A stretch of 64,000 nucleotides of DNA from Octopus sinensis (Eukaryota). The DNA is taken from NCBI RefSeq assembly GCF_006345805.1, contig NC_042997.1, positions 174,964,001 to 175,028,000 on the forward strand. The letters run 5' to 3'. The notes beneath the pieces are model-generated. The model had not been told where the DNA came from. It saw only the letters and a list, made by a program, of their open reading frames with translations, and did not search any database. The position numbers were made by a program, and so were the translations under genes. Shown piece by piece: positions 1-64,000 of this stretch (positions within the stretch are counted from its first letter, which is position 1; every line of letters begins with the position of its first letter).

Positions 1-425
1 TCCCAATGTATAAACATTGAATTCTGTATTGTTTTATGCTCGAGATAGTTTACAACGACATTAGTAAACTAAAAAAAAAAATCGATCGAAGTAAGCAGAC
101 ACGTCATTAAAATATACTCTGCTTCTTCCAAAGTAAGCTCGACAGACCACAGAGAATGTTTCGCTAGTTGGATATTATCATTAAGTGTATAGCGAAGAGG
201 AAATTTACAAGCCACCAACTGAGATTTAGCGATATCTTATCTAAATTTTTTTTCGAGAACTGCTGATTTCAGAAACTTTAGTACCCCATGAACCTCAAAC
301 TATATGTAGTAAGTGGAAAACCACGTTACCAGGAAAGAGAAAAGATATTAGAAATAAGATTGTCCTCTTTAAGTTTGCAAACCGTATATTATCAATATGA
401 TACTGTCGAAGTTATGAATACTATA

Positions 426-478
426 TGTGTGTGTGTGTGTGCATGTGTGTGTGTGTGTGCGTGTGTGTGTGTGTGTGT

Positions 479-517
<39 letters not shown>

Positions 518-524
518 GTGTATA

Positions 525-563
<39 letters not shown>
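426..563. repeat. Compound (TG)n/(TA)n microsatellite
   Basis: Directly visible dinucleotide runs; they produce the spurious CV/YI ORFs at 288-633. Confidence 0.95.
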
Positions 564-564
<1 letters not shown>

Positions 565-849
565 AGGTTAATCCAAACGGGAAAACAGAAAAAACAACAA
601 CACGTGGAACAATTACAGTATAATTATTATTAGGCGCTCAGGAAAATAAAATTTTTCGAAAAAGTTTTTATCAATGGCCAGCATATTAAAAAATACCTTT
701 AAAGGTTAAATTTATAAACAACTTATAAACACGTGCTTATAGTGATGAATTATATGGTTATAGACGATTTAAGTTGATTTTCGGCATATTTGGCATTAGA
801 ATTTTTTTCTTTTGCCCTTGTTTATAAGTTGTATATATATATATAATAG

Positions 850-2330
850 AGCTGTCTATGTACGGACCAAAATTAACCAGAGACATACAGCCTAACGGAA
901 GCACCCAAAATCTCTCCAATCTGAATTTCCACAAAGCAGACTGGAAATGGATCCAAAAAGAGATCCTCAGACCGGACTGGCCGAAATGTCTCTCCACACC
1001 AGACGTTGGCATGAAACTAGAATATTCCATATCTGCTATGCAAAACATATGCCAGAAATATGTCACAGAGCACAAGGCCAACACAAAAGGAACAAGATTC
1101 CAAGGGAGAGGAAGATCCTCATGAGACGACAGACTAAGGTTGCAAATCACTTCAACCAACATCCCAAAAGTAGTGAAATGTCCCACCTAAAAACAACACT
1201 GATGGAGATTGAAAAAAGGCTACAACAATCCTATGTGAGGGAGAAAGCAGACAAAGAAGTCTGGGTTATAAAAACAGTAAGTCAAACCCAAAGGCTTTCT
1301 TTCGTTATGCTAAAGAAACAGCCTCAGTGCGCTGCAAGATAGGACTCCTCTTCCAAAAGGATGGCTCCCTCACAGATAGTCCAACAAGGATCAGTGTGCT
1401 ACTGAATGACCAGTTTAAAAGTGTCTTTACCACTCCATTGGAACATAGACAAGTGAATGAACCGGTGGATTTCTTTGCCGCTTCACCTATAACCAGCGAG
1501 GCAGTTACGATGAATTACATCGACATTAGTGAAGAAGATATACTACTAGCCATAGATGAGGTGGACGCAAACTCAACTGCTGGTCCTGATGGTTTCCCAG
1601 CAATTCTCCTCAAATTATGTAATCGTGCCCTGGCGAAACCACCACAGATTCTCTTCCAGAGCTTTCTTGCAAATGGCAGGCTGCCAAGTAAACTGAAGGA
1701 GGGAATAATATGCCCAATACATAAAGAAGGAAACAGAACAGATGCCAAAAATTATAGGCCTGTCTCTCTGACTTCACACATCAGCAAAGTCATGGAACGG
1801 ATAGCCAGAAGGAAACTAATCGCATTCCTTGAAGAAAACGACTTGCTGAGTGATACCCAGCATGGCATTCGACCAGGTGGGAGCTGCCTGACCCAGCACT
1901 ATCACTGGGTGTTGAGGTAGTTACTCAATAACTCTCAAATGCGGACATAATATAACTTGATTTTGCAAAAGCTTTTGATAACGTGGATCATGGTATGATA
2001 TGCCACAAACTGTGTGACCTCAGCATAGCTGTAAAACCTGAAGCGTGGTTACATAACTTTCTGAAAGATAGAAGTCAGGTAGTAGTGGCCAATGAAGCCA
2101 CCTCAAAGAAAATGCAAATAGTGAGTGGTGTTCCACAGGGCACTATAGTGAGACCACTGCTTTTCATAGTGGCTGTCTCAGATATGCCCTCAGCTGCTCC
2201 GATAGCCACCCTTACTAGCTACGCAAACGATACGAAAGTCTCGCGGAAAATACAGAACCCCAGCGAAGTTGCACACCTGCAGCAGGAGTTGGACTCAGTT
2301 TACAAATGGGCTGAGGACAATTATCAGTAT
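850..2330 (+). mobile_element. Degenerate CR1/L2-type LINE ORF2 fragment (post-endonuclease linker plus reverse transcriptase)
   Basis: Successive frameshifted ORFs carry LNFHKADW, GPDGFPAILLK, IICPIHKEGNRTDAKNYRPVSLTSHISKVMERI, QHGIRPGGSCLTQ, SGVPQGTIVRPLLF and YANDT (degenerate YADD). Confidence 0.9.
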
Positions 2331-3059
2331 GAATGCGAAATTAGTAAAAACAACGAAAGGAATTAATACCGTATTAATTCGTATCATTGTTTTTACTAAT
2401 TTTACATTCATATTAATAAACTGTTAGACCATTTCTAACCCTAACTGTCTTACTTCCTAAATGTCCGAATATGTTCTTCTCTTAATATTTATTTCATATT
2501 ATTGTTTTAATATAGTATTTACTACCTTAATCGTTTTAGGGCCCCTTACAACATCCATCTTCTTATTCATTTATTTATTTATCTTACACCGTATAACGGT
2601 GTCAATAGCTGGTCTTTTGTTTTCAAATTTCAACTGACTAAATACATCGAACGTTGGACCTTGGCCTATCTTACTTCGGACAACAGGTGGAAGGGCTTAA
2701 CTACCTACTGGTAAATAAATAAATTGTATCTAACCGATTAGCACTTTATTAATACTATCAATTAGTACTACAAACATAACTATTATAAATTATTATGATT
2801 AATGTAAAACCTTACTGTACCTACATCCCTTCTCCGACTAAAACCCATTGGCGTATCCCACTATTATTTTTTGTTTTTATATTATCTATTCATCCTACCC
2901 CCCCCCCCTCAACTCCCTTATAAAGGGTTAACCCACCAATTGCTATTTTGGTTTAGTCTTTTACTTAACAGCCCAAAGAGACACACAAGCAAAATGGTAT
3001 GATTACAACCATATTCAACTTTTCCCATTTTCTTCTCTATGCTCTTTTTCTCTATTTAT

Positions 3060-3186
3060 TCTTCACTCTGATGAAGCTCCTTGTTTCAGATTGGTTTTAA
3101 TACCAAATGTGATTAATATTTTTACATATTTTTGCACACCAATGGCAATACCAAACATTGGAAGCAGAAACATTTGTTAGATGGGG
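3060..3186 (+). ncRNA. Type I hammerhead ribozyme-like motif with long stem II insert (PLE pseudo-LTR)
   Basis: CTGATGA 3068-3074; stem II base GCT/AGC flanked by A and A; GAAA 3167-3170; stem III ACA-TT-TGT; GUU site at 3178; stem I TTCACT/AG(A)TGGG with one bulged A. Confidence 0.6.
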
Positions 3187-3579
3187 TGTAGTCTATTTGC
3201 ATTGAATTAATAAATAACATTCTTCCTTCTTTCTTTCCTTTTCTTCTCCATTGACACTCCTTTCAGATACACAGACACAAACACACACACACATACACAC
3301 ACACACACTCTCTCTCACTTTCTCCCCATTTCTCACCCTCTTTTACTATCCTACATCTCTCCCCACCCCTACACACGCAATAATACTATAAAATGAGACG
3401 AATCCTCCCAAACAAATTCAAATCTGGAGATTCTATTAGAGTAGATGCAAGTGCTAATATTTAATTTATAAAAACATGTGACATATTAATAAAAATTGTA
3501 AATGTAAAATCATCCAGATTTCTGAGTGCCTTATTTCTTCTAATATATATAATACTGTACATCATCTCCAAACCTTCTA

Positions 3580-3649
<70 letters not shown>

Positions 3650-3790
3650 AGTAGTTGAATGAATTATCTTATTAAGGATAATTCGAAAGATAACCGATAC
3701 CTGGGTAGCAAATTCACATCAGAAAGAACACGGTTGAAGCTACGTCCCTAGGGCATAGACTACGTGTCTTCGTGCGGAAATTTGTATGTT

Positions 3791-3933
3791 TATTTTAAAA
3801 TTATAAGTATATGAAAGAATGGAGTTGAACGACTAGTTAACAAATATCCTGTCGAAACATATGTCGAGAATAAAGGATATTTGTTAACTAGTCGTTCAAC
3901 TCCATTCTTTCATATACTTATAATTTTAAAATA
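3791..3933. repeat. Perfect 60-bp inverted repeat with 23-nt spacer, between (TA)n tracts
   Basis: 3791-3850 is the exact reverse complement of 3874-3933; the spacer contains GAAACATATGTC. Confidence 0.95.
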
Positions 3934-4029
3934 CATATATATATATACATATATATATATACATAAGGCGGGTGCTCAGCATGGCCGCAGTCAATGACTG
4001 AAACAAGTAAAAGAGTAAAAGAGTATAAC

Positions 4030-4073
<44 letters not shown>

Positions 4074-4749
4074 CCCTTCTACGTTTCTCTATCTCTCTCA
4101 CCTCCAGTCCCTCGATCTGTCTCTTCTTCTCCTCCCTCGTCACCTTCTCTCTCTCTTCATCTGTCCCTTTCTCCTGTCTTTTGTTCTCACGTGACCGCTA
4201 GCCACTGCTGGGCGCCCTTTTCGTTCCAGCAGTCGTCGAAGCAACACGTATTTGTTCGTCTCCCTGCGGCCATTAGGCACTACTTCATAAGCCAGCCCCA
4301 ACTCAACTCGTCCTGTCGAAAGACCCTTGTCCTACGTCCTGGTTTTGTTTTGTTTTTTATCTTTACCGTTATTGTTTTTACGTTTTTGTATTCTTATTCG
4401 TGCTTTCCTTATTGGTGTCACGTATTATGTATTTTTGTTCGTGTACTTCGTTCGTTTTCCGTCCTCGTGTTGTATACATTCGAAGCTTTCTTCCAAGGGA
4501 TCTAATGCGCTTGGCTTAGATTTTCCTTTGGGGGGCTGCCCAGATCGGAGCAATCTCAAGATTAATCAGCCGAAATTGCGAAGATGATCTGGTTCTTGAC
4601 TGATGACTGAGGGCTTCGAATGTCCCGTCCTGTGGTTCTTGTGTCGTCTCTTTGGTGTTTCATGTTCTTGTCCATGTCTCATTTATTTTTTACTGTTTAC
4701 ATATAATATAATATATATATATATATTATATATATATATATATATATAC

Positions 4750-4945
4750 AGGGAGCGCTTACGAAAAAAAAACAAAAGACGAAGACAGGTGGTGTACAAA
4801 ACAAACAGTTGTTTAGTATAACCGCTCAGGAATAGAAAAAGTATTTTTATTTTCATGTTTCGAGCCTCGCTCTTCTACAGAAAGGGACAAGAAAAAACAA
4901 GGATGAGAGAGAAAAAATGTGTATAGTGGCTAACGATCTATCATG
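4750..4945 (-). mobile_element. ~200-bp TA-embedded element with variant hammerhead motif (copy 1 of 4)
   Basis: Homologous to 24797-24980, 47217-47423 and 63400-63595; minus strand CTTT-CTGTAGA-A-GAGC(GAG)GCTC-GAAACAT at 4851-4884. Confidence 0.75.
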
Positions 4946-4955
4946 GTGACTGATT

Positions 4956-5001
<46 letters not shown>

Positions 5002-5914
5002 TTTTCTAGTTTCAGCTCAGAGCTGCGCCCATGCTGATGCACCGCCGTTTTGTGCTACATTGTTATTGCGACGAACCTCGTCTAATATGTGGCACTTGGT
5101 GAAGAATGGAGTTTGATACAGCTACTCTCATTTGAACCTCTTGCCGTGAGGTAGGTTCATCTGGGACTCTTGACAGGAAGATGTCCAGCTTTGATTTAAA
5201 AACCGCTACATCTACTTTGTGCAAGTTCCTCACTCATTCACTCACACAAACACACATACTCATACACATAAACACAAGTATCCGTCCACCAAGATGAATT
5301 TGCCCATTTCGTTGCTTACGAGACCGGTGGAATATGTAACTGACCAAATGCAAAATATATATTTGGGAGCCATGCACCAGCATATCCGCATTTCAGAGAA
5401 TCAAAGTAAAAGGAGAGAACATACATACACACCTTATTAAACAGGGACAGACAGAGTCATATTGTTAGTTAGTTTTATATTTCACTCATTTTTAGTAAAG
5501 CCTATTAACGTCTTCTTATCTCGGTATAAATTTTTTTTATATATATATTGTTAGCTATCAACGTAAACAAACAAATCTTCATCGTTTACTTTGTACCTCG
5601 TAAATTTATTTTCTAAAGAAACGTGATAGGAAATATATTATTGCTAACTTCATTTAGTAATGCTAATTAACAACATTTTATCTCATTTAGTAAAATCTTA
5701 TTTCGCGACCAACATCAACATAAACAAATGCATGACGTTTACACTGTACTTTCGTAAACATTCTTATACAGAAACGTGAGAGGAAATATTTTAATTTTTC
5801 CTGATAGACAGAGGTAACGTAAGTAAAATTCTATATTTCATTTCATTCGGTTACGAAAAAAGTAGCATTTACCATCAAACGGAAGCAAACACACGAAGCT
5901 TACACCTAACTTTT

Positions 5915-6133
5915 CTTTTACTTGTTTCAGTCATTTGACTGTGGCCATGCTGGAACACCGCCTTTTAGTCGAGCAAATCGACACCAGGACTTATTCTTTG
6001 TAAGCCTAGTATTTATTCTATCCGTCTCTTTTGCCGAACCGCTAAGTTACGGGGACGTGAACACTCAAGCATCGGTTGTCAGGCGATGTTGGGGGGGGGG
6101 GGCAAACACAGACACACAAACAATACACACACA

Positions 6134-6181
<48 letters not shown>

Positions 6182-6330
6182 GACGGGCTTCTTTCAGTTT
6201 CCGTCTACCAAATCCACTCACAAGACTTTGGTCGGCCGAGGCTATAGGAGAAGACATTTGCCCAAGATGCCACGCAGTGGGACTGAACCCGGAACCATGT
6301 GGTTCGTAAGCAAGCTACTTACCACACACC
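5915..6330 (-). mobile_element. tRNA-derived SINE, family B (TGTGTGGTAAG head, internal TA/TG tract, GACTGAAACAAGTAAAAG tail)
   Basis: Close match to copies at 9164-10908, 12315-12660, 44905-45310, 51287-51715 and 58075-58875. Confidence 0.9.
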
Positions 6331-7100
6331 CACTCTTCTTTATAGATCCAAACCTAAGGTAAACCATCTTTTTTTTTTTTTTTTAGATCTCATCTCCTTT
6401 TGCATTTTGTTTTCTTTTATTGTCTCGGTTATTATCTCTTCTCATTTTATTATTCCGCCTCATTTCATTATCTCATACAGGCAAACTACTTTCAACTGTT
6501 TTATAATCCCTTTGTAAACTATAAACAACAAGAATCAGAGAAATTTGTTATCTTAAGAATTCAATTTTCATTCTAAATTACTCTACCTTCTCTTCCGATC
6601 GTGCAACAACCTAACAAATATCTCTTCATCTGGTGGGTGCCAACAATGTCGACTTCAGTGAAGGAGAAAGAGAAATTTTGTAAAACAAAATATTCAAGAT
6701 AAAGAGAAACTAGCAAATGAAAGAAATACTTTTGCTTTTAATGGCGTGGAAATTAGTGAAAGGCGCTCTGCCCAATAATCAGGTTGCACAGGAATTAGAG
6801 AGCTTTGGCTTCTGTAGATCAACAGCAGAAATAGAATGAAAAAAGAAAGAATTCATTTGTTTTTATGCCCTCTACCTCACCAATAACGTGAAACTTATCC
6901 GCAATGTGAAGGTGTCGCCAACGATTTTCTCAGACAACATAATAGTACTAAAAATGAATATATGGTCCAAAATTAAACAATGCTGTATACCACAGAGGAA
7001 GCTCCCAGACCTTAACCATATTGCATTTCTAGAATGCTGACTGAAATTCGGTTCAAAAAGAGATTCTAAAACATAATGCAGGAGTACAGCATAATATTTA

Positions 7101-7277
7101 GGGAGTTACTCGATTACATCGACCCATGCTCAACTGATACTTATTTTATCGACCCCCTAGGATAGAAAGACAAAGTCGACCTCGGCGAAATTTGAACTCA
7201 GAACGGAAATACTTATGAAATGCCATTAAGCATTTTGACCGACGTTTTCCAGCCGGTGTTTCTGCCAGTTCGCCGCT
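7101..7277 (-). mobile_element. tRNA-derived SINE, family A (GGCGGCGAGCTGGCAGAA head)
   Basis: A-box/B-box head (GAGTTCAAATT) and GTCGACTTTGCCTTTCATCC body shared with many copies. Confidence 0.85.
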
Positions 7278-8268
7278 TTACTTCAATAAGTAAATGCATT
7301 AAGTTTGTCCCAAAGCAAATGCATTAAGTTTGTCCCATAGAGAAGAGCCAGTGCACACAAAAACATTATTTTCCGAGACAGAAGAGTCCTTATAAAATAG
7401 AGAAGATCTCAAATCGCTGAAATAAAAACAACATAATGACAGCGAAAAGTTCCATCTCAAAAAAGTTACTTTGAGAGATCGAAAATAAACTCAGACTCCT
7501 CCATGAAAAAGAAAAGGAAGGAGTACGCAGGGCAGCCTAAAATATAAAAACAAATCATGAGGCCTTCTACATAACTGCAAAAGAATCTATTTCAGTGCGC
7601 TATAAAATAGGTCTACTGTTTGAAGAAAATGGCTCACTAACTGCAAACCCCATAAAGGAAATACTAAATAAACTATTCCGAAATCTTTACACTTCTCCAC
7701 TTGGAGATATGAAAATAAGTCTGATGAGTTCTTCAGCACCGCAGATCCACATAGGGAAGAGAGGAACCATTGATTACATCGACATAAAAGAAGAGAATTT
7801 AATATCGGCCATTGATAAAATGAACTTGAATTCAGCAACGAGCCCCGATACTTTTTCAATTATTATTTAAAGGACATGCAAGACGGCTCCCGCGAATCCA
7901 CTGCAAATTCTTTTCCAGAGTTTCCTTACATATGGCAAACTTCCCAAAATGTTAAAAGGAGGAGAGTGCCCTCTCCGTAATGGAGAAATCAGAGTAGATG
8001 TTAAATATTACAAGCGTCTCTCTCTTTGATTTCACATGTTAGCAAAGTCACGGAACGCATTATCAAAAGAAAGCTGATCACAATCCAAGAAATCAGTAAC
8101 TTACTCACTAACACGCAGCATGGCTTCCGTCCAAAAAGAAACTACTTTACACAGCTACTATAGCTTTATGACTGGATGCTGAAACAACAGTTCGACCATT
8201 CAAATGTAGATGTGATATATACTAACTCTGCCAAAGCTTTCTGTAAATTTGATTACGGTGGGGTGGGA

Positions 8269-8684
8269 TACCTATTTCTTAACTACCCACAAGGGGCTAA
8301 ACATAGAAGGGACAAACAGGGACAGACAAACGGATTTAGTCGATTACATCGACCCCAATGCGTAACTGGTACTTAATTTATCAACCCCGAAAGGATGAAA
8401 GGCAAAGTCGACCTCGGCGGAATTTGAACTCAGAACGTAATGGCAAACAAAATACCTATTTCTTTATTACCCACAAGGGGCGAAACATAGAGGGGACAAA
8501 CAAGGACAGACATAGGTATTTAGTCGATTACATCGATCCCAGTGCGTAACTGGTACTTAATTTATCGACCCCGAAAGGATGAAAGTCAAAGTCGACCTCG
8601 GCGGAATTTGAACTCAGAACATAACGGCAAACAAAATGCCGCTAAGCATTTCGCCTGGCACGCTAACGTGTCTGCCAGCTCGCC
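8269..8684 (-). mobile_element. Tandem family A SINEs
   Basis: Two consecutive GTCGACCTCGGCGGAATTTGAACTCAGAAC bodies with the CCCACAAGGGGC tail module. Confidence 0.9.
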
Positions 8685-9317
8685 GGGGGGAAATACTACA
8701 AGCTGCGTGACCTTGGTTTCGTCGGAAAATTAGGAGAGTGGCTGCATGACTTATTAAAAGTCAGACAGTTGCAGCCAATGGTGCTCCCTCGGGCATCAAT
8801 TCTAAACGACCTCCCTCTTGGAACTGTACTGAGACCACGACTGTTCGTGCATCAGTCCCTTTCACTAACTTCGCTGATCATAGAAAAGTATCATAGGCAG
8901 ACAGATGCCCATTATGATCACAGCATAACGTCAAACAAAAAGCGGAACTGGAGGCAATGCAGCGTCATGCACCAAGAAGATTTCGTCTCTGCAACATATG
9001 AGTTACATGAAGACACAAAAAGAAACGAGTCAATAGGCAAAAGATAAGTAAAAAAAAATAATCTAACACTGTAATAGCTTAGGGTTCAAGGGTCCACAGC
9101 TTTTCAATACATTGCCAAAACAAACTTGGTGATCTACGATGCGTAGATAAGGATTATTATTAAGTGGGTGTGTGGTAAGAAGCTTGCTTACGAACCACAT
9201 GGTTCCGGGTTCAGTCCCACTGCGTAGCACCTTGGGCAAGTGTCTTCTACTATAGCCTCTGGCTGACCAAAGCCTTGTGGGTGGATTTGGTAGACGGAAA
9301 CTGAAAGAAGCTCGTCG

Positions 9318-9351
<34 letters not shown>

Positions 9352-9494
9352 ATATATATAATTTTAGAAATAGCAGCCAAAAAAACTTTTCTAAAACTAT
9401 TTCTAATACTTAAAGAAAACCTCTCTCATATAGTGTTTGCTCAATTCAACTCACGAAAGTATGGGGGTAGAGACATTAAAAAATCAAATGCAAA

Positions 9495-9560
9495 GGTTAT
9501 TTGAGAACGTACGTTTCAAGATTAGTCAAACTCGACATTTCTATCATCAGCTCAGAACTC
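9495..9560 (-). ncRNA. Type I hammerhead motif, mirror copy in the left palindrome arm
   Basis: Reverse complement of 10179-10242; TCATCAG at 9544-9550. Confidence 0.7.
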
Positions 9561-10178
9561 CCTGGTTTGGATTTGAAAACACTGAAAGTGGAGCATACCC
9601 TTTCGGCTTCTTATCGCTTCTGAAGATCTGCTCGAACTAACAGTGCCAGCAAACTCAAAAATGCAAGCGAAGAATTTCTGCTCTCCCCTTTCCACCAGCG
9701 TGGGTTAAAATCAGTAAACACTATGCTTTTTTCGGTAAAATCCGAGGCATTATATAGAGAGAGATGAATTATAATTTCAACAATTGAGGGTAAAATTAAT
9801 TAATTAATCAATTTCACCAAGTATTCAGTATGCAAGGGACCATTTAAGGCGAATTCAAATTATATAATGTAATAATTGAATTCGCCTTAAATGGTCCCTT
9901 TGCATACTGAATACTTGGTGAAATTGATTAATTAATTAATTTTACCCTCAATTGTTGAAATTATAATTCATCTCTCTCTATATAATGCCTCGGATTTTAC
10001 CGAAAAAAGCATAGTGTTTACTGATTTTAACCCACGCTGGTGGAAAGGGGAGAGCAGAAATTCTTCGCTTGCATTTTTGAGTTTGCTGGCACTGTTAGTT
10101 TCGAGCAGATCTTCAGAAGCGATAAGAAGCCGAAAGGGTATGCTCCCACTTTCAGTGTTTTCAAATCCAAACCAGGGA

Positions 10179-10242
10179 GTTCTGAGCTGATGATAGAAAT
10201 GTCGAGTTTGACTAATCTTGAAACGTACGTTCTCAAATAACC
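10179..10242 (+). ncRNA. Type I hammerhead ribozyme motif with palindromic stem III
   Basis: TGAG-CTGATGA (10187-10193); stem II T-AGA-AAT-GTC(GAGTTT)GAC-TAA-TCT-T; GAAA 10220-10223; ACGTACGT palindrome; GUU site at 10231; CTCA pairs with TGAG. Confidence 0.7.
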
Positions 10243-10516
10243 TTTGCATTTGATTTTTTAATGTCTCTACCCCATACTTTCGTGAGTTGAATTGAGCAAA
10301 CACTATATGAGAGAGGTTTTCTTTAAGTATTAGAAATAGTTTTAGAAAAGTTTTTTTGGCTGCTATTTCTAATGAGTTCAGTATGCGGCAAAGTAATTTA
10401 TTTTACTAAGCCCTTTTATATAATGTAATAATTTGAATTCGCCTTAAATGGTCCCTTTGCATACTGAATACTTGGTGAAATTGATTAATTAATTAATTTT
10501 ACCCTCAATTGTTGAA

Positions 10517-10618
<102 letters not shown>

Positions 10619-11279
10619 TGTATGTATGTATGTATGTATGTATGTATGTATGCATGTATGTATGTATATATGTATGTTTGTATGCATGTGTATATGTTTG
10701 TGTGTCTGTGTTTGTCTCCCTCAACATCGCTTGACAACCGATGCTGGTGTGTTTACGTCCCCGTAACTTAGCGGTTCGGCAAAAGAGACCGATAGAATAA
10801 GCACTAGGCTTACAAAGAATAAGTCCTGGGGTCGATTTGCTCAACTAAAGACGGTGCTCCAGCATGGCCACAGTCAAATGACTGAAACAAGTAAAAGAGT
10901 AAAAGAGTATAATAACAAACGAATCCGCAGCACGGCAAGAAACGCAAATAAGGGATGCTTTCACCAACTCACTGCTTCACCAGAGCCAAACCCGGAGAGG
11001 AGGACGGGAAAGCGAGCGCAAATAAACTAGCAATATTACAAAGGGCGGTGCCACACCATGGCCTCAACCCTGTGTGAAACGAGTAAGAAAAATAATACAA
11101 GTATGAGAGTGTGGGGGTTAAAAAAGAAGGAAAAGAGAGAGGGGAAGACTGAGAGAGAGAAGATGGATGCCCGGATAGATTAATGGATGGATGACGGGAC
11201 AGCTGGATGGATGCCTGAATCGTAGAAGGATAATACATTTGTAACAAAACAAGGACGTGTCCAAAATACTCATTCAGTT

Positions 11280-11670
11280 GCGCGTGTATGTGCGTGTGTG
11301 TGTGTGTGTGTTTGTGCATGAAAGTGTGTGTTCGTAGTCTAGTGTGTGTATGGGTGTATGGGTGCGTATGTATGTGTAATGTGTATGCGCAAGTGCGCGT
11401 GTGTGTAGTGCGTGTGCGCAAGTGTGTATGTATGTATAGTGTGTGTGTGTGTGTAGTGCGTATGCGCGAGTGTGTATGTGCGTGTGCGTGTGTGTGTGTG
11501 TGTTTGTCTGTAGTGTCTGTAGTGTCTGTGTGTCTGTAGTGTGTGTGCGCAAGTGTGCGTGTGTGTATGTTTAGTGTGCATGTTTAGTGTGCATGTGTAT
11601 GTGCAAGTGTGTGGGTGTATGTTTGTGTGTGTGGGTGCGTGCGTGTGTGCATGTGTATGTGTGTGTCCAC
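11280..11670. repeat. Degenerate TG/CA-rich simple repeat
   Basis: Directly visible; source of the overlapping CV/HT ORFs. Confidence 0.9.
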
Positions 11671-12134
11671 AAGGAGTGTATACCAATCACCAGGCTACGA
11701 GAAAAATTGCCTCACTAATATTGGAGGAAAAAATAAATTACAGGTCGAAAGGAAAAGGGGAATAACTTTAATTATCTCCCTTACATCGGAGCTTTTTGTT
11801 TCACTGAAATTTAAGCATTTAAACATATCTATACGCAAACATATTTACGCACACACACACTCACACAAATACATTAGCATGTATGTGCACGCGTGTGTGT
11901 ACATATACAAATGTATTTTTTATACATCAATGTCGAATTGTATATTGTCTCACACGACACACAGCCACACTCACATTCTCACAGACATTTGTGTGTGTGT
12001 GTGTGTGTTTAAATATAGTGTAAGATAATATAAAACTTGTAACTTAATATAAATGAATATATGAGTATACATTTACATATGTATACACACGCGCGCTCGC
12101 ATAAATGCATGTTTATATATGTGTGCGCCTGAGC

Positions 12135-12167
<33 letters not shown>

Positions 12168-12314
12168 GTGTGTGTGTGCATTTGTATTATATATATATAT
12201 ATGCCTAACTATTTAACTATGTACGTGTATACGCTTTTCAATGCATTTATGTATTATAAATATGCATGTATATATATTTATATCTATATTTATATATACA
12301 CGCTAAATATGTAT

Positions 12315-12660
12315 AGGCGCAGGAGTGACTGTGTGGTAAGAAGCTTGCTTCCCAACCACATGGTTCCGTGTTCAGTCCCCGGGCTGACCAAAGCCTTTGA
12401 TTAGGATTTGGTACACGGAAACTGAAAGAAGCCCGTCATACGCACACACATACTATACGTGTGTGTGTGTATTTTGTGTCTGTTATTGTTTCCCCACCAT
12501 CGCTTGATAACCTATGTTGGTGTGTTTACGCCCCCGTAATCTAGCAGACCGATAGAATAAGTACTAGGCTTGCAAAGAATAAGTCCTGGGGTCCATTTGT
12601 TCGACTAAAGGCGCTGCTCCAGCATGGCCGCAGTAAAATGACTGAAACAAATAAAGGAAT
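12315..12660 (+). mobile_element. Family B SINE
   Basis: GGCGCAGGAGTGACTGTGTGGTAAG head through the GACTGAAACAA tail. Confidence 0.9.
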
Positions 12661-14437
12661 TAAAAAATACATATATGTATGTGTGCATGTATGTATACAC
12701 ACACACACACACACACACACAAGCACACACATACACATATACACACAGAGGTACGTGTCGCCTGTTGAGGGTGTCTCATATTTGAATACCCCAAAACATT
12801 CAATGCTCCTAAGTACCGCTAGTAATGTACATCGACATTTTCTTCCCTGGGGTAGTGAGATCTGTTTGTGTGGTTACCCAAGACAAAACAGTAGTAACTG
12901 GAGAAACACCAGTATGATGTAACATCCCCTCATGACTATCAACGTATAGTAAGCAATTTTTTCGTAAGTTTATATTAACATTCCCAGTCGATCTGGCTGT
13001 AGGAATACTATATTTTATTGAAATATAATTCATTTAAGATTGAATTATCCAATCTATGCTTCCTTTTTAGAGACAGTAAGCTGTGATCTGCGGGAAAGTA
13101 CTTCTTTTCTTAGTGGGTAGAACAAATACCGTATACGATACCCTTGCCCTTCGAGATGTGGAGCAGCTGTTCCGTCTGTGAATTATTGCCCCTTATTTTC
13201 TTCCAGTATTGTATTATACATCGAAACATCGTTGGATGATTACTGTAGCATATCAAGAGGGTTTTTTTTTTATATGTAAAATGTTTGCAAGCCTCTCATT
13301 CAATCCTTCTCCAAGATGCAGCATGACCGATTCCCAGACAAATGGAAAAGAAAATATAACTAACATCAGTATTTGAATGGCGCTTTATATATCAGCCTCA
13401 GAAATATCAAAGATAGGATTTAAACTTAGAGCGCAACTCTCCAACGGCTCTTCGATGATTCTGCTAATTTTCCACATAAATTATCGCCGGAACGTATTTA
13501 GAATAAATAAGTCATCGTTTTGATTATCGCTATTCCCCGTGCATGGGAAGATTGATTATCGCTTGGCAGATATCAGTACGTATCAACAAACAATTTGTTC
13601 GCTGAAGTTAACAAACACGAGCCTTAAATTCTTGTTAGATTCATTAGTACGGGTTGACTTCAGCTGAGGAGGCACAACGATATCAAAACATCGGGTGTCC
13701 TAGGGTCCCTAGCGCTAATGACTCAAATATTATGAATACGCATTCGTCGAGAAGGAGAAGTTGTTCTCCAGTGACGACGGACGTGGGTTGGTTGGTTATT
13801 TCAGCTACCACCTGCTAAGCAAGATCCGTCTAGACTCTAGAGAGAGAAAGTGCCTGTCTCAAAGAGTATTTGCGAAAAGATGGATGTTAGTAGTAAAAAT
13901 ACTGCTGGCAAATGGGACCGAGCTAGAGTAGCCGGTCAGAAGCGACGAAAGAGGGAAAAGAAAAACAAGGAACTGGCGGGTTAATTAAATCACCGAGAAC
14001 ATTAATTCCAGTGGAATTTGCATACTAATAAATTTTTAATTTCATAATCACCCGATTTCAAATCCGATTTCATAATTTTATTTTTATGATTGTAATACCG
14101 TATTTGTGTATGTAAGAGTCCATGTATGTTTCCCTCTATGTAATCCCTCTATGTGGGAAATAAAAGAAACGTTCTCCAGTGACGAAATGCACCAGCGATT
14201 CGCATATTCACGCTCGAATCTGCCGGAACTTATTAAGAATGAATATGCAAGTCACCGTGTAGATATATCAATGTGAAGTTTTTTTCTGCTGCTATTGCTT
14301 TTTTTGGTTGATGGTCGTTCCTGCTTCTGCTCTTATGCTACTCTGCTGCTGCTGCTGCTAGTGATGAAGAACAGGAGGACAACAATGATAGCGATGATAA
14401 AATTTATGCTATGATCAAAGTAGTTGTTGCAGCCGTT

Positions 14438-14828
14438 GCTGGCAGAATTGTTAGCGCGCCGGGCGAAATGCTTAGCGGTATTCCGCCGATCGCTACGTTC
14501 TGAGTTCAAATTCTGCCGACGTCGACTTTGCCTTCCATCTTTTCGGGGTCGATTAAATAAGTACCAGTTACGCACTGGGGTCGACATAATCGACTTAATC
14601 CGTTTGTCTGTCCTTGTTTGTCCCTTCTGCGTTTAACCCCTTGTGGATAGTAAAGAAATAGGTATTCCGCCGATCGCTACGTTCAGAGTTCAAATTCCGC
14701 CGAGGTCGACTTTGCCTTTCATCCTTTCTGTGTCGATAAGTTAAGTGCCAGTTATATACTGGGGTCGATCTAATCGACTGCCCCCCCTCCCCCAAAATTT
14801 CAGGCCTTGTGCCTAGAGTAGAAAAGAT
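14438..14828 (+). mobile_element. Family A SINE dimer
   Basis: Head followed by two GAGTTCAAATTC...GTCGACTTTGCC bodies. Confidence 0.85.
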
Positions 14829-15161
14829 TATCTAGTAAGCTTCTATACTAGGGTCTGCATTGTCCAATCCAATGTATCTATTTCATATTATTTAAGACGG
14901 GTAGGTATTTGAGGGAAGTTTGCCTGCTGTTTCTATTAGTTCGAATGAAAGAACGACTACACAGATAGTTGCATCTTTGATGCCTTGTATATATTGTGCA
15001 GTGAATAATGACAGTGTGTTACAAGCATAGGAGAAATTTCAGAACTGGAAACTTCAAAATTAATAAACTTTAACGAGAAGGACAGGGGACGGGGAGAGAA
15101 ACAGAGAGAGAAGGGGAGACAGTAAGAGAGGGTGAGAGAATCTGTGTGTGTGTGTGTGTGT

Positions 15162-15195
<34 letters not shown>

Positions 15196-15241
15196 TGTGT
15201 GTCTGTGTCTGTGTGTGTGTGTGTGTGCGTGCGTGCGTGCG

Positions 15242-15307
<66 letters not shown>

Positions 15308-16489
15308 TGTGTGATATGAATTTGTTTGGTAGCTTGCCCAATAGCGAGAGGAAATCTTCAGCTGAAAATTGATTCAATAATTTACCAGTGGATTCCTGAG
15401 GCGATAAATATAAGGTGTTTAATCACAGAAAGTAATTATCTCTATTTAATTATTAAAATCTTTCCAAGTCCACTTAACTTTCGATAGGTGCATCGTGTCA
15501 TTTAGGAAGAAATCCAAAGAAGAGTTTGTAGATTTGAAGAGTATCATCAATAAGTTGAGTAACAGTGAAGAGTTGTTGATTTTTTTTTTATTTCCCCACA
15601 GGGGGGTCAACAAAGAAGGGGGACAGCACAATCTGATTTGGGGTCAGATACACGAATGAAATAAACAAAAACATGAATTTTAAAATTTTCAAAGTATAAT
15701 GAAATCGAATGAAAGGACAGACCGGAGGGTATTACGGATAGAGTGGGGGCGGGTTTAATTGGGACCCCACGGGCCCTGCCTCGCCACTGATACCTGGGAT
15801 ACGTCCTGGTCTCATACATGAGGTTACATTCATACGTAACATTCGTGCAACATTTTTCCATCGATTTTCGAACATTTTCACAGTCAGGCATCTTCTCTCT
15901 AGCACTTTTAAAGTGAAAGGTGAAGTAATTCACCAATGCAGGACCAGAGATGAAGATGCCTGACTTTAAACCTTTCAATCTTGTCTTCCAAATCACCTCT
16001 CTCGCATTTGCTACTACGACGAGAAAACTAATAACAGTAAAGAGTGGCAGAAAAAATTATCTCTGCACCCTTTTTCCTCCCGGCCCGAACACAATCAATT
16101 TCTTCCGAAATGAAAAACATTCTTTTCTACTCTAGACACAAGGTCTGAAAGTCTTTGGTGGAAAGGGAGGCCAGTCGATTAGATCGACCCCAGTACGCAA
16201 CTGATACTTAAATTATCGATCCTTTATTTATCGAGGCAAAGTGTTTTTAAATATCTGCTGTCACATGTAGGACAGATCCAGCTATCGCCCGCTGCCTCCT
16301 TTGGGCCGAGAAGGACAGATAATGTTTATTTGTCTGGTAGCCTTAACGAAAGAGGTTGAGCGGTGGATCAGATTGAAAGGGCTAAAGACAGACTTTACTC
16401 TTTGACCAAGCCCTCATCAACTTTTTCAGGTTTCACTTGAAGAAATAAAGTGAGGGTAGAGAGGTCAGTGCTGCGTTCAAGCAATTTTG

Positions 16490-16790
16490 TTAAGGTATTC
16501 GGTTCGCAGAAGTAAGGTCGTGCGTTCGATTCCTGACGTCGCGTTGCGTCCTTGAGCAAGACACATTTGCCAGTCCACTCTGCTAGCAAAAACGAGCTGT
16601 ACCTGTATTTCAAATGACCAGCCTTGTCTCATACTGTGTCACACTGAATCTCCTTTAGAACTACGCTAAGAATACGCGTGTCTGTGGAGTGCTCAGCCAC
16701 TTGCACGTTAACTTTAGAAGACCCTATTCCGTTAATTGGATCAACAAGAATCCTTGTCGTCGTAATCGACAGAGTTCCAGACAGAGGAAA
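16490..16790 (+). mobile_element. Degenerate tRNA-derived SINE (tail shared with 35211-35450)
   Basis: B-box GTTCGATTCC, CCTTGAGCAAGACAC core, and CTGTACCTGTATTTCAAA...GTGCTCAGCCACTTGCACGTTAA body. Confidence 0.7.
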
Positions 16791-17222
16791 AGATTGTCAT
16801 TTAGCCCTAGTTCGTCCCTGATTAAGTAGATATATAATCAAAGACATTCCAGCTATGGCCATCTCGTCATGTTTTCTATTTTTTCTTTTTTTTTCAATTT
16901 TGTTGTATCTAGGATTACGTTATTCAATATGTTCTTCCTTTATATTTTTTAAGACGGTAGGTTGTGATGATATGAAGGAAGGATATTTGGCAGTCATTTC
17001 TAGCAAATCGAATAAGAGGTCTCCACGTGACACTCGTCATTGTTGTTCGTTTATTGAGTGGTCCCATTCAGTTGTACTCGAGCAACTCTTCTTTCTTGGG
17101 TTCTTTCTTCCTAATAGTAATAGGGCCACTTTTGTTCTACGCCAATTCTTGTACATTTTAAGCCAAGGCGGCGCCTTTCTTTCTCCCGGCCCGAACACAA
17201 TCAATTTCTTCCAAAATGAAAA

Positions 17223-17811
17223 ATATTCTTTCTACTCTAGACACAAGGTCTGAAAGCTTTTGGTGGAAATGGAGGCCAGTCGATTAGATCGACCCCAGTA
17301 CGCAACTGGTACTTAATTTATCGATCATTTATTTATCGAAGCAAAGTCGACCTCGGCGAAATTTGAACTCAGGACATAAAGACAGACGGAATACCTATTT
17401 CTATTTCTTTACAACCCGTAAGGGGCTAAACACAGAGAGGACAAACAAGGACAGACAAACTGATTAAGTCGATTATATCGACTCCAGTGCGTAATTGGTA
17501 CTTATTTAATCGACCCCGAAAGGATGAAAGACTAAGTCGACCTCGGCGGAATTTGAATGTAACGGCAGACGAAATACCTATTTTTTTACTACCCACAAGG
17601 GGCTAAACACAGAGAGGACAAAAACAAGGACAGACAAACTGATTAAGTCGATTATATCGACCCCAGTGCGTAAATGGTACTTATTTAATCGACCCCGTAA
17701 GGATGAAAAGCAAAGTCGACCTCGGAGGAATTTGAACTCAGAACGTAGCGGCAGACGAAATTCCGCTAAGCATTCCGCCCGGCGTGCTAACGTTTCTGCC
17801 AGCTCGCCGCC
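17223..17811 (-). mobile_element. Cluster of three family A SINE bodies
   Basis: Three GTCGACCTCGG bodies ending in a full head at about 17811. Confidence 0.85.
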
Positions 17812-17869
17812 CTCAACATGAAAATTATTGAGACTGTGTAAGCCCATCGTGAGTGTGTGTGTGGTGTGT

Positions 17870-17927
<58 letters not shown>

Positions 17928-18399
17928 ACTACCATCACCATCACCACCTTCTGACAACCGGTGTTGGTTTGTTTATGTCCTCGTAACTTAGCGTTTCGGC
18001 AAAAGAGACCGATAGAATAAGTACCGGACTTCAAAAAAAATAATAACTACAGGGGTTGATTTGTTCGATTGAAACCCTTCAAGGTGGTGCTCCAGTATGG
18101 CCGCAGCCCAATGACTGAAACGAGTAAAAGATAAAAGAAATAAATTGAATTATCATAACTTAATAATCCATCAATGGGATTTATCTCTAATTTCATAAAG
18201 AGAGAGAATTGGGAGTTATGACTTTCACACTTTCGTGACCTTTCGTAGAGCATCTACGATATAAGTGAAATGAAAAAGAAAATAGATATTTAATTCCTAT
18301 CTGGAATCGAACTTGAAACATCAATTTACATTGAATTTATTATATGTACTTCAGCGTCCATGAAATTTCCAGAACGAAAATCCAGTATAAATGACTGCG

Positions 18400-19890
18400 G
18401 GGATGCGGAAATGCGGCGAGCTATCAGAGTCGTTAGCACGCCTATTGGTGTCGGTCATCTTTTTTACGAAAGGTCAGTGAAAATTGTGTTTTATTTTGTT
18501 GTTGTATTGCATTGTTGAACACTTGTATTGCTGGTTTAAGGCTGAATTGTTTTGCACTGTTCCCATTTTGTAGGGGGCTGCATAGCTTCAAGGATGTCCT
18601 ATACCGATAGCATGAGCTCGTCTAAGTATTCCTCCTCAGAAGAGGAACTCCTTAGAGCTATTGACAATGTTGATAAGATGAACATTGCAAAGGCTGCTAA
18701 AAGCCACCAGAAAAATATTAATTTGAAACAAAATGAAAGGGTTAATGAACTATTGAAAAATGTGTCCCCGCCCCGAAACGTCACGTTAAGTCAAAAGGAG
18801 AAATTGATTTTGTTTCGAACGCTTTCGGCGGAGAATAAAAAAAATATAAATAATGGCTCAAAGCCAAATTGAAGAGGCATTAAAACCCATATGGGGCGAA
18901 ATAAAGCACATTAATAGAGGCAGGAAGTACGGCACGGTGGAGGTGCGGCTCAGGGATGCAAGAACCACCGGACTGCACTGTAACGCCACTGAAAACGAAA
19001 GAGGTAGTGCTCCTACTCATCTACCTGGGAAGACGTACTTCCAGAGTGAAGGTGGAGGACATAGCCCCAGAGATAAATGCAGCCTGGTTGGTAGACGCGA
19101 TTCTGTTAGACTTGGAAGAGAAAGTGGTGGTCCTCCAAGCCACGTAAACGAACCATAAGAACTAGCAGGGGCAAGGGCTTGAGTTATTATTGCAAGCCAC
19201 CCCAGAAGAAAAAAATTATAGAAACAATCACTGTGGAAGATGTAGTGTTGAGGGTTAAAGTGGAGGGCAGAATCCCTAGGTGTTACCAATGTAGCCAAAA
19301 GGGTCACATTAGGTCTGATTGCCCTTCACTACTTGCTAACACCAAAGACAAAAAGAAACCGCACCTCCGCCTCCACCAGAAACCATCACAGAGACAACAT
19401 CAAAGGACGAAGAAGGGTGGGGAAAAATAGAAAAGAAAAAGAAAAAAAAGGAAGACACAAACTGGCAGTGATGAGTCCCACCCCACGCCCACCCAAGCCC
19501 AATCAAGCCCACTTTGCCTCACCCTTACCCTACCCCGGCTGATATGGAAAAAACTTGCATGCACTCACAGGTGTCCCAAAACTCCCAACCCTCTCCCCGT
19601 AAAATAAAAAAAGAAAACAGTGTAATAAAATTTTTAATTTTTTATGAACTGATGACCGAAATCAAGAGTTTGGAAAGCGCGAAATTGGTAAATGCTTGGA
19701 ACCAAATCTCCACGCATCTGGGATATGCGATAATCGATTCAACAGATAAATAGAAATTGGAGAATTACGAGAAAGTGAAATACTTCGAAATCAAAATGGA
19801 AAACAAAAAAAAGAAATACCATACATGATAAGTGCCGAAAATTTAAATCCAGACTTTAATATTAACGTTGCAGACTTTTTAAAAAAGTAA
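18400..19890 (+). mobile_element. Tx1/L1-type LINE ORF1 (gag-like, CCHC zinc knuckle), frameshifted
   Basis: Four adjacent ORFs: IEEALKPIWGEIKHINRGRKYGTVEVRL, YLGRRTSRVKVEDI and VKVEGRIPRCYQCSQKGHIRSDCP (CX2CX4HX4C), followed by a Lys/Pro-rich tail. Confidence 0.8.
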
Positions 19891-20558
19891 TGAAAAGTGA
19901 AATGATGACGCCTGGATGTGGTGCCGAGCGTCATCATTACATCTTTCATTTTTCCATTTCATCCTTTCATCCGTTGTCAGCTACCGACTTTGCCTTTCAT
20001 CCTTTCGGGGTCGATAAATTAAGTACCAGTTGCGCACTGGGGGCAATCTAATCGACTGGCCCCCTCCCCAAAAATTTCGGGTCTTGTGCCTAGAGTAGAA
20101 AAGAATATTAAATATCCATAAGAAAAAAAATGGCATCGATCTAATCGACTGGCCACCTCCCCAAAAATTTTGGGCCTTGTGCCTAGAGAAGAAGGCAAAA
20201 ACTTTAGCACGCTGGGCAAAATGCTTAGCTGCACATCGTCCGACTTTACGTTCTGCGGTCAACTTCTGCCCAGGTCGACTTTACCTTTCACCCTATAGAA
20301 TTCGATAAAATAAGTACCAGCTGAGCACTGGGATTGATGTAATCAACTTACGCCCTCCGCCGAAATTGCTAACCTTGTGCCAAAATTCGAAACCACTATA
20401 GATGATGATGGCGTCTTATTTGGCACAAAGCCACCAATATTGAGAGGAGAGTGTTAATCGATGCCATAGAGCCCTGTATTTGACTGGTACTTTACTTTAT
20501 CGACCCTGAAAAGTTGAAAGGCAAAGCTGAACTTGGTGGGATTCGAGGTCAGAATGTA

Positions 20559-21124
20559 TTGGGTTGTCCGGAAAGTTCGTGCCGAGTTATAGTAGCTTAC
20601 CTTTCGACTTATTTTAGAACATGGTTGAGTTCATAAAATAGGATTTGACTACACCTCCACTTAGAGCACAGTTTAAGCTATCTTTTCGTGAAGAATGTTT
20701 TAATTTCCTATTACCTGTGTTAATTCTGTAACCTTTTAAAATGGGAGATAAGAAAGTTCATTTTCAGCACTTGATGCTTTGGGAACCAGACAAAACTTGC
20801 TGCAGCTCGGCTGGGATGTGTTTCCCTATCCTCCATATTCACCAGATATTGCTCCTCCGGATTTCCACTTATTCAGGTCTCTGCAGAATAGTCTAAATGG
20901 TAAAAATTTCAATTCCTTGGAAGACGTAAAAAGACACCTTGATGAATTCTTTGCCATGAAACCACCTCAATTCTGGGAGGAGTGTATTTTCAAGTTAAAG
21001 AAAAGATAGAGACGCATTGTGCAACAAAATGGTTTATATTTGGTTGATTGAAAATGTAACGACAAGTATTTATTGACCTTTTTCTTTCCTTTAAAAATCG
21101 GCACGAACTTTCCGGACAACCCAA
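20559..21124 (+). mobile_element. Internally deleted mariner (566 bp) with 27-bp TIRs and TA target duplication
   Basis: TTGGGTTGTCCGGAAAGTTCGTGCCGA at both ends, flanked by TA; retains the transposase C-terminus PYPPYSPDIAPPDFHLFRSLQNSLNGK. Confidence 0.95.
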
Positions 21125-21959
21125 TAAAAATCCGGACGAAATGCCGAAAAATATTTTTTTTCTACCAGTATAAATACTGCTTTCAAATTTTGGCACAAAG
21201 CCAGTAATGTTTTTTTTGTTTTATTTTGGTGGGGACAGGTAAGTCGATTACATCAACCCAAGTATTCAACTGGTATTTATTTTATCGACCACGAAAGGAT
21301 GAAAGGCAAAGTCGACCTCGGTGGAATTTGAACTCAGAACTTATAGAAGGACGGAATGCCGCTAAGTATTTTGTCTAGCGAGCTGACGATTCTGCCAGCT
21401 CGCCGCCTTGACCAGTATAAATAACGCCTTCAAATTTTGACACAAAACCAGTCATTTCGTGGGGACGCGTAGTGGGGGTGTTAGTCGATTATATAGAACC
21501 CAGTACTTGGTAAGTATTTTATTTTATCATTCCCAAATGGATGAATAACAAAGTCGACCTTGGCGGGATTCGAACTCAGAACGTAAAGAACCGGAAGAAA
21601 TACTGCAAAACATTTTGTTCGACGTGCTAAAGAAATTTGTCAGCTCACAGCGATTATAAGTGTTACGGCCAACTATTTTAGGGAGTGGGTTAGTCGATTA
21701 CATCAACCCCACAATTTGACTGGTACTTTTATATTTCGACCTTGAAAGGATGAAAGCAAAGGTGACTTCAGCGGGATTTGAACTCAGAATGTAAAGATCC
21801 GGAAAAAATACCCTAGAGTATTTTTCTGATCAGTATAAATTATAATAATAATCTTTTTTTATTAAAAGCACAAGGCCTGATATCTTAGGGGTGATTACAT
21901 CGACCCCAGTGTTTCACTGGTACTTAATTATCAACCAAGAAAGGATGAAAGGCAAAGTT

Positions 21960-22660
21960 GACCTCAGCGGAATTTGAACCGAGAACGTAAAGCCAGAAAA
22001 AATGCCGCTAAGCATTTTGTCCGACGCGCTAACTATTCTGCCAGCTCGCCGCCGTCTTCACAAAGTATATTAATCAGAGCTGACCTCAGCGGAATTTGAA
22101 CTGAGAGCGCAAAGCCAGAAGAAACGCCGCTAAGCATTTTGTCCGACGCGCTAACTATTCTGCCAGCTCGCCGCCGTCTTCACAAAGTATATTAATCAGA
22201 GCTGACCTCAGCGGAATTTGAACTGAGAGCGCAAAGCCAGAAGAAACGCCGCTAAGCATTTTGTCCGACGCGCTAACTATTCTGCCAGCTCGCCGCCGTC
22301 TTCACAAAGTATATTAATCAGAGCTGACCTCAGCGGAATTTGAACTGAGAGCGCAAAGCCAGAAGAAACGCCGCTAAGCATTTTGTCCGACGCGCTAACT
22401 ATTCTGCCAGCTCGCCGCCGTCTTCACAAAGTATATTAATCAGAGCTGACCTCAGCGGAATTTGAACTGAGAGCGCAAAGCCAGAAGAAACGCCGCTAAG
22501 CATTTTGTCCGACGCGCTAACTATTCTGCCAGCTCGCCGCCGTCTTCACAAAGTGTATTAATCAGCGCTGACCTCAGCGGAATTTGAAATCAGAATATAA
22601 ACAGTCGAAAGAAAGAAAATTTCCCCGACATTTTAACGATTCTGCTAGTTCGCCGCCTTA
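21960..22660 (-). repeat. 122-bp tandem repeat (5 full units plus a partial) built from SINE heads
   Basis: GACCTCAGCGG recurs at 21960, 22082, 22204, 22326, 22448 and 22570. Confidence 0.95.
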
Positions 22661-23983
22661 TAAATAATAGTGATAATAGCCAAAGAACACTTTCAGTGTT
22701 GAGAATCAATTGGTGCATACATATATGCATTCAATGAAAGTGGTTCAAAACTTCGAGAACACACGCACAAGCCAATATCAGATATTTATTAAGTGTTAAA
22801 GACAGTCAATGACCTCAGGCTGGCACAGCTGCAAACAGGCATAGCTGCAAGCATACAGAGCTCCATACAATAATCCAGAATTAATAAACAACTCAAACAG
22901 TGGCTGGCTGTGAATCATCAGAATATTAATAAATTCATTGTTTGAAAAGAAAATCTTACTTGTGCTGTCGTCTGAATGTGAACAGCTAACAGCCAACAGA
23001 GAAAATGGTGGACAGTGCAGAGAAACACTCGACATATTTGTGTATGCAAATATAGCGTTGGCCTGAATATTGAATTGGTTAATTCCGTTAAACTATCATG
23101 ATATATGTAATCCAAGTTAATGACAATGTAGAGGCAGAGATCGAGCTTTTCGTTATATGCAAAAATGGCAAGGATAGTTTTCGCTTATACGAGTAATATA
23201 CATATATACAAGTATATGTACATATGTGTTTATATGCGTGTTTGTATGTATGGATAAGTATGTCTAGGTATAAATGCAAATGGAAAGAGATTATGTGTGT
23301 GTGTGTGTATGTGTGTGTGTGTAAAGTTTGTGTGTATAAAGTAGAATTACATATAAGAGCAACAGTTTCCGACAATTGTCTTGCTTGAGTTTCGGTGTAA
23401 GCAACTGTTGAAAACCCATACCCAAGTCTGCTATTGTTACACACGCACACATACATACATACATACATACATACATACATACATACATACAGACGTAAGT
23501 ACGTACACACACACACACACACATACACACGCACACACATACACACACACGCATATATATATATATACACCTGTATACGCATACATATATACATAAATAT
23601 CTGCATTTATATATATACATATATTTGCATATATATTTATATGCAAATATATACACACACGTATACCCTCACACATACACGCACACATATAAGTCAAAGT
23701 AATGCAAATAAAAATTGCATTACTTTCTGACTAACCCTCGTGTGTGTGTATGTGTGTGTGTGTGTGTGCGCGCGCGCGTATGTGTGTATAACAGTCGGTA
23801 TAGTGTAGGTTGGCTGGTTGATTGGTTTGTTGGTTGGTTGATTCGTTCGTTGGTTCATTCGTTTGTTGATTTCTCCAGTTACACTTTACATCGTACAGAG
23901 AGTCCAAATGAGAGATACAGAGAGCATTAACAGAGGAGGTACTGGATGAGTGCTCATACTAAGCTTGGCAGCAAGCAATGAGT

Positions 23984-24323
23984 TCGGAGACCCCCTTCGG
24001 TCACGACACAGACCATGGGATTGCACCTAGAAAGTTACCCTCCTAGACACAAGTCCGGGCGAGGTTGTTTATGGAAGACCAGCAGTCGCCCATGCATACC
24101 AGCCTCCCCTCTCCACGCCACCAGTGTTATCCAAGGGAAAGACAAAGGTCGATACAGCTTGGCATCAGTGACGTCGCAACTCATTTCTACAGCTGAGTGA
24201 ACTGGAGCAACGTGAAATAAAGTGCCTTGCTCAAGAACACAACACGCAGCCCGGTCCGGGATTCGAGCTCACAACCTCACGATCGTAAGCTCGACGCTCT
24301 AACCACTGAGCCATGCGCCTTCA
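23984..24323 (-). mobile_element. tRNA-derived SINE, family C, with 12-bp target-site duplication
   Basis: Head GTGAAGGCGCATGGCTCAGTGGTTAGAGC; flanked by CAAGCAATGAGT (23972-23983 and 24324-24335); a plus-strand copy lies at 52263-52598. Confidence 0.9.
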
Positions 24324-24734
24324 CAAGCAATGAGTAAAGGAACGCTATATACACAGAGTATGCGAGAAAGAACCATAGAAACAGGGAAGTTTAAGAGGAA
24401 GCAAATAACAGATTAGCTACAGAGTTGTTCAAATGAGGAATTTACTTATTTAGATATATTTTGGATAGTCGATATTTTCTTTTGAAAATTAGATTTGCTT
24501 TCATCATTATGTGCATCTTTAATCTCTTATCCGTTACTTGTTTCAGTCATTAGTCTGCGGCCATGCTGGAACAACACCTTGAAGAATTTTTAGTAAAAGG
24601 AATCGACACTAGTACCTTTTTTTAAGCCTGGTTCTCATTCTATCGGTCTCTTTTGTTCAACCGCTAGATTACGGGGACGTAATTAAAACCAACACCGGCT
24701 GTCAAGCAGTGATGGAGACATACACATTGATATT

Positions 24735-24791
<57 letters not shown>

Positions 24792-24796
24792 TATAT

Positions 24797-24980
24797 GATA
24801 GATCGTTAGCCACTACACACATTTTTTTCTCTCCTTGTTTCTCTCCTAATTTTTTCTGTAGAAGAGCGTAGGCTCGAAACGTAAAAGACTTTTTCTATTC
24901 CCGAGCGTTATACTAATACATCTGTTTGTTTTGTACACCACCTGTCTTCGTCTTTTGGGGGGTTTTTTGTAAACTCTCCC
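24797..24980 (+). mobile_element. TA-embedded element with variant hammerhead motif (copy 2, best preserved)
   Basis: CTGTAGA 24856-62, A, GAGC(GTAG)GCTC, GAAA 24876-79, ACGT, site A24883, AAAG. Confidence 0.75.
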
Positions 24981-25092
24981 TGTGTGTTACTATATGCAAA
25001 ATTTTATAACATTCTTCTAACATAACGACTTAAATATATTCTTTAACCTTATAAAACAAGCCTTCTGTAGTTTTTTCACTCTTTTCTATTTG

Positions 25093-25145
<53 letters not shown>

Positions 25146-25378
25146 TACTCTTTATCTTTTATTAAACTTTTAATACTTTTGATATATATTTAAAATAATA
25201 TAAATTAAATTAATTTTATGTATTGGCTTATGTTTTTCATTGTTTGATTTGCCTAATAGTGGTTTTATCTCTAATTTATTATAATATATAATATATTTAT
25301 ACTATAAAATTGGATTTAATCCTAAATCTGATTTTTCGCTGTAAGTTTGGATTTATTCCCTAATATTTTATTATTAAC

Positions 25379-25454
<76 letters not shown>

Positions 25455-25521
25455 GTATAACATTGTTTAGAAAATGGAGAGATTTAATGGGTATAAATTA
25501 ATTTATTAACATTTTAAATAA

Positions 25522-25621
25522 GGCCTACAATTGTTTTAATTTACACTCAATACAAATTACAAACCTATAGAATAAAATAAGTTTGCACTTTGAAGATTGA
25601 GAGTAAAATATCATCAGGGCC
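25522..25621 (-). ncRNA. Hammerhead motif in the 5' inverted pseudo-LTR, G12 mutated
   Basis: Mirror of 29738-29837 but reads AAAAC instead of GAAAC. Confidence 0.6.
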
Positions 25622-26010
25622 AATGGACATTAAGAAAGCTACATGTTGATCAATTGAGATTCTGCAATGGACTAAGTAGATGAAAATACGTTTTATTTTT
25701 GTTTGTGTGTGTGTGTTAATAATTTTATTTAGATATAATAAAATATAAAAATAAAAAAGTAAATAAACAAATAATAATGATAAAATATTCAGACGAAAAT
25801 AAATAATAATATACAGACAATAAATAAAATAAAATAAAATAAATGAAAATACTAAAAGAATTAAAATAAAAATAAAATAAAAATATATGTAGGTAAAATA
25901 TAAATTCTTTAAAAACTATAGACTAGCTATCTCTATTGAAAAAGAAAATAACTCTGTCAACTTTATAGATGTTAATTTTAATCTTGTAACCAATAGACAC
26001 GGACCATACC

Positions 26011-27391
26011 GAATTTTTAGTTAACCATGCTGGTCTACACAAAGATGGGACGTTACAAAGACAGACAAGGGATTAGGGAGCAAATGATTAACAACGTGAA
26101 GTAAGACATATAGTTAAAAATAAATGAATGATATGAAAATCGAGTGGATTAAAACAGAATGGAGTGAGGAACTCGGCCATCCCCATAAACCATGTACCAA
26201 CACTGAAACTTGGTATTTTCCCTTTTTGTTCTCACTCAAGTAGGTTCATTCACTCTCAAAATGCTCGCAACAATCTTTCATCTTTTCACGAATGCACTTT
26301 GCGACATGCATCTCCTCTCCAGCCTTATTTTCCTTTTCAAGTGGGAAAGGAAAAAGTTAACCAGATGAAGATGCCCGTCACAATACCTTTCGCTCGCATC
26401 TTCCATACTACCTCTTTCGAGATAGCCACTACACAAAAGAAACAAGCCTGCTCTTTACAGTTCAGAGAAGTCAGCGATATAATCTTAATTATAGACTCGG
26501 ATGATACTTGTGCTCTTCCGAGTCGTGACAGCAGCTGCTCGACATAAACCTATAGTTCCGAAATATTCGGGCATTGCACACTTGTGTGCAGAATAGTTTC
26601 TGCCCGCATCCCCGCCCCTCCCGAAAAGCTGGGCGAAAAGCTCGTGAAACACCTTGCACATCTCCTCGGGTTCGTTTACTGAACGCTCATATTGGTCTGT
26701 CAAAGACCTTATTGTGGCAATGCCACGTTGGGTCTCTAACACACAGGCCTATCGGCAACGTTAATTCCCTCTTATCCCATTGCACGTAACTTAACCCTGA
26801 CAATGCATCCTTCGTGTTAAGTTTTGAGATGTTGGTCGAGTGCCAACCTCGTAGCTAAAACTCTGGATGCAGAGCCTGACCTCATTGCCTCTTCTAAAGC
26901 CTTAATTAAAGCCCTTTTCTATTTTATTTCTATTACTAACTAGCTCCTTACTAAATCTAATTGACTCAAATTTAATGGCTCTTTCGAGGGCATACCACCA
27001 TTTGTTGTTAGTAACGGTACCTGTTAATGCCCTCATCACTAACTGCTTAATCAGGTTTCTGTAGGGTTTACAGGCCAAAAGTGACCTGTTTAGCTTCCAT
27101 TAACCGGGTCCCTGTCTACATATACTGAGTCAAACCTACAGGTCACAAATTTGTGATCATTGTAGTTGACAATATGATGTTGTGGACAACTAGCTATTAT
27201 CTTATCTTTAATTCTAACAATGATCCTATCTAGATAAGATCTGGAAGACCCATCGTTTTTCACCCATGTCCACAATGGAACGTCCGGGTGAGCCAGTCTA
27301 TATCGGTCTACCAGCTGAAAATGACTTAGCAGACCGCTGAGGCAAAGGTTTCCCCTCCTATCCGAGTTCGAGCCAACATAACCTACGCGTG
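26011..27391 (-). mobile_element. Tx1/L1-type LINE ORF2 remnant (endonuclease and linker) inserted in the PLE
   Basis: MWTWVKNDGSSRSYLDRIIVR..NDHKFV (APE domain end) and RSLTDQYERSVNEPEEMCKVFHELFAQLF; flanked by AGACACGGACCA direct repeats. Confidence 0.8.
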
Positions 27392-27832
27392 AGACACGGA
27401 CCAGACCTAATATAAATTTAAGGTATATTAATTTTCAAAGTAACCATCCAAAATCAATAAAAAATACTTTAATTTCAAATATAGTAAAAAGAATCTCTTA
27501 CCTTTCGTCTGAGTAATTTTCTATAGAAATATTATAGTAATCTATAGAGATTACTATAATATTGTACTTGAAAAGCGGGGTATAAACATAAGATAGAATA
27601 TTATAGGCCCAATGAATAGAAACGAAATAAAAATAGAGGTGATAAAATGCTAAGTAAAACAATTGTAAATGACAATAAATGGACTGAAACTATAGATAAA
27701 CATGATATAAATAAAAATTATAAATAAACAATGATTATTTAAACCCTATAATAAACAAACATCAATTAAAAAATAAGAATAATGATATTAACACTGGGAA
27801 ATAAATATAAAGTCTAATTATAAATTCACGGA

Positions 27833-28413
27833 ATTCTTTTCTACTCTCGGTACAAGGCCCAAAATTTTGGAGGAGGGGGACAGTCGATTAGATCGACCTC
27901 ATTATGCAACTGGTACTTAATTTATCGACCTCGAAAGGATGAAAAGCAAAGTCGACCTGGGCAGAATTTGAACTCAAAACGTAACGGCAGACGAAATACC
28001 TATTTCTTTACTACCCACAAGGGGATAAACACAGGAGACAAACAAAAACAGACAGACGGATTAAGTCTATTATATCGATCCCAGTGTGTAACTGGTACTT
28101 AATTTATCGACACCGAAAGGATAAAAGGCAAAGTCGACCTCGGCAGAATTTTAACTCAAAACGTAACGGCAGACAAAATACCTATTTCTTTACTACCCAC
28201 AAGGGGCTAAACACAGAGAGGACAAACAAGGACTGACACACGGATTAGGTCGATTATATCGACCCCTGTGCGTAAATGGTACTTATTTAATCGACTCCGA
28301 AAGGATGAAAGGCAAAGTCAACCTCGACGGAATTTGAACTCAGAACGTAACGGCAGACGAAATACGGCTACGCATTTCGCCCGGCGTGCTAACGTTTCTG
28401 CCAACTCGCCGCC
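27833..28413 (-). mobile_element. Three tandem family A SINE bodies inside the PLE ORF
   Basis: Repeated GTCGACCT(C)GGCAGAATTT modules; ATAAATTCACGGAATT is repeated on both sides. Confidence 0.85.
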
Positions 28414-28900
28414 TTGTATAAATTCACGGAATTATAAATTCACGGAACCTAATACTAAATATAAAAATTATAAATACGTAAATAAAAAATCTAGTAAACA
28501 TGAAATTAATACGAATATGAATATCCATGATATAATACTTATAATATTCGTCAAAATAAAATTATATCATATACTCCTAACGAAAATTCTGCTAGATCAA
28601 ATATAAATTATAATTTTCCAGATGAGGTCAATATCATATGGCTGATCATCCCCTTTGGAAAGCAAATCAAAAACAACATAAGCAAATCTCTTCATAGATC
28701 TATTCATAAACATTACAATAAAGATAATAGATATAGTGAAATTATAAATAAAAGTCAACAAGAATCGGTTTCTCTTTATCAAAGAATGTTTTTAGAATTA
28801 TATCTTCAATTAACGACAAAAATACATATTTATATATGTATATAATGTATATATATTTAATTTATATATGTATATAAAATACATTAATTTTTTTTTTAAA

Positions 28901-29490
28901 TCTAGTTTCAGCTCACGAGCTGTGGCCATGCTGGGGCACCACCATTTGGTGTTGCTACATGATTTTACTTCACGAATGCTTTTTAGCAACTGCCATTTGG
29001 TGCATGAGAGAGTTCGATGCAGCTGCCCTCATTTGCACCTCCTGTCGTGAATTTGGTTCATCCGGGACACCTGACAGGAAGAGATCCAGTCCTACTTTAA
29101 AGACATCGGCATCCACCCCATGCAGGTCCCTCAGGTTCTTCGGGAGGATATTGAAGAGCTGTGGGCCTCTGAAGCCCAGGCTATCACAGTATCTTGTCCT
29201 ACATCTTGATGGCAAATTTGGAGTCCTTGGCACCACGCAGTGGCGCCCAGTTCTGGCATTTGTATAACTCTCGATGCCAAAGTTTGGGACAAGTCCTTCC
29301 AGATGTATATTATGGCATATCTTTCTCGCCTACGCTCCAAAGAATAGAGTTTTAATCTCTTGAGTCTTTCTCAGTAGCTTATATGCTGCACAGAGGCTAT
29401 CTTCTTCGTGTAGCTTCGTTGGATCGCCTCAAGTTCTGTGATCAACTTGACACTGGATGGTGACCATAGCTGAGAGCAATATGCAGAGAG
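28901..29490 (-). mobile_element. CR1-type LINE 3' end fragment
   Basis: RERRRERYAIIYIWK and RTRYCDSLGFRGPQLFNILPKNLRDLHGVDADVFKVGLDLFLSGVPDEP; ends in GGTGCCCCAGCATGGCCACAGCTCGTGAGCTGAAACTAGA. Confidence 0.9.
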
Positions 29491-29737
29491 CATATATTTT
29501 TATTTTATTTTTATTTTATTTCTTTTAGTATTTTTATTTTTTATATTTATTTTATTTTTGTCTGAATATTTTTATATTATTTTTTTTCTGTTTTTCTATT
29601 TTATATTTTTTATATATTTTATTATTGTATTTTTTAAAATTACTAACACACACACAAACAAAATAAAGCGTATTTTCATCTATTTAGTCCGTTGGAGAAT
29701 CTCAATTGATCAACATGTAGTTTTCTTAATGACCATT

Positions 29738-29837
29738 GGCCCTGATGATATTTTACTCTCAATTTTCAAAATGCAAACGTATTTTATTCTATAGGTTTGT
29801 AATTTGTATTGAGTGTGAATTGAAACAATTGTAGGCC
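29738..29837 (+). ncRNA. Type I hammerhead ribozyme with long stem II, in the 3' pseudo-LTR
   Basis: GGCC-CTGATGA (29742-48); extended stem II; GAAA 29822-25; ACAATTGT palindrome; GUA site at 29833; GGCC. Confidence 0.72.
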
Positions 29838-30807
29838 TTATTTAAAATGTTAATAAATTCATTTATATCCACGAAATCTCTCCATTTTGTTACTTGATAT
29901 TTGATATTTATAATATACCTATTTTTATATTCAAGAGATATTTCTCAACAATATAATATATTAAACCAGTGTAACTTGGATAAAACCATCCCTATAAGAG
30001 GTTAATATATCCTTGTAGTGACTGAACACACACACACACACACCACACACACACACACATATATATATATTATATATATATATATGTATGATACGAACAA
30101 TGATTATTTAAACCCTGGTGGTGTTGGTGGTGGTGGTGGTGGTGGTGGTGGTGGTGGTGGTGGTGGTGGTGAAGATGATGATGATGACGAGAAGGATGTT
30201 GATAATGCTGTCACGTGTGGGACGAGTCCGGTTGTCAGCCAAGTCTATCGTAAATATTGTCCTGCCACCTTCCTTAAACCGGGAAGGCAAATTAGTTTTC
30301 ATCGTACTGGTGGCTATGGTGAAAGAATGTGTATGGTGGACTCGTTTGAAAGGTTTAGAGACAAATACTTTCCTTTCTGGCCAACCTCTCATCAAATTTT
30401 TCAAGTATAACTTGAAAAGGAAAGTAAGAGTAGAGAGGGAAGTTTTGTCTTTAAATAAAAGGTGGGTGCATGTAACAAAGATGGTACACATGAATAACGG
30501 AACCACCTTGTGCATGATTCTACAAAACAAAGAGCGAAAGAGCGCTTTGCTCTCATATTGTTATCCCTTTTTCCGAGGTTACTGTGACTTTTTTCGTAGG
30601 TTTCTCTCTCCGCGGATAACTTTAGTCAGTGTTATATTTTCTCACCCTTTTGGGGAATTTAAATTATTAAAAACGACACCTTGTTATCTACTTGTTTACA
30701 CGCCCCAAAGCGTCTTTAAATCCCTATTGATCGGTTTTGAAAAGGAAATTTCTACATTGCATTGTCTCCTCTGTGTTCGGCGCTGCGTGGCTAAATAAAG
30801 AAACATA

Positions 30808-31792
30808 CGAGGGACGTTCAATAAGTAATGCCTCTGACCCACTTCCAGGTGTTTGATGTAGCTGAAATTTTGCATGTGCAATTACTTATATCTCTATAGA
30901 TTAGGTGGCAAATTACAGCTCTGAACTAATTATGGTTTCTGATTTACAGGTGTTTGAACCGAGTCAAGTGTGAAATGGAGCCTGTTGAGTGTCGAGCAGT
31001 GATCCGGTTTTTGTATTTGAAAGGACGCACACCACGGGAGACTTTTGATGAAATGAAAGTAACATATGGTGATGATGCCCCATCATATGACCTTGTAAAA
31101 CGCTGGCATCGTGAATTCAAACATGGTCGAGACTCTGTGGAAACAGCTCCCAGATCTGGTCGACCCCCTTCTGCCATTGATGAGGCATCTGTCCGTCAAG
31201 TTGAGGCTGCCATTTTGGAAGATCGACGCATAACTATTCGCCAAATAGCCCATGAGGTCAAGATTAGTACCGGGTCTGTGGAAACTATCATTCATGACCA
31301 TTTGCATATGCAAAAGGTGTCTGCCAGATGGATTCCCAGGCTGCTCACACCTTTCCAGAAGCAAGAACGCGTCGAGTGCTCGAGGATGAATTTGGAGACG
31401 TACCAAGAAGATGAGTCAAACTTCTTCAAAAGTCTGATTACACAGGATGAAACATGGGTCCATCACTATGATCCAGAGACCAAAGCCCAGTCAATGCAGT
31501 GGAAGCACCGTGACTCACCTCCTCCAAAGAAGGCAAGGGTGCAGCCCTCTGCTGGCAAGGTCATGCTCACAGTCTTCTGGGACCAGGACGGAGTAGTGAT
31601 GACAGATTTCCTGGATGGAGGACCAAGCTGGGGTCTTTTACAAAAACGGTCTCCAGAGCCGGATCAAACGATGGGAGAATTGCTTAACTCTGAGTGGTTC
31701 CTATGTAGAAAAAGACCAATAACTGTGCCAAGTTCCGTTGCTCTACTGGTATGGTAAGTGGGTCAGGGGCATTACTTATTGAACGCCCCTCG
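30808..31792 (+). mobile_element. Mariner (irritans-like) element, 985 bp, internally deleted
   Basis: TIRs CGAGGGRCGTTCAATAAGTAATGCC and TA duplications at 30806-07 and 31793-94; transposase ORF from ATG 30975. Confidence 0.95.
30975..31757 (+). CDS. Truncated mariner transposase (DNA-binding domains and first catalytic Asp, then frameshift)
   Basis: RAVIRFL..WHREFKHGRDSVETAPRSGRP..ARWIPRLLT..ITQDETWVHHYDPETKAQSMQW..KVMLTVFWD; HDNA and YSPDLAP motifs are absent. Confidence 0.85.
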   Translation: MEPVECRAVIRFLYLKGRTPRETFDEMKVTYGDDAPSYDLVKRWHREFKHGRDSVETAPRSGRPPSAIDEASVRQVEAAILEDRRITIRQIAHEVKISTGSVETIIHDHLHMQKVSARWIPRLLTPFQKQERVECSRMNLETYQEDESNFFKSLITQDETWVHHYDPETKAQSMQWKHRDSPPPKKARVQPSAGKVMLTVFWDQDGVVMTDFLDGGPSWGLLQKRSPEPDQTMGELLNSEWFLCRKRPITVPSSVALLVW

Positions 31793-31795
31793 TAT

Positions 31796-31834
<39 letters not shown>

Positions 31835-31899
31835 AATTTTTTGCATAATAAGATAAAAAGTCAAGGCTGTGTAGATATTTGAGCATTTATAGATAGAAG

Positions 31900-31950
31900 G
31901 TCTTACAGCTGTTTCTAGGATATTATTAATTATATCCCTTCATTGGAGAC
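31900..31950 (-). ncRNA. Hammerhead-like motif with degenerate core CCAATGA
   Basis: GTCT-CCAATGA-A-GGGATAT(AATTAATA)ATATCCT-A-GAA-ACAGCTGT-A-AGAC. Confidence 0.6.
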
Positions 31951-32098
31951 GGTGTGAGAGTATGGTTAAGTCATAGTTAGTTTAGATATGATACAAAATA
32001 GAGACTGAGGTGGAGGAAAGAAAATAGATGCAAGATATGTATGGGTATTGAAGTTGTAAGTCCATTTTTTAGGCATAACGATATATATGCAATATTCC

Positions 32099-32129
<31 letters not shown>

Positions 32130-32139
32130 TATATATATA

Positions 32140-32274
32140 ATATATCCATCTATCTATCCGTCAATCTATCCTTCTACCTATTTACCTATTTATCTGTCTA
32201 TCCATCTATCTATACACCTATCTATCTATCCATCTATCTATCCAGCTATCTACCTACCTATCTAGGATCTACCT

Positions 32275-32339
<65 letters not shown>

Positions 32340-32504
32340 ACACCTATCTATCTATCCATCTATCTATCCAGCTATCTACCTACCTATCTAGGATCTACCT
32401 TCTATCTACCTATCTATCTATCCAGCAATCTATTTATCTATCTATCCATCCATCCATCTGTCTATCTATCTGTCTAGCTGTCTATCTGTCTTTCTATCCA
32501 TCCA

Positions 32505-32577
<73 letters not shown>

Positions 32578-32578
32578 A

Positions 32579-32609
<31 letters not shown>

Positions 32610-32610
32610 A
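32140..32610. repeat. (TCTA)n tetranucleotide array
   Basis: Directly visible. Confidence 0.95.
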
Positions 32611-32839
32611 CAGATATATATACACATATGTGTGTGTGTGTATGTATTTGTGTGTACATTATGCCTATATGCGCCTATGTGCATTTGTGTGTATACGTAT
32701 AATTGGTTGTCACTGCTCTATTCAGCTGTCTCAAAACGCCATAAACACCAACAGTACGTTAGAAAGAGAATCAGGGAGGAGATAGGGGTTAATATCTGTA
32801 CTGGATTCCTTCGACATCTTCATCATTACTATGTGAATT

Positions 32840-34286
32840 ATGACGATGATGATGATGATGCTGATGACGATGATGGTGACTGCGACGAGGGCGGCGACGG
32901 CGACGACGATGACGATCGTGATTATTATGGCAATAACGAGAATCAAGATCATGATGATCGTCATCATCTTGTTCGTCCTGATTAATGACGATGATGACTG
33001 TGATGATGTGATTATTGATGGCTCTAATGATTATAGCATTGTACATAATCATAATGGCTCTGGGACGATGGTTGTGATGATAACGAGGGCCAATGGCGAT
33101 AGCGATGTTGGTGGTGGTGGTGGTGGTGGTGGTGGTGGTGGTGGTGGTGGTGGTGGTGGTGGTGGTGGTGGTGGTTGATGGTGGTGGTGGTGGTGCCAGT
33201 GGCGGTAATGGTGATGGTGGTGGCGGTGATAATGGTGGGTGTTGTTGTGGTGATGATGGTGGAGGAGGCGGAGGAGGAGGAGGAGGAGGAGGAGGAGGAG
33301 GAAGAGGAGGGGAAGAGATGACGGTGGTGCAACAGTAGTGGAAGCGGCGGCAGCAGCGGTGGTGGTGGTGATGGTGAAAATGATGAAGATGATGATGACG
33401 AGGAGGATGTTGGTAATGGTAACGATGGTAGTGGTGGTGGTGGTGGTGGAGGGAGAGGAGGAGGAGGAGGAGGAGAGGAGATGACGGTGGTGTGCAACAG
33501 TAGTGGAAGCGGCGGCAGCAGCGGTGGTGGTGGTGATGGTGAAAATGATGAAGATGATGATGACGAGGAGGATGTTGGTAATGGTAACGATGGTAGTGGT
33601 GGTGGTGGTGGTGGAGGAGGAGGAGGAGGAGGAGGAGGAGGAGATGACGGTGGTGTAACAGTAGTGGAAGCGGCGGTGGTGTAGTGGTGGTTAAGATGAT
33701 GAAGATGATGATGACGAGGAGGATGTTGATAATGGTAACGATAGTGGTGGTGGCGGTGGTGGTGGTGGTGGTGGTAGTAGTAGCGGTAGTAGCAGTGGTA
33801 GCTATAGTATTTACTGATGATGACGTTCACGGTGACAATGACAACGATGACGAGGAGGGGAGGGGGAGGAGGAGGAGGAGGAGGAGGAGGGCAAGGAGGA
33901 GATCATTGAAAAGAATTGTGAGGAGAAAGAGGAACAGCGGAGGTTCGAATTGAGGGGGAACAGGCGAAAGAGAAGTAAAAAGCTGGCGAAATTAGTAGTG
34001 AGCGCTTGGTATTGGTACTGGAAAGCTAGTCGTGACGGCGGCAGCGGCAGGGCTGGTGGTGGTGGTGGTTGTGGTGGTTGTGGTGGTGGTGGTGGCGGCG
34101 GCGGCGGCGCTGGTGATGGTGGCGGCGGCGGCAGTACTGGTGGTGGTGGTTGTGGTGGTAGTGGTGGTGGCGGTGGCGACAGTGCTGGTGGTGCAGGCGG
34201 CGGCGGCGGCGGCGCTGGTGGTGGTGGCGGCGGCGGCGACAGTACTGGTGGTGGTGGTGGTGGTGGTTGTTGTGTGTGGTGGTAGT

Positions 34287-34324
<38 letters not shown>

Positions 34325-34500
34325 TGGTGTGGTGGTGGTGGTGGTGACGGCGGCGGCGGCAGCGCTGGTGGTGGTGGTGGCGGCGGCGGCAGCGCTGGTG
34401 GTGGTGGTGGCGGCGGCGGCAGCGCTGGTGGTGTTGGTGGCGGCGGCGGCGGCAGCGCTGGTGGTGGTGGTGGTGGTGGTGGTGGTGGTGTAGGTGGTTA
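32840..34500. repeat. Mosaic trinucleotide low-complexity tract (GAT, GGT, GGA, GGC)
   Basis: Directly visible; includes a 163-bp higher-order repeat. Confidence 0.9.
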
Positions 34501-35210
34501 TGGCGGCGGCAACGTCGGTCTCAACGAAAAGAAAGCCGTATCAGCGACGGTGGTGTGTAACTGAAAACCAATTAACGAACAATTAATGAATAGTTTTGAA
34601 TAGACATGTATCTTGTGGTTCTTATATGTCTTATGTCCAACGTCTCTAAGTGTCTAATGACTACAGTTTGATTAACGTAAATAATTCACTCAATCAACTT
34701 CCACTGCTAATTATACTGGCAGTAGGCGGAATTAACGTGGACACAGCCGCAAAGTCGCAAATCAGTAATGAACAGAAAGAGCGATGAAGCATCGATCAAG
34801 ATTGTTGCTTCCAGCAAGGTCATTATGAAGTAGGACGGTGGTTTGTATCTGCCAAGTGTATTCGATATGATTATGTACAACCAGAGCGCTAGGGAATGGA
34901 GTAAGATAACCAGTTCTGTTAGTGCAGTAATTATTAACCTTCTTCTGCTGAATCGTTATGAAGTCGGGAAAAAATAATCGTATTTTTTCCCGCTTATTTA
35001 TATTCTGAGTTCAAATTCCACTGAGGACAGCTTTGCCTGATATACTTTGTGAAGGCGCTGGCGAACTGGCAGAATCGTTAGCTCGCCGGACAAAATGCTG
35101 AGCAGCATTTCTTCTGGCTCTACATTCTGAGTTCAAATTCCACTAACCCCACTTCTCTCTGCCCAAAATTTCAGCTCTTTCACTGTATGGTCTTTTGATT
35201 AAATACTAGT

Positions 35211-35575
35211 GGCACTCCGTCGGTTACGACGACGGGGGTTCCAGTTGATCCTATCAGCGAAACAGCCTGCTCGTGAAATTAACGTACAAGTGGCTGATCG
35301 CTCCACAGACATAGTTCTCGGGGAGATTCATCGTGACACAGAGTGTGACAAGGTTGGCCCTTTGAAATACAGGTACAAGAGAAACAGGAAGAAAGAGTGA
35401 GAGAAAGTTGTGGTAAAAGATTTCAGCAGAGTTCGCCACCATCCCCTGCCGGAGTCTCGTGGAGCTTTATGTGTTTTCACTCAATAAACACTCACAACAC
35501 CTGGTCTGGGAATCGAAACCACGATCGTACGACCGCGTGTCCGCTTCCTTAACTACTGGCGCATTGCACCTCCAC
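35211..35575 (-). mobile_element. tRNA-derived SINE, family D (GGAGG.GCAATG.CCCAGTRGTTAGG head)
   Basis: Head and AAACACCTAAAGCTCCACGAGGCTCCGGCAGGGG body are shared with 50880-51188 and 54653-55016. Confidence 0.85.
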
Positions 35576-35732
35576 TGATTATATATATATATAAATTATA
35601 ATTTAGGGTATCTAAGAGATACCGCCACGCTGGAAATAACAGCCAAAACCTGACTCTAAAACCACATTAAATGTTCATACAGCACCAGGAGAGAAGACAA
35701 AAAGACAAAATAAACTAGCAAAAGATTACTGG

Positions 35733-35795
35733 ATAATTCCAGATCCTGGATTTCTGACTTTGTATAAGAAATGCTTTGCCTCTTCAGTGGAATAT
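35733..35795 (-). ncRNA. Type I hammerhead ribozyme motif
   Basis: ATTCCA-CTGAAGA-GGC...GTC-A-GAA-ATCC(A)GGAT-C-TGGAAT; 6-bp stem I, AUC site. Confidence 0.68.
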
Positions 35796-35813
35796 ACGCA
35801 GAAAGTAACATAA

Positions 35814-35886
<73 letters not shown>

Positions 35887-36042
35887 ATATATATATATAT
35901 ATATATATATAACATACGAATACTTACAGATACGAACGTACTCACACACTCGACCCATTCACACATACACACTCACACACACAAACACACCACACATATA
36001 AGCAGCTAGGCGCAATAAGATACCATAATGGAAAACCTATAT

Positions 36043-36420
36043 TGCAAGATATAAGAGTTAAAAGTTCTTAATGTTGTAATATATATATGCACTGACAGGG
36101 AAGATAACCGCCTCATGAGCGTCTATAGGATCACTAGACTAGACTAGTTTCGCTTATCAGTCGTAGTCTCATTAGTAGTGATTACTCAAACGCCCAATCG
36201 TTTGGCCATAAATTTTTTTGGTAAAAATATATATACTGACAGCCGAATTTAACCAAACCATCGAGCGTTTGAGCAATCAATACTGACGAATTTGCGACTG
36301 AAAGGCGAAACTGGTCCAGTGATCTTAGAGATGTTCATTGGGCTGTTATCTCCCCCTGTCAGTGTATATATATTTCGCACTTCTTACAGCATTAAGAGCT
36401 TTTAACTCTTATTTCTTGCA
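36043..36420. repeat. Old diverged inverted repeat, each arm carrying a hammerhead-like motif
   Basis: Arms share TTGCAAGA.ATAAGAGTTAAAAG, CACTGACAGGG.AGATAAC and CGTTTGAG.AATCA.TACT.A.GA; motifs at 36130-36182 (-) and 36275-36325 (+). Confidence 0.8.
36130..36182 (-). ncRNA. Hammerhead-like motif with G5-to-A core (CTAATGA)
   Basis: ATCACTA-CTAATGA-G..C-GAA-ACTAG(T)CTAGT-C-TAGTGAT; perfect 7-bp stem I and GUC site. Confidence 0.6.
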
Positions 36421-36430
36421 ATTACACACA

Positions 36431-36517
<87 letters not shown>

Positions 36518-36647
36518 TATATATATATATATATATATATATACGTAAGTCGTCTAAGAGACCATAAGTCAGGGAAAAAAATACACTCGTGTATCAGTCA
36601 GTTGAATGGGTATATTATCCGAAATGTATAGTATTAAATATCCATCA

Positions 36648-36740
36648 CGGCTGATCTTACCAATCGGTTTCGCGTAAAGAATACAATAGAGTGTAGATAA
36701 CAAACTGATTATATAACTTTACGCTCATCAGAGTCAGCCG
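36648..36740 (-). ncRNA. Fully canonical type I hammerhead ribozyme
   Basis: CGGCTGACT-CTGATGA-GCGTAAAG(37 nt)CTTTACGC-GAA-ACC(GATT)GGT-A-AG(A)TCAGCCG; all core nucleotides are present; 8-bp stem II, 9-bp stem I. Confidence 0.88.
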
Positions 36741-37000
36741 ATATGGAAGGGAATACGGTGACTGCTCTCTATTGTTGGAGGTGGATTTGCACAACCGGTC
36801 GGCAGTTACTGTGAAAAGGTGATGGAACGAAAAGAGAGCCAGGAGATTAGTTTAAGAATTATGTCCATTGGTTGGGCATGCTGTGAAGCCGGCAAGAGTT
36901 ATCTTGAAGTGGGGAAAGTCTGTATTATTAATGTGGTGTTCCTGTGGGGTTGGTGTGTATGGTATGTGTAGTGGTGTCATATGTATCATTTTTCCGGACG
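36741..37000 (-). mobile_element. Probable PLE 3' region upstream of the hammerhead
   Basis: Position relative to the HHR, and the minus-strand reading HINNTDFPHFKITLAGF loosely resembles the end of PLE GIY-YIG domains. Confidence 0.35.
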
Positions 37001-37235
37001 TGTAGGTATATATAGCTGTGTTCGTTAGTCCGTTTTCTTTCAGTAAAGGATAAAGTCGTGGGGTGGAATTATGTTAGTGTGCGGTGTGTAATGTGTGTGT
37101 GGGGGGTACTTGTGTATATGTGGGGGTACAATTCGTGTGAAGGTGTATGTGTTGGAGACAGATTAATTTGTAGGGTGTCCGCCTTATATGTATGTATACG
37201 TATATGACAAATCTAACTGTGTTTATCAGCGTTAC

Positions 37236-37340
<105 letters not shown>

Positions 37341-38023
37341 TGGCCGACATTCTTTATTTGAAATCTCTACAATTGTTTCGACACATAAGTTGACAAAGTT
37401 TATCAACGATAAACTTTGTCCATAGTTTTACTCCATAAAACTTTCCCTACTAAAACTCTACGAACTGCATCTGACATTTTGATTCACCGTTTTTCTTTTC
37501 TGTTTTTTTTTTTTCTTTTTTTTTTAGTCAGAGATATATTTCTCGTTTACTAAATAGTAAAGAAACCGGAAAAACTAAATCTGGTTTTCTGGAATGAGTC
37601 ATTGCAGACTTTGAAAGGTTTTTTATACTATATTTATTAATATATTCTTTTTGCCTCACAATTTATATATCTATATATTTGGCATCAAAGAAATGGAAAA
37701 TATTAACATGAATGAGTTTGTTGAAAGGATGCTCGAAAATAAATATAAAGACTAAGATTGCATGAAAACACGAATTGGACACCGTCGGCAGGCGCTTAAA
37801 TCAACGAAGGTTTTAGAAAGTTAGAGGTGTTGTTGTCTTGTCATCGTCGTCGTTGTCGTCGTTGTTTTGTCCCAAGGTGGCCTTGGTCGAACAACAAAAC
37901 TTTGCGAAAAAGCATACCAGTCATAATCATCTCGTAATTTAGTTTTTCATCCATAACGTACACCAGACTACATTATCCAATGTGTGTCCTTTTTCTAAGA
38001 CAATTGGCTCGCGGGCGCAATTG

Positions 38024-38348
38024 AGATAACAGCCCAATGAACATCTCTAAGATCACTGGACCAGTTTCGCCTTTCAGTCGCAAACTCGTCAGTATTGATT
38101 GCTCAAACGCTCGATGGTTTGGTTAAATTCGGCTGTCAGTATATATATTTTTACCAAGAAAATTGATGGCCAAACGATTGGGCGTTTGAGTAATCACTAC
38201 TAATGAGACTACGACTGATAAGCGAAATTAGTCTAGTCTAGTGATCCTATAGACGCTCATGAGGCGGTTATCTTCCCTGTCAGCGCATATATATATTACA
38301 ACATTAAGAACTTTTAACTCTTATATCTTGCAATATAGGTTTCCCATT
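38024..38348 (-). mobile_element. Inverted near-identical copy of 36025-36349 flanked by a 22-bp direct repeat
   Basis: AATTGGCTCGCGGGCGCAATTG at 38002-38023 and 38349-38370. Confidence 0.9.
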
Positions 38349-39007
38349 AATTGGCTCGCGGGCGCAATTGTACCCGCGGGCAAGGTTTTCCCCACCCCTG
38401 CTTTGCAGAATGAATAGGAAAATAACTCGTTTGACACACATGTGATCCCAGGTTCCAGGTTCGGTCCCATTACTCTGTACCTTAGGTGTCTGGTTTCCAC
38501 CAAAGCTGCTAATCAACAAAAGCTTTATCAGTGGAAATTGGGTACGCAGAGTGGATTGTGCCTGTTCTTAGACGGTATGCTTAATCCAGCTAGATTTTTA
38601 GTAGCAAGACCTGGACTTCTTTGAGATTTTGCGTGTCTTTAGTGGGGTTCATTCTTTTGTAAAGTATTTCAATCAAATTTTGGTCTGGTATTAACTCGAT
38701 AGTTAGGTTATGCTGGTTGCTGCTGCAATAACCGACCAGATGTGATTTCTGAAAACAAAAATACCTCAAGGGAGCTATACTTGTTACTAAACAAGGAGCT
38801 CTTAACTGGGATGAGGGACTCGTTTTCAGATATCGCTATATGTGTATGCATACTACACAAATACACACACACATATACACACACACACACAGCGCGCACA
38901 CACACACACGCACATTATCTTTATCTTTTACTTGTTTTAATCATTAGACTGCAGCCATGCTTTGAAGAATTTTCAGTCGAACGAGTTGACACCAGTACTT
39001 TTTGTAA

Positions 39008-39056
<49 letters not shown>

Positions 39057-39267
39057 CGAAACACGCATTATTGAGTCGAACCAGGGGCAGCTGATGAAGG
39101 GGAATTTTCCATGTATTGTTTGTCCTGTACTCTGTTTCTCTCTTTCTTCGTTGTTAAAAAGTCCGTTTCCTTGTTTGATTTTATGTTTTCGTTTCTCGTT
39201 GTGTTCTACGTTTATTTGTGGTGTCCTGTACTCAATATATATATATATAATATATATATATATATAT

Positions 39268-39299
<32 letters not shown>

Positions 39300-39477
39300 A
39301 TATATAATGCATGTATATATACATATAGATGTAAGTATGTACATATATGTATGTATATATGCATATGTTTTATTTATTTATTATATTGTTATTATATGAC
39401 CGAACGCACGCGTTGTTTCTCTTCTCCAAGTAAGTTTTATATATATAGATATATATATATTATATATAATATATATA

Positions 39478-39523
<46 letters not shown>

Positions 39524-39907
39524 GGTTTCATTCAGTTTCCGTCTGCCAAATCTACTCACAAGGTTTTGATCTACCCGAGGCTATAGCAGAAGACACTTGT
39601 CTAAAGTGCCACTCAGTGGGACTAAACCCGGAACCATGTGGTTGGGAAAAAACTTCTTACTAACAACTACGTCTGTGCCTACACACACACACTACACATA
39701 CACACACACATAATATACATGCATATATATATATGCGCACAAACACACACATGTATATGTATGTATATGTATATATGCATATGCGTGTGTGTAAAATAAA
39801 ACCAAAGCAAGCTAGTGACAACATGACAAGCAAAAAATTCTCCACAAAAGAATTTTAGATATTAAATCTATTTACGTTAGGATCTCTCATATGTAATATA
39901 GTGAGCT

Positions 39908-41480
39908 GAAATACTTCAAGCACCTGAAATTATCCGAGTAATTAATTGATAAAGTCTCCCTCTTAGGGGAGTTTAAAGCCCTGAAAAACAAGAAGCAGGG
40001 GGGATGACTCCAAACCTCTTTTAAAATTATATTTCTTTACTACCCACAAGGGGCTAAACACAGAGGGGACAAACAAGGATAGACAAACGGGTTAAGTCGA
40101 TTACATCGACCCCAGTGCGTAACTGGTACTTAATTTATCGACCCCGAAAGGATGAAAGGCAAAGTTGACCTCGGCGGAATTTGAACCCAGAACGCAACGG
40201 CAGACGAAATACGGCTACGCATTTCGCCCGGCGTGCTAACGTTTCTGCCAGCTCTAGTGGCTTTTAACAGACCGGGTCATGATTAAAATCTAACAAGTAT
40301 GCCAAAGTGTGTATAGGATCTTGTTGGTTAATCATTCAGGTGAGGGCCTGGAATCGAAATACTTCGAGCACCTGAAATTATCCGAGGAATTAATTGATAA
40401 AGTCTCCTTCTTAGGGGAGTTTAAAGCCCTGAAAAACAAGAAGCAGGGGGGATGACTCCAAACCTCTTTTAAAATTATATTTCTTTACTACCCACAAGGG
40501 TCTAAACACAGAGGGGACAAACAAGGATAGACAAACGGATTAAGTCGATTACATCGACCCCAGTGCGTAACTGGTACTTAATTTATCGACCCCGAAAGGA
40601 TGAAAGGCAAAGTTGACCTCGGCGGAATTTGAACCCAGAACGCAACGGCTGACGAAATACGGCTACGCGCATTTCGCCCGGCGTGCTAACGTTTCTGCCA
40701 GCTCTATAGTGGCTTTTAAACAGACCGGGTCATGATTAAAATCTAACAAGTATGCCAAAGTGTGTATAGGATCTTGTTGTTAATCATTCAGGTGAGGGCC
40801 TGGAATCGAAATACTTCGAGCACCTGAAATTATCCGAGGAATTAATTGATAAAGTCTCCTTCTTAGGGGAGTTTAAAGCCCTGAAAAACAAGAAGCAGGG
40901 GGGATGACTCCAAACCTCTTTTAAAATTATATTTCTTTACTACCCACAAGGGTCTAAACACAGAGGGGACAAACAAGGATAGACAAACGGATTAAGTCGA
41001 TTACATCGACCCCAGTGCGTAACTGGTACTTAATTTATCGACCCCGAAAGGATGAAAGGCAAAGTTGACCTCGGCGGAATTTGAACCCAGAACGCAACGG
41101 CTGACGAAATACGGCTACGCATTTCGCCCGGCGTGCTAACGTTTCTGCCAGCTCTAGTGGCTTTTAACAGACCGGGTCATGATTAAAATCTAACAAGTAT
41201 GCCAAAGTGTGTATAGGATCTTGTTGGTTAATCATTCAGGTGAGGGCCTGGAATCGAAATACTTCGAGCACCTGAAATTATCCGAGGAATTAATTGATAA
41301 AGTCTCCCTCTTAGGGGAGTTTAAAGCCCTGAAAAACAAGAAGCAAGGAGGGTAACTCCAAACCTCTTTTAAAGACAGCAGCTTTTCACAAACCGGGTCA
41401 TGATTAAAATCTTACAAGCCTATCGAAGTGTGTATAGGATCTTGTTGGGTAACCATTTAGGTGAGGGCCTGGAATTCTAA
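39908..41480. repeat. ~450-bp tandem repeat x3, each with a family A SINE, plus one SINE-free unit
   Basis: GAAATACTTC starts at 39908, 40356, 40808 and 41256. Confidence 0.95.
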
Positions 41481-42038
41481 AAATATTTTTTTCTAAAACT
41501 CTCGACTAAACTTTTAAATAAAACAATAAAAAAGTTGCTTTATTTTTTTATGTTCTTTTTTTTCGGTAATTTTTTTCTGGCACATTAATAGTAGCCTCCC
41601 CTAGATCTATAAGCTTTTTTGTTAATTTTGTTTTTTGTTGTTGTTTTAATTTTCTCGCAGCCGAAAGTATTAATCAACCTAAATTAAACGAAAGAACTAT
41701 AGGTCAAAGTCTACATACTGGTGTTTTTCATATGACAGGGGGTCACTATGGAAGGGAAGGAGTGTCTATGAAAATCGAAAGGGGATTTTTAATAAGAAAT
41801 TTATCCAACTCTATAGTGAGAAAGCCAAATTATATCAATGCAGTCATTTTATTAATGGGTGTAAAATATTTCACTAGTTCTGAAAAGTATCTTTAGTTTT
41901 TGTTTTGTTTTGTTTGTTTTTGTTTTTGTTTATCCTTTGTTTTAGTTTCTGGTATTCGTCCGTTTCAAAGTCACTTCTATCTGTTTTATTTTTTGTACCC
42001 ACCATATTTGCATAATGTTAATAATTTGTTCTGTGTAA

Positions 42039-42655
42039 GGCGGCGAGCTGGCAGAAACGTTAGCACGCCGGGCGAAATGCTTAGCGGTGTTTCGTCTGCC
42101 GCTACGCTCCGAGTTCAAATTCCGCCGAGGTCAACTTTGCCTTTCATCCTTTCGGGGTCGATAAATTAAGTACCAGTTACGCACTGGGGTCAATGTATTC
42201 GACTTAATCCGTTTGTCTGTCCTTGTTTGTCCCCTCTGTGTTTAGCCCCTTGTGAGTAGTAAAGAAATAGGTATTTCGTCTGTCTTTACGTTCTGAGTTC
42301 AAATTCCGCCGAGGTTTACTTTGCCTTTCATCCTTTCGAGGTCGATTAAATAAGTACCAGTTACGTACTGGGGTAGATATAATCGACTTAATCTGTTTGT
42401 CTGTCCTTCTTTGTCTCCTCTGTGTGTAGCCCCTTGAGGACAGTAAAGAAATAAGAAACGTTAATACGCCGGGCGAAATGCTTAGCGGTATTTCGTCTGC
42501 CGTTACATTCTGAGTTCAAATTCCGCCGAGGTCGACTTTGCCTTTCATCCTTTCGGAGTCGATAAATTAAGTACCAGTAGCATACTGGGTTCAATCTAAC
42601 GACTGGCCCCCTCCCCAAAAGTTTCGGTCTTTGTGCCTAAAATAGAAAAGAATAA
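42039..42655 (+). mobile_element. Three head-to-tail family A SINE bodies
   Basis: Full head at 42039 and repeated GAGTTCAAATTCCGCCGAGG bodies. Confidence 0.9.
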
Positions 42656-42761
42656 TTTGTTTTGTGTAGTTGTTTAGGCACAGATTCAGCACGTAATCAT
42701 CATGTGGTGTGTGTGGTGTGTGTGTGTTGTGGTGTGTGTGTGTATGTGTGTGTGGTGTGTG

Positions 42762-42796
<35 letters not shown>

Positions 42797-44322
42797 TGTG
42801 ACATACATACCTATGAAGAAGCAATAACTTAGCGATTCGGCAAAACAGACCGATGGAATAAGTACTGGACTTTAAGAAAAGCAATTACTAGGGTCGATTC
42901 ATTCGACAAAAATTCAAGGCTATGCCCCCAGCATGGCCGCAGCCTAAAGACAGAAACAAATAAAAGATGTGTGTGTGTGTGTGCGTGTGTGCATTTGTAT
43001 CTATGTTTATGTAGGTGTCTGTGTGCGTCCGTACACCTGTATGTATTTATGTTTTAGTATCTGTGTGTGAACGTGTGTTGATTATAAATATAGGTTGTAT
43101 AAAGCAAGAAGGACAACATCAAGAGCCTCGAAATTGGGATTTAATATAGTTTTAATACTCAACTTCCATGTAGTTATTTTTACTATTTTTAACGAGGCTA
43201 AGCGACTTCAAAATATATTTGGTTTACTTAATAACGACCCGTCAAAAGCACACTAACACAAATTAAGCAATCCGCCGCGTTAGTAATTTAGTAGCTTATT
43301 ACTGTATACAGCAGTCGATTAAAGAGTAATAGTGTGCTGTCGATTATAGGGAAACATTGGGAACGCGTTCTCTGAGGAACGATCAACAAATCGTGAAACA
43401 GTCCTACAGGAAACTACTCTTTTTTCTGCACATCGAAAGCAACTGAGGAATGTGCTTACATATTTATATAGTAATTTATCGCAGCTAATGGTTTTGTAAA
43501 TATTTAAATTTACTCTCACTACTTCTGATTCACACTATGCTGTGAATAAATTATTTATTACTCACACACACACACCACACACACACACACACACGAATGT
43601 ACACATAAATTCTTTCTTGGTCGCTAAAGTTTAAGCAAACATTTTATGTGTTCTTTATATTTTCTCAGACTTAAATATATATATACTTTAGCTTTATGGG
43701 TTTTTTTCTCTTCTACATCATATCCTTCCCCAACAAAGTCCTCTGGCGGTTGTTAGCACTATTTGGTTATTGGTACACTACGAAGGTGTCGAAAATGCGA
43801 ACGTCCCAAGTTAGAGAGCTGATTAGGGGTATTATTTATTCCTTCGTCTTCATACGTTCTCGTCTTTTGGGTCTAATTTTTTTTATTCATGATAGTGAGG
43901 CACACAGTTTGGTTTTCTTACATATCATACTATACTCTCTCGTTCACTACCTCTCTCTCACTCACTCTCACTCTCTCTCTCTCCCTTTCTCTCTCCTTCT
44001 CTCTATTCTATTGCCTCGCTTCTTCTCCCCCTCTGTCTCTTTTTACTCTGACACTTTTCGTTCCTACCATACAACTCTTGCCTACTTCTGTTAAGGTGTT
44101 TCTTTCTCCCCTTACTTTGCCCAGCAAACACACTAATTTCTCGTCTCTCCGCTATTTTTTTCATTTGCTCAAAATCTATCATTCGATTAGGTCTGACATG
44201 AGCCCTTAGACTTATAAGGTCAGAGCTTTAACCCACTCTCCATGGTGTATATGTAACTGAGATTACAACAATTCATGGACGAGACGCCAGTCAATCGCAG
44301 TCATTCGATTGCACACACACAC

Positions 44323-44391
<69 letters not shown>

Positions 44392-44543
44392 CACACACAC
44401 ATCCTTTAAATTTGTTTATGGTAACGTTTTGAATATGCAAATAAAGCTCCTATCCCATCATGCCGGCCACTGTCTAATGATGCTGACTAGTGAGCCTGGT
44501 TTTTCGGGGTTGCATCAAGTTATACCGACATAATGTAGGATAA

Positions 44544-44601
<58 letters not shown>

Positions 44602-44904
44602 CCTTAGATGGAATTTATAAACGTTTAATGCATTGCTACGCACGTTTCCGCAAATCACATGACTTTTAAGATCCCAGTCCCTATTCCTGTGATCATTGCA
44701 GTGTAATCTGTTGTATCTTTGGGCATCCCGTTGATCATCATCATTGATTCATTTCTTCAGGCGATATAACATTTGTGGATTAACCACAAGAGAGAATTTT
44801 TTTCGCTTTTTACCAGTCTGAAGTTCAAGTGAGATATATAGGTATTTCTATGTGTGTATTTAGAGAGGAGGAGTGGAAGGTAATGGGAAGAGTGGAAGGA
44901 ACGG

Positions 44905-45064
44905 TAGTCAGGAGTGGTTGTGTGGTAAGTAGCTTGCTTACGAACCACATGGTTCCGGGTTCAGTCCCACTGCGTGGCACTTTGAGCAAGTATCTTCTAC
45001 TATAGCCTCGGGCCTATTAAAGCCTTGTGAGTGGATTTGGTAGACAGAAACTGAAAGAAGCCTG

Positions 45065-45137
<73 letters not shown>

Positions 45138-45310
45138 ACAACCGATGCTGGTGTGTTTACGTCCCCGTAACTTAGCGGCTCGGCAAAACAGACCGATAGA
45201 ATAAGTACTAGGCTTACAAAGAATAAGTCCTGGGGGTCGATTTGGTCGACTAAAGGTGGTGCTCCAGCATGGCCACAGTCAAATGACTGAAACAAGTAAA
45301 AAAAAGAGAG
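44905..45310 (+). mobile_element. Family B SINE, CpG largely intact
   Basis: Complete head, internal (TG)n tract and tail. Confidence 0.9.
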
Positions 45311-45729
45311 TAAATATGGGGATGGAAGTGTGTATGGTGACGTTGGATTTCTTTTGCTATTCATTCAGCAGATGTTAAGGCTGGGTAGTACATTCGTTTG
45401 TTTGGTTTCATTTAAGCCATGACTATCTTCAATGAATTCTGAACTCAACAGGTGGTCAAGAACTGTTGCCATACAGTGGGGTCTGTTGACTGAATTGATA
45501 AATGGTATTTTCTTATGGTGACCTCTTCATTGTTTCTGTTGATGTAATGTTTAGCATCACAAATATTGGTTGTTTCGTTTATTTGTTTATTTGGAACTTT
45601 TTTTTTCCTCTCCCTCGCGTGAATTATTATGGGGTGTACATGGATCTCATTGTGAAATTTGATAAAGACACGTTCAGAAATTGTGATGTCATTTTAAGAA
45701 AAGCAAACAGATATCAACGCTTACTGATT

Positions 45730-45730
45730 G

Positions 45731-45761
<31 letters not shown>

Positions 45762-46210
45762 TGTATGTATGTATGTATGTATGTATGTATGTATGTATGC
45801 ATGCATGCATGTATGTATTATGTATGCATGCATGTAAATATGTATGCATGTAAATATGTATGCAAGTATATATGTATATATGCATGCATGTATGTTTGTA
45901 AGAATATATGTATGTATGCATGAATGTATGTATGTATATATGTATGTATGCATGAATGTATGTATGTATATATGTATGTATGCATGAATGTGTGTATGTA
46001 TGTATGTATGCATGAATGTATGTGTGTATGTATGTGTGTATTCATATATATGTATGTATGTATGTGTGTGTATGTACGCATGAATGTATGTATGTGTGTA
46101 TGTGTGTATTCCTATGTATGTATGTATGTATGTATGTATGTATGTATGTATGTATGTGTATGAATGTAAGTGTGCGTGTATATATGTATGTATGTGTGTA
46201 TGCATGTATG
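45730..46210. repeat. (TATG)n degenerate array
   Basis: Directly visible. Confidence 0.95.
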
Positions 46211-46222
46211 TATACGCACATT

Positions 46223-47033
46223 CAGAGTGTTCGGGCTAAATTTGACGATTTTTTTATATCTCCCTTTTTACAGGAACAACTTGATGTACTGATGTACAAT
46301 CACCGGCGTTGGAGAGTATAAGCAATAAGTTTATAGTAGATAAAAAGGTAGCTTAGATGGAGGACTAGAAGTCATCTGAATATTGGAGCAGAATATTGGA
46401 ACAGAGTCATGATAATTCGTGCACGGTATCGAAATGCCGACATCGTAACTGTTGTTCAATGCCCTGAAAACACTATAAAGGCTTTAAGACGCAACATGGA
46501 CATCAGGAAAACCAAGTTTCCCCAAACTGTGATGGTCTTTGGATGTATCTCCAGTGAAATTGCTCGAGGTTGTGGTCAATCCTTGGCTGGAGACGATTTC
46601 CTGCTGGAAGGCAAGGATTCAGCTCTTTGCCATACCTCCGGAGAGAGTCAGAAATGGTTGTTGAAGAATTTCTACAAGTTTACCAGTTTCAAATTTCTGG
46701 CCTCTTAATTCCCCACCACCCACGATTGTAATCCCATGGATTACTATGTGTGGGACACAGTAGAGAAAGATACCAACCGCTTTTCCAGCAACACCAAGAC
46801 CGAGCTGGTAGTCCAGATCAAGAAGGCAGCCGTAGACCTTCTCAGGGACACTGAGGAACGCATGCGCCAGATTCCAGAGCTGTCTTGTGACAGTGGTGGA
46901 AGCTGAGGGCGGCTACCATGAGTAAACTGTTATTTCCAGCCATAATTCAATCATTTTTTTTAATACTTTTGGATGGGATGTCGTGTTTCCTTTCCTTTTT
47001 ATACAAACTGTCATATTTAGTCTGAAAACCTTG
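46223..47033 (+). mobile_element. Degenerate Tc1/mariner-superfamily element (maT/DD37D-like), internally deleted
   Basis: KTKFPQTVMVFGCISSE and WPLNSP..DCNPMDYYVWDTVEKDTN-like segments; 24-bp TIRs matching at 18/24 (46223-46246, 47010-47033). Confidence 0.75.
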
Positions 47034-47056
47034 TACATATATTTTAACACACACAG

Positions 47057-47089
<33 letters not shown>

Positions 47090-47216
47090 TACATACATAC
47101 ATACATACATACATACATACATACATACATTACACATACATACATTACACATATATACATGCATGTCTCCCCTTCTCCCTAGCCCCCCTGTGTGATCCTT
47201 CTCTCCGGCATTCGCC

Positions 47217-47423
47217 ATGATAGATCGCTAGCCACTACGCATTCATTATTTTCTCTCCTTGTTATATCTGTGTTCCTTTCTGGTGAAGTGCGTAGGCTCG
47301 AAACGTTAAAGACATTTTTTACTTCCCGAGCGTTAAACTAAAACATCTGTTTGTTGTCTACACCACCTGTCTTCGTCATTTGTTTTTTTTTGTTTTTTTT
47401 TGTTTTTTTTTGTGAATTCTCCC
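47217..47423 (+). mobile_element. TA/simple-repeat-embedded element with variant hammerhead motif (copy 3)
   Basis: CTTT-CTGGTGA (47280-86)-A-GTGC(GTAG)GCTC-GAAACGT-T-AAAG. Confidence 0.72.
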
Positions 47424-47534
<111 letters not shown>

Positions 47535-48239
47535 ATAGATAGACAAACATGTGGTTAAGAAGTTCCCTTTGCGAACACCTAGTTCAGAGCTCAGACTCAT
47601 TGCGCGGTACCTTGTGTAAGTTTCTTCTTCTATAGCTCCGAGCCAACTAATGCCTTTTGACTGAATTTGGTAGACGGAAACTGTGTGGAAGCCCGACTCT
47701 GTGGTGTGTGTGCGCGCGCGTGTATGTTTGTATATATGAGCACGCGCTATATAAGATGTTTGTAGGATGGAGTATAGGCAAAGTAAATGATGGAGTGCAA
47801 GCACGTTTCTAAGTTTATTGATTCTAGAGGAATGTAAGGCAAAGTCGGTTGCATGAAATTGAACTCCAAATATATAGAGATGAAATTAAATGTAATGAGC
47901 GTATCCAGTTAAAAGCTATAAATTTTGCAAGCAGCAAAGTACTTTTAATTCAATTTTTTTTAAGTGGCTTTCTTTGAATAGTTACAAACTTCTCTTAGAA
48001 AGTGTGACGATGTTATAATTAATTAAAATGAATATCGAAATATAACTCGTATTGTAAAAAAAAAAAAAAGAATGAAAATAAAAAAAAAAAAAAGATAAAG
48101 TAGTTAGCAAGAATACCAATTGCGAAACTAAAAGTTCTAGAATTTTAATGTGGCACTTCACGTTAATTTTTTTTAGCACTTCGTCGTTCTTTCTACGATA
48201 ATAATGATTAAATGACACAGTTTAAAGGAATAATTACAT

Positions 48240-49200
48240 CAGGGTAAACATAAAATTCGACACCGCCTCCATCACTCTCTACACTTTCTTCCTTGCAATA
48301 AATGGCGTCGTTTTATCACATTAGATATAATGCTACTATATAAACCTGGTAACGTATTCCTTATTGCTTTGTTACTATTAGTTCCCCTTTAACATCGTTG
48401 TTTCCCCTTCATCTGTAATGTATATTTTCTTCCTTCCTTTTGCAGTCGTAGATTTTTTTTTTCTTTCTGTCTAAATGCTTTTCCCCTTCTCTTTGTGGTT
48501 ATTTATTTAGCTGCCGAATTATTTTTTATTATTGCAGCGTTGTTCTTGTTTTGATACATTTTTCTGTTCGTTTTAGTTCTTTAGATAATATATAATTAAT
48601 ACTTTAGATGTTATTTTAAAAATACATGCTTTTATAAAAAAATTATTTGTATGCATATGTTACTACAATAATCTATTTAGGTAATAGAGTTCTGCAATAT
48701 ATCATTTATCATACTAAATCATTTCCTTCTGATGAAAGAAATAACACCCTTAACCAACCTTATCGTTATTAAAATAAAGAAATAATAATTAGTCATTGTT
48801 ATTTTTAATAAGAAATTATTATAAGTAAAACTATAATCTAAAACCGTGTGCTGCGTCGAGTCTTATGGTGCAAAAACATTGAAATACATGTATGAAATTA
48901 TTGTAATGTTTAAACTAAAGAAAAATTGTGCCGGGTTTATTGAGTCTGCTACATTTTGTCATCTCTTCTCTCGCACTCGCTCTCTTGTATTTAATCAAAT
49001 TGGGTTATTTACATATATATATATTTTAAATGCTTTAAAATGTATTTCTAACTATCATTGTGTGTGACAACGCGATCGAGTTTCGAATAACCATAAAGAA
49101 CCGTTCGATTACACATCGTTAATTTGAAAAACGCATATGCATCACAGCACTTCCGTGGACTAAAAATCTACGATGTACGTCCCTTCTTAATGTGGTTCTA
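48240..49200 (+). promoter_or_regulatory. Candidate CpG-retaining promoter / first non-coding exon of the ZNF gene
   Basis: Repeat-free and CpG-containing; YY1-like AAATGGCG at 48300-48307, splice-donor-like CTG|GTAACG at 48348/49, ETS-like CACTTCCG at 49148-55; CpG-eroded repeats begin downstream. Confidence 0.45.
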
Positions 49201-50007
49201 GCTTTTTGGTAGTAAGACCCGGTTTCAAACTAGTGTTGATGAAACCACTTCACTCTCGTAATGCTTCTAGTTAATGCTATTATCTCCCCTCTACCACCTT
49301 GGAATCTAAGATCATTTCTCTATGTAAGACTATACTATTAATAACATTCACTTACGTCCTTCCCCTCGACATTACTCGTTAAAATCCCTGAGATGTAGAC
49401 TCCACTTTTCATCCTTCCACAATTTATTCAATCGGTTTTATCCCCACCATTAGCAATTTGTGTCCCTATGCCGTTGTAAAAAAAAAAAAAAATAATATCA
49501 TTGTGGTTGCATTTTAATATAGGTGCCACGATATGACCATATGGCTCCACTCTTTATGGGATGGTGATATAATCTGTTTTCTTGGCTTAGTACAACCATC
49601 TGACCCTTGGGTTCCTTTGACAAAATCTATTTGATTGCAAGCATTCAGATCAGGTATCCTCTGTCTAAGGATAACTTGATGCCTGGATGATGCACTGCTT
49701 CCTATTGTACCTTCCCTTTATAATATCCCTGTTTGCTGTTGAAGTTGCTAAAAGTTGTTCTGTAGCAGGCAACTGGGGCCCTAACCTGATGAGCAACGCT
49801 TTGAAATGGCTGCTCTGTTTGCTAGCCAACCCATGCCAGCATGGAAAACGGACATTAAATTATGGTATCTGGTTGTCAGAGCCTGTTCTTGTGGTGTTAC
49901 AATTATCTTCAGGTCTTCCCTTCTAATCAAAGCTACTGACTTACCATTTTATTGTTGTCTTGTGGTAAATTGTCCCAGAAACTGGTTATACACAGGATTA
50001 TCAGCAG

Positions 50008-50042
<35 letters not shown>

Positions 50043-50261
50043 TTTTTATTATTTTACTGGTTTCAGGCACAGATAGTGCAATGTGGTTAAGAAGTTTGCT
50101 TCTAAACTTTGTGTTTTGGGGTTCAATCACAGGGCATGATACCTAAGACAAGGTAATGTTTTCACAGAAGACTGGAAATGAAAGACACTGCTTGCATGAC
50201 AGTAGCACTTGTTTACAACTATCACACAGTATCAAGGCAAGGAGACACTATCACACATATC

Positions 50262-50650
50262 ACCATCATTTAACATCCATTCTCCATGCTGGCATGGGTT
50301 GGACTGTTTGACCAGAGCTGGGAAGCTGCACTAGATTCCAGTCTGATTTGGCATGATTTCTATGGCTGAATGCCCTTCCTAATGCCAACCACTTTACAGA
50401 ATGTGCTGGTGCTTTGATGTGGCACCACACAGGTGCTTTTATGTGGTATCGCACAGGCCCTTTTACATGGTACCACCACAAGTACTTTACACCACTAGAG
50501 AGACCGGTCTTAACACTTCTGTTGTTGACTACAACAAGGCACCATATCATCCTCACATCATCATGTAATGACCACTTTCCATGCTGGCATTGGATGAATG
50601 GCTTGACAAGAACAGGCAAGTCAGAAGACTACACCAAGTTCTGCTGTTTA
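50262..50650 (-). mobile_element. Two copies of an RTE-type 3'-tail repeat ending in (GAT)n
   Basis: CCATGCTGGCATGG..GCCCTTCCTAATGCCAACC; other copies lie at 53545-53690, 58980-59130 and 63120-63330. Confidence 0.7.
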
Positions 50651-50879
50651 TTTAGGCTTGGTTACTGTGGCTTCCTAATATCAACAAATTTACGGAGTGT
50701 ACTAGGTGCTTTTTTTTTATGTGGCACCAGCAACAAGCCACCATATAACTTGCAGGACAAGACTTCTCAACTGGGGCAAGTAGTATTGAGGGACAGAAAA
50801 GTGTCTTACATTCACCCACCTACCCACACTCTCCAATCTCTGCCTCCTCTCTGTCTCACACTCACACTTTTTTTTTTGC

Positions 50880-51188
50880 CTTTTTCGCCCTTTTCAAGCT
50901 TAGCCAGGCTCATGGGCCCGGTTTCCCAGTTTCTGTGGCATATGTGTCCCTCCCAGCTGGACGGGACGCCAGTCCATTACAGCGTTACTCAAGAAACAAG
51001 AAGAGAGAGTGAGAGAAAGTTGTGGTGAAAGAGTACAACAGGGGTCGCCACTACCCCCTGCCGGAGCCTCGTGGAGCTTTTAGGTGTTTTCGCCCAATAA
51101 ACACACACAATGCCCGGTCTGGGAACCGAAACCACGATCCTCCGACCATGAGTCCGCTGCCCTAACTACTGGGCCATTGCGCCTCCAC
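50880..51188 (-). mobile_element. Family D SINE
   Basis: Head GGAGGCGCAATGGCCCAGTAGTTAGGGCAGCGGACTC on the minus strand. Confidence 0.85.
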
Positions 51189-51286
51189 TCACACACACAA
51201 ATATATAATGTAGATAGGGTTGAATCTAAAGCTGTGTCCTCTTGAAGCACATCTGCTTATTCCAATATTCAAAATCTGTATCTAGA

Positions 51287-51715
51287 TGTGTGGTAAGAAG
51301 CTTGCTTTCCAACCACGTGGTTCCAGGTTCACTGCATAACACCTTGGGTGAGTGTCTTCTACTATAGCCTTGGGCTGACCAAAGCCTTGTGAGTGGATTT
51401 GTTTGACAGAAACTGAAAGAAGAACCATCATATATATATATATATATATATAATGTTTGCGTGTGTGTTTGTGTGTATATATAAGTGTATATCTATGTGT
51501 GTGCACTTTTGTACTAGTCTTTCTCCCACTTCTTGACAACCAGTGTTGGTGTGTTTATGTCACTGTAACCTAGCAGTTCAACAAAAGAGACCAATAGAAT
51601 AAGTACCAGGTTTAAAAAAGAAGTACTGGGGTCAATTCATTCATTCAGCTAAAATTTCAGAGCAGTGCTCCAGCATGGTTGCAGCCTAATGACTGAAACA
51701 AGTAATAGATAAAAG
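51287..51715 (+). mobile_element. Family B SINE, strongly CpG-eroded
   Basis: Same architecture as 44905-45310, with CG changed to TG or CA at nearly every site. Confidence 0.9.
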
Positions 51716-52013
51716 ATAGATTATATTTGTGTGAGTTATATGCATAAGTGGAAAATTCTAGAAAAATTTGAAAAATTTCTGGTACTATTTATTCCGCATT
51801 ATACATGTTCCATTTGCTAATAGGCATTCCAAAATTGTACATGCAGGAGAAACATATAAGATATCTCCTATCAGAGATTTTCCAGACAGAAAATTCAAAT
51901 ATATATCTATATACTATTATGTACTACCATTTGATTCCTTGAAGAATTTCTTATGGGAGATATCATCATCTTCATCATTTAGCATCTGCTTTCCATGCTG
52001 GCATGGGTTAGAC

Positions 52014-52747
52014 CAGCATTTCTCAACCAGGATTCCCCGGAACTCTAGAGTTCTGCAAAAGGTTCCTAGGTGTTCCACGAGAGAGTGAGGATAGCTAATG
52101 TTAATTTCATTATCGTAATACATGCACAACATATTATTGGTTATTGTAATATAGACATCATCCTATCTAACCTATTATGTTATAAAAAAAAATAACAATC
52201 ATTGGGGATATATTTAGTGATGTCTGTAATTTATAGACACCCTGTATATATATATGTACATAGTGAAGGCGCATGGCTCAGTGGTTAGAGAATTGAGCTT
52301 ACAATCGTGAGGTTGTGAGTTCGATTCCTAGTCTGGGCAGCGTGTTGTGTTCTTGAGCAAGACACTTTATTTCATGTTGCTCCAGTTAACTTAGCTGTAG
52401 AAATGAGTTCTGACATCACTGGTGCCAAGCTGTATCGGCCTTTGCTTTTTCCTTGGATAACATCAGTGGTGTGGAGATGGTAGGCTGGTATGCATGGGCA
52501 ACTGCCGGCTTTCCATAAACAAACTTGCCCGGACTTGTGCCTCGGAAGGTAACTTTCTAGGTGCAATCCCATGGTCATTCATGACCGAAGTGGGTCTCCT
52601 CATATATATACATATGTATATATATATTTACTATATGAACTACGATGGGAAAGATATGGTATATAATTTTTTTTTTGTGCAGGGGTTCCTTGAGACATGT
52701 AATTTATTTTAAGGGTTACACAAGGTTAAAAAGGTTGAGAAACACTA
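52014..52747. mobile_element. hAT-type non-autonomous element with 8-bp target duplication
   Basis: TIRs CAGCATTTCTCAACC / GGTTGAGAAACACTA; TSD GGTTAGAC at 52006-13 and 52748-55. Confidence 0.85.
52263..52598 (+). mobile_element. Family C SINE nested in the hAT element
   Basis: Homologous to 23984-24323. Confidence 0.9.
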
Positions 52748-54652
52748 GGTTAGACAGTTTGGCCGAAACTGGTAAGCTGGAGTGCTGCACCAGGTTCCAG
52801 TCTGATTTGACATGGTTTCTACAGCTCAATGCCTTTTCTAACGCCAACCACTCCAAGAGTGTAATGGGTGCTTTTTACATGCCACCAGCACAGGTGCCAT
52901 GATCAGTCACAACTATGATTTCACTTGACTTGATAAGTCTTCTCAAGCACAGAATATTCCCAACGGTCTGTCACTTGTCATCACCACCATGAGGCCCAAC
53001 TTTCAAAGGGTGCTTTTTACATGCCACTGGCACAGGTGGCAATTATGTGACACCAGCTTACAGGAATTTCAAATAGGAGATATTTTACATATTTCTCCTA
53101 TATGTGCAACTTTTTCAAATCTCCTGTTTTGATATGTATGACTGGTTACTGACTTCTTACACTTTCCATCTATCATATCCACTCACAAGGCTTTGATCAG
53201 CCTAGTGGGCTACTGTAGAATACACTTGCTCTAGATGCTACACAGTAGGATTGAACCCAAAGCCATGCATTTGGAAAACTTTCCTCCTTAACCCATTTTT
53301 ATGGACCATTTGAATTTTATTTCCTAAGCTGTCAAATTTAACTAACAAATGAAGATTACTTATTTCTATTATTTTATTTAGCAAATACAAATATATGTTT
53401 AGGTTCAGACTTATCAATATATTCATTGTTATCAACAGATGTTAAATGATGTTGAATATTCTTTTAACTCTGCCTTTCATTAATACTGAACAACTGTATT
53501 CTTATACTGTCTAAATATTTCTAAACGTTTTTATAGTAAACTCTTGGCATTAGGAAGGGCATCAAGGTGTAGAAACTCTGCCAGATCAGATTGGAGTCTG
53601 GTGCAGCCATCTGGTTCGCCAGACCTCAGTCAAATCATCCAACCCATGTTAGCATGGAAAGCAGACGTTAAACGATGATGATGATGATAATGATGGAAGT
53701 CTCAAGCAACCAGCACCCAGAAAAAAGTAATAGAAAGTGTGTTGTTAATTAGAGACAAGAGAATTTGTGCTAATTTGTGTTAATTATTTAATTGCTGTTA
53801 AATGAAAGTTTTTGCTGTATCTGAAATGGATTGTTGCTTCACAGTAGTATTTTATTTTACTGCTATTTACAGCACCCGATTTTAATTGAGTGGATAAAAC
53901 TTGTTCTTTATTTGAATTATACTTTTATTTCTTCTTATATCTCTCATTTCAACCTATATTCAGAATATCAATGATAATACTGATGTGTATATAGAGTTTC
54001 AATGAGTTTTGTTATGTGTTATAGTAATTTAAAAAGTGAGGAATCTTCAGTTATTTGGCAACTCTCTGGTCTTAGTGGTGCCAAATATGTAGGAGTTTAC
54101 TGTATATATTTCTTAATTCCTTAACGAGACATTCTCATGGAATCATCCTATGATTCTTCTGCTTTTACCATACAGCAATGATTACATATTGCTCTTGACC
54201 AAACATCATGGCAAAACTATCTTGAAAATTAGTTCAAGTTCATTTTTAGATCCACCCTATTTTAAGTTTGCTATATAAACAAAAGAGAGTTGGATTTCTT
54301 TAATATCACCATTATTCTTATATCTTAATGTTATTGATTGCAGGAATTTTTGGATGTATTATCACCTTACAAGGGGAGTCATGGGCATAAGTTATCTTTG
54401 AATACTTAACCTTATCTGTGCATTCTGTACCAATAATAGAATTACAATAACTTCAAATTTCCAGATGTCTCATTGCAGCCTACATTCTACATTCTTCCAA
54501 ATAGACAAAAATATGGCATTTTATTGAATGCTTTCCAACAGTTTAATCCAGCAGTGTGGGTGATGATTATTTTTTTTTATTTCTGTTGTTGTGATGGTGG
54601 TTATGTTAGTAGTTGTAGTAGTAGTAGTAGTAGTAGTAGTAGCAGCAGCAGT

Positions 54653-55016
54653 GGAGGCGCAATGGCCCAGTGGTTAGGGCAGCGGACTCGCGGTTGGAGG
54701 ATCGCGGTTTCGATTCCCAGACCGGGCGTTGTGTGTGTTTATTGAGTGAAAACACCTAAAACTCCACGAGGCTCCTGCAGGGGGTGGTGGCAACCCCTGT
54801 TGTACTCTTTCGCTCCAACTTTCTCTCACTTTTTCTTCCTATTTCTTGTCCCCGACTTCCTATGCAACCGCTGAGCCTGGATGCGCATTCATCCATCCGT
54901 CAATGCTCTCGGTGTCGGGGGTTGACCTGCTTTCTCTTCTGCGGGTCTTACGAATAGCAAAGGACCACATTTCGGACTTCTCCCACTCTGGAACGAAGAC
55001 CGCTTCGCTCAACAAA
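54653..55016 (+). mobile_element. Family D SINE, young copy
   Basis: Intact A and B boxes with CpGs retained. Confidence 0.85.
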
Positions 55017-56407
55017 CAGCAGCAGCACCTCAAAATTCTCATTTCTAACAGGACCTTAGTTCTGCAGATGATTTGTGTTTAAAATCTTGAATAAGAAATA
55101 AAGCTTCTTGACATGATGTGTTGTTCCAGTAATTGTTTATTGACCCCTAACTTGAAAGGCTAAATTAACACTTGGCAGTATTTGAACTCAAGAGATAGAG
55201 AACATGATTAAGTAAACTTTATGACACTGTAAATTTTAATAGCAGCAAGGCACTTGTTCACAAACACATTCATAATGCTCAAGTGAAACCCACAATGGAA
55301 TACCAACCCTACCTCTGAGGCAATGCTGTTATTTATTACACATACTGATGTCCTCACCTAACTAGTTCATACAAAGTTACTCATCAATTCACTCCAACTG
55401 CTGGCTCACAGATATGCTATCTTTTCACTCAATCTTTTTTTCTGCTTCTAAAGTAGCCACCTTTGCTTCTAGAAAATATATAGTCTTATGTTACTTTCGC
55501 CTAGTCACTTTTTGAATCGTTCATCTTGCTCCCTCTTTGCACCCATATTGTATGTCACCACAAGGTCCCCACTATCGGCTTCAATCAGTCCTTCCTCTCT
55601 AGATTTACAGGTGCACAGAAATTCCAAAAGGATTTTCATTTCAGTTTAAAGCTTAATCAAAAGCAGTGACTGTGTGATACAATGGATAAGGCATCTTGTT
55701 CATTGAACATCTCATCTCCACAGTCATTGCTCATCTTTTGGTTGGTCTGTCACTTTTTGTATTTCTGATGGTGGCATGGAACCATAAGTTGATCTATCTA
55801 GGAGTTGAACCATGGAACTATCTGCTTTAAACTTGTTACTGGTAAATATCAGTCTTAGTGATTTTAGTGCTTTCATCCATGTGTCAATTTAGCTAATTGA
55901 ACTCACTTGATTAACATATTGCAATATTTCATTCCTCTAAGTTCTAAGTTGAAATATCTCCCGGTGTCTAAATGTACAAATATTTTGGGTCATTCATTTG
56001 ACTAAGTACTCTTTCCAAGCAAAATCCACCTTATGTCTCTTCAAAAGAAATCACTATTAGATTCCAGAGCAAACAGATTAAGCCTAATCTATATTAGAAA
56101 GGAGATGGAAGTCACTGTATGAAACCCTCAAAAAAACGGGATAACTTTAGTCTTGTTATGTCATTCAAGATAGTCAGTTAGCTTTTTTCCCCCTCATCAT
56201 ATCATAATGTTTTAGTTGTTGTTGTTGTTGTTTAACTGCATGTCAGCCTTGATAAAGCATATTTAACACCAAAGATGTTCTAGCACTGACAATCTCATCT
56301 TTCTTTAACTCTAGGATTGCATTATCTAATATGCCCTTCCATTTTTAAGATAATAGGGTGTGATTTCAGGAAGGTTTGGTTCTATTTCTAGTACACACTA
56401 AATGACT

Positions 56408-56476
<69 letters not shown>

Positions 56477-58074
56477 TGACACAGTTGTCCATTTGAAAGG
56501 TGTCACTCTAGGTTAGTTTGGGAGCCACCTATTCATATAATTTTCCATTAATACTATCTCAACTGTCAATGTTCACACCTAGTTCTTGACATAATTTACA
56601 CCAACATAGAAAAGGAGGAGAGAAATCTACTTATTAAAAGTGGTCTCTTTACAGTGTGCTTTTTTCTTTTCCCTTTTTGGTTTTTTTTGACATTAGTCAT
56701 TTCCACAATGAATAATAAAAGCAGGAAAGCTTTAGCCATTGAACAGAAATAGCTGAAATGTCATTGGGGTACCCTGCCAAAACACCAACACAATACTGTT
56801 GAATATACAATATATGTATTATTGTACTGCAGCACAGGTTAGCTCTAATGTGCAATACTATGAGTAAAGGCATTCCAACCATGACTATCTCATCTTTTTG
56901 TATATCTAGGACAAATTGTCCAGTGTATCTTACATTTTAAGAAGGTGGGTTTTTTTTTTGGTTTTTTTGTGTGTCCTAATGTTATGGGAGATTTGGCTAA
57001 TACAATTAATACTGTGATGGCATAGATGCTCTCTCATTGGTTGATGGAGGTTGTGTGTTTGTGTAAGCTGATAGAAATATAATTTAACCCTCTTGCAACA
57101 CCCAGGCCAATTGATCAGCCAAAGTGATACAAGCTGAAAGAACTTTGAGGCCGATTCATCGGCCTAATGAAACAAACGTTTTGAAATGTAATAGCCAATC
57201 AAGGATCATCTTTCAGTTGATCTGTTTATGGCAGGTTTGGTAGCCTTCAACTAACACTATCTCCTCCAAGTTGATGCAAAATTGCGCAAGTTGACCAAAA
57301 TTGAGAGTATGATAGAAGAAAGCTTGCTCTTCCTTCCGTAGAAGAAAAAATTCAAATCGAACCATGTTAACACCAAAAATTATTTACATCAAAAAGGTGC
57401 TTTTTTTCTATGAAAATCCCTATCTTTTAACTATTTTTTTACTGCTGTGTCGCCATTTTTCAGTGTATTTCAAACAGAAAAATGTTCACTTAAAGAGAAT
57501 AACAAACTACATAATGCAAAATTTTTACTTTTCAAAAATTCCAATTCTAAAGGGTCGAAACAAACCTGAGCAACACCGGGCGATACTGCTAGTATAATAT
57601 AAAATTATATAATATATATCATTTTACATACTAATAAAGCAGTTTTAGACACATTATCCTTTGTTTTCTACTTGCATCCAACATTTTCACTCTTAACAGA
57701 AAACAAAATTTGGTCTTTTTGGTTACACTTACCAAAACACCTTGTGTCTCTAAAGGTTTAATATGAATAAATGTAAGAAGCAATAATTTTCTTTTGAAGA
57801 TAATAAATTAACTCTTTAGCATTCAGATTATTCTGTCAAATGTAAATCTTGTTTGTTAAGACTGCTTTGAATTAATCCTACATTATCTTTTTAACCTAAC
57901 CTTGTTACCTACTTCATTCATTATTGACCCTACAGAAATGAAATACAAGAATGACTTTTTGGGGTTTGAATTATAGACATATAGGGACAAAACTAAATGC
58001 AGTAAGATATTGTTTACTTCGTTGTTCTACCACATGTATTAATGAATATTAGTTTCTTACATAGGCACTGGAGT

Positions 58075-58637
58075 GTCTGTGTGGTAAGTAGTTTGCTTAC
58101 CAACCTCATGGTTCCAGGTTCATTCCCACTGCGTGGCACCATGGGCAAGTGTCTTCTACTATAGCCTCGGGCTGACCAAAGCCTTGTGAGTGGATTTGGT
58201 AGACGGAAACTGAAAGAAGCCTGTCATATATAAGTATGTATGTATATATATATATATACTAGCAGTATCGCCCGGCGTTGCTCAGGTTTGTAAGGGAAAT
58301 AACTATAAAGCATTTTTAGAGAGTTATAGCCAAAAAATAGGAAAAAAATGGGAAAAAAATGATGGTAAAATTTTTTTGAGAGTTAAAAAAGGTGGAGTTG
58401 CGTCCCCTAGACGGTCTGTGGTTTGGGTTTCTGATTCTCGACCCCATGTCGAATTTATCGATTTTTTTCAGAACTGGGGGAACTTTTCAAAATTTTCACT
58501 GCGTTAGTTTTGAATTATGACATTGGGCTATGTGTGTGTCAAGTTTCATCAGAATCGGTTGAAAGCCGTGGTCAGAGTGAGGGTACGAGGAAACAGACAC
58601 ACAGAAAACGCACAGACAAACTGCCGTTTATATAGAG

Positions 58638-58669
<32 letters not shown>

Positions 58670-58875
58670 GTGTGTTTATGTGTTTGTGTTTGTCCCCCCA
58701 CCATCGCTTGACAACCGATGCTGCTGTGTTTACGTCCCCGTTACTTAGCAGTTCAGCAAAAGTGACTGATAGAATAAGTACTAGGCTTACAAAGAATAAG
58801 TCCTGGGGTCGATTTGCTCGACTAAAGGCAGTGCTCCAGCATGGCCACAGTCAAATGACTGAAACAAGTAAAAGA
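58075..58875 (+). mobile_element. Family B SINE with nested element in its (TA)n tract
   Basis: Head at 58075-58225 and tail at 58660-58875. Confidence 0.85.
58258..58638 (+). mobile_element. Non-autonomous Helitron/Helentron-like element
   Basis: Begins ACTAGCAGTATCGCCCGGCGTTGCTCAGG and ends ACAGACAAACTGCCGTTTATATAGAGAT, a DINE-1/HINE-like layout; inserted in TA. Confidence 0.6.
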
Positions 58876-59245
58876 AAGCTATAGGGTTTTAATTTTATAA
58901 GAGAAGAGAGAGAATGATTATTTGATGTTTAAACATTACATAAGATAAGACACGAGTGATACGTGTATAGTAATATAGAATGGCATTAGGAAGGGCATCC
59001 AGCCAAAGGAACCATGCCAAATCAGACTGGCGTCTGATGCAGCTCCCTCCCCAGCTTGCCAGCTCTGGTCACACCATTCAACCCATGCAAGCATGGACAA
59101 TGGACATTAAATGATAATGGTGATGATGATTGGATTTATCTCTAACCTGGGCATAAAACCAGTATTGTGAACTCAGCTTTGCAGGAATTCATTATCCGCA
59201 AATCAGTACTAGTCATCATAATGATAAGTATATATAGTCATTCAA

Positions 59246-59465
59246 CCCTTTAGCATTCAGACTATTCTGTCTAATAAAATGCTTATTTATTTACATTACT
59301 TGAAATTAATCCTGGATTATCATGTATTTTTGAGATTTTGATGTTATAACTGTTTATTTTTAGAATGACATTGTAGGGTAGGTGTGAGAGGCAAGATCTG
59401 GCCTGTTTGAACCTAAAGTAGGTAGAATATTTTGGCCAGATATGGCCGGTTTAAATGCTAAAGGG
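59246..59465. mobile_element. piggyBac-type MITE
   Basis: TIRs CCCTTTAGCATT / AATGCTAAAGGG with TCAA/TTAA flanks. Confidence 0.8.
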
Positions 59466-60459
59466 TTAAACCAGCCATAGCAAGCCCGAACATTTTATCT
59501 GTCTTATGTTCAAACTGGCCAGATCAAGTCTCTCACACCTACTCGACAATGTCATTCTAAAAATATACTATCACATCATTAAAATCTTGAAGCTATGCGA
59601 TAAGCCATGATTAATACAAAACAATGAGAATAAATAAGCAGTACATTTGACACAGTAATAAGAATGTTAAGTGGTTAAAATGTTTGTGTGTATTAGAAGA
59701 ATCATTGTAATACATGAAAAATAGTCTAGTATGGAGTGTACTGGTTGACAGCTGTTCAGGAAGTCCTAACTTTAGTAAAGCAGTTTTCTTTCTGTTAATA
59801 TATATGGCATCACCATGAGAGATCACTAAATTGTGAGATCAAGTTTTTATAGAAATTTTTAAACTATCAGGCCCACAATGAACTAAGTACGAATTAATTT
59901 TCCCCTCATCATCACTACAAACCCAGATATAGAAATCTAGATTTTATTTTATATTAGTATATTTAAGACTAGATAAGAAATCAAAATGATTTTGTGGGAA
60001 GAGTCATTATGCCAATAACGAGCTCACGCACTGATTATATTTCAATTCTGTTGTTGTTATCATTATTATTGGCAACTAGTTAACTATTTTGCTATAGTCA
60101 AGCTATCAATTAACTAAATTTGTCAGACTTCTTTCATCACCATTCATTGATGAGGTTACAGATGGCAATGAAATTACAAATCTAGCTAATTAATTAATTT
60201 ACTAAATGGCTAATCAGGCAACTGATTGGTTAATTGGTTAAATAGTTAACTAGTTGACTAATAATTAAAAAAAGAAGTGAAATAGAACCATTGCATATGT
60301 TTCTCATTGGCAAAATGACCCTCCCAAGATACTACAAAATCTGTTTCAAAGCATATGCGTAAATTTGGTTGACAGAAACTATGAAAGCCTGCCATATGTG
60401 TGTGTTTGAGTGTATTTATATGATTTTGTGTTCATTGTGAAATTGTATAACTAACTTTT

Positions 60460-60503
60460 CTCCTTTTTTTTTTTTTTTTTTTTTTTTCCTTATTTCTTTT
60501 CAG
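60460..60503 (+). promoter_or_regulatory. Strong 3' splice acceptor of the ZNF coding exon
   Basis: Long poly-T tract followed by CCTTATTTCTTTTCAG|A; exon starts at 60504. Confidence 0.85.
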
Positions 60504-60604
60504 ATCTGAAATGTTAACAATGGTTGATATACTCTCCATCTTTTCTAACTGAGACATTTTTCATAGCATAACATTCAAAATTCACCATTTCCTCCATCAA
60601 CACA

Positions 60605-61123
60605 ATGTCAGAAAAAGACAGCTACGTTTGTACACAGCCAGCCCATGTTACTCCACTGCAGATTCCAAAACTGAAGATAGAACGACGGAAAACAGGGCCG
60701 GATAAGAAGGGAGCCAAAGTAGCTAATCATAAGTGTGATATATGTGGCAAGTCATATACTGAGTTGTCATATTTGAAGGCCCATCAAGTTGTTAGTCATG
60801 GCCCAAATGCAGCTAAACCAAATAAGTGCAACATTCCATCATTGAAGACTTTCAAGTGTGACATTTGCAGTAAACAGTTCAGTAGAAATTACCACCTAGA
60901 CCGCCATCGAATGACCCACACAGGGGAAAAGCCATTCAAGTGTAAAGTTTGTAGCAGGACCTTTAGCCGTAACTATCATCTGCATAGACATGCTTTCATT
61001 CATACTGGTGAGAAGCCATATAGTTGTGAAGTGTGTGCCAAAGCATTTTCAAGAACTGATAAACTTAAAAAACACACTAAGACCCATTTAGCACCTTTTC
61101 GGGAGGTTAAAAGTACAAGATGA
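60605..61123 (+). CDS. C2H2 zinc-finger protein, 172 aa, four fingers (ZNF148/281/740-like array)
   Basis: Four CX2CX12HX3-4H fingers with two TGEKP linkers; ACAATG start context; in-frame stop TAA upstream at 60515-17, so the whole CDS is in this exon. Confidence 0.93.
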   Translation: MSEKDSYVCTQPAHVTPLQIPKLKIERRKTGPDKKGAKVANHKCDICGKSYTELSYLKAHQVVSHGPNAAKPNKCNIPSLKTFKCDICSKQFSRNYHLDRHRMTHTGEKPFKCKVCSRTFSRNYHLHRHAFIHTGEKPYSCEVCAKAFSRTDKLKKHTKTHLAPFREVKSTR

Positions 61124-61140
61124 GAAGAAGAGAAATTGAA

Positions 61141-61178
<38 letters not shown>

Positions 61179-61276
61179 ATATATATATATATATACACAT
61201 GTATACCAGAGTAAACACATAAATGTGAAACAAGGTGGAAAAAAGAGTACTCAAATACCAGGGGTAGAGTAATATG

Positions 61277-61455
61277 CTTTATTTAAAAGCAGCAGAAATT
61301 CAACAAAACCTGTTACTCTGAGTTTTACGTTCCTGTTCGTCGGACAGTTTTTGTTAAAAGAAAAAAAAAATGGTTTAACAAAAACTGTCCGACGAACGGT
61401 AACATGAAGCTCAGAGTAACAGGTTTTGTTGAATTTCTGCTGCTTTTAAATAAAG
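61277..61455. repeat. ~82-bp inverted repeat of a hammerhead-bearing PLE-like element, 154 bp after the ZNF stop
   Basis: 61277-61358 pairs with 61374-61455; each arm has CCGACGA-stem II-(G/A)AA(A/G)C-TCAGA-GT-A and a long stem I. Confidence 0.9.
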
Positions 61456-61470
61456 TATATACATATCTAT

Positions 61471-61795
61471 GATCGCCGTCCACTCGTGACCGAGGAAGAC
61501 TATTGCTGACCTTTAGGAACATTGTCTGCTCTAGGACTAACTTACATTTTGCATTTGTGGCTCTGTTGGGGGCTAATGAGCCCTGCTCTTGACAAGCATA
61601 CACGACTACAAACATTGCAAACCAAACTTTCCCCATTCACTATGCAAGCAGTGTGCTTTCAAGCAGCACGCTTAAATTCTTCATGCAGAATACGTGCTCT
61701 TTCAAAGCTGTCAACCCCCTCCTTGACCTGCTTCCTCCGTCTGTAGCAATGACAGGCATTGTTCTCCCAGTTGGTCTCCTGCATATCACAGGCCT
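61471..61795 (-). mobile_element. RTE-type LINE 3' fragment
   Basis: Minus-strand reading VCNVCSRVCLSRAGLISPQQSHKCKM* resembles the RTE C-terminal zinc finger; followed by a short 3' UTR. Confidence 0.7.
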
Positions 61796-62559
61796 TTATG
61801 TGTGTGTGTTACTTAAACAGCTATAATGGCAGACTCACAAATTTATACATTTATAAAAAAAGAAAAGTAATTTGAAGGAGCAGTATTTAAATAAATAGAC
61901 TGCTATTTCACTATATTATTAAAAAGTGGAATAGATATTCATCTCCCAAATTGGACAGCCAGGGTCTTTTCTATTAAAATTAAATGAGCAAATCTAACCT
62001 GTTCTCAGTCCTATATTTTAATATCACTGATTTTTAATGCTGATTCTGTTTGGGAAATAACTTGCAAAATGTGTGTCCTTTATACATACACACATATAAG
62101 CACACAAGGTACCCATTTATGAACATTCACCATATCTTGGAATAATTCATTTTTATTTTCATTATTACAAATTAGTTTCTATGTAATTATATATAAAATT
62201 TAATCCTACTATCATCATCGTTTTGCATCTACTTTCCAAGCTAGGTTGGATGGGTCTCTGCTGCTCTTCTAGATAATTCAGAGGACCATATTTCACTCAT
62301 AAGTTTGAATTTGTGGTTGGTTTCTATATAATGTCCTTCCTAGCAACAATGCACTGGGTGCTTTTTTTTTTTTTTTTATTTTGTGGCACCTACACTTCAG
62401 AGGGTGCTACGTTTCTGACAAGGCTAAACAGTCCTTTTGACCTCATGCTTAAGTGTGCATTGAGTGCATTTTGTCATGGCACCAGCATGATATGAGTGAG
62501 AGAGAGAGCAATGGTTGTTGAGTGGTGAGTAAATGGTATGAGTGAATATGTATGCTGAA

Positions 62560-62790
62560 ACCTATTTCTTTACTACCCACAAGGGGCTAAACACAGAGGG
62601 GACAAACAAGGACAGACAAATGGATTAAGTCGATTATATCGACCCCAGTGTGTAACTGGTACTTATTTAATCCACCCCGAAAGGATGAAAGGCAAAGTCG
62701 ACCTCGGCGGAATTTGAACTCAGAATGTAGCCGCAGACGAAATACCGCTAAGCATTTCACCCGGTGCGCTAACGTTTCTGCCAGCTCACC
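62560..62790 (-). mobile_element. Family A SINE
   Basis: Full-length near-consensus copy. Confidence 0.9.
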
Positions 62791-63399
62791 AACAAGGAGA
62801 GGAGTACAGGTATAGTGTGGGGTACATGCGAATGTGATATGGTCCTTTATGCAAATGTCTTGAGATGGGCAAGAGAGCTAGTGTGTCTAAGTTGGCAGGA
62901 GTAGTTGGAGTGCTGGTGAAAGGAAGCAGTATACAGTGAAGGGAAAATATCCAGTGCCATCCTAAGTTACCATGAGATTGAGAAGAGGAGAAAGTGATTT
63001 GAGAGGTAAATAATAAAAGCATGAATGGTAAAGGTTTTGACAATAGAGATATGTGAAACTGGCATGACTGACAGACATATGTGTGGATGTGATAGAGAGG
63101 TCTTACAGAGATGAGAAGCTATCATCATCATCATAATCATCATTTAACATCAATTTTCCATGCTGGCATGGCTTGGACTGTTTGGCAAGAGCTGCCCAGG
63201 CTCTATATCTCTTTTGGCATGGTTTCTATGGCTGGATGCCCTTCCTAATGCCAACCACTTTACAGGGTGTACCAGGTGCTTTTACACAGTACCAGCATGG
63301 GTGCATTTACAGGGCACCAGCATCCACAAGGTTAGGAATGCTTAGCTGGAGAGGGATGCAGGGAGCAGCCTGTATGCAAGGACAACTATATATATAGTT

Positions 63400-63595
63400 G
63401 AAATTTACAGAAAAGCAAAAGACAGAAACAGGTGTATAAGCAACAAGCAAGTGTATTAGTTTCATGCTCGGAAAGGTGAGAAAGTCTTTTACATTTCGAG
63501 CCTATGCTCTTCAACAGAAAGTTTCATGAGGAAATAAACAGAGAGAGAATAAAAAAACTTTTGGTGTTTGCATACCTATACATGTATATACAGGT
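63400..63595 (-). mobile_element. TA-embedded element with variant hammerhead motif (copy 4)
   Basis: CTTT-CTGTTGA-A-GAGC(ATAG)GCTC-GAAATGT-A-AAAG at 63486-63521. Confidence 0.7.
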
Positions 63596-64000
63596 ACCCA
63601 TATATATATATATTGGACAGGTAGGTCTTCTGCATAACATGTCACCACTCAACATGGATGATCCTTTGACATCTCTCCCCTCTTAAAGGTAACAACTTCG
63701 GATCTGTCTTCATTACATTGTCTTCCTCAATCTCCTTTTTCTACAGGTTCATTCATTTTGACTGTGTAATGCTTTTGTTTTACAGTTGTCCTCTTCCATA
63801 TGCATCATATGACCATACCAAGGTTATCTTCTGCTTTGTGTACTACATCTAATTCCTCTTATGTTCACTTTGCTTTTTTCTCTCTGCTCATTAATGCATT
63901 CAGCAGAGAATGCTCACTTTTTCTATTTTTAGTTTGCACAATTATTCTGCATTTAAGGCCTATGTTACTCTCTACAGTACAACAGCATGTTTTATACACA

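What the first reader, a model, noticed from the sequence alone, without database searches (positions are those of the whole stretch)
61277..61455. Double-hammerhead hairpin in the presumed ZNF 3' UTR, ending in the first AATAAA
Seen: ~82-bp arms with a 15-nt loop. Each arm is a type I hammerhead fold with a 15-position stem I (one mismatch), core CCGACGA, stem III CT-CAG-AG and a GUA site. The sense copy has GAAG for GAAA (61409) and a broken stem II; the antisense copy has AAAA. Their consensus restores GAAAC and stem II ACG(GGAA)CGT. The first AATAAA after the stop codon is at 61449-54, at the end of the right arm. Inference: a PLE remnant supplies the poly(A) signal and a long dsRNA (ADAR/Staufen substrate) to a host mRNA. 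Its sense ribozyme is disabled by mutation and by arm-arm pairing.
Basis: partly seen in the sequence, partly recalled or inferred. Interest (0 to 1): 0.7.

Follow-up and report, generated by a model that had tools for sequence, protein, structure and literature searches.

The report
Decayed inverted hammerhead-retroelement pair after octopus ZNF gene
Just downstream of an Octopus sinensis zinc-finger gene sit two head-to-head copies of an 82-base retroelement fragment carrying a mutated hammerhead ribozyme; it is a real but ordinary transposon fossil, and any role in ending or marking the mRNA is untested.

Summary
Window 61277-61455 is an 82+82-nt inverted repeat with a 15-nt spacer. As RNA it folds at -134 kcal/mol (z = -25.8). 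Each arm has the layout of a type I hammerhead, and AATAAA at 61449-54 is the first canonical hexamer after the ZNF stop codon (61123).

The hammerhead resemblance is not chance. Only 3 of 2,000,000 shuffles of the 30-nt interior do as well. A pattern taken from the arm found 10 metagenome contigs (about 0.2 expected). All 10 have the canonical CUGAYGA and GAAA, and their stem II covaries.

Both octopus arms are degenerate. Both carry U4C. The left arm has G12A. The right arm has A15.1G, and in O. sinensis a CpG loss also breaks its stem II.

Head-to-head inverted copies, AT-rich flanks and an AAATAAAG tail also occur in the relatives and match published Penelope-like-element (PLE) insertion behaviour. 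No PLE gene or second octopus copy could be examined.

The palindrome is shared with O. vulgaris, absent at the homologous Argonauta site, and not more conserved than its flanks.

Use as a poly(A) signal, or as an ADAR/Staufen substrate, remains untested. Verdict: a new member of a known kind, of modest interest.

The parts
60605..61123 (+). C2H2 zinc-finger ORF (172 aa, stop TGA 61121-61123): host gene context
   Evidence: zf-C2H2, E = 1e-20. It is a called protein in O. sinensis and O. vulgaris with identical sequence. The Argonauta hians ortholog is 76% identical. There is 1 synonymous and 0 non-synonymous difference between the Octopus species.
61141..61206 (.). (TA)n(TG)n(TA)n microsatellite between the stop codon and the palindrome
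   Evidence: Its length differs between O. sinensis and O. vulgaris.
61216..61270 (+). Last 3'-flank block with detectable homology to the Argonauta 3' UTR; homology stops about 6 nt before the palindrome
   Evidence: local score 44, reached by 0 of 500 shuffles. The arm and the right flank show no similarity (481/500 and 478/500 shuffles do as well).
61272..61275 (.). ATAT left of the palindrome (AT-rich target, or a possible 4-bp target duplication with 61457-61460)
   Evidence: Weak evidence, since it lies in TA-rich sequence.
61277..61358 (-). Left arm: antisense copy of the 82-nt unit. On the minus strand: stem I 5' 61358-61344, core CCGACGA 61343-61337, stem II 61336-61327, AAAA (G12A) 61326-61323, helix III 61322-61316, UA 61315-61314, stem I 3' 61313-61299, tail 61298-61277 (minus-strand AATAAA at 61283-61278)
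   Evidence: Model R1 scores it 34.1 bits, E = 7e-9.
61359..61373 (.). 15-nt A-rich spacer AGAAAAAAAAAATGG between the 5' ends of the two copies
   Evidence: AG/GA differs in O. vulgaris.
61374..61455 (+). Right arm: sense copy of the 82-nt unit (same strand as the ZNF gene), comprising hammerhead-like motif 61374-61433 and tail 61434-61455
   Evidence: Model R1 scores it 35.5 bits. The O. vulgaris copy scores 38.3 bits.
61389..61395 (+). Core box CCGACGA (consensus CUGANGA; U4C shared by both arms)
   Evidence: All 10 relatives have CTGA[CT]GA.
61396..61405 (+). Stem II/loop II ACGGTAACAT. Broken in O. sinensis by A at 61404; O. vulgaris has G, giving ACG-GUAA-CGU
61406..61409 (+). GAAG in place of GAAA (A15.1G at 61409)
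   Evidence: All relatives have GAAA.
61410..61418 (+). Helix III CUCAGAG plus UA; the predicted (now disabled) cleavage site follows A61418
   Evidence: Identical in all relatives, though the search pattern required it.
61437..61455 (+). Tail CTGCTGCTTTTAAATAAAG containing AATAAA (61449-61454), the first canonical poly(A) hexamer after the stop
   Evidence: Relative L007 has a 17/19 match at -20 from its hammerhead, with 0 hits in 200 shuffled sets.
61457..61460 (.). ATAT right of the palindrome (partner of 61272-61275)

Best explanation
This is a transposon fossil. Two copies of an 82-nt unit are joined head-to-head, with their 5' ends facing across a 15-nt A-rich spacer and their 3' tails pointing outward. 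Each unit is a type I hammerhead motif followed by a 22-nt tail ending in AAATAAAG.

The pair sits in AT-rich DNA about 150 nt downstream of a zinc-finger gene's stop codon in Octopus sinensis. It most likely arose in one retrotransposition event by Penelope-like-element machinery, which can prime reverse transcription from both cut DNA strands and often leaves inverted, 5'-truncated copies (inferred from the literature). The event happened after the Octopus and Argonauta lineages split and well before O. sinensis and O. vulgaris split.

Both ribozyme copies are degenerate. Both carry U4C. The left copy has lost the general base G12. The right copy has A15.1G and, in O. sinensis, a broken stem II.

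Any transcript that spans both arms would fold into an 82-87-bp hairpin, not into hammerheads. So today the feature acts, at most, as a passive long hairpin with an AAUAAA at its AU-rich base.

Shown: the anatomy, the non-chance hammerhead ancestry, the species distribution, and the lack of extra conservation. Inferred: PLE-type origin and neutrality. Unknown: whether it is transcribed.
For: Anatomy and hairpin energy.

Hammerhead ancestry:
- Shuffle test, 3 of 2,000,000.
- Ten metagenome relatives with canonical CUGAYGA and GAAA.
- In those relatives stem II, which the pattern left free, is complementary, with compensatory double changes at 3 of 4 pairs; 88.6% of cells pair against 25-44% in slid controls.
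- Model R1 scores: arms 34-38 bits, intact relatives 56-69 bits, a decayed inverted relative 37.8 bits.

Head-to-head arrangement: L009/L011 hold a second, inverted copy 253 nt from the first, with its core also decayed to CCAATGA.

Literature:
- 'Dual min-HHRs ... in opposite strands' (PMC4209133).
- An inverted 5'-truncated copy adjacent to the insertion, a 'tail', and a (TA)n bias (PMC8557442).
- The PLE protein cleaves and extends both DNA strands at AT-rich sites (PMC11167929).
- Cephalopods carry Penelope elements and 235 Hammerhead_1 loci (PMC6962438).

The tail belongs to the element: 17/19 match beside the L007 hammerhead.

Age and distribution: present in O. vulgaris. The Argonauta UTR homology stops about 6 nt before it, and no palindrome lies within 2 kb. 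The arms differ at 4-5 of 82 positions, whereas the species differ at about 0.25% in the flanks.

No sign of constraint: 3/179 substitutions in the palindrome against 5/1935 downstream and 0/86 in the UTR.
Against: - No RT/GIY-YIG coding remnant is near the palindrome.
- No second copy of the unit occurs in the 64-kb window or in the extra octopod DNA held. The multi-copy nature of the family in Octopus is therefore unproven.
- In several relatives, copies share their 5' boundary at the hammerhead and differ downstream. That is not the classic picture of 5' truncation.
- Octopus stem I (15 bp) is much longer than in the relatives (4-6 bp).
- The relatives were found with a pattern taken from the octopus arm, so the model scores are partly circular.
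- All five arm differences within the core cluster in 12 nt (stem II to GAAA), which simple neutral decay does not predict.
- Neutrality is argued from very few substitutions.
Confidence: 0.7

Rival explanations
1. Exapted 3'-end module. The ZNF mRNA runs through the palindrome and is polyadenylated using AAUAAA at 61449. Its 3' UTR therefore carries an 82-87-bp duplex that is edited by ADAR or bound by Staufen or other dsRNA-binding proteins.
For: - 61449-61454 is the first canonical AATAAA after the stop; only weak variants lie upstream.
- The hexamer lies in the element's tail.
- The Argonauta ortholog has its AATAAA about 11 nt after the last conserved UTR block. That is about where the palindrome now sits, so the ancestral signal was probably displaced or replaced.
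- On the + strand, 4 of the 6 arm differences are G.U wobbles, so the sense RNA hairpin is nearly continuous.
- From general knowledge: cephalopods edit RNA heavily, and inverted repeats in 3' UTRs are classic ADAR/Staufen substrates.
Against: - No transcript, 3'-end or editing data could be reached.
- No assembled transcript contig carrying this protein was on record.
- The hexamer is base-paired with UUUAUU at 61279-61284 at the foot of the hairpin, although that end is AU-rich and may fray.
- AGTAAA/CATAAA at 61210-61223 could end the mRNA before the palindrome.
- The palindrome accumulates changes at least as fast as its flanks.
- Four G.U wobbles among five transitions has p of about 0.19 (my own binomial reckoning, not a tool output).
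Confidence: 0.2
2. The hairpin is a source of small RNAs: an hpRNA, endo-siRNA or young miRNA-like locus processed by Dicer from a long inverted-repeat transcript.
For: It is a near-perfect duplex of 80 bp or more. Many plant miRNA-precursor models match it as a generic long hairpin, for example MIR2670 at 68.6 bits.
Against: All those matches are far below their gathering scores (68.6 against 117, and similar). They reflect shape only, and none passes at the gathering threshold. There are no small-RNA data and no sign of conservation.
Confidence: 0.07
3. A miniature inverted-repeat DNA transposon (MITE), or a host-made palindromic duplication, whose likeness to a hammerhead is incidental.
For: The whole element is one long inverted repeat flanked by ATAT on both sides. 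Only one copy was seen. Rfam calls no hammerhead.
Against: - A hammerhead likeness this good is reached by about 1.5 in a million shuffles.
- Relatives with canonical cores and a covarying stem II occur mostly as single, non-palindromic copies, which is not how MITEs are built.
- Rfam also misses the canonical relatives.
- There is no distinct internal region between the terminal repeats.
Confidence: 0.05

Closest known systems
Hammerhead motifs of Penelope-like elements (PLEs) and their truncated or inverted insertions (Cervera & de la Pena 2014, PMC4209133; Craig et al. 2021, PMC8557442; PMC11167929)
   Same: - A type I hammerhead carried by a dispersed retroelement fragment.
- Pairs of motifs on opposite strands close together.
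- Inverted, 5'-truncated copies joined head-to-head.
- AT/(TA)n-rich target sites.
- A short terminal 'tail'.
- Many copies in genomes are degenerate, and activity is low even when they are intact.
   Different: - No RT/GIY-YIG ORF or pseudo-LTR could be tied to this unit.
- The motif is not the 'min-HHR' design. It has a real 3-bp helix III with a CAG loop, a 3-bp stem II with an A10.1-U11.1 closing pair rather than G-C, no bulged base after A9, and an unusually long 15-bp stem I.
- The unit is only 82 nt long.
Metazoan non-LTR retrozymes (Cervera & de la Pena 2020, PMC7229834; proposed to be non-autonomous PLE derivatives in bioRxiv 10.64898/2026.07.22.740005)
   Same: A small non-coding unit built around a type I hammerhead. 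Helix III is a short stem with a small loop, described as typical of invertebrate motifs. They are found in molluscs and cnidarians.
   Different: Retrozymes are direct tandem repeats of about 170-400 nt that give circular RNAs. This feature is a single inverted pair of 82-nt units, and no tandem copies were seen in the window or in the relatives.
Hammerhead ribozymes in mRNA 3' UTRs (rodent Clec2-type discontinuous hammerhead, Martick et al. 2008; recalled from memory, cited within PMC4209133)
   Same: A sense-strand hammerhead motif lies between a stop codon and the poly(A) signal. If active, it would cut off the poly(A) tail.
   Different: The octopus motif is contiguous, TE-derived, mutated at U4 and A15.1, and locked in a long hairpin with its inverted twin. 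No activity is expected.
Inverted TE pairs in 3' UTRs (for example inverted Alu repeats) as ADAR, Staufen or nuclear-retention substrates, and TE-derived poly(A) signals (general knowledge, not tested here)
   Same: Two inverted copies of a retroelement fragment downstream of a stop codon would form a long intramolecular duplex. The element carries an AATAAA.
   Different: The arms are much shorter and almost perfectly paired, with a 15-nt loop. Transcription, editing and poly(A) use are all unverified.

Membership tests
Hammerhead ribozyme, type I | Three helices around a junction, with helix I open-ended, in the order stem I - core box - stem II - GAAA - stem III - UH - stem I | tested here: met
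   The order and spacing are exact in both arms. Stem I pairs at 14 of 15 positions, and helix III is CU-CAG-AG. Model R1 aligns end to end at 34-38 bits. The shuffle test gives 3 of 2,000,000.
Hammerhead ribozyme, type I | Core box C3 U4 G5 A6 N7 G8 A9 | tested here: not met
   Both arms read CCGACGA, which is U4C. All 10 relatives have U4. [quoted passage not shown]
Hammerhead ribozyme, type I | G12 A13 A14 with an A15.1-U16.1 pair | tested here: not met
   The right arm has GAAG (A15.1G at 61409). The left arm has AAAA (G12A), and G12 is the general base (PMC6155905). Both seen.
Hammerhead ribozyme, type I | Stem II formed | tested here: inconclusive
   It is broken in both O. sinensis arms (1 and 2 closing pairs). 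It is intact in the O. vulgaris right arm as ACG-GUAA-CGU.
Hammerhead ribozyme, type I | Cleavage site N-U-H | tested here: met
   GUA at 61416-61418 and its mirror.
Hammerhead ribozyme, type I | Self-cleavage activity | not testable with these tools
   This needs in vitro transcription assays.
Hammerhead ribozyme, type I | Match to Rfam hammerhead models | tested here: not met
   There is no hit at gathering score or at E <= 10. The test is insensitive, however: the 10 canonical-core relatives also give no hit at E <= 1.
Penelope-like element (PLE) | ORF encoding a TERT-like reverse transcriptase plus a GIY-YIG endonuclease | tested here: not met
   No such ORF occurs within 57-64 kb. The RVT_1 fragments at 1327-2366 are 59 kb away, and no GIY-YIG match was seen among the 8 ORFs scanned. 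A short remnant is not expected to keep one.
Penelope-like element (PLE) | Hammerhead located in a pseudo-LTR of a full element of the same family | not testable with these tools
   No searchable Octopus genome was available. The translated-element probe found nothing. The metagenome relatives carry no PLE ORFs.
Penelope-like element (PLE) | Insertion architecture: an inverted 5'-truncated copy joined head-to-head, with optional tail, at an AT-rich or (TA)n target | tested here: met
   The 5' ends face each other across 15 nt and the tails point outward. ATAT lies on both sides, and a (TA)n tract lies 70 nt upstream. The same head-to-head layout occurs in L009/L011.
Penelope-like element (PLE) | Multi-copy dispersed family in the host genome | tested here: inconclusive
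   No second copy occurs in about 71 kb of O. sinensis or in 20 kb of Argonauta. Relatives are multi-copy in other, unidentified eukaryotes.
Non-LTR retrozyme | Direct tandem repeats (about 170-400 nt), each with one hammerhead | tested here: not met
   This is a single inverted pair of 82-nt units with no tandem copies.
MITE (DNA-transposon derivative) | Short terminal inverted repeats around a non-palindromic body, fixed target duplication, and many similar copies | tested here: not met
   The whole element is one palindrome. Relatives are mostly single-orientation copies that begin at the hammerhead. Only a trivial ATAT flank is present.
miRNA precursor families (MIR2670, MIR837 and others) | Score at or above the family's gathering threshold | tested here: not met
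   The best score is 68.6 bits against a threshold of 117. These are generic long-hairpin matches.

The most novel reading that the evidence does not exclude
The palindrome is not just a fossil. The ZNF mRNA's only strong poly(A) signal sits in the AU-rich foot of an 82-87-bp hairpin made by two dead ribozyme copies. 3'-end formation, and hence expression, would then depend on opening or A-to-I editing of that duplex. That would be an ADAR- or helicase-gated poly(A) switch in an animal known for massive RNA editing.

A second, more modest reading concerns the 82-nt hammerhead-plus-AAUAAAG unit. It may be a cross-phylum mini-element that PLE machinery mobilises as head-to-head dimers.
Probability: 0.07. 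Interest if true: 0.7.

Novelty: new member of a known kind. Interest (0 to 1): 0.3.

Why it matters
As it stands, this is one more decayed hammerhead-bearing retroelement insertion, a class described since 2014.

It has some value as a clean example. It shows the head-to-head insertion geometry predicted from the both-strand priming seen in vitro for a PLE. It also shows that curated Rfam models miss these short hammerheads.

If the ZNF mRNA really ends at 61449, the case would show a retroelement replacing a gene's poly(A) signal while placing a long duplex in the 3' UTR of a cephalopod transcript. That could be tested directly with public RNA-seq data.

Tried and rejected
1. Rfam at gathering score on the whole window, and at E <= 10 on 61200-61520. 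No hammerhead was called, only generic miRNA hairpin models. I set this negative aside after the canonical relatives also gave no hit.
2. A strict home-made descriptor on the window. It misses the O. sinensis arms because stem II is broken, and loose two-defect matches occur about once per 20 kb. I replaced it with a conditional shuffle test.
3. BLAST of the element against the window found no other copy.
4. A protein search with the 61-aa open frame across the element, meant to catch spurious ORFs on other copies, found nothing.
5. Pattern scans of the viral and prokaryotic genome collections gave 0 hits, as expected.
6. ORF and stop-free-segment surveys of the metagenome contigs for PLE genes found none. 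L012 has a LINE-like RT remnant. L007 and L013 hold a host FN3 exon.
7. A protein search with that FN3 exon to name the host of the relatives returned only unnamed metagenome or Logan proteins, so the host remains unknown. The more distant locus L014 lacks the hammerhead.
8. A first Argonauta alignment was dominated by (TA)n. I repeated it without the microsatellite.
9. The MITE, miRNA and chance explanations were considered and ranked low (see the rival explanations).
10. Random sampling of more Octopus DNA through protein look-ups was judged too inefficient, at about 20 kb per look-up, to bound copy number. I did not pursue it.

Full report
**Source and context**

The window is Octopus sinensis chromosomal DNA. 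It matches GCA_006345805.1 CM016859.1 exactly.

The ORF at 60605-61123 encodes a 172-aa C2H2 zinc-finger protein. That protein is called in both O. sinensis and O. vulgaris with an identical sequence. Its ortholog in Argonauta hians is 76% identical. The finding lies 154-332 nt downstream of the stop codon.

**Observation**

The inverted repeat is real. The arms are 61272-61358 and 61374-61460, 93% complementary, with a 15-nt spacer.

The + strand RNA folds into one hairpin of -134.2 kcal/mol, against -37.7 +/- 3.7 for shuffles (z = -25.8). Single arms fold at only -15.7 and -16.2 kcal/mol and are not distinguishable from shuffles.

Read 5' to 3', the right arm is:
- stem I: UUUAACAAAAACUGU
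- core: CCGACGA
- stem II: ACGGUAACAU
- GAAG
- helix III: CUCAGAG
- UA
- stem I: ACAGGUUUUGUUGAA
- tail: UUUCUGCUGCUUUUAAAUAAAG

The left arm is its reverse complement. It has ACAGGAACGU in stem II and AAAA in place of GAAG. AATAAA at 61449-54 is indeed the first canonical hexamer after the stop; only AGTAAA (61210) and CATAAA (61218) precede it.

**Is the hammerhead likeness chance?**

Rfam reports nothing at gathering score. At E <= 10 it reports no hammerhead, only generic long-hairpin miRNA models far below their thresholds.

A loose descriptor finds two-defect 'hammerheads' about once per 20 kb in this window, so a bare motif match means little. Conditional on the architecture seen here (a hairpin enclosing 30 nt), the picture changes. 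Only 3 of 2,000,000 shuffles of the interior reach <=2 core defects with stems II and III formed.

I then scanned public collections with CTGTCYGAYGA-N(8-14)-RAARCTCAGAGTAAC. There were no hits in viral or prokaryotic genome contigs. There were 10 hits in metagenome contigs, where my own rough estimate, not a tool output, is about 0.2 by chance.

Several features of those hits were not forced by the pattern:
- All 10 have U at core position 4.
- All 10 have GAAA.
- All have a complementary stem II of 4-5 bp whose sequence differs between copies.
- On the 8 distinct sequences, 88.6% of cells pair, against 25-44% when partners are slid.
- Three of the four stem II pairs show compensatory double changes.

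So a real type I hammerhead family exists with exactly this helix III, this GUA site and this CUGU/ACAG stem I base. The octopus arms are degenerate members of it.

A covariance model built from the relatives puts this on a scale:

| Sequence | Bits |
|---|---|
| Intact relatives | 56-69 |
| Decayed inverted relative (L009/L011) | 37.8 |
| O. vulgaris right arm | 38.3 |
| O. sinensis arms | 35.5 and 34.1 |
| Next hit in the window | 18.8 |

This is partly circular, because the pattern came from the octopus arm. Rfam also fails on the canonical relatives at E <= 1, so its silence on the octopus arms is uninformative.

**State of the ribozymes**

- Both arms carry U4C (CCGACGA). U4C is a known natural variant that lowers activity considerably (PMC3088659), and mutations in the CUGA turn give low activity in deep mutagenesis (PMC9901934).
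- The left (antisense) copy has G12A. G12 is the general base (PMC6155905).
- The right (sense) copy has A15.1G.
- In O. sinensis the right copy also has a C.A mismatch in stem II. O. vulgaris has G at that site. This is a CpG loss in O. sinensis, and stem II is intact in O. vulgaris as ACG-GUAA-CGU.

The 'repaired consensus' would nevertheless still carry C4.

All five arm differences inside the 82-nt core lie within arm positions 25-36, from stem II to GAAA. The other 77 positions are identical. I have no firm explanation for this clustering. Two of the five sites are CpG sites. Stem II is also the variable part of the family, so the arms may have been copied from two different templates.

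**Origin**

Independent relatives share homology that starts at the hammerhead. L009/L011 contain a second copy in inverted orientation. Its 5' end faces the first copy at 253 nt, and its core has decayed to CCAATGA. This is the octopus arrangement with a longer spacer.

L007 has CTGTTGTTTTTAAATAAAG directly upstream of its hammerhead. That is 17/19 identical to the octopus tail at 61437-61455, and 200 shuffled sets gave 0 hits. AATAAAG-like hexamers also sit just 5' of the hammerhead in L004, L006 and the inverted L009 copy.

Published work provides the frame:
- PLE hammerheads are abundant and mostly occur as single truncated copies. They sometimes occur as 'dual min-HHRs ... in opposite strands' (PMC4209133).
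- PLE insertions often carry an inverted 5'-truncated copy immediately adjacent, a variable tail, and a (TA)n bias (PMC8557442).
- A purified PLE protein cleaves AT-rich DNA and extends both strands (PMC11167929). That would give head-to-head copies with their 3' ends outward.
- Cephalopods carry Penelope elements and Rfam-detectable hammerheads (PMC6962438).
- Retrozymes, the other animal hammerhead repeats, are direct tandems (PMC7229834). A recent preprint argues that they derive from PLEs (10.64898/2026.07.22.740005).

The octopus palindrome is flanked by ATAT on both sides and lies 70 nt from a (TA)n tract.

Some things could not be shown:
- No RT/GIY-YIG sequence lies near it.
- No PLE ORF occurs in the relatives' contigs.
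- No second octopus copy was found.

The motif also differs from the published 'min-HHR' design. It has a 3-bp helix III with a loop, a short stem II closed by A-U, no bulged base after A9, and a 15-bp stem I.

I therefore file it as a PLE-type or retrozyme-type hammerhead remnant. I do not file it as a proven PLE fragment.

**Age and constraint**

O. vulgaris has the same palindrome. In Argonauta, the 3' UTR is significantly similar to octopus 61216-61270 (score 44; 0 of 500 shuffles reach it). The similarity stops about 6 nt before the palindrome. Neither the arm nor the right flank has a counterpart, and no comparable inverted repeat lies within 2 kb. The insertion therefore postdates the split from Argonauta, or was lost there.

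Substitutions between the two Octopus species, by region:

| Region | Substitutions |
|---|---|
| CDS | 1/519 (synonymous) |
| Unique UTR | 0/86 |
| Downstream flank | 5/1935 |
| Palindrome | 3/179 (two in the A-rich spacer, one CpG) |

The palindrome is thus not under visibly stronger constraint than its surroundings. The arm-to-arm divergence of 4-5/82 implies that it is much older than the species split.

**The functional claims**

The AATAAA lies in the symmetric part of the arms, and its context matches the tail of a relative. An element origin is therefore the simpler reading.

Argonauta, however, has its own AATAAA about 11 nt after the last homologous block. The ancestral signal therefore lay about where the palindrome now sits. 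The right-hand hexamer could be that host signal, with the element inserted just upstream of it. The two readings cannot be separated without an empty site from a closer relative.

In the RNA hairpin, the hexamer pairs with UUUAUU at 61279-84, at the AU-rich foot of the stem. This may hinder recognition, though probably not completely.

On the sense strand, 4 of the 6 arm differences are G.U wobbles. Among five transitions this is not significant, with p of about 0.19 by my own binomial reckoning.

No transcript evidence was reachable. Only the two genome records carry the exact protein. Use as a poly(A) signal, and ADAR, Staufen or Dicer engagement, remain hypotheses that public RNA data could settle.

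**Verdict**

- It is a new member of a known kind and of modest interest.

Noticed in passing
window 24745-25030 (+), 47165-47440 (+), 63360-63630 (-), 4740-5005 (-): A second, unrelated dispersed repeat of about 200 nt has at least 4 copies in 64 kb, and three of them abut (TA)n. Its consensus carries an almost perfect 'min-HHR': CUUU|CUGUAGA|A|GAGC-GUAG-GCUC|GAAAC|GU|A|AAAG. It shows the bulged base after A9, the G10.1-C11.1 pair and the palindromic ACGU described for PLE hammerheads. Core position 6, however, is U/G in every copy instead of the invariant A. It may be an abundant octopus SINE-like or PLE-derived family whose master copy has a non-canonical core.
   Followed up: partly
L009 631-976 and L011 1311-1656: These metagenome contigs, from an unidentified eukaryote, hold a head-to-head inverted pair of the same hammerhead family, 253 nt apart. 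One copy is intact (62 bits). The other is decayed (37.8 bits, core CCAATGA). Further long palindromes lie nearby.
   Followed up: partly
L007 918-963 and L013 789-834: The hammerhead sits in sense orientation about 570 nt downstream of a fibronectin-III exon of a titin-like host gene. The two loci are orthologous and 80% identical over 1.7 kb. A more distant ortholog, L014, lacks it. The host organism could not be named.
   Followed up: partly
L004-L013 (all hammerhead sites): Rfam 15 detects none of these ten canonical-core type I hammerheads at E <= 1. Short hammerheads with a 4-6-bp stem I are invisible to the curated models, so Rfam-based hammerhead counts in invertebrate genomes are likely to be underestimates.
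   Followed up: yes
window 61323-61334 / 61398-61409: All five arm-to-arm differences inside the 82-nt core fall within 12 nt, from stem II to GAAA, while the other 77 positions are identical. Two are CpG sites. The clustering is otherwise unexplained. Possible causes include two different template RNAs, or gene conversion elsewhere in the arms.
   Followed up: partly
window 61277-61455 against flanks: Between O. sinensis and O. vulgaris the palindrome has 3/179 differences, against 5/1935 in the downstream flank. This is mildly faster change, not conservation. Two of the three differences are an AG/GA shift in the A-run spacer.
   Followed up: yes
window 30954-31757 (+): A mariner/Mos1-type transposase remnant (HTH_48 plus Transposase_1, E = 2e-13).
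   Followed up: no
window 1327-2366 (+): Two adjacent ORF fragments with weak RVT_1 matches (E about 4e-5). This is a decayed non-LTR-type reverse transcriptase, and no GIY-YIG match was seen.
   Followed up: no
window 33024-34493 and many other sites: The window has a very high density of microsatellites and low-complexity tracts: (TA)n, (CA)n, and His/Pro/Val/Ala-coding runs. These create long spurious ORFs. GC content is 38% and CpG observed/expected is 0.74.
   Followed up: no
L003 10511-10525 and 10600-10615 (Argonauta hians): The Argonauta ortholog has AATAAA hexamers overlapping or just after its stop codon, and another about 100 nt downstream. Its 3' UTR is therefore probably much shorter than any octopus UTR that would include the palindrome.
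   Followed up: partly
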